From Podarcis tiliguerta (lineage: Eukaryota), in assembly GCA_965153285.1 (NCBI GenBank), contig OZ229122.1: a stretch of 64,000 nucleotides of DNA; one strand, given 5' to 3'. Below, piece by piece: positions 1 to 64,000 of this stretch (positions are counted from its first letter, which is position 1; each line of letters begins with the position of its first letter). The translations under genes and the position numbers were made by a program. The notes beneath the pieces were generated by a model. That model saw nothing but the letters and a program-made list of their open reading frames with translations. It did not search any database and was not told where the DNA came from.

Positions 1-1673
1 ACTTTTGTCAGTAGGGGAAACTGGTGACCTCTTGTTTATGGATATGGAGAACATCACTGCTCATCACCTTGGATTCTTGCCCGGTGATTCAGAGATCTTG
101 TTTTTGTATATTTCCATTGCTCTCGAGGCCCGTGATTTCCCTTTATTTCAATATCCTTTTGTTGTGGTTTTACTTTTGTCAACTTAACAATGCAATTGGG
201 GAGTTTTCTCTCCCTAATTCCTCCTGTCATAGCAGTGATTTGGCACACCCGTGTTTCCTCTCTGATTTGCATACGAGATTATTTACAACCAAGCATCTAT
301 CCTTGATCCAGCTATGAATCAGAGGGAGTGTTGGAATTTAACTTCCTTTCTTGCAGCGTCATTGCATCTGATTCCACTCTCAGGGCAATTCCATGGCAGA
401 ATTGTGGAAATGGATAGATAAGGTCTGTGAAACCCACTATCCAAGGCTGGACTGCTTAGCTTTTAAACACTTGGTGGTGCAGTTGATTTTGTAACCTGTC
501 TTTGTACATTCCTCAATTATGCCACATAGAACAGATCTGAGCACAATTGGCACTGGATTCAACAGTTGACCAATCTCTGTGTTCATTTCTTCTTTAAAAA
601 AGAAGTTTCTAGTCCTCTTGGGATATTTGCAGCAGGTGCTCAATCACACCTTGTTCATTTTTCTTTTTTTAGTGTTCTAACATGCAATGTGTGGTAAGAG
701 GAAGTTAAGTCTTTACATTTATATAGTGCAGGGGTAGGGAATTGGTTATAACTAGCGGGCCAGATCATTCTCCGTCTCTCTACCAACAGCCAGGTCCAAA
801 TTTGACAAGTGGGCAGGGCCACCACCTATCATTCATCTGACATCACACAATGACATCAAGTGACCCTTATTTGCCCACATGGTTTGAAATCAATGTGCTG
901 GCAGAGGGACAGCCTTCAAAGTGCCAGTGATTAACTGATCTTCGGATCTTGGGAATCCCCTTGCAGACTGCTCTGGAAGACCAGATGATCTTACTGGATC
1001 TTGACAGACTCTTCACAGGACTCGATGATCAGCTGATTCTTGAACGTTGCAAAGCCCTGTGCGCAGTGCTTTGCTGGTGCCACCAATCAGCTGATCGCCA
1101 ATCCTGCAAACCCCCATTTGGCTTGAGCCAGGTCTTTATGCATCCCATACCTGACATCAGGCATAGGGCAGGTGTGCAGCGCTTGTCCAAAACGGCCTCA
1201 CAGAACAAATTGGGGGCAGTGGGCTGGCAAAGCCTAATTATGCTTGCAGGCCGGAGCTTCTCCACCCCTGACAGACTGCTTTCATATGCCCAATTTTTTT
1301 CACTTACGTTACTATGTTGTAATCCTTCCAATAGTTGTGCAGAGTAGGTCAGTGCTATTATTCCCATAATGCAAATGTGGGGCTATTGCCTGAGAGAAAA
1401 TGGCTTGAGGCCTTCCTTGTGGAGGTAACATACGTTGAACACTTGGAAATTCTAAATTGTGGTGCTGTTAGTTCAGTGTAACATTGTTGAACATTAGGAT
1501 GGCGATCCAACATGATCAAAGTGACTTGCCAGAAACCTGCTGCTGCTGCTGCTATCTTGTTATCCCAAGCCCCTCAGGCAATCATTAGAAAAGGGAAGGA
1601 AGGTCCAATTCAATGGCATTTCTTGTTTGGGATGCAAGTAGTCACCAAACTCTGGTATTTTCTCTACTATCAG

Positions 1674-1754
1674 CAGACCGCACGATGAGCACTTCGCTGT
1701 CCGCCTCGCAGCTGCACACAGTCAGCATGAGAGATCCTCTCAACAGAGTCCTAG
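1674..1754 (+). CDS. MED24: MED24 third-from-last coding exon (81 nt, phase 1/1)
   Basis: Acceptor ctatcag|CAGAC, donor CTAG|gtaagc; encodes DRTMSTSLSASQLHTVSMRDPLNRVL. Confidence 0.93.
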
Positions 1755-4700
1755 GTAAGCCTCTTCAGTCCTAGCTAAGCGGAGGGGAAAGTTATAGAAG
1801 CAGACCGGGCACCCAGCTGGCCTGGTTGAAATGTAGCTCAGTTTATGTGGGGCTTCGTTTGATGGTCACTAGGGGTTCAGCAGTGAAACCTGCTTTTGAT
1901 AGAGGCGGAAGGGGTCTTTGAAGTCATCTAGTCCAACCCCTTCTTTATCAGTGCACAATCTGCAGTCTAAAATGATGACATCTCTGCCAGGTGGTCATCT
2001 AGACTTGGCTTAAATCAAAGCAGGGGAACCTATCCCCTCCTGAGGCAGTCTGTTCCATTGTCAGGCAGCACTATGTTAAATCTCTCCAGTACCATGAACT
2101 CCCTGCTTGGTGGCCTTGGGCAAGCCACAGCCTGCCGGTGTGCGGTTACTGATGTTGGTATAAACTGAATCTGGGATCTTGTGGCTGCCAAACGATAACC
2201 TGTTGAAGATATAACCGCACTTTGTGGGGTTCTTGTAAGGATCACAGAGAAAAGATGCACTTGAAATTCTATCTATAGATATAGATGCATGTATGTATGG
2301 TGAATATTACTATTAACATTATTAGTCGTACCTTGGAAGTTGAATGGAATCCGTTCCGGAAGTCCGTTCGACTTCCAAAGCATGGCTTCTGCAGCCAATC
2401 GGAAGCCGCGGAAGCCCCATCGGACATTCAGCTTCCAAAAGAATGTTCAAAAACTGGAACAGTCATTCCGGGTTGCGATCGCTCGGGAGCCAAAATGTTT
2501 GAGAACTAGGGTGTTTGAAAACCAAAGTATGACTGTATTTTAAAAAACTGAAAAGGCCTCAAAATAGGGGTTTAGAGGAGACAATACTTAGTTCCTTCCT
2601 CTTCTGCTCCCCAGCCAACCTCTTCCTGCTGATTTCTTCTATCTTGGGAGCCAAGACAGCCGGGACACACACACAGTTTGTTCAGTGGTTCATGGAGGAG
2701 TGCGTAGACTGCTTGGAGCAAGGAAGCCGTGGCAGCATCCTCCAGTTCATGCCCTTCACCATGGTGAGCGACTCCCATTTTCCTCTTGAAGATTTCTGTA
2801 GTTTATCTTTGGACTCTTGGTCCATTGCTGCTCTCTAGCAAAGCTTTTGGCTTATAGGGGGTTGCAGGGAGACTTCTTCCATGTGACCTGAGTAAAGGCC
2901 CATTCCCTGCAGTTTTCCTCACTCAGCAGTCACAATTCAACATGGCCCCTGGGAAGTAAGGAATCATTAAGGGAAACCACCTCCATACCTTTGAGTGCCC
3001 TATTTTAGCCCCTTGAACTTCTGAGCCGTGTGGAAAGAACTGTCACCTAGATCTCAGTCCTAGTTGGTTCTTTGCACTTCAGAGTTCAGTTTTGGATGAA
3101 TTTAACAGATAGAGAACCACATAATGTTAGGGGTGTTGTTTCCAAAGTGGCTAAACAGTGGTGTACAAAACAGGTGGGTTTTGTGTGTGGTGACGATGCA
3201 CTATATGCCAGCAAAAGTGTTACTATGAGCTGGGGGTGGGGGGTGGGGATGCCTTTTAAGTACCCAACAGTCATATGACTTGGCCCAGAAAGGCACAAGC
3301 AAATCTTCCCTTTGCAGTTCCCCAATGCATGTAGACCAGTCTTCTCCAACGTGGTGCCCTCCAGATGTTGCTGGACTGCAGCTCCTATCTTCCCTGACCG
3401 TTGGCATTGTTGGCTGAGACTGGTGGGAGACATAGTATAGAACATCTGAAGAGCACCAGATGGAGGAAGGCTGGTACAGATGATCCATATGAATCCTAAG
3501 AGTTCAAGTCTCTTTGGTTCTCTGTTCTTAGGAAAGGCAAACACTAGAGGGAGTCTGTTGGCAGGAACTGACAGCTCCAGAGACAATGACAGAGGAGTAA
3601 GTGAGGGTCACCCTAAGCTGTAATCCTGTGTACAATTACTTGGTGTAAAGCCCATCGAACACAGTGGGACTTAACTGCTGATTAAGCTTGCATAGGAATG
3701 TACCGTTAAACACCTATCATAGGTTGAGAGAAAATGTACTCAAGGAACATAATTGATCCATTTCTTTGACTCGTACATGCACATACCTTCCTCTTTGAAG
3801 AAGCACTAGAGATGTGAGTTTTGCAGAAATATGAAGGTGGGAATTGTCCCCAGCTTTTGATGGTGTCTGTTGTGTGCATGTAAAGCTATATGTTTAAAGC
3901 TTTATTGAGTTTGCACATTACAGAATGTTGGGGTTGATGTAGAATGTAATCTTGCAGACTTTTCAAAATCATGTGAATGGAAAAACAGTTGAGAGGGAAC
4001 AATCGTAGAAAGGAACAAAATAATAATAACTGTTGTCATTATTATATTTATTCTGCTTTACCTGTTATTCCACTTTGAGCATAACAGGTAAGGTTTCAGT
4101 ATCTCCTCAGCTACTGTTAATCCTATGCTGGGAGTGCCTAGGCCAGAAGGTATAAATTCTCACTATCAACCTCTTCTTAAAGGGAAAAAGATCTCATGGG
4201 GAAATCTACTCCCTCACCACCCTGGAATTTCCAGCTTCCTCAGCATCCAAAAGACTCTGGGAAAAGAGGGTTGTGTAAAGGCCAATTAAAGATTTTCATG
4301 CCTTGAGGAAAAGCAGAAAGGAGGAAGCCCAGGCCAAGGAGTTTAGGTCATCAGCTCCTGAACAAACTTCCAGTAGCCTGAGATAATCCTGCTGTTCTCT
4401 TGTAACTCTCCATATCCCCTGTATTTCAAATTTGTTAACTGCCCAGAATGCCTTGGCAGAAAGACAGTAAAAAAAATAATATTGACCTTTTGTAGCCATT
4501 TATAGCCTACAATTCCGTGAATCATGCCCAAGTCTGCTAATATTTACAAGTGCAGTAAATAAATATAAACACCCCTACACGCGGTATGAGACACAGGCTA
4601 GGCAGTGCATCTGGACCAGTGCCACAAGCTCTCTTGAATTGTTGCTTTGCCATGGAGGGAAATGGGTCGCTTCAAAGATAACTAGCTCACTCTGCTAGTA

Positions 4701-4875
4701 TCTACTTGCCACTGACATGTCCTCCTTGACCTCTTTCCCCCTCTTTACTTCTGGGCAGGTGTCGGAGTTGGTGAAAGCATCCACCATGTCTAGCCCCAGA
4801 ATTGTGCTGGCCATCACGGATCTCAGCTTGCCTCTGGGACGCAGGGTGGCGGCCAAAGCCATCGCAGCCTTATGA
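1674..4875 (+). CDS. MED24: Mediator subunit 24, 3' part (last three coding exons 1674-1754, 2615-2763, 4759-4875); gene begins upstream of window
   Basis: Spliced translation DRTMSTSLSASQLHTVSMRDPLNRVLANLFLLISSILGAKTAGTHTQFVQWFMEECVDCLEQGSRGSILQFMPFTMVSELVKASTMSSPRIVLAITDLSLPLGRRVAAKAIAAL* matches the recalled MED24 C-terminus; GT-AG introns with consistent phases. Confidence 0.96.
2323..2535. mobile_element. Non-autonomous Tc1/mariner (Tigger-like) MITE in MED24 intron
   Basis: Degenerate TIRs agtcgtaccttgg ... ccaaagtatgactg, followed by TA. Confidence 0.65.
2615..2763 (+). CDS. MED24: MED24 penultimate coding exon (149 nt)
   Basis: Acceptor ctccccag|CCAAC, donor ATG|gtgagc; NLFLLISSILGAKTAGTHTQFVQWFMEECVDCLEQGSRGSILQFMPFTM. 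Confidence 0.96.
4759..4875 (+). CDS. MED24: MED24 last coding exon
   Basis: Acceptor gggcag|GTG; VSELVKASTMSSPRIVLAITDLSLPLGRRVAAKAIAAL then TGA at 4873-4875. Confidence 0.96.
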   Translation: MSELVKASTMSSPRIVLAITDLSLPLGRRVAAKAIAAL

Positions 4876-5854
4876 GCATCCCGTGGGCCCTGCTGCGGGG
4901 GAGACGGGGAACCCTAAGAGCAAAATCCCACCCATGGGATAATGTTCCAAGGAAGCTGCCACGTGGTGTGCATTGAATTGTGTACATGCTCTACAGAAGT
5001 GGGCATTGCTGTGATGAGAAAATACGCCAGGGCAGACCCCTGAGTCAGTTTCCAAGGCATCTCAAGAGTGTCCTTCCAGTCGGTTTGGAGTCCCCATGGT
5101 TGCCATCCCAGCTTTTCCAAGAAACCTTGGCGTTCCAAGTCTTTCAAGCCACACTTCCACTTCTCACACCTGTGACATCTGAATGTGTCCATCAGTTTTT
5201 GCTAATACTTCCCCTCCCCTTTTGTTTGTCTTGTTTTATAAATGCCTGGGTGTATCTTTTTCTCTTTAATGGTCAAATACTTGAACGAAGCTACATTTAC
5301 AAGCAGCACATCCCATTACAAGGTGTCTCAGAAGTGCCATGGTTTTTGATATTTTTATGTTTAAAAAAGTTACAGAAATCATTGTAAAAACAGCTATATT
5401 CTTTTATATATATGTATGTGTGTGTATATATATAGTTTTTATTCATTTTCAACAATATAGCAGTTTAACAATGTATAACATGTATTCTCAATCTAAAAAA
5501 TACAAAAACAAATTTAAAAAGTTTCTGATCAAGACATCATTATAATTACATTTAACAATTTTCTAATTAGGTCCATTATGTTTCAGCATGGAAAAAAGCC
5601 AGCCTGGTCTGGGGCAACCAGTTTGTACAATAAGTGTTTTATATGATTGGCTAGCACTTGTAATCTTGATTTATCAAATAGCTTTATTCTATACTACTAT
5701 TTTCCTCTTCAGGAATATAGAGGCTGAATTTTGCAAACAGGATAATGTTGACAATCCTACATGCTTCCCCTCCTTGTCTTTGTGTATATAAGTTTAGACA
5801 ATTTCAGTTGCTTTTTTGTATAAATACTGGGGAGAATCCTTTTTGTCCCCTCTT

Positions 5855-5860
5855 AATAAA
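5855..5860 (+). terminator. Probable MED24 polyadenylation signal AATAAA
   Basis: AATAAA about 1 kb after the stop, followed by U/GU-rich sequence (ttcattttgtg...tatgtttgt). Confidence 0.6.
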
Positions 5861-6319
5861 TTCATTTTGTGAAACACAGAGCTATGTTTGTCCCCTGGTT
5901 CCATGATCATACCTTGGAAGCAGAGAGTTTGGGATTGCACACATAACTGAACATCCTGGGAATCTCAGCAAATTTCTGATCATTATGGATGCAAAAATAG
6001 GCTTTGAAAAGGAGGCTGTTTTTGGTGGGAATCCCAAGAGCTGAGATAGGATAGTGTTGGACTATTGAGCAGGGGTTTCAAGGCCCCCAACCTCATTTTA
6101 TTTAGCCCACAGCACGTTAAAATTAACAGGGAGTCTTGCGTTAGCTTTATTATGGCATAAGCTTTCGTGAACTGGAGTCTACCATCGAAAAAATCTTATA
6201 CCATATTAAATTTGTTAGTCTTTAAGATGCCACTAGACTTTGAATTTTCTGCTACAGCAGCCTAACCTGGTTACCCTTCTGGAAAAACGTTTGCCTTAAA
6301 ATTGGTTGCCTTTATATTC

Positions 6320-9300
6320 CTGATCTAGGATTGCTGTAGATGAGGAAGTGCCACTAAGCCCCTATGGTTTCCTGGAAATTCCATAATTTGTGAATGTGAT
6401 CGCTCGTCGTAAACCGTTTGTCTTATTTTATTGCACCCATGAGTAATAGGCAGTTCATCCTGCATTCCTTCTGATCCTTGAGGCAAGGTTAAGGGGTGGT
6501 GGTTTTTTTTAAATTACCTTTGGAATTGTTTCCTTGCAATATACCATGGAAGACTTGGTGAGGATCATTAAGGAGATAGCTGTAAAGATTATTGCGACCA
6601 GCAGTTGAGTTCTTTGTGACATGGCTTGAACCTGCCTCCCAGTGTATAGCAGATTGCGTTTGAGTTCTAGCAAGTTGGACATGGGATGTCAGAGAGCTGG
6701 GTGGCTTACAAATTGGGGAAGAAGAGTCTGACCAACAGACTCTGCCAGAGGCTTTGTGTCATGCACTTATATGCCACACAGCTGGGACAGTTTCCTAATG
6801 AAAGTGGTGGGGTTGCTGATCTAGAACCCAACCATTCATGCTGGGTGAAACTCAAAGCTGAAAACAGTAAGACTTTGTGATGACGTTGGCCCCACCCCAC
6901 TTCCACATGCATTGTAGGATGGCAAAACTGCAGCCATGTCAGATAGACTCCCACCTAGCCTCAAGCAACTTGTGGGTGGAGAGAAAAGTTGTCCAGAATC
7001 CATTCATGGAGTTGAATGGGCTTTGCTCATTTGGTGGGGGCGGAATTCAGTTGTCCCAGTTCTGTAAGGAAGTGGTTTTCCCTCCAGATCAAAACTGGTT
7101 AATTAAGTGCGTACAGAAGAAATATGGGCAGGAAATTCAAGCAAGTGAATGAAACTGTAATCACTTGGTGAAGGTGCATGAAAACCCCTGCCCACTGAAC
7201 GGTCCAACCTCAGGGATGGGGTGGCAGTTCCTTCCCCAACACAAGTACCATTCATGTCCTGAGCCAATATTTGTTTGCTAAAAGCAGTCAGTGCAGAAGG
7301 GCCGAAAAGAGTTTCTTGTGAAACTTATTCTGACACTTCCAGCTAACGTCCAAAGCATCAGACTCCTGCTGCTTCGCCTGCAGAAAGATGTTGCAGGGGG
7401 CTTAATATTTAGTTATGTTCTCTACAGCCATGGCAGGCACTGCAACCTGCCCCCAAAGGCGCATTCCTCCATTGTCTCCTGAAACGGACTGATGATATTA
7501 CCTATCTATATGAATGCATCCATATAGCCCGCAGTCTAAAGTGATACAATCCATTCTGCCACCCTCATTCCTTCCTCATTGTGCTGCATGTGTAGACCAA
7601 GCCTGAGCTGGATGCACATCTAAAACTTGTGCATGTTCCCACAGCTAAGATGCCAAATCATCACACTGGACATAACCCACAGGCTTGGAAAGAAGAGTCA
7701 CTCATGCATTCTCTTTTCCCCACCCTGCCCTCTTTCCTTCTGTATGGGAGCCAAATATTATTGGGGCTGAGTCTAATGATATGTTTAGTGGTTCAGAAGT
7801 CCCTGATACCTTAAAGGGAGGGGGGCTAGGGAAATTCCCAGGATCTTCAGTAAGCCCTTCCTGATCTCCCATTGGATCCAGTAATATCTGAGTGTAATTT
7901 ACAGGTATTCCTAAAGCCGTTTCATTCAGGATATCCTGGGTGTCATAGCAGCTCTTGCACATTTGCGTCAAGCGTTTCCCAATATGAATCATGAAACCCC
8001 AGAGAGTCTGAGGCATTCTGGACATGAGCAGGACCTAAGCATGAGGTAAGGAAACCTCACCACCTGCAAGCCATGCTTGTGGGAATTGCCTGTGATGTAC
8101 AAAGAAGACGGCAAAAGAAAAACTGGGAATGAGCAGGGCTTCCAATCAGATTCTGGACTATTTGTTTGGCTGGCGCATGGCAACATCCCCATGTCTCAAT
8201 CACACACAGGCACACAGCCAGCGCACAGCTAGGGTGAAAGAGATTGCCAACCAATCGCTGCAAACTGGACTCCGCTGATATGTAGTCCATACAAATTTTA
8301 ATGGGAATTGTGATCTGAACTCGGTAGGGTGGTCAGCCTTTTGCCTGGTTGGCTTGGTGAAACACGTAAAAGGGACCCTAGTGGATTTGGAGTCGATGCT
8401 GTTCTTGGAGTCTGGGTTGTGTTTCCTTCCTGTTTGGCTGGATGAGGAAGCAACAACTGACCCCAGATCATCGTCCAGAACACTGTTGGTTGCCAGGATT
8501 TGCACTGGAGCAAGTACGCATGAAATTAATCTCAGGGTGACTCAAAATAAAGTGGTTACACTCTGTATTGGAGAGTGCTTATGTCTGTTTCCCCCCTTTC
8601 TTATTTCCTGTGAACAAGATATAAATAGCAGCATGAGTGGTCGTCCAATTCTTATGTAACCCCCTAGAGTTGGAGTGACTTCTTCAAAACGAAAGAGTGG
8701 GCCATAAATCCCATAGCCCAGGGAGGGGATGATCAAGGTCTACTGCCTGTGACAGCAGTTGATTGACGTTGGTAGTGCAAGGGACTACGGAGGCCATAGT
8801 TGTAAATCTAGGGAGTTGAAATATGATGGAGGCCTTTGGCATGCGGAAAGTACGTCTGCAGAGCCTAGGTTCTAGCATGACAGGGTGTGATAAGAATGTG
8901 AAAAGAACATAGCCCCAATGAAGCAAACTACCAGCCCCTCTCCCTCCCCATCTTCCTGTTAGAGACTGCAGTGGCCCAACAGCAGAAGTGAGTAGTCTGT
9001 GGGCTGTATCTGCATGCGCCCCCAGCAAATTAGCAAATTTGAAAATCCAAACAGCTGCCAAAATAGCTACATCTCAAAACAGGGACATGTTTATTGTTTT
9101 GTAATCAGAACAGTGTATGCTTTCAGATCAGAGAAGTAGCACCTGATACTATGTTATATTGAGTTCTATTTTTCTATAGTGTATTGCATGTTTTTATTGA
9201 AGATACAGGGGCAAAATTATATGAAAGTCCAGCAGCTGTTTTATTTCCCTTGCATTTGGATACACTCTAAATCAGCAAAAGGAAAAACTAGAGATGATTG

Positions 9301-11880
9301 ACGCACACAAACTGAGGAGAAGCAGGTGACAGTTGCAAACAAAAACTCTTTAAATGTCTTGTCTCATTCAAAATCCAAACATTTTAAAATTTTATCATCT
9401 TACAGCTGTCATTGTGCAGACTCTCTGTGCAAGATTTCATGAAGTTGGGACAAATAGTCAACACAAATAGAAATGGATAACTAAGGAGTATTCCAAGCCA
9501 GTGTGAAACTTATACATTTTTGAAAACTGCTTTTTTTATCCAAATTCATGGTCAGAGTCGCAAGCTTGTCCGGTTGACCCAAACTGAAAGCAATGTTGGT
9601 TTGTGGGACAACCAAGCTCTCCTGTTGAGAAGTTCAGTTCTTTTTGTTGGTAGCTTCAGATACTTCTCAACATTTTGCAACTCAAGACTCTCCTTCCCTT
9701 GGCCCAGTCTGTTGAATCTAAGTCAAGCTGATGCGCTTGTCAAAACCGAGGTTAGGAAAATGTGATTTCTGCAGGGATCTGTCTGAACGTGTGGAAAGCA
9801 GAAGGAAATCCTTTCGCTTTCTAAGAGCTTGGCCTAGCAGAATACGTCATCAAGTCAGAATTGGGCAACAATGAGGAATGACTTCAAAGAATCCCACAGA
9901 TGTCTGAGGAACCTCAAAGTAGGGTGGGGTGTCATGCTCATTTTGGTGCCAAATTTTGGTGCCCAAATTTCAAGCAGGAAGCTAAGAATGAGGGAGAGTG
10001 AACAACTTCACGGTACCCAACTTTTCAACTTCCGCTAACCCACTAGAGTGGTTGTATGTTGGATCATATCTGTGAAATCCAGCTTTCCTTGCCTCCTCAA
10101 CCAAAGTCATGTTCCTTCCTTCATAGCAGTCAATTATTTTAAACATTCCACTGGCCCCTTCAAATAATTTGTGACCAACCACAAAACTCGGAAAGCACCA
10201 CTGTCAGGATGAAAAGATTGCCAGCAGCTTGAAATAAGAATAATGCCAGACCCAACACAGTCGGAACACATCCTCTTTTTGGGCTATTTTTTTGGTGGTT
10301 CAAAATCAGCTGAAGTGAGTGAAGTAGTACATGTTAACATTTAAAGGCACCCGCCGTAAGTAAAGAGCCCCTCCCCAAGATGATTAAGTCCAAAGTCCAA
10401 ATTGCTTAACTGCACAGCTGTCTGGATTACATACTAAGGATATTCAACATAATGCTAAATCCTGATGTTTGGAAACAAGTAAGCTTCCCCATCCCCATCT
10501 CCCCTTTCTGCTTTGCATTTTAAGGGTTTTTTCCTTGTTTGCTTTCCCACTCTCCTTATTGTCCCCCCCCCCTTCTTTCTCTTTTTCCAGTATTTGGTCT
10601 TAACCTTCCAACAATAAGCTCTTAACCTTTCGTTTTCTGCACCTCTCTGCTCCTGCAACCTAGACAAACAGCAAGCAGGAAGTGCCACCGAATAATGTAG
10701 CAATTTTGGAAAACTTTCTGGTCTGGGGCTGATATGTCATGGCAAGCTGCCCAGGAAATGGAAAAGTAGGTATGAACCAACAAGCTTCGACAGAGATCTG
10801 ACCCTGTGACCGAGTTTGGGTAATCCTAGTGCAAAAGTTTCTTTGCCTCAGGAACCATATGTGAATGTGTTGCACTTCTGAAAGACCCAGACCATTTCCA
10901 CACCATACAATTAAAGTGCTACGATACCACTTTAAACAGTCGTGGCTTCCCCACAAAGAATTATGGGGGCTGCAGTTTGTTAAGGATGCTAAGAGTTGTT
11001 AGGAGGCCCCTATTCATCCCACAGAGCTATAGTTCTAGGACTGGTCTACCAATCAATCCTTCCTTACAGGAAACTGACAGTTGTAGCTCCGTGAAGGGAA
11101 TATAGACCTCCTCACAATTCTCACCAGCTCGGCCGCACCCACATCTGGGCAGGGGGCTTGCCTGCTGCCACCACTGATTTGCCTCAGGTGGCAAAATACG
11201 GTATATTGGGTCAGCTGTGGTTCCCAGGATTGTGGGAGCGGGAGGGATGTGCTTTAAAGTTATGGTGTGTGTGACTTGAGATCTGTGGTCAGAGCCAGAA
11301 ACTGGGATTGTAAGCCGGCAGACAAAGCAGTGGGAGAGCTGAGTCATGGTTCCTCCTCCCTTCAAATCAAGTCAATAAGATTTTAAGATGACTACCTATA
11401 TCGGAAACCTGGAGAAGTTTGTGGGTGGAACCGCCTCCTCTTTTGCTGTTATTGGGGTGTGGCTACATGCGGTGCTAAATGTGTTGCTGGAAATCTATTT
11501 CAGGTGTGTGACAAATTCAGGTTTAAGTCTGGACGCATTCCACACCAGCCCCATCACCTCAAGGAGCAAGATGGCCCTGGCAGCCATCCAGCTGATAACT
11601 TAGCACCCAGGAAGTGCTACTCTGTTTGCCTTCAGAGTAGGTTCAGCTAGCTCTGGAACATGTCTGAGAGCGACTTGAAGGTGTTTCTTGTTATTCTTGC
11701 CTTGACTATCTGGAGCTTCAAAAAATGTTGCAGGGTGTGTTCGTGTGAGGATTCCTATTTTCTCTTCTGTAGTTTGCTGAAAGGTAGCCCAGCTCAGCTT
11801 ATCCTGATTGTTGATTTCTCTCTGCAGTTTATTAACAGTTGAGGAATTGACTGTTAGTTCACAATCCGTGTACAATCTGC
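6320..11880 (-). pseudogene. Possible decayed multi-exon gene (unidentified)
   Basis: Mostly repeat-poor stretch with several acceptor/donor-bounded 200-700 nt blocks whose minus-strand translations look protein-like but are broken by stops and frameshifts; no family recognised. Confidence 0.25.
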
Positions 11881-12274
11881 AAATAATTGAGCCTGTACCA
11901 TCTTCACATGCAACACTCACCAAATACACACAAATGGTACAAATGAACAGGCGTACACCCTTTCACACAACTACTTGCACATGTACAGAGGCAGCTTGTG
12001 GGTGTGGTCATTGTCATATGTGGACAACTGTGGCGTGAGGTGGCTGCCTAAAATGGCAAGTGCTGGGGATGGGGAATGGCAGTGAGGTGTTCGGAGGGGC
12101 ATGTGCCACAGTGCCTTGCCCTATATCTTTTTAGCCAGAAGTAGCCAACATGGTAACCTCAAAAAGTTGCTGGACTCCCAGTTCCCATCAGCCCCAGCCA
12201 GCATGGCCCATGGTCAGGGATGAGTCCCTGCCCTAAACTAGCTTACTGCATTCAGGTGTGATAAAGCTGCAGCT

Positions 12275-12524
12275 GAAGAAGAAGAAGAGTTTGGATTTGA
12301 TATCCCACTTTATCACTACCCGAAGGAGTCTCAAAGCGGCTAACATTCTCCTTTCCCTTCCTCCCCCACAACAAACACTCTGTGAGGTGAGTGGGGCTGA
12401 GAGACGTCAGAGAAGCGTGACTAGCCCAAGGTCACCCAGCAGCTGCATGTGGAGGAGTGGAGACGCGAACCCGGTTCCCCAGATTACAAGTCTACCACTT
12501 AACCACTACACCACACTGGCTCTC
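12275..12524 (-). mobile_element. tRNA-derived Squam3-like SINE
   Basis: Minus strand begins GAGAGCCAGTGTGGTGTAGTGGTTAAG (A box), has a B-box region and ends in a (TTC)n tail; near-identical copy at 42873-43116. Confidence 0.8.
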
Positions 12525-14664
12525 TAAACCAGGCATAGGCTGCTCCAGTCAGCCTCTTTAGGTGTGTGTGTGAGTGTGCGCACGTGCACGCACGCATGCG
12601 CCATTTCGTCCTTCAGGCAGCAAAATGTTTTGGGCCAGCTCTGCTTCTCAGCCTAGTGATTCTTCTGTCACATTTCGTGTTAGCCATCAAATGAGGGTCA
12701 TGTGTAGGGAGAAAAATCTTGACAATTCTATTTTAACTGGTTTTAATTCTAAATTTTATATTGTTGTTACCCGCCTTGGGACCTGCTTGTGAAGGGTGGG
12801 TAATAAATTTAGTAGTAGCAGCAGCAGCAGCAGCAGCCGCAGCAGCAGCAATAATAAACATCCTTGGCCCTGCAGCCATCTTCTCTTCAGCCACATCTTT
12901 TTAATAGTGCCCCTTCGTATATTTGGTATGTTCCAAACACAACTTGAAGAACCAAAATAAAAGCTGTGTACATACCATATGTTTAAAGTACATCCCCATC
13001 CACCCTCACAGAGAACCCTGGGAATTGTAGCTCTCTCTAAGCGTGCTGGGAATTGTGAGGAACAAACTAGAGTTCCCACAATTCTTATGACGCAGTGCTC
13101 TTTAAATTTACCCAGGCATTTGGTAACTGAAGAATTCGGTTTCCTGGCAATCCCGGGATCGCCAGAAGGAATAGCGGTCACTGTTTTTAATGCCTTTAAA
13201 TGTAATTGTTTTAGAATGTTTTCGCTTTGGAATCAGTTGGCGGCCCTGGGCTCCTTCAAGAGAGAAGGAGGAAAATATAAATTAATAAATAAATGGATTT
13301 ATGGCATGTACACAGCCTAAATTATATTTACTACAGTACTACAAATTAGAGAGAAAAGGGGGACGTGGCTTGTTATGTGCCACTCCTTTGGTATCAGCCG
13401 CATCCGCACCATACATTTAAAACTTTGACAGTCATAACTTTCCCCCCAAGGATCTTGGGTACTGTAGTTTACACCTCACAGAGCTACAACCCCCAGCACC
13501 CTTAATCTACAGTTCCCAGCCATGACTGCTATAGTAGTATAAATGTGCTTTAACCATATGGTGCCAATCCTCTGAGGGCTATTTTGCATCTTCTTTAAGG
13601 GGACCTTAATGGCAGGGGTAAGACGCCTCAAACCTGTGGGCCCAGTGTAGCCCTCTAGGCCTCTCTGTTTATTTTTCATATTAATTGTGCACAAATTTAT
13701 AGACTGCTTCCCAGCATAAAGCCATATAAGGGCAAAATAAAACACAGAAGCATCAGCTCACAGGATAAAGTCAATTCAGCAAAGCCTGAGAACAGCCTCC
13801 TCAGGCCACAGCCACTCACGGGATTATGCCTACACATCCCTGAGGCACTTTTGCTTAGCTAGAAAGTGTTCGACTGTGACAATGCCTCTGGGTTTCCTGT
13901 ATAGCGCGATATGTGTAGGGTGTGCATAGAAACCTACTGCTTTTGTGTAACTGGAATGTTGTCTTTGGTACAAAGGTCAGAGCTGCATCCGTTTCTCTGC
14001 CCACTTTTGCCTCTGGTGTTATAAGAATTCTAAGGTCTCTGATCTAAATTAAATGTACAAGGCAAGCACATACATAAGTATATAAACCACATGTCTGAAA
14101 TAGTGCAGGAGAGCAAGCCTGAAGCCATTTTGACTCTCCTGGTGACCTCAAATATTTCTCTGCAAGGAGAAAGGAAATGGGAAAGCCTCCCCATTGTTGT
14201 TTGCTTACAAATCCTGTCTCAAGGGTCTAATTGTGTATGAATAGGGTGAGTCTGTGACCTGGATTCAGGAACTAAACTATTAACCATCACAAAAGAATGG
14301 CCAGACTGCCCAGGTAAAGCAATCAGTGACCGTTATCAGGTGTCCTGGCAGACAGGATTTCTGCTGTAGACCGCCTCCTGTGATGCATTTCTGCTGCAGA
14401 CTGCCTCCTTCTGTGATGTATGTATGATGTTTTTTGGGGTGGTCTTGAGCTACAGGGGGGCACTTTCCAAAGTCTATGTAAGGGCTTGTGCACCACTGAT
14501 CTGGGTTCTCTCCCTCCTGTGTGTGGGGAGTGGGGACCCTGTTGCAACAGTACTTTTCTATTGCATTAAATATCAGGCTTACTAGCTGCTTTGCTTCTCA
14601 ATATTCTCTGGCTGGCCTCTGTTATTTTCTCCTACCAATAGGGAACCCACTTAAGGACTCTATG

Positions 14665-16988
14665 CAGTGGTAACTCTGTTTTTTTTTTTTTAATTGATAT
14701 TTATTAAGTTTTCATAGTATAATATAAACCAAACATAACACAGAAACAACAAGACAACAACAACAAAGATACAATAAAGAAAAAAAAAGAAAAAAAAACA
14801 CCTTAACACATAACAAAAAACTAACATATAATATAACAACGGTTAAAAACAACTTCACTTTTCAAAATAGATCTTGCATTAGCTTTTTCCTGGACTTCCC
14901 CGTACCTCCCTCCTTTGTATTCCATTTCCATTGTTCGATCAGCAAATCCTTTCCCTCTTTTACTTTCATCTCCCTTCTTATCTTAATATTTTGGCTTTAC
15001 CCTTCCCTCTCTTTTACACTATTTTTCCCATTTACTTCTTCGTTTTTTACAGAAAGCCCCTTAATCAAAATCCAACATCGTTCTAACATTCATTAATTTT
15101 ACAATATTTCTGTAAATAATCCTTAAATTTCTTCCAATCTTCTTCCACCTGATCTTCTCCCTGGTCTCGAATTCTGCCGGTCATTTCTGCCAGTTCCATG
15201 TAGTCTATCACCTTCATCTGCCATTCTTCCACGGTGGGTAGTTCTTGGGTCTTCCAATACTGCGCAATCAGCATTCTTGCTGCTGTTGTGGCATACATAA
15301 AAAAGGTTCTGTCCTTTCTTGGCACCAATTGGCCGACCATGCCCAGGAGAAAGGCCTCCGGTTTCTTGAGGAAAGTATATTTAAATACTTTTTTCATTTC
15401 ATTATAGATCATTTCCCAAAAGGCCTTAATCCTTGGGCACGTCCACCAAAGGTGAAAGAATGTACCTTCTGTTTCTTTACATTTCCAACATTTATTATCA
15501 GGCAACTTATAAATTTTTGCTAGCTTGACTGGTGTCATGTACCACCTGTATATCATTTTCATAATATTCTCTCTTAAGGCACTACATGCCGTGAATTTCA
15601 TACCGGTGGTCCATAACTGTTCCCAGTCAGCCATCATTATATTATGTCCAACATCCTGTGCCCATTTGATCATAGCAGATTTTACTGTTTCGTCCTGCGT
15701 ATTCCATTTCAACAGCAAGTTATACATTCTTGACAAAGTCTTAGTTTTGGACTCTAACAGTTCTGTTTCCAATTTTGATTTTTCCACCTGGAAGCCCACT
15801 TTCCTATCTAGTTTATATGCCTCCATTATTTGGTGATAGTGAAGCCAGTCATGCACTTTATTTTTTAGCTTCTCAAAACTCTGTATTTTCCATTTTTCTC
15901 CATCTTGTTCTAAAATCTCCCAATATTTCGGCCATTTGTCCTCCATATTAAGCTTTTTAAGGGCCTTCGCTTCCATTGGTGACAACCACCTTGGAGTTTT
16001 GCTCTCAAGTAGATCTTTATACCTTATCCAGACGTTAAACAATGCTTTCCTTACAATGTGGATCTTAAACATTCTATGCACTTTAACCTTCTCATACCAT
16101 AGATATGCATGCCAGCCAAAAGCATTATTAAACCCTTCTAAGTCCAAAATATCAGTATTTTCCAGAAGTAGCCATTCTTTCAGCCAGCAAAAAGCTGCTG
16201 ATTCATAGTAAATTTTCAGGTCTGGCAGGGCAAAGCCTCCTCTTTCTTTTGCATCTGTTAATATTTTAAATTTTATTCTTGGCTTTTTGCCCTGCCAGAC
16301 AAATCTGGAGATATCTTTCTGCCACTTCTTAAAGCAGTCCATTTTATCAATAATTTGCAGTGTTTGGAACAGAAATAACATTCTCGGCAATACATTCATT
16401 TTTATCACAGCAATACGACCTAACAATGATAGCTTCAGATTTGACCAGATTTCCAAATCCCTTTTCACCTCCGACCAGCATTTTTCATAATTATCTTTAA
16501 ACAGGTTCCCGTTCTTAGATGTCATATTAATCCCCAAATACTTCACCTTCTTAACCACAGTCAAACCTGTCTCCTTCTGAAACCTTTCTCTCTCCTTTTC
16601 AGTTAAATTTTTCTCCAGAACCTTTGTTTTTAATTTGTTTAATTTAAATCCTGCCACTTGACCAAATTCTTCAATCAGTTCTAAGACCCTTTTAGTACTA
16701 GTTTCTGGCTCCTGCAATGTCAATACAAGGTCATCTGCAAATGCTCTCAATTTATATTGTTTAGCTCCGTATGCAGTGGTAACTCTGGTTAAGAACTTAA
16801 TTCGTTCTGGAGGTGCGTTCTTAACCTGAAACTATTCTTAACCTGAGGTACCAATTTAGTTAATGGGGCCTCTCACTGCTGCAGTGTGATTTCTGTTCTC
16901 ATCCTGAGGTAAAGTTCTTAACCTGAGGTACTATTTCTGGGTTAGTGGAGTCTGTAACCTGAAGCGTCTGTAACCTGAGGTACCACTG
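14665..16988. mobile_element. Tc1/mariner MITE (CAGTGGTACCTC-type TIR) split by an L1 insertion
   Basis: Pieces 14665-14678 and 16788-16988 match the intact copy at 37025-37240; right end gaggtaccactg|TA. Confidence 0.85.
14679..16769 (-). mobile_element. 5'-truncated L1-clade LINE; ORF2 C-terminal part (15083-16750), 3'UTR and poly(A)
   Basis: 555-aa open frame with RT motif FADD, KYLG primer grip and C-terminal zinc knuckle CWKC...HLWWTC; AATAAA then A13 tail; identical 18-bp TSD TATGCAGTGGTAACTCTG at 14661-14678 and 16770-16787. Confidence 0.95.
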
Positions 16989-18005
16989 TACGGGCTCTTG
17001 GATACCCCATAAGGGAAAATGAGTTTTTTCCCCCTTATAACACTGGCAACACCCCCTTTTTGCCTCTGGCCCTGCTCACCACAAGCATTTGGCCCCTGTA
17101 AGGTTACCCCTGGGGAAACACGACCCCCAGGCTGAAAAATGAGCCCCTTGCTTTGCTTTGTCCCTGCCTTGCCTTAGTTTCACCCCCCCATTCCCCCCCC
17201 CCATTTCTGCCCTCAACCCACTAAACAAAATATCTGATGCCTTGTCAGCCTCTCATGGGGCATTACTCTCTGTACAGAGTAATGGATAATGATTCCTTTT
17301 GTTTCCAGTTTTAAGTCTTCACTTGCTCATACCAGCTTAGCCAAAACAGCACCACCTACATAGAAAAGGGAAGTAGTAGCAGTCTAAGCCTGAGATTTGT
17401 AGTAGTACCAAAAATCAAAACACCACCCTTTAGCAAAAAAAAAAAAAAAAAAACTCAAACCCTAAATGAATGGAGAGGGTTCCCAAACTTCCCAGGGAGA
17501 ACCAAATGGGCACAGAATAAGGGTGACAGGAAAAGAAGAGTGAAGGAAAAGTGAGATTATTGCTTCTGAATAGATTATATACCGGGTTATACTGCATTGT
17601 TAGTCACAATTCTACTGAAATCTATGCATCTTCAATTAGTTGTGATTTAATTTTCACATTGACTTCAGTGGGACCCAAGAACATCTGATAGTGTATTTCA
17701 AAATATTTCTGCCCACAGGGCTCACAGGCATGTGGGTGTAGAATTCCAGCCTTTGGATTCAATCAATCATCGCAGTTGTTTTCACGATAAGGTGGCCTAT
17801 GATTATTCCTAGGTGACAGATGGGGAAACTAGACACAAGACCTGTCTTTGGCGTGTGAACAATGTCACTTTTAAACTGGGGACATCTCAGCTCCCCCAAC
17901 TTATACCCCGCCTCGTATGAATTAGTTACTCCAATACTTCATTTGCTTTCATTCATGCTTCAGTTAATAAACTTCAACACCACATTTTTGATTGAACAAA
18001 TGTTA

Positions 18006-18011
18006 TTTATT
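18006..18011 (-). terminator. Candidate distal CSF3 poly(A) signal (alternatives at 18715-18720 and 19066-19071)
   Basis: AATAAA on minus strand at the end of the AU-rich region, with GU-rich sequence downstream (tgtggtgttg). Confidence 0.45.
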
Positions 18012-19429
18012 TCTACTCAGAAATTGCATACACCATATCATAATAAATAAAATAAATAAAATTCATTTTCGGAAGAAGTAGTAACAGAATTAAAACCTGA
18101 TTGGTATTACAATGGAAGCATTGAGAGACTCTAAATAGAAATATTAAGCACTAATCAATGACCCAGTGGCCAATTATTTCTACCTTTTAAAATAAAAATA
18201 TAAATAAAAGTTAAAAGTACAATGTCCATTCCATTTAGCATCATTGTCAAATAAATAGGTATTTATATCCTGCCTTTTCTAATTGTGTGGGGTGTTCAGT
18301 GCAGTTTACAGTTACAATGAAAGCACAACTACAGTGATGTGACAGAAAATCTAAACAGCTTCAAAAATAAATGCTTTGGAATGCTTCAGCTGAGCTTAGG
18401 CTCTTAGCCAAATTCCAGATATTTCTTTATCACCTCATGACATTTACAAGTCATATCATTCCAGCTGCCTTCTGTTGCAGAGGCTTGTAATGGAAGAATG
18501 TGAAGCTAGCAAGAGTTCTGGTCCAGTTTTGAAGGAAAAAACAGTTAGCATTGGTGGCGGACTAAAATCTGCAAGCAACTTTGTACCTCTCTAGCAAACT
18601 GCAAAGCGATTTTAAACAAAATACAAAATGGAATTCTGCACAGATCGATGACCCACGTTGGTGTAAAACAAATTCATTTAAATAACAAAAACAGTTTACA
18701 ATCATAAGTTAACATTTATTAAAAACCTCAGTAAAAACAAAACATCCTCTAGCATAGAATATTACAGGAATAAATCAGATAGCAAATGAGCAATTAATGC
18801 TTTGGTTTCTAGATACATCTCTCTGTCTAAAGCAGGAGTGGGGAAACATATGGCTCTCCAGAGGTTTTAATGGACTACAGCTCCCATCATCCCCGACTAT
18901 TGACTACAGTTGCTGGGGCTGATGGGAGCTGGAGTCCAGCAGCCTGTAACTGGCCACAGGTTCCCCATCAGTGGTGTGAAGGCAGGACCAGCCCTACCAT
19001 TCAACAGGGTGAAGTGGGTTGCTTCATGCAACTGCAAGGGCTGATGCACATATGTTTGTGTTAACTTTATTTTACGGCCCAGTACTACATGATTCACCAA
19101 GCAGCGGAGTCTAGCTGCCATTTTAGTTTCTTACAATACCGCCAACACGAGGATTGTGGGAAATTTAGATAGCAGCCCCTGGCCAAATCAGGGCTCCATT
19201 GATTATACAGCAACTGTTCATAGCAGTTTCAGAATTATCATCTACTGGTGCTGCTCCAACAATAGGTATGTGTGCTTATGGTTCATATTCAGTGTTACTT
19301 ATCTATAACAAGTACAAGAAGATGCACAGCCCAGCATGTACCCAGGAGACTGCCAGAGGTGGGAACTAGATACTCCTGTTGTTCACCCCCCTGCAGTTTG
19401 GTCCGACTACCAATAGCCAGTACTCTTAA

Positions 19430-19446
19430 TGTTTAAATATTAAACA
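19430..19446 (-). promoter_or_regulatory. G-CSF stem-loop destabilising element (SLDE) in CSF3 3'UTR
   Basis: Minus strand UGUUUAA-UAU-UUAAACA: perfect 7-bp stem with UAU triloop, matching the recalled mammalian G-CSF SLDE core. Confidence 0.8.
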
Positions 19447-19691
19447 GTGATTTAACATTGCATACATCTTGACATGTGCACCACAGCAAGGCTGTAAGTG
19501 TTGCAAGATGCACACGTAAAACTTGCTGAAACTCCCGTGCCTTTGATAAACAAAGGTTCTTATCAAACAGTTAATCTGACAGTTATCGGTATAAATATTA
19601 AATAAGTAATAAATACTCTTAATACCAGAGAAATGACTAAAGGTCTGAGGGCAAATTTTAAGATGCAGAACATTTGTTGTTTTTAAGAAAC

Positions 19692-19726
19692 AATAAATAA
19701 AAAAATAAAATAAATAAGCACAATAA
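19692..19726 (-). promoter_or_regulatory. AU-rich element cluster in CSF3 3'UTR (others at 18043-18060 and 20423-20438)
   Basis: UUAUUUAUU nonamers and AUUUA pentamers on the minus strand. Confidence 0.65.
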
Positions 19727-20603
19727 ATTAAAAACACGCAGTTGTAGGAATTGATTCTTAAGGATATTTCACTAGAAATCCAGCAAAGCAAACAAGATAT
19801 TTCCATACAAATGTCAAGTTGGCATCGCAGGATGAATACATTTCATTAAAAGCCGAATCCAAAATTGCAATTCTACGAAATGCTTGAGATGAGCCAATTC
19901 CAGAAGTAGCCAATGTCTTGGATTGACTTCAGTTCCCATCATCCCTGAGCATTGGTCATGCTAGCTGGGGCTGATGGGAACTGGAGTCCAACATCTGGAG
20001 GATAGCAATAGCTGGAGTTGTTGCAGGAGTCTCATGTCAACACTATGATAAAAACAACAACAACACCCGATTGCTAAAGATGTCCTGCATCAGTCTCTTA
20101 AAAAGGCTAGTTTAAAAAACCCCCCAAGGAATTTAGTTTGGCACAAACAGAAATGCTAAATGCCCAAACATGGAGAAGGCTGACCAATTAATTTGGAGAG
20201 ACATCAGAATGTGGGACTGTACTTGACTTTTGATCATAAAAAAGATAAAGATTAGTTCAGTTAGCAAGAGTCACTTCCTGCTGATAGCAGCAGAACACCA
20301 AACTGGGCACAGAGGGGCTTCTTAAAAACGATGCGTCTGGTGTTCTGCTGCTTCTTTAAATATTCTTGTGCCTTTTGTTTTTCTTGCTTTTGCATGATAA
20401 CAAACGGCTTTTAAAACTTTACAATAAATACAATAAATATATAATAAAAAGTTAGGAGGCTGGAATTCTGTAGGTTGGGAGGAGTCCAGGCAGAAGTAGT
20501 ACATCCTCTTGTTTCAGTTTGTTATCACCTATTAGGTCCTCCTTAGGATGCACAGGACCCTTCCACTCCAGGGTCTTATGGGAGAATCCTCTAGCCCTTC
20601 ACA

Positions 20604-20756
20604 TTATGAATAACAATGCCTCAATGCCCGGGCAATCGCTTCCATGAATTTCTCAAGGTTGCGGATGACAAGATAACTTCCAATAGCTCTCTGGTTTTGC
20701 AAGTCCAGGGTTTCTCCCTGGGGGAAGGTGACAGCGGTCACCACACTCTCAAGTAT
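20604..20756 (-). CDS. CSF3: CSF3 exon 5 (helix D)
   Basis: Acceptor tgcttcag|ATA; ...LEKFMEAIARALRHCYS, TAA at 20606-20604. Confidence 0.9.
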   Translation of the reverse strand: MLESVVTAVTFPQGETLDLQNQRAIGSYLVIRNLEKFMEAIARALRHCYS

Positions 20757-23158
20757 CTGAAGCAGGGAGATAGAAAGTGGGGTGGGAAGAAGAGAAATCG
20801 CATCCGTTATTGAAATGCAGCTGTTTACTAAGTGCTTAGAGGATCATTTTTTCTCGACAGCTGGATGGCCTAACTTGGTACCCTTTTGCACCTTGCAACC
20901 CCAGAGGTTAGAGAAGCTAAGAAGCTTTCTATAGAGAGATCAAACATTCCTTGAAATACAGAGTACCAGTCTTCGCAACATTAAATGTAGAGAACTCTAG
21001 ATCAGGGTGGGATTCCCATCAGCCTCAGCCAGCATGGCAAGCGGTCCAGGATAATGGGAATTGCATCTTCAGGGCTATAAAGCTCCCCATGCCTGCAAAT
21101 TGGGAACACTGAGAAGGGGAGAAGAACTGAAGTTCCTGGGGCTGTGTCTTAAGGAGGAGGGGATTATGGATCATCAATTTCCATGAGCAGGAATTACCCT
21201 AAACAATTACACCCTTTAACAATCATGTGTTCCTTGAAGAAAGGACACAATGACAGCTAGAGGTATTATTAATACCCTGACATGCTAATCAATATGTTCC
21301 AAAAGAAATCAAGAAGGAATGAGGCCAAGGGAAGCAGAGGGGATGAGCCGCCTGTCTCAGAAACAAGTCTTCATCTGCAGTTAGTCTTCCATATTCTGTC
21401 TCTGTGTTGCCCATGGAATTCAGTGGAACAGACACCGAGACAATAGCAGCCAAGACAAGCCATGCCAGAATAATGCATCTGGGTTGGTGCAACTGCAGCC
21501 AGCACTAGGGGCATCACCACTCTTCCAGGAGGGGAAGCAACTATGAAGTGCAGACAACAGACCCTGCTAAAATGGCTATGGATATTCCTGCTCCTTGCAA
21601 GCATGCAAGGGCTTCTTCTCACCTCCCGCCCACCTGTTCTGCCCCCTCCCTCAGCCCAAGCTGAGCAAGTAGTAAGCCAGCTTCTCACCTGCCGGTGGAT
21701 GTTGGTGGAGAGGTTTGAGAGGTCCAGCTGGAGGCCAGTCACTTTCTCAGAGAAACTTGGCAGGATCTGGGCAACGTGTGAGAGGCTGTGCTGGTAGGTG
21801 CTGAGGCCGGTCTGTATCTGGTTGAAGCAATCCTCCTGCAAGAACAAGATTTAAGGGTGGGGAAGAAGGGTTACAGCTTTTGTCTGGATAGATCTCTCTC
21901 GCTCGCACACACAACTTTTCCTGGTTCCCATTTAGGCTGGAGACCACCATTTTTCACATCCAGAGTGTAGACAGTATTTTAAAAAGGGGGCTTGTTTAAA
22001 TTATTTAGGACATTCATTCTCAGGGCAGTTAAGATACAGTCAATCCATTTTTGCAACTACAGAGCAAGATCATTACAGCAAGGCAGAAATGTGCTTCCAG
22101 GTACGCTGATGAGGATCTTTTATGGAACTACGATTCCCATGAACCAGAGCAAACACAGCCAATGGCCAGAGACAATGGGAGCTGTATTTCAGTAGGGACA
22201 CAAATTTCTTCACACCTGATGTGGATCACTGAAAGCAATGCCTCTCAAACCAGTTTAAACTCTTAAAACACTATACACAGCGACCCAATTTAGGGTGTGT
22301 TGTGAGTATAAGTAAAACCATGTGAGATGAGATATTACAAGTGGCTCAGTTTGATCATCTGTGGTGGAGAGAGAGAGCAGAAGAACAAATGAACAGTTCA
22401 AGTTGGTATAAAGGAGAAGGCTCAGTTTCTCCTGCCAGAGAACAAAGCGGAAAAAGGCTACAGGTTTAAATATTAACTTAAGATGGGAAAATTAAGAGGG
22501 TTCCTCAGAAGAAGTGGCAAGAGGAGAAAAAGTTTTCCCATAGTAGGCAAGCCAAGACATTGACATTCCTTACGCACAAAGGCATAGAGTCCAACATCTA
22601 TGTTATTGCTCAAGCTTTCGCCGAGCAGGTCGGCAGCAATAAGATTGTTAAGAAATATTTGCTGTGTGCTAAGAAAACATGAAGGGGATTTTTTCTCTCT
22701 GCATGCTCTTATCTTATTGGCTATTTGGTAATATTCCTCTCTTCTTGAGAAGTTGAATACACATGTTACAGAGGTGTGCCTGAAAATCCCCTGGAAAAGG
22801 GTACCCCCCTCACCAAACCTCATTTGAGCCCGTGATCAGCCTCAGAACTCATTTTGAGTGCTAGGAGGGGACCCAGGGAAGAGTATTTGGGTATTTGAGC
22901 GTGTATGGAGTCTTCTTCCTTTGCCACTGGTTAACTATAACCAAACTTTGTAATGAGTGGTCAGGGCTTCTAGATTAGATACATATTAGCCTCAGTGATT
23001 TTTAACAGCCAGCCTTAAAGTGTAATTTGTTTTAGTTTGCTGATTGCTACCAATTTCATAGTCCATGCTCAACTGAATGTGCATATGTAGTTCTAAAGAG
23101 AAAGCATGGATTGAGTATAAACAGAATCCATGTGGCACATAGGCATTCATTTTGGAAG

Positions 23159-23206
<48 letters not shown>

Positions 23207-26200
23207 CTAAGATTGCACCTATAACCAGTAATTTTATTGTGTGGGTGGCGAGGGAAGTCATTACTATAAGTCAGTAGCCCAGTGGAGAAAAAATGCTCCT
23301 AGTTGATTTGTAATAAAGTTGTCCAATATATCAGTGAACATACTGATGCTAGATATTCTGGTGCAGTGGGCTCTAATCCACAAAAGCTTGCGCCATTATA
23401 AATGCAGCGAAGCCATCGGGGCTGGACTTTGGGGGCAGAGGTCCAGTGCTACGCTCAGAATGAGAAGGAGCCCCCACCCTGGCAAAGCATCATGGCTAGC
23501 TTGCCATCTTAATACACATTGCCACCTAAAAAGCTTCCCCTCCACATAACAACCATTTTGTCCAAAATCAGTAAAGTACAGTGTATTTTAAGTGTGCCAT
23601 AAAACTCCCTTTACTGCTTCCAACAAACAGAGCTACCCCCTGGAGATCATAATGCTACAGTTTTTCACGTGGCTGTCCAGATGCCCCTGAGATTCTTTCC
23701 TCTTCTAAAGTTATGTTCCCACCAACCCCACCCTTTCGCAATCAGAAAAGGCAGATCCTTCTGTTTCTCATGAGCAAGCCCTTCTCTTAAGTACACAACT
23801 AATCTTATCCACTCAGAATCCTTTACTTTGCTGGCTCATTGCTTAACCTGCAAACGCGCCGAGTCACGATTGCAGCACCAGGGGAAATGGATGACATCTG
23901 GTTTGGTTACCAACAGGAATTCCCCCTTAACCCTCAAAAGTGTATTTTTGGCAGTCGGCCAGGCAACTACTACGTCAGGCGTGGACTGCCAATCTTAACC
24001 AAGATTTTGACATGAATGAAGGGTAAGGCATGCAAAACACATAGAATTATTGCCACAGACTCTGCTCATCCACACACACATCTCCTTGCATTGGAGGCAC
24101 AGTCAGGCATTTGCTGAAGGACCACACCCAAAACAAGGTGGGGGGCATTAGCAAGAGCCCCCTAGACCTATTGCAACGAGGAGGCAGGCTCACTCAAGGA
24201 TGGGGCTCACAGAGGGTGCAACAACCTCGCCATTGTCCATGTTATAGCTGTGCTATCATTTTGTCCCCCAAATGAAATGGCCTCAGCTCTCTAAGCATTT
24301 CCCTACAGCTTTATAGCTGAAAGAAAAATGGTGAAATGACAGACACTTGCTGTTTCTCATAGCGGGCATGAGAAATAAAGGTGGGAAGAAGCTGGAGGTG
24401 TGGAGCCTGGCAAGAAGTTTCCGAAGCTGGCAGGCAGGCAGGAAGCCGCTTGCTCACTTCTTTGAGGACCCAACACTCCTTTTGGTTCTGGCTTCCTTCC
24501 ACCTGTTGCTGCCTGCATTATTTGTAAACAGATATTGCAAAGCTCCCTCCCCCCCTTACTGAATTGTTGATTTTCCACCTGGAACTTTCTGGGGTGGTGG
24601 GAGCGGGTGGGAAATATAATTGCACGTTAACAGGAATGGGAAATATAACTACTTAGGGCTTGTTACTGGACAGTGGCTTCCACTCACCTTGTTACAGAGG
24701 TCTTTCCGACAATGGGAATAATCAACTTGCTCGATGCGCAGGATTTCCTGCACTAGTTGAAGTTCGTTGTCACTGCCAAGCCTGAATTCTTTACGCTGTG
24801 GGCAGCAGGCGGAGGGAGAAACAAGGAGTTGAGGTCAGAAGAGACAAAGGCCCCAGTAGCCAATATAGATATATAGCTTGCTTGCTCCCTACTGGCAAAC
24901 CCATGAGCTCCCACCACCTGTATATTTTTACAATATTTTAAAAAGGTATTGTTGACACTACCAGGAAGGCAAGGGCTCCCCAATACTTGCTGCCCACCAC
25001 CCAGCCTTGCAGTTTGTAAGAGTACAGAAACTTTACTCATTCTGTTAATGCAAGACCTTGTCTCTGTCCTGCCCTCACAATAACCTAATCTGCCCTGTTA
25101 TTTAGTGCCTTCACTTGAATAAGGAGTCCATAGTAAAGGACTACATGTCAATAGACAGATCCACATCTATGGGATCACTTGGAATGCAGCAGTAAATTAT
25201 CTCATAGAATAAAGGGAGGTGTGAATTCTATAGGAACGCTACAATAGTGCATAGCAGTTATGAGTGCAGCATTTGCAAACCACCAAGTTTCCAGTCCTTA
25301 TGATAGGAAGCCAAGTTATGCTCTCGAGTGCATGACCTCTGAGAGGAAGAGACTGATGAATACCATTTCTAGTGTTTGGAAAGAGACCTGCAGAAACCTC
25401 TGCCTTTTTTCATAACAAAATTGGAGTAAATGATGCCACACTGAAACTACTGAAAGCACCAACACGCAAATATCACACACCCAAAACCCAAACCAAAAAA
25501 TCTGATTCTAGCTAAAGGGTGGCAGTCTGAGCAGCAAATACTGGCATTCATCATAGCATGATTTTTCTTCCGGTTTACGTTAGGCTTGGATAAGAGGAGG
25601 ATTAAATGCATTTTTACGTTAATTTGACAGATCTAGTCAAACTAGCGCCTCCGCCCTCTGAGGGAAGCCAACGAGAATGCCAAAGCTTTATTCACAGTCT
25701 GCAAACAATTTTTCTCCTTTTGTCACTGAGGGAAGGTGACCTTTCCAGGTTGGCACAACCTCACAAATGCTGGGAAAGGTAAGATCAATGCCATTTGTTC
25801 AGATTAAATGGGGCCAGGGCTGGGAGAGACTTCCACAACGCTAGAAGGGAGAAAGCTATGCTCTCTATGAGGTTAAGTCTTCGGGGCAAGCTGCAATTTC
25901 AAGGAAATGCCGGGAACGGAGTCCCATACCAGAACAACTTGCCAACTATTTTGTTTATCCGAGAACTCAGCTCAATGGGAATAAGTTATTTGTACTGGAG
26001 TTTACAGTGGTTCAAAGCCAAGAGCTGCAAAATAATAACTGTCAGGGCACAATCACTTTCCAAGTTGTTATGTTACTGGGGAGGTGTGTTATATACAGGA
26101 TAAATTAGGCAGTTTTTCAGGACTGGGCTCCACCTTTTGCTCAAACCCGTCCTGGCACAATATTTGGGGAGGATCATCAGTCGATATTTGTACTTTTGAG

Positions 26201-29154
26201 ATTCTCAGAGGCAGTTTCAAGGAGTTGACACATTTTTAAAAGGTGGGTTAATAAGGGATATAATACGGAGAACTGGAATCGGTCCTTCAGGATTTCTCAA
26301 GAAGTTTTTTATATCATTGACCAAGGCATCCCTTTTAGATAGCTGCCTAAATCCACAGCTTCTGCCAGTGTATAAACTGTGGGTTTAGGCTTTGATCGTG
26401 AGCAGCCCTATCCAACCTGTTGGCTTCTGAGTATTGTTTGGCTACAGAACCCATCACCCCTGACCACGCTTGGATGGGGCTGATGGGAGTTGTAGTTCCA
26501 AAACACCCGGAGGGCACCAAGTTGAAAAAGGCTGCTCTAGACAAACTGTACACCTTCATCTCTGCAATATTCCTTGCCCAGCATTTTCCTCTTCTGCTCG
26601 CAACAACTCACCAGATCATTCTTCATTTTAGCAACATCCTTCCTAATCCTAAGCACAAATTCCAAATTGTCGAGGATGGAGTCTGGGTACCCGGAAGTCT
26701 CTGGCAGGGGTGTAGCTGAGCACATCAACCCCCACAGTGCAATGCTGATCAGGGGGAAAATAACACCTGGAGGAGGAAGAGAGAGAATGAATGAGGTCAT
26801 ATAGTCAGTGGAACAATGGAAGAATAGTTTCACTGATATAAATTAATCCAGCACTAGTATCACTGGCTCCATGAGGTTGTACAAGAGAACTTCCCAGTGG
26901 GCTGCATCCTGCAGGTCAGATCTCCCATGCTCCCACTCCCACTTTTAAGGGCATTTCATCTTCCTACATGACAGGAAGGAATACCTTTCAAACAAGTTCA
27001 GGGAAAACATGATTTAGAAACATGTGGTTTTTTTTTCAAAAAATATAAACACACACTCATTTTCCATCTTTAATCCAAGAATCACTCACCCACTTTCAGT
27101 TACAAAACTGGGGAACTAGATGTACTACTCATCTCAGAGCCATAGCTACAGGGAGGATGGGAGGCTGTGCCAACCTGGCCCTCAGAGAAGTTCCAAGCCC
27201 CTCTGGCCTGAATTTTAATCAATAATAAGAGACACAAAGGGAAAGGCTTTTGCTGGCTGGCCTAGCGTGATACAGCAAGTATTCTGCCCACTATAGGTTG
27301 AGATTATTAAAACGCAAACCTACATTCTATTTTAACTGGAGTTCGGTCCCCAAAGGGCTGGTCCACACTAGGCTAGGAGGAGAGGGAGAAGTCCTGTACA
27401 GTATTTAGATCATAGAATTGTAGAGCTGGAGGGGACCACCAGGGTCATCTAGTCCAACCCCATGCAACGCAGGAATCTTTTGCCCAATGTGGGGCTCGCA
27501 CCCACAACCCCGAAATCAAGTGTCTCATGCTCTACCGGCTGATTACGCACAAATGGGAGACGGGTGTAATGGAAGGGATCTTGTTCCTTTGGAGGGATCT
27601 CCCCTCGGTCACGTTTATCTTCCGGCAGGCGGAGGAAGTAGCGAGAGCACTCCCGCTTCCACGTGTTGCTGCCGGGCCGCAGCGGATAATTTTGCTGATT
27701 TTTTTGTTCTCCCTTCTCGCAGTAAGTCATCTCCTTGCTCAGCCCTTTTTGGCGGCTTTTTATTTTTTGCAAATAAATTCATTAGTGGGGGAGGCGGGGC
27801 TGGCAATTCGCGCATACACTAGTTATTTTCTCAAATAAGAAGCCGCCCCATGGAGAAGTCTTAAATCACCCTCTCCACACATTTAGGATGCGTGGGGGGG
27901 GAAATCCAAAAGTCCCTACTCGAGCGTAAAACAGAACTGGGGCGCGTTAAGGGTTGGAGATGGGAAAAGAGTCGGGGGGACCCCACCCAGAGGATCAAAC
28001 TATCTCTTATACACATCCCGATTCCGAAGTTTCTGGCCCGCCGCCCTTTGGTTTAAAAAGCGGCGTGGGAGCGGGAGCCGCCGAGACGCGCCTGCGCGCG
28101 GGGCGTGGTTTCGGCTCGATTGGGTGGCCCGTGGCAAATCACTTTTTAGCTAATAGAGGCGGCGGACTTCAGGCTTGCGAGGGTGAGGAGGGGTGTGTGT
28201 CCCCTTGTGTTTTCAATAAGTAGACCCGCTAATCTGAGCCGGGTGGAAAAGAAAGCACCTTGAGAATTTAACTCTCACCCCTGGAAGTTGTTTCGAGTAC
28301 CAAAACTAAACCGCGCTCGCAGGCCTCCACGCAAAGACCCAGCTCTGCAATGCACTTTAGGGTGGAGTTTTGCTGCCGTCGTTTGTTTGCTAAAGTAACC
28401 CGGAGTGAATCCTGGCCGGTTTTTATTGCAACCTGCCGGGAGATCAAGATCTCCACCCGCAGACTTGAAAGTAAATTAGAAAGCAAATCCAAGTCGCCGA
28501 AAAGGAGTGTGGAGATCAGGGAATCATGCGGCAGGCAGTTCCAGAGGTTAACGCTGTTCAGCCTTTCCTAAAAGTCACAGGGACCTCTTGTGAAACTTAA
28601 AAAGTGTCTCCTTCGAGCTCGTTTGAGGAACGATACAAAATATAACCAAGAATAACTTTTGAAAGAACTTGGCTTTTCTTCTGGAGCCCGTGGCTGGGAG
28701 GCTGGGAAATCTGAGCGAAAGAGTTGTCTCCCTGCCCCTTTAAGACTAAAAACAGGAATCAGCCCCTTGCTCAGAGAAAAGACCTAAACAAACGAACAAG
28801 CCCAAGGTTTATTAGCCTTCAAAAATCTCTCCAAGCTGGTTTTACCTTAACCACTTTAAACCTAACAGCCCACCATCCTTTCCATAAGAAAATCTGCTAT
28901 TTTGGGCGTAACGCATAGTTGGAAGAGAACTCTTCTGCTAAACCCGAGACTCTTTCTCCTTTCCCATCCGCCGCCCCACAAATGTATGAAACAGGCTTTC
29001 AGCAGGGAGTAGGTAAATAGATTTACCCTCCTTATAAATAACAAAATCCAGCTGCGCTTGCCCCAAAGCATGCAACTTACCAGCTCGCTCGACCTCTGCG
29101 CCAGGCGCCTAGAACGGGCTGACCAAAGTTCTACTTACTTCGTTCTGAGCTCAT
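20604..29154 (-). CDS. CSF3: Granulocyte colony-stimulating factor (G-CSF / myelomonocytic growth factor-like), 5 exons, about 192 aa
   Basis: MSSERS/VIFPLISIALWGLMCSA^TPLPETSGYPDSILDNLEFVLRIRKDVAKMKNDL/RKEFRLGSDNELQLVQEILRIEQVDYSHCRKDLCNK/EDCFNQIQTGLSTYQHSLSHVAQILPSFSEKVTGLQLDLSNLSTNIHRQ/ILESVVTAVTFPQGETLDLQNQRAIGSYLVIRNLEKFMEAIARALRHCYS*; exon 3 = 108 nt and exon 4 = 147 nt as in CSF3; intron phases 1,0,0,0; position between PSMD3 and MED24. Confidence 0.92.
21689..21835 (-). CDS. CSF3: CSF3 exon 4 (147 nt, helices B-C)
   Basis: cttgcag|GAG...CAG|gtgaga; CFNQIQTGLSTY...LQLDLSNLSTNI resembles the IL-6/G-CSF family signature. Confidence 0.94.
23161..23202. repeat. (GT)n microsatellite in CSF3 intron 3
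   Basis: About 21 GT units. Confidence 0.95.
24688..24795 (-). CDS. CSF3: CSF3 exon 3 (108 nt, AB loop)
   Basis: gcccacag|CGT...AAG|gtgagt; 36 codons, E46/L47 and C64 equivalents conserved. Confidence 0.88.
26612..26766 (-). CDS. CSF3: CSF3 exon 2 (signal peptide and helix A)
   Basis: cctccag|GT...CTG|gtgagt; hydrophobic signal then TPL mature start and NLEFVLRIRKD. Confidence 0.92.
27408..27545 (-). mobile_element. Short SINE with tRNA-Lys(CTT)-derived head and CR1-like tail
   Basis: Minus strand TCAGCCGGTAGAGCATGAGAC...GGGTGCGAGCCCCACATTGGGC followed by GGGTTGGACTAGATGACC...CTACAATTCTATG; degenerate copy at about 53768-53880. Confidence 0.7.
27560..28520. other. CpG-rich island in CSF3 intron 1
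   Basis: Visibly high CG-dinucleotide density compared with the CpG-depleted flanks. Confidence 0.6.
29139..29154 (-). CDS. CSF3: CSF3 exon 1 coding part (ATG AGC TCA GAA CGA A)
   Basis: aggATGa context, perfect GTAAGT donor giving the required phase 1, about 185 nt downstream of a TATA box. Confidence 0.7.
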
Positions 29155-29338
29155 CCTTCAAAAGCCTTTGAATCTCTTTGCGCTGGACCTCCTCCCACTT
29201 TTTTTCCCTCCTCCTCTCGAGATGCCGGATGACGGCTTGCCTGTACTTCTGCCGGGAAGGAACACACCAGGAGCAGGAGAGGCTTGGCTGCTTCTGTGTC
29301 CAAAGGGGAGTGTGAAAAGATCCTTCAGCCATTAGGGG

Positions 29339-29410
29339 TATTTATAGGAAGTTTGGGGAAATTCCTCCGATGGAATTAAAGGTGTGGCCATTAACGCAAA
29401 TTGAGAAAGG
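29339..29410 (-). promoter_or_regulatory. CSF3 core promoter: TATA box, ETS, NF-kB and C/EBP-like sites
   Basis: TATAAATA (29346-29339), AGGAAGT (29346-29352), GGGAAATTCC perfect kB consensus (29356-29365), TTTCTCAAT/TTGCGTTAA C/EBP-like pair (about 29391-29408). Confidence 0.7.
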
Positions 29411-30579
29411 GGAGTAATTTTTTTTAAAAAAAAAAGATATATCCTGTGGGTCGATGAGTAAATAGAGTAATGGGCTATGATCTTCATAATGTGCTTGGGG
29501 GGAAAAATCCAAGATTTTAGTTAGCAGGACTCCAATCATTACTTTTTCACAGCTAACCCTATTTTTGCAATGGGAACTTCCTTTCGTCCCCCTCCTGCGG
29601 AATGCGTGTTTCAGTGACCTGGGCTGTTTTCAGGTGTTTTGCTTAAATTTGATTTAAATGGATTGCATTTCCTGGTTCTGTGGTTGAAATGTAATACCTG
29701 TGTTGGTTAAAATGTATGTTAGATTTAAAAACTGTTACCCTTTTGTTTTTAAAAAGAATTGCTGGAACAATAATGCAGAAAAACGGACGCACCACAAATA
29801 GTAGCCAAGTTAAGGAAGCACCCATATGTGGAAATCTACTGTTTGCAAACCAGAAATTAAGAAATGGTAGTGGTCTCTCAACCATTTCATATTCCGCCCC
29901 CCTCTTACTTTCACATAGCTGACCAGATTTGACATTAGTGCCAGATCATACTTCACATCTCCTCAAGCAGCTAGCTCTCTTTAAGAAGTATTCAACAGAC
30001 TGCCCCCATTATCTTGCATACAGTATCTTCACAGTCACAATTATATAGGCTGCTGTGTTGCCTTGGGGCTGATGGGAACTGTAGTCCAAAAATCTGATAT
30101 AAAGCAGAGGCTGGTATATAATAAAACCCCTGTGTCTTTAGCTGAATTAGCTCATTTACATAGATGGTTTTAAAACCTAGTAATGTCTCTAGGTAAAGAG
30201 AATATGCCAAACAACTTTCTATATGGGTATTAGTTTGACTCCAAAACACATTAGCTAAAGCGAAAATCCGCTGTACGGTTATCTCCACATTTTTAAGGCA
30301 CTTCCAACACTTGGCTTATTACAGGGGTTACATATTCATCAAATGAAAAGCTTTTGACTAGCCACAAGGTTGCCACAAATCAGTAGTTTAAAACTGCTTT
30401 ACATTTTGTGTTGGATAAAGTGGTCTGTTGCCTGGGTGATTTCTATTCCTGAGGGTGCCATGTTTTGTCATTTGAGGCTCAAGTGGCCTCAGCAACTAGG
30501 AGTGCCTGTCACCATCTTCAGCTGGTCTAACTATTCCTGGACCAGGATAACTTGATCACGGGAGACACTGGGAACTCGC

Positions 30580-30970
30580 AAGACCGGATTATTGCAATGC
30601 ACTCTATGTGGGGCTTCCTTTGAAGTTGATCAGGAAGTAAGATCCTACCAGCATTTTATACTTCCTTGCAACAATCTGCATTGGCTACTGATTCGTTACT
30701 GGAGTGTTCTCAGTGTTATTCGTCTTTGGTATTTAAAGCCCTTAATGACTTGAGACCAGTTTACTTAAGCAGCTGTCTTGCTTTGGCTTATGGAACTTTC
30801 ACTTTTAAAGTGCCACATACTGTCCATGTCTCATTTATGAGCAGTCGATCTTTTAGTGCGACGGCACTGGTACTTTGGAAATGGCTACCCATTGATACCA
30901 GACAGGCCCCCTCACTACGTTGATTTAGAAGCCTACTGAAAACTTTTTCTGTTTCAGGAAGCCTATCAGC
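30580..30970 (+). mobile_element. Old L2 LINE 3' fragment
   Basis: Degenerate DYCNALY.GLP, LHWL, FKALN and LWN.LP-type motifs typical of the L2 ORF end. Confidence 0.6.
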
Positions 30971-32482
30971 AAGACACATGATTTAGTTCCCAGATTTGTT
31001 GGTTATAGGTTTTATCTTTGTTCTGCACCATGATGGCTTTATGTAAATTTGCTTTTAACTGGTTTCTGGATTTCAGCTGTGTTTTTATCTATAATTTCAC
31101 TTGGAGAGCTTTTTTTAAAATTTAATCAAGTTTACAAAATTTATAAATAAATGCTACTTCCCTGTCATTATAAATTAGATAAACCATGTTTATAATCGTT
31201 GTCCAAAGTTTGTCATAATTAGTTCCCTCCCTGACATGATGGTTGACTTGTAGCTAAGTGCATGGAAAGCCAATGCCATATAGTGATCAGAGTCTCAGAG
31301 CCCAGGGTTCAAATCACCCCACTCAGCCATGATGCTCACCAGTCCAGTTTGTGCATAATGCTCAGCCAAACCGTGGCTTCGCATGAATGAGTAAGGATGT
31401 GGGTTCCTAGAAAGCCACTTCGCTCGTGGTTTGCCTTCCTGTTACTCTCAAACCCAAGCTCATGGTTTATCTCTCCCGGGCAACCTATGAGCAGTAAGCC
31501 ATAGAATAAACCTTAGCTACAGCTTATCCATAGAACAAGCTTTGGCTTATTATGGTTTTGCCAGAGTGAGATAAACTATAAGCCCACGTTCAGATGTAAT
31601 GCTGAACCAAACCATGGCTTAGCTCACAGCCGTGTGACAGCAGCAGGATAGGAGTAGGGGGCAATGTGGCTGCGATTTCCTCTCTAGGAACCTTCAGATT
31701 TTCTTGTTCATTGCATGGGCACCGTTAGACAACTAAACGTTAGTCTTCCTTTGGTTTTATTTGTTGATTTCTGGGGTGGTAATACGTTTTTGTGGTCTCT
31801 GCTGTTTTCAAGAACAGTATAAAAATTGTTTTGTGTTAACTAAATAAATAAACCAAGTATCTAACCAGACAAATAATTTTTATCAAAATATATATACGTT
31901 ATTTCCATGTATTAACAGCTAGCTTACAGAATGAAGAGGTTTAGCCTTGGCGTTCTCCTGTTCTATACCTAGGTTGGGCTTGGGGAGGGCAGGTGTTATG
32001 AAACAACTTGTGTGAACATAAGGATAGGATTACATTATCTCCCAAAGCTTGCCCTCCTGCCTATAGAAGTGGCCAGGTCTACCCACACAGCAGAACAGGT
32101 GAGAAAGGACTGTTCCAATCCAGACTGATAGTAAGGAATCCTAGTTGTTGTTGTTGTTTTAATAGTTCTCTATGTAAATTCATCCTCATCATAAAGAGAA
32201 ACACTACTACTACTAATACTAATCATAATCATTGCAAGAAGAAAACTAGCCCAGCAGCAAATGGACTGGGCTGGAATCTTTCTCCCTTATATGCTAGCTT
32301 TTTTATGTTGGGAACTGCTTTTAGGAAACTGGTTGTCTTTTTTTTAACCTAGTAAGAATACATTATGAATTATTATTATTATTTGCTGGATTTCTTTTCT
32401 TCTCTTCTTTTTCCAACACCCTCATCCTTCCAGTCCACTGGAGTGTTCTCCAGCTTTGTTACAAACGATGCAGAGAAAACTA

Positions 32483-32739
32483 CCGTATTTTTTGCTCTAT
32501 AAGATGCCCCAGACCACAAGACGCACCTAGTTTTTGGAGGAGGAAAACAAGAAAAAAAATATTCTGAATCTCAGAAGCGAGAACAGCAAGAGGGATCGCT
32601 GCGCAGTGAAAGCAGCAATCCCTCTTGCTGTTCTGGCTTCTGTGATAGCTGTGCAGCCTGCATTCGCTCCAGAAGACACACACATTTCCCCTTACTTTTT
32701 AGGAGGGAAAAGGTGAGTCTTATAGAGCAAAAAATACGG
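32483..32739. mobile_element. Tc1/mariner-superfamily MITE
   Basis: TA|CCGTATTTTTTGCTCTATAAGA ... TCTTATAGAGCAAAAAATACGG|TA, plus an internal inverted repeat. Confidence 0.85.
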
Positions 32740-34711
32740 TAATCGAGAGCACGACCTTGGGCTGATGAGTTGGAGTGAAAGCACACCCCGGCTTCTGCAA
32801 CTGGCCTCAGGATCAAAGGCCACTATGAGGCTGGATCCCCAAATTCCCAGGAGGAGCATTGCTGGAAGGGGAAGACCAAAAGGAGAAAAGGAGCCGCTGA
32901 TGAGAGCTTGGTCTCTTGTCCCTGTCAAAAAGAACACTTGGAGCAGTCACAATTTTACTGTATTACAGGAAATTCTTAATAAAAAATCTTTTTAAAAAGG
33001 AAGAACACTTGGTGCTAGATGCCAGTTCCCTTGAACTGCAGCAGAAGCAAGAGGAAAGGGTGGAGGGAAAGCCATAAACTGCTATTCAAGCAAGAACAGA
33101 CATGGGATTCACTGTAGGAAAGATTTTTGCACCCCACTTTGCACGTTAACCACAGAACTGGGGAAAATCAGGGGTGTAGGTCTTGTATGACACATTGCTG
33201 TAGGCTGCACTTTTTTTGGGTGGGGGTTTCCAAATATTACTCTTACCTTGATATAAGTGGGTGTCAGGACAAATTGGCCCAAATGTCTCAAAACCAGCCC
33301 TGCTTATAGGGCATACTATTCTGTCTTGCAGAGTCACCTTCTCTTGATGCTTTTGTGCAGATGGATGGCAAGAGGTCTTTGCTTAATGGCCATTGATAGC
33401 TGGTGGCTACTGCACTGGGATTTGTATGGACACTGCATCATCCACTTATGCAGAGCTGGGTAAACACATAAAGGACGAGCCCAAGGTCTGTAGCTGGCTG
33501 GTTGGAAGCAGCCGTGGGAAAGGGAAGCAAATGGAAAAATGATTGCTTTTGGAATTAATACTGCTTTAGGACTGGCTCTTTAGACTGCCTGAGTGTCTGC
33601 TGTCTCCTCACTGCTCAACTTACTTATTTGTAGCTAAACAATCTCACCCTCTACCCCACAAAGCACCAGAAGTCGCAGTAACGTTTTTCAGTGGGTGCTG
33701 ATACTGGAAAACCTTCCCCTGCAACCTTGCACCGTTATACAGTGCTTTTAAATTGTCTACTTTCAGGAATAAAACACAGGTGTCGTGAAAGAGCAACAAA
33801 TGTTTGGTTGTTTCATCATCATCATCATCATCATCATCATTATTTTATTTTACTCTCAGAGGAAGGGAGAGGTGGGTTTTGGTTTTTTGCCTCAGGTGCC
33901 GAACTATATTGCCTGGTCTTGGATGCGACACACCCTGACTTGGGGAGCAATTCCTGCTTCGCCTCAGGCGGCAAAATGTCTTGAACCAGCTCTGAGGAAA
34001 CTTTTTCTGCATCACATGAGAAAATAGGGAGCCTGGCATGTGGGAAAGGATCCATTTCCTTGGGTATTGTTATGTATTGAAGTTCTCACCCTGGCCACCA
34101 GGGGTATCGTGTATATAGTTTTCACTCAGGTCCACATCAGTCAATTTAGGCGGGAAACAGTGTTACAGTGTTGATAGCCGGCTGCCTATAAAAACAGGCT
34201 GGCCGAGCTGTTTGCTGTTCAGTTCAGTTCAGTTCCAGCTTACTTATAAAGAACTACTTGGAGAAATCTCTGTGTCGTCTGCTATGTCCACCCACTATTT
34301 AATAGGTACAGGCCCCCTTGGGCCTCCTGAAACATTGCAAGGGAATGGTAGGGGGCGTCAGAAGTGCCCTACTGGGTCAGACCAAAGGCACACCTAGTCC
34401 CGCGTCCTATTCTCACAGTGACGAACCCCACAACTCAGGAAAGTCTACAAGAAGGATATGAGCACAATGGCCCTATTCCCACTTTGGATTTCCATCAACT
34501 GGTATTCAGAGGCCTGCTGCCTTTGACATTGGAGATAGTATCAAGATCAACCTTCTCAGGACCCCATTTCTGGAATGTCCTCCCTAGTGAGGTGTGTCTG
34601 TCTCCCTCATTACGGACTTTCAGGAAGAATTTAAAAACATCCCTGTTCACGCAGGCATTTGACGGCTGAAAGATACTGATCCTGGGAACTATGAAAATAT
34701 TTGGGCTGGGA

Positions 34712-35479
34712 GAACAGGGAGAAATGTAAAGTATTGCACTTGGGCAAAAAAAATGAGAGGCACAAATACAAGATGGGTGACACCTGGCTTGAGAGCAGTA
34801 CATGTGAAAAGGATCTAGGAGTCTTGGTTGACCACAAACTTGACATGAGCCAACAGTGTGACGCGGCAGCTAAAAAAGGCAATGCAATTCTGGGCTGCAT
34901 CAATAGGAGTATAGCATCTAGATCAAGGGAAGTAATAGTGCCACTGTATTCTGCTCTGGTCAGACCTCACCTGGAGTACTGTGTCCAGTTCTGGGCACCG
35001 CAGTTCAAGAAGGACACTGACAAACTGGAACGTGTCCAGAGGAGGGCAACCAAAATGGTCAAAGGCCTGGAAACGATGCCTTATGAGGAACGGCTAAGGA
35101 AGCTGGGCATGTTTAGCCTGGAGAAAAGGAGGTTAAGGGGTGATATGATAGCCATGTTCAAAGATATAAAAGGATGTCACATAGAGGAGGGAGAAAGGTT
35201 GTTTTCTGCTGCTCCAGAGAAGCGGACATGGAGCAATGGATCCAAACTACAAGAAAGAAGATTCCACCTAAACATTAGGAAGAACTTCCTGACAGTAAGA
35301 GCTGTTCAACAGTAGAATTTGCTGCCAAGGAGTGTGGTGGAGTCTCCTTCTTTGGAGGTCTTTAAGCAGAGGCTTGACAACCATATGACCATATGTCAGG
35401 AGTGCTCTGATGGTGTTTCCTGCTTGGCAGGGGGTTGGACTCGATGGCCCTTGTGGTCTCTTCTAACTCTATGATTCTA
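34712..35479 (+). mobile_element. CR1 LINE 3' fragment
   Basis: KCKVLHLG...EKDLGV...RPHLEYCVQFW...LEKRRLRGD motifs; ends in the ctatgattct CR1 tail. Confidence 0.95.
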
Positions 35480-35546
35480 AAACGTGATTATAAACCTCTT
35501 CTAACGGTATTGGTGTGTTTGCTCCCCTGGGCTGCTTTGGGAGGGA

Positions 35547-35924
35547 GGTAAAAGGTAAAGGTAAAGGGACCCCTGACCATTAGGTCCAGTCGTGACTGAC
35601 TCTGGGGTTGCGGCGCTCATCTCGCTTTATTGGCCAAGGGAGCCGGCGTACAGCTTTCGGGTCATGTGGCCAGCATAACTAAGCCGTTTTTGGCGAACCA
35701 GAGCAGCGCACAGAAACACCGTTTACCTTCCCGTCAGAGCGGTACCTACCAGTATTTATGTACTTGCACTTGCAGTACCTATTTGATGTGCTTTCTACTT
35801 GATGTGCTTTCAAACTGCTAGGTTGGCAGGAGCAGGGACTGAGCAACAGGAGCTCACCTGTTGCGGGGATTCGAACCGCCAACCTTCTGATCGACAAGTC
35901 CTAGGCTCTGTGGTTTAACCCACA
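35547..35924 (-). mobile_element. Sauria SINE
   Basis: (ACCTTT)n tail, GGTTCGAATCC B box; matches other copies in the window. Confidence 0.9.
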
Positions 35925-37024
35925 AATACTTAGTAACCATTTATAGCTCCCATGAATTTTTTAAAGACCTTTCGAAGCTGGCCAAGTTGGTGGCCATTGC
36001 TGCAGCTTGTGGTATCAAATTCTTCCGTTTAACTATGTACTATGTAAAAAAGTGCTTCCTTCTGTCTGGGCTGAGGCATTTTCCATTGAGCCAACTACTC
36101 TGTGGAATGCCTTGCCAAGTAAGGTGCACCAAGCCCCTTCAGACAGCTGGTAAAATGTGACCAGGGGTGCCAACTTGAACAAAATATGGGGGGGGGCTCC
36201 CTCAAATATTTTATTGAGGGGGCGGAAGACCCCTCAGTCCCAAGAGTTGGCTCCTATGGATGTGGCTGTTCGAAAAAGACATTTATTTACTAGTGGGGAG
36301 TGCCTGCAGCTGCCTGGGGATTTGTAGAATTTTTTATTATAAAAAAGCTATTTTTAAATGGATAGTGCAGTTTGTGAGTCTGGATCCATCGCACCAAATA
36401 CCAATCGAAGCCAAAGTCATGTTTTGGTCTGCCATCTTGATTCAAAATGGCACCCGGCATCTGAACAACGACAGCTGCTTCTACTGCTCAGGAATCCTTG
36501 TGCCCAGTTATCTTGAGAGGTGACCAAACCTTTGCCAAAAAATGGGTGAAAGTCACATCCAAGTGACATTTTGGTCTGCCATCTTGATTCAAAATGGCAC
36601 CTGTCATCCAGATGTCAATAACAAATGCTGCCCTCAGCTCGGAAACTCTTGTGCCAAGTTTGTAAATTACATTTTGGGAGGTGGCCGAACCCATGGAGAA
36701 CAGACAAACCACTTTCCAAAAATTTTACTTTACCTTAATTTCCCACCTTTCCTCGAAGGAGCTAATGGTAAAGTACTTAGTTCTCTCCATATCAGCATTC
36801 TCACATCAGCCCTGTGAGGTAGGTCATGACTGAGTAGGGCTTTGAACTCCGGCCTTCCACATCCTAGTCCAACACTCCTAGTCCAACTCTCTATCCACTA
36901 CACCACACTGGTTTTGTATCGGGACTTTTGAGCCACCATGAGTTTCCTGCAAATATTTGGTTTTAAAATAAAATTAAAACACAGATACATAAGCACCTGA
37001 GAGAGAGAGCTCTGTTGGGATATA

Positions 37025-37240
37025 CAGTGGTACCTCGGGTTAAGAACTTAATTCGTTCCGGAGGTCCGTTCTTAACCTGAAACTGTTCTTATCCTGAAGC
37101 ACCACTTTAGATAATGGAGCCGCTGCGCCGCCAGAGCACAATTTCTGTTCTCATCCTGAAGCAAAGTTCTTAACCCGAGGTACTATTTCTGGGTTAGTGG
37201 AGTGTGTAACCTGAAGTGTCTGTAACCTGAGGTACCACTG
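37025..37240. mobile_element. Intact Tc1/mariner MITE; an extra right end lies at about 37465-37506
   Basis: TA|CAGTGGTACCTCGGGTTA...TAACCTGAGGTACCACTG|TA. Confidence 0.88.
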
Positions 37241-37503
37241 TAATAAGAATAAACACCTTCAAGTCGCTTTCAGGCATGTTCAGGCTAGCTGAACCTACTC
37301 TGAAGGCAAACACTTCTCCTGGGTGCTGAGTTATCAGCGGGATGGCTGCCAGGGCCATCTTGCTCCTTGAGGTGATGGGGCTGGTGTGGAATGCATCCAG
37401 ACTTAAACCTGAATTTGTCACACACCTGAAATAGATTTCCAGCACCAAATTTAGCACCATAAGTAGCGTATGTAACCTGAAGTGTATGTAACCTGAGGTA
37501 CCA

Positions 37504-37545
<42 letters not shown>

Positions 37546-38821
37546 CCTGTTTCCTGTCCACACAGAAATGCCCAAGAGGACATCTCAGAACACCTTCCTT
37601 GATGACGCTACTTTGTCTCCTTTCAATTGCTTCCACTTGCCGTTCTGTTGTTCCTGGAATGTGTCTGCTGCTTTCTCCCCCTTTCAAATCATTCTGTCAT
37701 TTCTTGTTCCAACCTGTTCAGTTTTAACAGGATATAGCTGCAAGAGGATATGACTGAAGCAGACTTTAAAAAACCACATGTGCACACTGAAAACAACCCC
37801 TGCGCCAGTGAGTAAGAGCAAATAAGGAACTGGTGTACGTAATACCAAAGCAGAAAGGACTTGTGACTGCATGGGATTTAACTGTGTGCTGGGTTTTGGA
37901 GGTGCTCGTACCCCAATGCAGGGAATTGTGGAAGGAGCCAGAGGCTGCAACAATCATGTTCCGCTCTGACCATGAAGATTTATTCACTTCCACAAGTTTC
38001 AGGCTAGGACAGGCTGGAGAAGAGTCTACAGCAAGGCCCACAAACTGGCCAGGGACTTGGCTGCATAACTAGCAGGTCAAAGGCAAGATTGAGAGGCAGT
38101 TCCACAGTCTGGTCACATGGAGGATGCAGTTCTGGCAAGATAGAGGGCTGGTAGCAAGACAGTTAGTTGTCTCCAACGTAGTGCTAAGATCAACTTTCCA
38201 TTTGCACAATAATTCCCCCCTGTGTGTTCTACGTATGTGTACAGCCCTTCACACTGATGCTGAATGTGAGGTCAGGGGTTGGCGGGTGCAATCCCATTGC
38301 CATTCTCAGGTATCAAGTTCTCCTAGATATTAGAGGGGGAGGAGAGAGAGAGAGAGAACGTTTTTCAGCAGCAGCAGCGGTGCTTTTCGTGTGAATTCTA
38401 GTTTGACCCTGAGTACGGATGGGGGAGAAAACTTATGCATAGACTGCACAAATTTCTTTGCTTCCAAGGAAGGGAGGGTTGTAGTAGTAAGCACAACTAC
38501 CACTGTAGTAAGCACAGTACACTGTCATAGTAGTCGCCTAGTAAAAAAAAAAGTGTTACCATCATTCTCAACGTTTCCCACACTCTGAATGGAGCTGAAA
38601 CAGGGAAAGACCAAGTGCAGTGACATCACATCAGGCACCTGTATTGCTAGGTACTACTAATTAGACAGGGAAAGGAGAAGCAGGTTGGTGGCACCCATGT
38701 GCTCCTGCAATGTCTAGTTAGGTGCAGTCAGGCTGATAGTGATCACAACAGTGATACTCTTTTGTTTTGATTTAAGCGTGTGCAGTGATGCAAGGGAACC
38801 TTTTTAAACAAAAAGTATTAT

Positions 38822-39153
38822 NNNNNNNNNNNNNNNNNNNNNNNNNNNNNNNNNNNNNNNNNNNNNNNNNNNNNNNNNNNNNNNNNNNNNNNNNNNNNNN
38901 NNNNNNNNNNNNNNNNNNNNNNNNNNNNNNNNNNNNNNNNNNNNNNNNNNNNNNNNNNNNNNNNNNNNNNNNNNNNNNNNNNNNNNNNNNNNNNNNNNNN
39001 NNNNNNNNNNNNNNNNNNNNNNNNNNNNNNNNNNNNNNNNNNNNNNNNNNNNNNNNNNNNNNNNNNNNNNNNNNNNNNNNNNNNNNNNNNNNNNNNNNNN
39101 NNNNNNNNNNNNNNNNNNNNNNNNNNNNNNNNNNNNNNNNNNNNNNNNNNNNN
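38822..39153. other. Assembly gap (332 N)
   Basis: Run of N. Confidence 1.
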
Positions 39154-39600
39154 CATTTTGACGTTTAAAAACTTGACTTCCTTCCCCCTCTTTCTGCGGT
39201 TCCTTAAGTTTATTTTTAATGTCTTCTGCATATCCAAATTAACTTAACTTACTCATTTATTCATCTTCTTTAAATATATACTCTTATGTAGCTGCAGGTC
39301 ATTACAGTAATCCACCCAGTGTTTTTATCTGTTTACAATTTATCTGTAAATATTCAATAGACTATTTCCATTCTTTTATAAAAATGTTTGTTATCTTGAT
39401 TTCTTATTCTTCCGGTAAGTTTCGCCATTTCTGCATATTCCATAAGTTTTTGTATCCATTCTTCCTTTGCTGGGATTTCTGCTTCTTTCCATTTTGGGGC
39501 AAGTAACATTCTCCCCGCTGTAGTCGCATACATGAATAAATTTTTATACAATTTAGGTTGTTCTATCCCTGTAATTCCCAAGAGAAAGGCTTCTGAATAC
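39154..39600 (-). mobile_element. L1-clade 3' fragment (different subfamily from the 15-kb copy)
   Basis: EAFLLG...FMYATTAGRMLLA.KWK...EEW...YAEMAKLTGRIR aligns to the end of the 15083-16750 ORF. Confidence 0.85.
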
Positions 39601-40771
39601 AAGGGAACCTTTCACCCCTTTGGCACACCTTCACCTTTCTAGTAAGTGTCCTCTTATCCCTGCCTCCAGGGATATTGCTAAGTACTTACAGGATGTGGGC
39701 TGCAGGCCTACGGCACAGATACACATAAACATTGCATATGTCAAGGAATGTGCATGGATGCCTTTGGGCAGGAGTAGCCAGCAGGGTGGTGTGGGGGCTA
39801 TGTTGCTCTCTAGCCTCCCGAACGCCGCACTTCGCTTCTGGCAACTGAGGGCGAGAGCAAGGCAGTGGGCAGTTTGGTTGGCATGGTGCAAATGCATTGT
39901 TGGGAGTGTTGTATTGGCGCTACACTGAGCACCCTTACTCCCCACTCTGGATCCCCACCCTTGGGTGAAAGACACGGGTTGGGAAATCCTGAAGGCTTTA
40001 TGAAAGAAATCAGCACACCGCCTGAGCATCAGGATACATGACTCAAAAGGTACATAGGCAGAATATAGGAGACACGGATGGGCATAAGAGCAAGACCTGG
40101 TCCCAAGACCTGGCATGCTGTCTCCTCACTCTTTTAAGGCATGAGCCGTTTGCGTGATTCTCACCCCAAGCAAGAAAACTATACTTGCAAGTGAGTTCTT
40201 CTGTTGGGGTGGGGTGTTGCATCTGTTGGTGACGGGCCTCAAATCCAACCCTCTAACTCTCTCTGTCTCTGATCTGGCTGCCTCCACCAGTTGGCCAGCC
40301 CGCCAGCTCCTCAGCACTTGACTGTTTTGGACTGCTCCCCCTCTACTTTTGGGACACCCAGCCACCCCAGGGCAGGACATTTATCCAAGTCACTGCTTGA
40401 ACTGCCTCCACCCCTTGGGATCTGGATCAGATCCTCCTCTGTCGGATCCTGCCATTCCCCCACCCCCCCCAATCCTGCTTGGAGGCATAGAGCCCATGAT
40501 ACCTGCTGCCTTGCCCCTCTCCCTCTGGGTAACCAGCAGTGATGTGTGGCGTAGCCCCGCCGGTGGCTTGCAATGGCAGGTACCTGGAATCCCCCCAGCA
40601 CTGAACTTCGCATTGCACCCAGCTGCACTGTATGCAAAGGGGCAGGAGATCTGGGCTGAGTGCAAAAGGATTCAGAGTTTGCTGTTGTTGTTTAAAAAAC
40701 CTATCTTCTATTTTAATGTTGTGAGACATTTTCAGTATCATTACATTAATGTTTTAATATGTCTTACACAC

Positions 40772-40803
<32 letters not shown>

Positions 40804-41545
40804 GTGGAAGACATATTAAAACATTAATGCAATGATACTGAAATTGGGGGGAAAATGTTACATCACTAAATTGAACAAGGATTTGTGATCATTTCTGCAA
40901 GGCCCCCCCACGTGTAGATTTGTCCTAAAAACGTATGAATATATGAGGTATGAATATATTTTTAAGAAAAGTGAGGCTGAAGGAAGTGCTGTGATTGTGA
41001 AACTTGCAGAGACAAAGCGATTGATGACAACATCCTCAGCTCCCCCCCCCTTATTTAGCAAAATAGACAAATATATAGGTGAATCATCTTAAATCAAAGC
41101 TTCTATGGAACAAGGATTTACGCCCATAGCTTTTGCCTTTGACACCATTTAAGCAACGTGCTTATTTCCAGTGGTATCCCTCCCACCCCAATCTGCAGTT
41201 TGTCCTAAATCATTTGAACTTTTTTTTAATGTTAAAAATAAGCATACATATATCTATATAAATAAATGGATAGTTTTAATTCTATCAATGTTTAATTGTA
41301 CTTTAATGTTTGATTTTTCTATGGTTAAAGCGGTTTTTGTTTTTATCTGTAAGCTGCCTTCAACCCCATCAGTGAAAAAAGTGGGGAATGAATGAATGAG
41401 AGGCTGTGCTTTTAGTGTGTAGCTGTGCTTTGACCCTGAGTGAGATGTGGGAGAAATGGTATGGACGTCACAGACACAAATGTATCTGATTCGAAGGAAA
41501 GGAGAGGTGTTTGGCTAAGTCTGCTCATCAGCAGATTACCTTGTT

Positions 41546-41705
41546 GGGACGCAGGTGGCGCTGTGGGTTAAACCACAGAGCCTAGGACTTTCTGATCAGA
41601 AGGTAGGCAGTTCGAATCCCTGCGACGGGGTGAGCTCCCATTGCTCTGTCCCTGCTCCTGCCAACCTAGCAGTTCGAAAGCATGTCAAAGTGCAAGTAGA
41701 TAGAT
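41546..41705 (+). mobile_element. 3'-truncated Sauria SINE (head only)
   Basis: GGGACGCAGGTGGCGCTGTGG head; flanking 12-bp repeat AGATTACCTTGT. Confidence 0.85.
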
Positions 41706-42872
41706 TACCTTGTCTAAGTAGTTATCTGGTAAACGAAACATGAATCATTCTCAACATTTCTCACCCTCTTAAAAGATGCAGCAATACTTAAATGGGGAAA
41801 TGCTATATTTGCCCCCTATTGCCTTTCCATTTGCCAACATTCAGGCAATGTGATCATTTCTGCAAGCCCCCCTCCCCAATGTGTAGATTTGTCCTAAAAA
41901 TGTATGAATATATTTTTAAGAAAAGTGAAGCCAAAGAAAGTGCTGTGATTGTAAAACTTGCAGAGACAAAGCAATTGATGACAACATCCTCAGCCCCCCC
42001 CCCCTTATTTAGCAAAATAGACAAATATATAGGCGAATCATCTTAAATCAAAGCTTCTACGGAAGTGCTGGATGGGCAGCTGCAAATGATGAATCAGAAT
42101 ACAGATGAAAGGGGAATACTGGTGAGTGAAAATCGAAGCTTTCCTGAGAATGAACTTGCAAATATTATGTGGTTCAAGGCAAAAGCGCTACTTCCATGTC
42201 GTGGCTGCAGATAGGAAGCTGGAGTCCATCTGACGTGGGACGCTAAACCGTTTAGCATCAAAATCTAAAGCTGAGCCAGCTCCTCTCGCCATCTTCATCT
42301 TACATGTCAACTTTCCCGCCGCAGCTGGCTGCCAGAGTCTGCGATACTAGTTCTCAGTAATTAACCGATGGGAACAATTGAAATCTGTTTCACACCAGCA
42401 GCACTACGGCTTCATAACCAGTTGAGATGTCTAATCGGCATCTCGGTTAAAAGTGGCCTGAATTAAGTGGTCTTCAATGATGCTTTAAAAGCCTGTACAG
42501 AGGGGTCTTTTCACATAGCTGTTGGAAGTTCGATAAATGTAAGCAATAGTTCAGCACAGGGAAGCAATTAGCTTCTAACTGTGCAATCCTATGCTCGCCC
42601 ATTCAGAAGCAAGTTCTACTGAGTTCTATGAGACTTGCTCCCAGGTAAGTATGTGCAGGATTGCAGCCTGAAAGGGCCTCTCCAGATTGGTGCGTTATTG
42701 AGGGCATATCCTGCAACAGTGTTCCAATAGTGGGTCCGATGGTCAAGAAAGTAGTTTCTGCACATGCTGCAGATGGGGCTCGCCCCCCTGGGAACGTAGT
42801 TCATCTAGAAGAAGGGAAACTCTCATCCTAAACCTCTGCTGCCTTGCAGAATATCTTTGGAAGGAGTAAACT

Positions 42873-43116
42873 GAGAGCCAGTGTGGTTAAGAGCGGTAGA
42901 CTCGTAATCTGGTGAACTGGGTTCGCTTCCCTGCTCCTCCACATGCAGCTGCTGGGTGACCTTGGGCCAGTCACACTTCCTTGAAGTCTCTCAGCCCCAC
43001 TCACCTCACAGAGTGTTTGTTGTGGGGGAGGAAGGGAAAGGAGAATGTTAGCCGCTTTGAGACTCCTTCGGGTAGAGATAAAGCAGGATATCAAATCCAA
43101 ACTCTTCTTCTTCTTC
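42873..43116 (+). mobile_element. Squam3-like SINE, apparently inserted in an RTE-like non-coding element (about 42770-43410)
   Basis: Matches the 12275-12524 copy; flanking TAAAC repeats; host identity only from a recalled RTE 5' motif (ctagaagaagggaaactct). Confidence 0.75.
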
Positions 43117-43487
43117 TAAACCCTACACAAATCTGGAGTGGAGTCCCTAAGATGGTTGGATGGGCCTTGTATGCCTCCTTCTGGCAACTCCTGCAGCCAA
43201 GCTGGTGCCAAACGTATTGCTGTGCTTTCCTTTGGGCCACATCAGTGAGGCGAAGAGGGGGTTGTGTCGACTGGGCAGCCCAGGACCTCCATACACACTG
43301 CCCAGGCTTGCACCCAGGGGAGGTCACTTCAGTGCTGCTAACACAGCGGTTTGATATCACCCCCAGAGGCGCACTCCATTGTCTCTCGAGACAGATGGGG
43401 AGCCAGCAACAACGACGATTCTGCAACATGCTCTAGACGCAGCAATAGTGAATTTATTATGCTTTAGTCTGTCCTGTGTTGAGAGTA

Positions 43488-43836
43488 AAGGTAAAGGGAC
43501 CCCTGACCATTAGGTCCAGTCGTGACCGACTCTGGGGTTGCGGCGCTCATCTCGCTTTATTGGCCAAGGGAGCCGGCGTACAGCTTCCGGTCATGTGGCC
43601 AGCATGACTAAGCCGCTTCTGGCGAACCAGAGCAGCGCACGGAAACGCCATTTACCTTCCCGCCGGAGCGGTACCTATTTATCTACTTGCACTTTGACAT
43701 GCTTTCGAACTGCTAGGTTGGCAGCAGCTGGGACCAAACAACGGGAGCTCACCCCGTCGTGGGGATTTGAACCGCCAACCTTCTGATCGGCAAGTCCTAG
43801 GCTCTGTGGGTTAACCCACAGCGCCACCCGCGTCCC
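43488..43836 (-). mobile_element. Full-length Sauria SINE (subfamily A)
   Basis: Complete head-to-tail match to the 44976-45320 copy. Confidence 0.92.
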
Positions 43837-43852
43837 ATCTGTGATGGGAGTA

Positions 43853-44207
43853 AGTAAAGGTACCCCTGCCCGTACGGGCCAGTCGTGTCCGACTCTAGGG
43901 TTGTGCGCCCATCTCACTTAAGAGGCCGGGGGCCAGCGCTGTCCGGAGACACTTCCGGGTCACGTGGCCAGCGTGACGAAGCTGCTCTGGCGAGCCGGCA
44001 CCAGCGCAGCACACAGAAACGCCGTTTACCTTCCTGCTATAAAGCGGTACCTATTTATCTACTTGCACTTAAGGGTGCTTTCGAACTGCTAGGTGGGCAG
44101 GAGCTGGGACCGAAAGACGGGAGCTCACCCCGCCGCGGGGATTTGAACCGCCGACCATGCGATTGGCAAGGCCTAGGTGCTGAGGTTTTACCCACAGCGC
44201 CACCCGC
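43853..44207 (-). mobile_element. Sauria SINE (subfamily B)
   Basis: Shares diagnostic variants (gtacccctgcc.gtacgggcc, aagaggccgggggcc) with the 52023-52375 copy; 14-bp TSD. Confidence 0.92.
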
Positions 44208-44975
44208 CACCTGTGATGGGAGTACCTGTTGGCAATTATTAGTTTGCCATATTCGGTTCAAGCGTACACTTACTATTGCCTTTGGTGTGCCTGTAATATA
44301 ACGTGTGAAGCATCCCTAGAGTCACCAGAGTTTGTGCAATATCTGGAAGCGCCACCTTGAGGAAAATTCCAAGACCCCTGTGCTTTTATTACTCTACAAA
44401 CTGATCATCAGGGAAAGCTTTTCTCATGACAGAGCCTGGAGACATATCCTTTCTATATCCTGTGATCAATCCATCTTGGGAAATCCAGGACTGTCTAAAA
44501 TTTCCCCTCAGGATGCCCGGGGGAGGGGAGCAACGAAATGTGCAACATCAGGCTTCACTCAGCAAAGCTGACATCATGAAATCAGTGATGTGATGGAAAA
44601 ACGTGTGATGTTGCTGGAAGCAACATATGCCTTAAATTTGATAGCACTCTAGCGGCTGTTCCCAAATGGGCTCACCAACTCTTACATCTCATACCATGTT
44701 CTGGTCACCTCTCGAGATTGAGTCCAGGGTCATTTCCTTTGGGTGACCAACCACAGTGTCACATTTAGGGCATCTATTCGAAATATGTTGTGCCTTTATC
44801 ATGAGCCAAACATGCATTTACTTAGCTTATGTAAGTATGTAAGGGTAGCTTATGTAAGTATGTAAGGGTAATGGTAATGGTGTCACCCATTATTGCACTT
44901 TCTCCTTTGACTGCCCAATTAATTTTCTCGCTCTTCAGTTCACCCACAGCTTTTTGGTCCAGGGTAAGAATGGAT

Positions 44976-45320
44976 GGGACGTGGGTGGCGCTGTGGGTTA
45001 AACCACAGAGCCTAGGACTTGCCGATCAGAAGGTTGGCGGTTCGAATCCCCACGACGGGGTGAGCTCCCGTTGCTCGGTCCCTGCTCCTGCCAACCTAGC
45101 AGTTCGAAAGTGCAAGTAGATAAATAGGTACCGCTCTGGCAGGAAGGTAAACGGCATTTCCGTGCGCTGCTCTGGTTCGCCAGAAGTGGCTTAGTCATGT
45201 TGGCCACATGACCCAGAAGCTGTACGCCGGCTCCCTCGGCCAATAAAGCGAGATGAGCGCCGCAACCCCAGAGTCGGTCACGACTGGACCTAATGGTCAG
45301 GGGTCCCTTTACCTTTTTTA
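44976..45320 (+). mobile_element. Full-length Sauria SINE (subfamily A)
   Basis: tRNA-like head with A/B boxes and ACCTTT tail. Confidence 0.92.
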
Positions 45321-46330
45321 CTAAGAACTGATAGGATCTCGTCTGTTCAAAATTATGTTTAGTCTGGTATTACCACCCAGTCTGCTAAAATGTTCTCGTT
45401 TATGCACTCTTTGACACAAAGAACCGTATCACCCTTGACACACCCTTCCATGAACGTTCTATAGAATCTGTATTGTATCCCACTTCTTCTCTGGAGCCCA
45501 TCACGCTTCCATTATTCCTATTACCAGTGTTCCTGTTTAGCATACCACAACTTCCCCATGTTGGTTTCACAGGCTTGGGAAACCTACAGCTCTCCAGCTA
45601 TGGTTAAGACTCCAACTCCATGCTGGCTGCAGCTGATGAGAGTTGGAAGTCAGACATCATCATCATCATCATCATTGATTGTTCTCCATCACTGCTATAA
45701 ACTTATACCATGGTTTTTGAAGCCACAGGCTAGTAGAGTTCCTCCTATGGCACAATTATGGATTGCATCTAGCTTAGCAAGGGTCTGATCCTGGCTCACT
45801 GTCCTGGATTTTGTTAACCAACATGAAGACAGAACCCACCCCACTGAGATACAAAGAGCAGCTATGGCTTAATGTAGATCTGAATCTCAGCACTGAATAC
45901 TGAGGGAGGAAGCAGGCAGCCATGACACTTTGAACAGGTAGCATCTGAAAGGTCCTGAATTTCAACATCCTATCTAGCAACCTAATTATTGCTTCTAGGA
46001 TCACATGGCATTTCCCAGTGTCATAGGTGCCTACTATATAAATCCTTGCTGCAGATTCCTCCCCCTTGTTATCAGCCAGTCTATCTAGACCACAACCATC
46101 GCACCCAGCAGGGAACCATGCGGCCGATACACTCGTCCACAAACACTGGTGCCATTTTTTTTTAAAGTCCTTTTGTGGATGGCAGGTCTTAAAGAAAGAA
46201 AACTTAAAGAGGAGGAAGATTACAGCCACTTGCTTTTTTTCCTATAGAAAATCAATTCATGGTGGAAAGAATGCAAATACCAGTGCTACACGGTAGAATA
46301 TAACACTTTGCATGTAGATGGTCCTCGTTC

Positions 46331-46375
<45 letters not shown>

Positions 46376-46440
46376 TTATTATTTATACCCCGCCCATCTG
46401 GCTGGGTTTCCCCAGCCACTCTGGGCGGCTTCCAAAAGAA
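46331..46440 (-). repeat. (AAT)n microsatellite forming the tail of a short retroposon 3' end
   Basis: About 15 AAT units followed by tttattatttataccccgccc...gggcggcttcc. Confidence 0.7.
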
Positions 46441-47726
46441 TATTAAAATACTGTCAAAGGCAGCAAGGCTGAGAAAGATGCCTCTTTGCCTGCCTGATAT
46501 CGCTGAACTGCTGCCAGTTGCAGAAGTGAAGGCCTAAATAGATGGACCAGAGACCCGATTCTGATTAAAGCAGCTTCTTAAATCCAAAGAGGATACTGCC
46601 AAATTTTAAAAGGAAAGTTTTCCCCCTTGGTGTTCATTATTCAGTGAGTGTTCTGGGATTATCAATAAAAGTGCATTCCATACACGTAATAAATGACAAG
46701 TAAAATGTGTTGGGAATACTAACACAATAAATTCGGACAAATTGGACAAATTATTTTTTTTATGTGTTACATTTTTAGATAGCCCTAAGAGTTTGTGGCC
46801 AAAGTCACAGGCAAGCCACAGATAGAGTACCCTTCATTGCTATTACTTAGCAGCATGTAGGTCTGAGGTTTCAACACTGGAAATAGGTTTCTGGCTCTAT
46901 TTAGGATTAATTAGTAAGCCCGTGTGCAGGGTTAGGCAAGGGGAGCATGGCTTGCTTTTGTGCCTTTTAACAAATGAATCAATATTAGCAGTTGTAGCTG
47001 TCACAAATGAGCATCATCAGTTAACAAATGCTGCTTTATTCGAAGAGTAGGTTGGTTGAAAATAATAGTTTTGGCCTCTGCAGACATGTGTAGTCAGTGC
47101 AAGTACAACTTAGGGACATCTTCAACAGCCATGATCCAAGGCTTCCAAGCACATCAAGGGGTTGATGATATTCTTGGAACTTTCACCAAAGGCTGCCAAG
47201 GATATTTAGCAGGCATGGGATAAAAGGGCAGTTCGTTTTATGGGTTAGTAACTGGTTAAAGAGCAGGAAATGGAAGGTACTAGTAAAAGGATAGTTCTCA
47301 CAAGGAGGAAGTTACAGATCCTCAGGAAAACCTATTTGTATTAGGGCCAGTTCATAACTGGTATTAGGACAAATGTTCAAAACTTATCTGAAGGAAAAGG
47401 TGAGCAATCAGGCGGCCAAATTTCCAGATGCCATATTATTCCAGATGGTGAAAATGGGCTGTGTTGTCCCATTTGTTTCAAATTTTAACTTTTCATGTAT
47501 TTCATTTTTTCCGTTGTTGTTTGTTCCTTTTTTTTTTTTTTTTTTTGGTCTTTCACCAATTTCTAATGACGCCAGTATTCTGCTGTCGGTAACTTCAGAG
47601 TTCTCAAATTTCCAGGCCATCGTCTACTAAGCAGAGAAAGCAAGAGCTCCCACCTTTCTAAAGACCCCGAGACTGCTGCACTGAACATCAACCTGGACAA
47701 AAGGCACATTCCATTTCCCCCAAACT

Positions 47727-47732
47727 TTTATT
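47727..47732 (-). terminator. Probable PSMD3 poly(A) signal (alternative 47035-47040)
   Basis: AATAAA on minus strand about 410 nt after the stop. Confidence 0.6.
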
Positions 47733-48144
47733 TAAAAGCCCTAAACAAAGTTTGACAAAAATCTCCAACTGCAGTTGCTCTGCCCAGCTAGAGCTGAAGA
47801 GGTGTTTCACAGTGCCCCCAGATTTGTCTCCCCCACCCCCATTCGTCCACCTAAAAACCGGTAAGGACAACTGTGAATTCATTTAGGCCCTTGCGGGTAC
47901 ATCCATGACTGAAAACCACAAAGTGGCCTTTAGTTTAGAGGGAGGCGCACCCCTTTAATCTGGGGTGCTGCTTCCTCCACCACAAGCAGCAAGAGGGTTT
48001 TGGTTTTTCCCCCTCTGCACCACCCCCAAACATGCAGAATATAGAAAGAAAGGCAAGTTCTGGGTTTCAGCCAGTAGACAATGGTTTGTATTGGGCAAGA
48101 AACAAAAAAACGAAAAAATATATATGCAGCCATCCCCCAGAGCA

Positions 48145-58397
<10,253 letters not shown>

Positions 58398-61300
58398 GGC
58401 TTCACCTTCCACACACACACACCGGCTACGGCCGTGACTGAGCAACTATCGCGGAGGACGACGGGAAAAGCCGAGCAGGCTCGACGAGCCGATCGCCGAA
58501 CGCGGACGAATGGATTGATTCCTCGCTCCCTGTCCCCACCCCCGTCTCCATGGTAGGGAACCATAGAGAGAGAAAGGCGGGCTGCGACGCCACGCTTCGG
58601 CTTCCGGGTTGCGCCTCTTCCTTTTTTTCCTTTCCCCTGCCGAGAGGGAAGCGCCTCAAAGCGGGTGGAGGGACGGAGGGGGCAGTCCGGCAGCCAGGCA
58701 AGCAAGCGGGAGGGGCGGTGGAAAGGGCCTTCGAACTGAAACAGTAATACATTTTTAAATTACTGATTTAAGTTATATACCGCCCTTTATTAAAAGATCC
58801 CAGGGCGGTTTACAATATTCCTAACGGGTGTGTGGAAATAAGAACCAGAAGAATCTTTATTTGCATCAGCCACTAGCCATGGCAATAAAGTAAAATAAAA
58901 TGTACTGAAGATAGAGGTAAAAACTTAAAATATAGAAAATACGTTTTGGTGGTTTACAGCAATAATCAAATAATAGATCTTTTTCCAAACTGCCTCCGCT
59001 AAAAACCTTGCAGTGAGAGAGAGAGAATATGAAAACCTTCCTTTGTGGGGCAAATAATAACAAGCCCCAAAACAATGGATTCATTAACGTTGAAATCCTA
59101 TGCATACTTGCTCCTTTGTAAGTAACAGGATTGCAGCCTCGCATTGCAGCATTTTAAATATTTTTTTAAAAAAATTAATCGTTCTACATTTTAAAAAAAC
59201 ATTGTTTTACAAAAGGGTGCTGAATGTCGTGCTGCATACGTAATTGTGCATGGCTTTTTATATATATATATAAAAAGAACCGTTTATTCAGGGAGGAGTT
59301 GAGGATCCTCCCTGCATCAGAAGGCATGGAGAGCAAAGGTGGCAGCAGTAACTCGGGAATCTGCCAGCAAACTTCCCGGCCTTGCATTTGCAGCTGGGCC
59401 ACTCAGCGTGCTTCTCTTCTTTTCCTTTCCCTGGTCTTTGGGTTGGGGACTACATTTCTCCCTCAGCAGGCTAAGATCAGTGCTGAAGCAGGGCCAAGTA
59501 TAGTATCCAACTCGGGAGAAGGATGCTTTTGAAATACTGTATGAACTCTTACAGCTAAGCAGATGTAATAGCTCGTCTCTTAAACTGCAGGCCATAAATA
59601 TTCTGTCTTTTGCTCCTCAGTCAAAATAGGAAACCAATGAAGTAAGTAGGTATAATAGGACAGAAACAGTAGACTTGCTCAATTAATTCATTTAAAACAG
59701 AGCCAGTCTATTTTATTGTAAATACAGAATTGCTCCCATTCTCCTGCTGTCATGTGCTTTCTTCATGATGAACCAAACACATACTCATCTGTCTCCCATC
59801 TTTTCTGTAACCTCCACCTGTCAGCTTTGTTCTACACCCCTCTACAGCTTGTAAAATTATTGTAATACTATCCTCTGTTGTCTGCTATTAGTATTTATTA
59901 AAGTTGCATAAGAACATCAATAACCCACCCCTGCATTATACAAAAACCCTTCCTATCTAAAATAACCACCCCAATAAATAACATTAAAAACTATCAGCAG
60001 CAGGAATATGTTATTTGTATGGAAGGACACATACAGGAGTAGGAAATCATTAAGCTACCCAGGTCCCAAGCTGTTTGAGGATTTAAAGGTAAAGACCAGC
60101 ATCTTGATTTGAGCCACGGACATGAACCAATGCTGATCAAATAGGACCAGTCACATGATCTGCCTGGTGCATCATAGAAGGTTTGAAATGCAGTGATGGG
60201 TACATTTCCATTGTACCAACACTAGAGGGTGCTCAAGGAAATTATTAATACAGTCACAGTACAACAAAAATAAATTCTTTTATCAACTATTAGTTTTCAC
60301 TGCTATAAATTTAAGATTCTGATTTTTAACTTAAATGTCAGGATCCTTTCACTAATGGAATTCTCATACCAGATTTTCAATATTTTCAAGTTCCTTAACT
60401 TCCATTTCCAGATATTCATTCAAAAATTATTAGAAGAACTCATCTAAACCTCTCCCACCCATTCCTATTATTTAGTTTCAGATTGTAATTTCTCCCAAGC
60501 ATATACTTTTAGTCTTTAAAGGGTATTCTCACCGCCCTGACATGTTATTTATTCCTTTACTCTTCAGTATTTGCTGCTACACTTCTCACATAAACCCAAA
60601 AGAAAGGACCTATGTTCATTAGAGCTGTACCACAAACAGCCACCAGATGGATGACACCTTTTAAGTACCACTCTTCAGATGTCTGCTGAGCATCTGCCAC
60701 TGATGAAGGGCAAGGTTGCTTAAGCCAATCCCAGGTTCGTTCCTGTCTGTGCTTCACCTCATTGGCTAAGATTGGCAAAGCCAGGGAAATAGGTGGATAG
60801 AAGATCAGTAGCATTACAATGAGCCGAGACAGATCAGGGCTGCCATTTTTTGTGGTAGTAGCTCCCTATCATGGGTATCAAGTTCCACCCACAGTACTGA
60901 AGTGTGGATTAAAAATTGAGTAAACGTATTGATGTTTGAAGCAGTTTGGCAATGGGACCAATTACCTAGAGGGGTGGCTGGCTGTCCGGTCTTTAGGCAG
61001 AGACTGGATAGCCATCTGTTGAGGAAGTTCCAGCTTCAGGCCACACTTCTGATTCTGTATGGATAAAGATAAAAATACCTGTAGGTGCTAAACAGGATTG
61101 ATCTTGCTGCTGAGAACCTGTAGCGTAATTTTTGCTATGCCAGAGTTAAGGTTGCAGTGAAAATTCTGGACGAAAGTGAAATATGGCGTACCTGTGCCAT
61201 TTGCAAAAAAGGATTGGATTTTATGTGTATGCTGCTTTGAAAATTAACTTTGTTTATTATTCTGCCCTTCACCTGAGAATCTCAGGGCGATTTACAGCAT

Positions 61301-62099
61301 AACAAAAACACGTAACGTAATAATCTGAGACACTATATCAAAAGACCATGTTTTATTTTGTAAGTTTGTAACAAAACTATGTTATGGCTCCTTCACTTTT
61401 GTGACTATAATGTAGCAATTACTTATGGAGGAAAAGGTAGCAAGTAAGATTTGTAAATAGCTTTGGATGAGACCCGATTCTCCCACTTAACTGTTGCTGA
61501 TTAATAAAACACCAACATTAGAAGAAAAGAGATCTTTAATACAGTATGTGTTTTGACTTAAAATCTGGATCCAGCAGCCACTACACACAACTTCTGCAAG
61601 AGTTAGGTCATCTGTTCATTTTCTCTCTTTCTGGATAGTATTAACAAAACTCCACAAAACTCTCATACATAGATTTTTTGAAGATAATCAAGGCACATGT
61701 AGAAATACTACTCACATTCCAATAGGCTGTTCTATGGCTCTGAGTGAAGATGGTTAGAATATCAGAAATCTTCAGTCTTCTTGAGGGACAAATGAAGGTG
61801 GAAGGGGGAATTTTCAGCTCATTCTTATGGAAGGAAACCATGGCTCCTCATTAAATCTGAACTGATCCGTAGTTATACGTGTTAGATAGTAGGGAGTCAG
61901 CAGAGGCACTGAATTAAAGCAATGGCCTCTATCCATGAACAAGCATTAGACTTAAAGACGTAAACAAAGTGGATACTGTGGGATTCTAGAGGGTCAGAAT
62001 GCAAAGAGGATAAAAGACTAACAGGGCAACCCTGTACTCACTTTCCTGGGAGTAAGCTCCATTGACTTTAGTGAGACTGACTTCTGAACATATAGATAC

Positions 62100-62330
62100 T
62101 TATGTAGACAGGGCATTGAGTGCATACAGAGCTACATATAGTGCACAGAGAGCTGAGAAATTAGCAGGACTTCCAGTCCCAGCAAGACTGGATCCATTTT
62201 TTTGCACCGCGACTCCACTCATTTTGATGATTGCTTCAGTTATAGTCAGTTCCTCTTCGCTTAAGAGCTTGGCTTCTATGGTAAACGCTTTTTCTCTTCT
62301 GCTGAAGTCATTATCTAGGATGCTTCCGAC
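62100..62330 (-). CDS. GSDMA: Gasdermin-A-like, terminal coding exon (76 aa of the autoinhibitory C-terminal domain); rest of gene lies beyond the window
   Basis: tttgcaaag|VGSILDNDFSRREKAFTIEAKLLSEEELTITEAIIKMSGVAVQKNG...LCALYVALYALNALST*, resembling the recalled GSDMA end EELTLTEALVGLSGLEVQRSG...LCALYAGLSLL; same position and strand relative to PSMD3 as human GSDMA. Confidence 0.85.
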   Translation of the reverse strand, partial: VGSILDNDFSRREKAFTIEAKLLSEEELTITEAIIKMSGVAVQKNGSSLAGTGSPANFSALCALYVALYALNALST

Positions 62331-62419
62331 CTTTGCAAACAAGAAAAAGGCAAAATCAGAACTTGCTGGTGTGTAATACCATTACTTGAGGAATGGTATC
62401 AGTGTTGAAAAGCAAGAGA

Positions 62420-63260
62420 CATAAGAGTCTTGCTGAATCAGGCCAAAGTCCAGCATTCTGTCCTCACAGTTGTGAACCGGATGCTTATAAGGAAGCCTAC
62501 AGATAACAAGCTGCCTACTTGTAATTCCCAGGAGCTGATAATGAGAGGCATATTGCCTCTGACATTGGACGCTAGTGCATAGCCATCATGGCTAGTAGCC
62601 TGGATAGTCTTACCCTTCATGAATTTGCCTAATTCCATTTTAAAGCCATCTAAGTTCATGGCCATTGCTATACCTGTGGATGGCAAATTCTGTAGTATAG
62701 TTCTTTTGCCAGTCTTAAATTTCCCAATATTTAGCTTTATCAGATGACTCCCAGGGTCTAGTATTATGAGAGTTGTGTGTGTATGTATGTCTTCATCCAC
62801 TTTCTCCCCAAGCCAGCCATACTTCTATACACTTCTATCATGTTCCCCTCTTACTTGCATTTTTTATAAACTAAAAACCCCCATATGTTGTAACCTTTTT
62901 CTCCCTGTTGAATTGCTCCAGCCCCTTGATCAGTTTGATGCCCTTTTCTGAAACCTTTTCAGCTTCTACAGTGACCAGAATTGTACACAATATTCCCATG
63001 TGTAGTTGCACCATAGATTTGTGTAATGGCATTATGATACAGGCAGTTTTATTGTTGATCCCTTTGCTATTGCTCATTAACACAGAATTCACCTTTTTGA
63101 CAGCTGCTGCACCATGAGTTAAAGTCTTCATTGATCTATCCACTACAACCTGAAGGTTGATTTCCTGGCCAATTCAGACCTTATTAGCGTTTATGTGAGG
63201 TTAGTTTTTGGGCACCATTGTTAATCACTTTACACTTGTTTAACACTGAATTCCATTTTT
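62420..63260 (-). mobile_element. Old CR1-like LINE fragment in GSDMA intron
   Basis: Degenerate AAVKKVNS.L...IIMPL.KSMV..H...E.V.....KLIKGLE motifs. Confidence 0.7.
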
Positions 63261-63476
63261 GCTATGCCCATTCAATTCATTACATTAACGAAAGGTGCAG
63301 CATGCATCACTGTAGAATTCCTGTTGTGAGTTTATACTGTGCAGTAAGTATCACGTTGTTCATTTTTATTAGAAAGCACACACCTCCAAATTCAGTGGGA
63401 CTTATTCCTCAGTAAGCACACAAAGAGTTGTTGCCTTTAAAAAAATAATTCTTAAGCTTGACTTGTTGCCACAATA

Positions 63477-63834
63477 CAGTGGTGCCCCGCAAGACGAATG
63501 CCTCACAAGACGGAAAACCCGCTAGACGAAAGGGTTTTCCGTTTTGGAGGTGCTTCGCAGGACGAATTTCCCTATGGGCTTGCTTCGCAAGACGAAAATG
63601 TCTTGCGATTCCTGGGGGTTTTTTTCTGCTCCCCACCCCCTTTTTCTAAGGCACTAAGCTGCTAATAGCCTTTTAGCAGCTAATCCGCTAATCCCTTAAG
63701 CCTTTAATAGCTGCTAATAGCCGCTAAACCGCTAATAGCGCTAATCCGCTAATGGGCTTGCTTCGCAAGATGAAAAAACCACTAGACGAAGAGACTCACG
63801 GAACGGATTCTTTTCGTCTTGCGAGGCACCACTG
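63477..63834. mobile_element. Tc1/mariner MITE with internal short tandem repeats
   Basis: TA|CAGTGGTGCCCCGCAAGACGAA ... TTCGTCTTGCGAGGCACCACTG|TA; internal (gctaat/ccgctaa) repeats. Confidence 0.88.
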
Positions 63835-64000
63835 TACTTACTCACAGCCATAGGGAAGAGTTATGTGTGCTGATCTGATGGATCAGCCAAGGATGCACAC
63901 AAACCTTATACTTGTGAATGTGCAGTAGTGACATTCTGCATATCTTTAACCTCACCCATTTCCAGGAAAAGTATCTTCTGCCTTAAGAACTAACTGGAAT

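Follow-up and report, generated by a model that had tools for sequence, protein, structure and literature searches.

In squamate reptiles, the granulocyte colony-stimulating factor that CSF3 encodes (G-CSF) carries a cysteine framework that is a new form of a known cytokine. On the squamate stem, or earlier in lepidosaurs, the Cys36-Cys42 bridge (human numbering) was lost and Cys64-Cys74 was kept, and a new pair of cysteines at positions 69 and 171 was acquired that likely forms an intramolecular disulfide; we give this reading a probability of about 0.72. G-CSF ranks with the most thoroughly studied and most extensively used cytokines in therapy, and its two disulfides are deemed essential in reviews. 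The squamate pattern is undescribed in the literature searched on reptile CSF3 and lizard G-CSF disulfides, including the main comparative CSF3 paper.

The CSF3 gene of Podarcis tiliguerta

The stretch of Podarcis tiliguerta DNA analysed here (the window, 64 kb) carries CSF3 on the minus strand as five exons, with 192 codons in an intact 579-nt open reading frame and GT-AG boundaries at all four introns. The parts of the gene are:

29139-29154, minus strand: exon 1, coding part, 16 nt from the ATG (MSSER and the first base of Ser6); GTAAGT donor, phase 1
26612-26766, minus strand: exon 2, the remaining signal peptide and helix A; 3' end read in an X1 contig
24688-24795, minus strand: exon 3, 36 codons corresponding to human residues 36-71; CAG acceptor, GTGAGT donor
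21689-21835, minus strand: exon 4, 49 codons, helices B and C; matched by Pfam PF16647, PDB G-CSF chains and X1 joints
20604-20756, minus strand: exon 5, coding part, 50 codons and TAA; CD loop and helix D
18895-20603, minus strand: 3' UTR, approximate extent, from the length of a spliced X1 contig

The initial annotation placed the gene at 20604-24795; every coordinate that it gave is confirmed, but this span omits exon 2 (26766-26612) and exon 1 (29154-29139). Evidence of transcription comes from spliced contigs of a related species (X1, likely an RNA run), in which the exon 2-3, 3-4 and 4-5 junctions occur exactly as modelled: the joints fall at 20756>21689 and 21835>24688, and the loose contig end at 24796 carries sequence of the 3' end of exon 2. 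X1 record 1 runs 1505 nt past window position 20400, from which the extent of the 3' UTR is estimated. At the other end of the gene, the N-terminus encoded by exon 1 agrees with the database proteins P0037 and P0039 (MSSERSVI). The signal peptide is probably cleaved between CSA and TPLPE, with Cys21 at the -3 position, and exon 2 holds no equivalent of Cys17.

CSF3 lies directly downstream of PSMD3 on the same strand, in the mammal-like order; the N-terminal TPR region of PSMD3 is encoded at 55993-55523, on the minus strand like CSF3. A turtle G-CSF query finds a single CSF3 copy within the window. The nearest proteins are annotated as G-CSF/MGF and come from Podarcis muralis, P. lilfordi, P. 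raffonei and Lacerta agilis; those entries that are 192 aa long share 94-98% identity with the window protein. The full-length, near-identical proteins P0023 and P0037 have precomputed matches to PF16647 and PF00489 (IL6/GCSF/MGF). Taken alone, exon 4 matches the Pfam GCSF family PF16647 with an E-value of 2.4e-6 at 27.9 bits, slightly below the whole-protein cutoff of 30.4; exon 5 and the open reading frame around exon 2 have no Pfam match. A regular expression finds C-x9-C-x6-G-L-x2-[FY]-x3-L, which we take to be the G-CSF/MGF family signature, around the Cys64/Cys74 equivalents at precursor residues 86-111. Exons 4 and 5 match PDB G-CSF chains.

The predicted fold points the same way. An AF2 model of P. 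lilfordi G-CSF (P0037, 3 residues different from the protein of the window; pTM 0.70) was compared with known structures by Foldseek: the 14 top-ranked matches are all G-CSF, with E-values from 2e-7 to 4e-5, and IL-6 comes next. The top structural matches are 1PGR, 1CD9, 2D9Q, 1BGC and 1RHG. Against G-CSF crystal chains, TM-scores normalised to the length of the model are 0.67-0.72 and those normalised to the length of the chain 0.78-0.87; they are lower for the NMR entry 1GNC (0.61/0.66). As modelled, the structure is a long-chain up-up-down-down four-helix bundle of the G-CSF type. The locus is thus a single, syntenic and probably expressed CSF3 (G-CSF/myelomonocytic growth factor) orthologue of a Podarcis-like lacertid, an assignment that rests on profile, signature, exon structure and synteny, and fold, and not on the presence of two disulfides.

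Cysteine positions in the lizard and across sauropsids

The canonical pair of disulfides, Cys36-Cys42 and Cys64-Cys74, is incomplete in the lizard: the second pair of cysteines is present, and the first is replaced by Arg and Gly. The relevant codons are:

24793-24795, minus strand: Arg58 of the precursor (CGT), human Cys36 position; codon read and alignments
24775-24777, minus strand: Gly64 of the precursor (GGC), human Cys42 position; codon read and alignment
24709-24711, minus strand: Cys86 (TGT), retained equivalent of human Cys64; codon read and alignment
24694-24696, minus strand: Cys91 (TGT), new cysteine where human G-CSF has Leu69, just ahead of helix B; codon read, alignment and model
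21827-21829, minus strand: Cys96 (TGC), human Cys74 equivalent, in exon 4; codon read and alignment
20613-20615, minus strand: Cys190 (TGT), new cysteine at the human Leu171 position (RHCYS), in the last turn of helix D; codon read, alignment and model

These assignments depend on the register of exon 3, whose sequence is only about 22% identical to human. Searched alone, it finds no G-CSF among PDB sequences, only a chance match to N-acetylneuraminate lyase (E 0.4), and in Pfam only CD59, below cutoff. The alignment of exon 4 with human, bovine and canine G-CSF is free of gaps and sets its cysteine on C74, so exon 3 corresponds to human residues 36-71; the ungapped 36-codon match to CSF3 exon 3 that had been proposed is secured by the bird and turtle sequences in the alignment. 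Both substituted codons, the first and the seventh of exon 3, are indeed one base away from a cysteine codon. In exon 5, alignment with canine G-CSF puts the new cysteine immediately C-terminal to His, at the position of human L171. Codons and alignments agree on the retained equivalents of Cys64 and Cys74 and on the new cysteines at those of Leu69 and Leu171. The mature protein has exactly four cysteines, as the initial annotation held, a fifth (C21) falling within the predicted signal peptide; the three N-terminal ones lie within 11 residues (C-x4-C-x4-C).

Acidic residues said to have been kept at the equivalents of E19, D27, E46 and D109 are there in the alignment. At the level of sequence, the putative receptor contacts E19 and D109 (site II) and E46 (site III) are retained, and D112 of site II is replaced by Asn. 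This Asn, encoded in exon 4, sits within an N-L-S sequon that is invariant across all sauropsids aligned.

The cysteine switch is squamate-wide and not peculiar to one lizard. The combination C64, C69, C74 and C171 without C42 is found in 26 of 27 full-length squamate database entries, drawn from geckos, skinks, lacertids, a worm lizard, Varanus, Pogona and snakes and thus covering Gekkota, Scincoidea, Lacertoidea, Anguimorpha, Iguania and Serpentes. All full-length bird, turtle and crocodilian entries (88/88) instead have C36, C42, C64, F69, C74 and L171. Loss of C36/C42 and gain of C69/C171 therefore go together, as would be expected from the initial annotation, throughout the squamate lineages sampled, and neither change is seen in birds, turtles or crocodilians. 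Of the 169 columns of the mature protein, 39 do not vary over 17 squamate lineages; Cys91 and Cys190 belong to these, as do both ancestral cysteines. Squamate CSF3 sequences form one clade in the gene tree (support 100/99); loss and gain are a single event on the squamate stem, so that co-occurrence by itself amounts to n=1. The framework appears, from these sequences, to have arisen on the squamate stem or still earlier among lepidosaurs, with gain and loss on one and the same branch. Tuatara CSF3 was not found among the matches listed in protein database searches (in one case the best 120 of 160), and the switch is accordingly not datable more finely.

It is very improbable that the pattern is an artefact; such a reading, in which an exon is modelled wrongly or the gene is a pseudogene or divergent paralogue and the true canonical G-CSF lies elsewhere, is already largely refuted. 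The failure of exon 3 alone to find mammalian G-CSF at a significant level would fit it, as would the occurrence of CSF3 duplication in squamates (three copies in Zootoca, two in Lerista), but the gene tree shows the duplicates to be lineage-specific, and all carry the new cysteine pattern. No squamate protein with the canonical pattern occurs among the matches listed in the protein database searches. At the Podarcis locus itself, the open reading frame is intact, the splice sites are canonical and PSMD3 synteny is retained. Across the whole window, the turtle query detects no exon 3 of canonical type, and the four CxxxxxC strings in the introns are not G-CSF-like. The transcript-like X1 contigs, which contain the exon 2-3-4-5 junctions, use the exon 3 described here. 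For annotation, it follows that the absence of Cys36/Cys42 from squamate CSF3 models is genuine and not a prediction error.

Proposed pairing of the new cysteines

In up-up-down-down long-chain cytokines, one end of the bundle holds both the last part of the AB loop and the C-terminus of helix D. The AF2 model places Cys91 two residues ahead of helix B and Cys190 in the final turn of helix D. NMR of human G-CSF assigns L69 and the C-terminus to one structural cluster and finds the helix-D C-terminus proximal to loop AB (PMC9449972). In IL-6-family cytokines, site 1 is formed by helix D and the C-terminal AB loop (PMC10022904). On the preferred reading, the small Cys36-Cys42 bridge, which sits at the junction of helix A and the AB loop beside receptor site III, was lost while Cys64-Cys74 was retained, and two cysteines took the place of conserved hydrophobic residues: Phe/Leu69, where the AB loop ends, and Leu171, in the final turn of helix D. 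A new 69-171 intramolecular disulfide would enclose about 100 residues and hold the C-terminal half of the AB loop against the C-terminus of helix D, in the manner of Cys53-Cys165 in growth hormone. The original suggestion that a lost bridge was replaced by an AB-loop-to-helix-D staple is supported by the co-occurrence across species and by the transcript-like contigs. The 69-171 connectivity is most likely, whereas a stabilising role of the staple that makes good the loss of Cys36-Cys42 is an assumption; against it counts that the two bridges of human G-CSF have been called critical for structure and activity (PMC7710547).

The same four cysteines could pair differently, as Cys64-Cys69 with Cys74-Cys171 or as Cys69-Cys74 with Cys64-Cys171, and the link to helix D would then use an ancestral cysteine. 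Three cysteines within 11 residues, each near the same end of the bundle, make such shuffling conceivable, yet we consider it improbable, because the C-x9-C-x6-G-L-x2-Y-x3-L signature around C64/C74 is intact and because of the one deviating squamate entry. Hemicordylus, the sole exception among the 27, has Y69 and W171 and keeps C64 and C74: exactly the two new cysteines were dropped, an outcome that is simplest if the pairs are 64-74 and 69-171. Judged from sequence, this joint loss would be a second, independent event coupling the two new cysteines and adds support to their pairing. The Hemicordylus copy also has a very long branch (0.53) and an extra, odd cysteine, so it may be relaxed and not a clean test of coupling.

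Alternatively, the two new cysteines may not be bonded to each other, remaining as free thiols or, in the case of Cys171, forming an intermolecular bond in a covalent dimer or with another protein. Human G-CSF tolerates a free Cys17. L171 is predicted to be solvent-accessible in the human protein (PMC7710547). A fifth cysteine is present in some squamates, namely colubroid and elapid snakes and one Lerista copy, and in a skink-like transcript the fifth is back at position 36; odd cysteines are thus tolerated in squamate G-CSF. Against this stand the invariance of both positions in 17 squamate lineages and their joint loss in Hemicordylus, and two permanently free thiols would be unusual for a secreted protein. 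Both sites are, moreover, conserved as hydrophobic in all outgroups, as would suit residues packed against each other better than an exposed handle. An unbonded pair accordingly seems about as improbable as a shuffled one, and the 69-171 disulfide is the preferred reading.

Relation to other cytokines and significance

Squamate G-CSF resembles mammalian G-CSF and avian MGF in its five exons and 36-codon exon 3 (taking the human CSF3 exon boundaries to be as we assume them), its position downstream of PSMD3, the Cys64-Cys74 pair and the signature around it, the long-chain four-helix fold of the model and the acidic residues at the E19, D27, E46 and D109 positions. It differs in having neither the Cys36-Cys42 bridge nor Cys17, and at positions 69/171, where the lizard has Cys/Cys, mammals Leu/Leu (dog Phe at 171), and birds, turtles and crocodilians Phe/Leu.

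The putative bond, by tying the AB loop to helix D, would be like Cys53-Cys165 of human growth hormone (hGH) and the long-range disulfide of LIF. The hGH disulfide closes an unthreaded loop of 112 residues, and loops of the hGH/LIF type, roughly 100 to 126 residues long, are likewise unthreaded (PMC4063663); by analogy with hGH, the squamate 69-171 loop is expected to be unthreaded as well. hGH and LIF nevertheless belong to other families and use non-homologous positions; their bond is ancestral, whereas that of squamates would be a lineage-specific gain, joining the extreme end of the AB loop to the final turn of helix D. Leptin, a pierced lasso bundle, also anchors the C-terminal end of helix D to a loop through a disulfide (Cys96-Cys146), but its partner lies in the CD loop and its 50-residue loop is threaded. 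Within the G-CSF family, variation of the disulfide framework among vertebrates is already known, since teleost paralogues do not conserve the four canonical tetrapod cysteines (PMC6389648). The teleost divergence is general, with no compensating pair described (PMC6389648); in squamates the framework is otherwise kept, and exactly one cysteine pair is swapped for another.

It is possible, if at present rather doubtful, that the replacement of a site-III-proximal bridge by an AB-loop-to-helix-D staple is synapomorphic for squamates or lepidosaurs and carries consequences for function. If so, matching changes would be expected in the Ig domain of the squamate receptor, and squamate G-CSF would provide a natural starting point for a G-CSF scaffold that resists aggregation. 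In the human protein, helix D is aggregation-prone and becomes exposed when the loop-AB/helix-D region opens; the new bond would fasten this very region, which makes for a testable design idea. Squamata number more than 10,000 species. A whole vertebrate order has apparently carried a different framework throughout its crown history, consisting of one ancestral bridge and a new long-range one, and squamate CSF3 thus offers a natural experiment on the exchange of disulfide frameworks in helical cytokines.

The CSF3 locus and its transcripts

Family profile, signature, gene structure, synteny and predicted fold all mark the gene as a regular G-CSF/MGF family member. It lies complete on the minus strand of the window, in five exons separated by GT-AG introns, with a joined reading frame of 579 nt (192 codons):

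29154-29139, minus strand: CSF3 exon 1, ATG plus 16 nt
26766-26612, minus strand: CSF3 exon 2
24795-24688, minus strand: CSF3 exon 3, 36 codons
21835-21689, minus strand: CSF3 exon 4, 49 codons
20756-20604, minus strand: CSF3 exon 5, 50 codons plus TAA

Exon 4 on its own matches the Pfam GCSF profile (PF16647, E 2.4e-6) and its alignments with the human, bovine and canine G-CSF chains are ungapped, its cysteine falling on Cys74 (human numbering throughout); aligned to canine G-CSF, the exon 5 cysteine is the residue that follows the conserved Arg-His, i.e., human Leu171. Upstream of CSF3 and on its strand lies PSMD3 (PF25573 at 55993-55523, E 4.8e-14). This is the arrangement of human chromosome 17 and the mammalian gene order, making the window gene the syntenic orthologue. 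A turtle G-CSF query finds one CSF3 copy in the 64 kb.

A search with exon 4 (phmmer, 1.84 billion representatives) puts a Zootoca protein first, at 85% identity, and G-CSFs of other reptiles and of birds after it. Further full-length searches name the relatives: the annotated G-CSF/MGF proteins of Podarcis lilfordi (P0037), P. muralis (XP_028559913.2, P0023) and Lacerta agilis (P0039) differ from the window protein at 3, 4 and 12 of 192 residues, respectively. In the gene tree, the window protein groups with the Podarcis sequences, and squamate G-CSFs form a single clade (support 100/99). The source of the window is accordingly a Podarcis-like lacertid distinct from all three species.

The exon structure is also reflected in X1, a sequencing run from a related organism (90-95% alike to the window); the run's RNA label is a guess, and its contigs resemble spliced mRNA. 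A 2,011-nt contig joins 20756 to 21689, and another joins 21835 to 24688, with a loose end at 24796 that is the reverse complement of the exon 2 3' end; splicing at junctions 2-3, 3-4 and 4-5 thus agrees exactly with the model. The initial annotation had named, as evidence against its reading, a different exon 3 retaining a CxxxxxC motif. The X1 contigs splice the modelled exon 3, the turtle query detects no canonical exon 3 anywhere in the 64 kb, and none of the CxxxxxC strings in the CSF3 introns is G-CSF-like. The three exon 3 differences listed for X1 and for the DNA runs are all silent. The X1 spliced contig extends through a long 3' UTR of ~1.7 kb (about 18895-20603, minus strand).

Other features of the window are as follows:

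15086-16831, minus strand: LINE reverse-transcriptase ORF (PF00078), 582 codons stop-free, downstream of CSF3
21014-21057 and 22148-22194: short interspersed-repeat pieces in CSF3 introns 4 and 3, both with spikes in depth and numerous loose ends in all DNA runs
23153-23212: (CA)n microsatellite in CSF3 intron 3
34695-35312, plus strand: CR1-like ORF with no Pfam match, between CSF3 and PSMD3
38822-39153: run of 332 N
55523-58445, minus strand: PSMD3 N-terminal coding pieces, comprising TPR_PSMD3_N (55993-55523) and the start ORF (58445-58005)

Cysteine pattern across squamates

The Cys36-Cys42 bridge is the one textbook G-CSF feature that the lizard gene lacks. All codon coordinates in the initial annotation proved exact:

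24795-24793, minus strand: Arg codon CGT at the human Cys36 position
24777-24775, minus strand: Gly codon GGC at the human Cys42 position
24711-24709, minus strand: retained Cys codon at the human Cys64 position
24696-24694, minus strand: new Cys codon TGT at the human Leu69 position
21829-21827, minus strand: retained Cys codon at the human Cys74 position
20615-20613, minus strand: new Cys codon TGT at the human Leu171 position

Precursor residue 21 is a fifth cysteine, at -3 of a signal-peptide cleavage site placed by homology with human G-CSF, in which cleavage falls between VQEA and TPLGP. Cys21 precedes this site and lies within the inferred signal peptide, so the mature protein has four cysteines, as first proposed. 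An N-L-S sequon at 21734-21726 (precursor 134-136) lies where human G-CSF has receptor-contact D112, and its residues are invariant in every aligned squamate, turtle, crocodilian and bird.

The pattern was followed through two multi-species alignments (A1, A2) and a wider local alignment of database entries, with squamates represented by snakes and geckos (four genera each), lacertids, Varanus, Pogona, the skinks Tiliqua and Lerista, and the worm lizard Rhineura. Cysteines at 64, 69, 74 and 171, with none at 42, are present in 26 of 27 full-length squamate entries. Mammalian G-CSF has Cys36-Cys42 and Cys64-Cys74 bridges (PMC7710547). All 88 complete entries from birds, turtles and crocodilians have C36, C42, C64, F69, C74 and L171, other non-squamate entries having been left out as fragments or intron read-through predictions. 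IL-6 carries the two homologous bridges. Since birds, turtles, crocodilians, mammalian G-CSF and IL-6 share the canonical pattern, the squamate state is derived. The suggestion that loss of C36/C42 and gain of C69/C171 co-occur holds between squamates and birds, turtles and crocodilians; a tuatara CSF3 was not found among the matches listed in protein database searches.

The C36/C42 pair has been lost and two new cysteines have arisen, neither of which has changed during the squamate radiation except in Hemicordylus; all four cysteines are among the 39 of 169 mature positions invariant across 17 squamate lineages. Hemicordylus capensis (P0144) reads Tyr69 and Trp171, keeps C64 and C74, acquires an odd new cysteine in KDCGL after helix C and occupies the longest branch of the tree; its G-CSF may be a relaxed copy. 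On the stem, the joint loss and gain count as one event, for which Hemicordylus is the only independent replicate. Two skink-like transcript contigs (P0002, P0042) again have Cys at 36, without Cys42, and carry five cysteines, and colubroid and elapid snakes (P0137, P0139, P0142) have a fifth in helix D (VLCKLQ). Zootoca vivipara has three CSF3 copies (P0001, P0024, P0025), two on one scaffold and the third on another, and Lerista edwardsae has two (P0032, P0034); these duplicates are lineage-specific, and every copy has the squamate cysteine pattern.

A putative AB-loop-to-helix-D disulfide

A secreted protein with four invariant cysteines is expected to form two bridges. Both the ancestral 64/74 pair and the signature around it are preserved, and the only lineage to lose a new cysteine gave up the two together while retaining C64 and C74. 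We infer that the new cysteines are bonded to each other. A pairing other than 64-74 and 69-171 is improbable, and free or intermolecular thiols are equally so. The putative Cys69-Cys171 bridge would link the end of the AB loop to the final turn of helix D. Outgroup residues at these positions are conserved and hydrophobic throughout (Phe/Leu69 and Leu171), which fits a packed contact replaceable by a disulfide.

The structure that AF2 predicts for P. lilfordi G-CSF (pTM 0.70) has G-CSF as all 14 of its best-ranked Foldseek matches, with TM-scores to G-CSF crystal chains of 0.67-0.72 (model length) and 0.78-0.87 (chain length). In the model, Cys91 (position 69) lies two residues ahead of helix B and Cys190 (position 171) within the final helix D turn. 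Helix B begins, and helix D finishes, at one and the same end of an up-up-down-down bundle. The 2:2 G-CSF receptor complex is not known to use the surface that helix D forms with the C-terminal part of the AB loop, so the putative bond should not block binding. In IL-6-family cytokines, this surface is site 1 (PMC10022904). Human helices B (71-91) and D (143-172) have boundaries that place L69 and L171 as in the model (PMC7710547). By NMR, human loop AB L61-Q70 clusters with the C-terminus (Q173), and the helix-D C-terminus (V163, R166, H170) is proximal to loop-AB S62 and G73 (PMC9449972). The proposed bond resembles the AB-loop-to-helix-D bridge of growth hormone, which closes a 112-residue unthreaded loop (PMC4063663).

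Novelty and possible consequence

The squamate pattern is real and clade-wide, and apparently unremarked so far. The squamate proteins themselves are already public under G-CSF/MGF names. No account of the pattern turned up in the full texts searched on reptile CSF3 and lizard G-CSF disulfides, a collection that lacks most subscription journals, and a comparative CSF3 paper does not discuss squamate cysteines (PMC7717901). Variation on record in teleost G-CSF likewise affects the cysteine framework (PMC6389648).

The lost Cys36-Cys42 bridge adjoins receptor site III, and opening of loop AB has been tied to G-CSF aggregation (PMC9449972). On these grounds, it is plausible that the putative staple stabilizes the contact between loop AB and helix D while the site-III end of squamate G-CSF grows freer.
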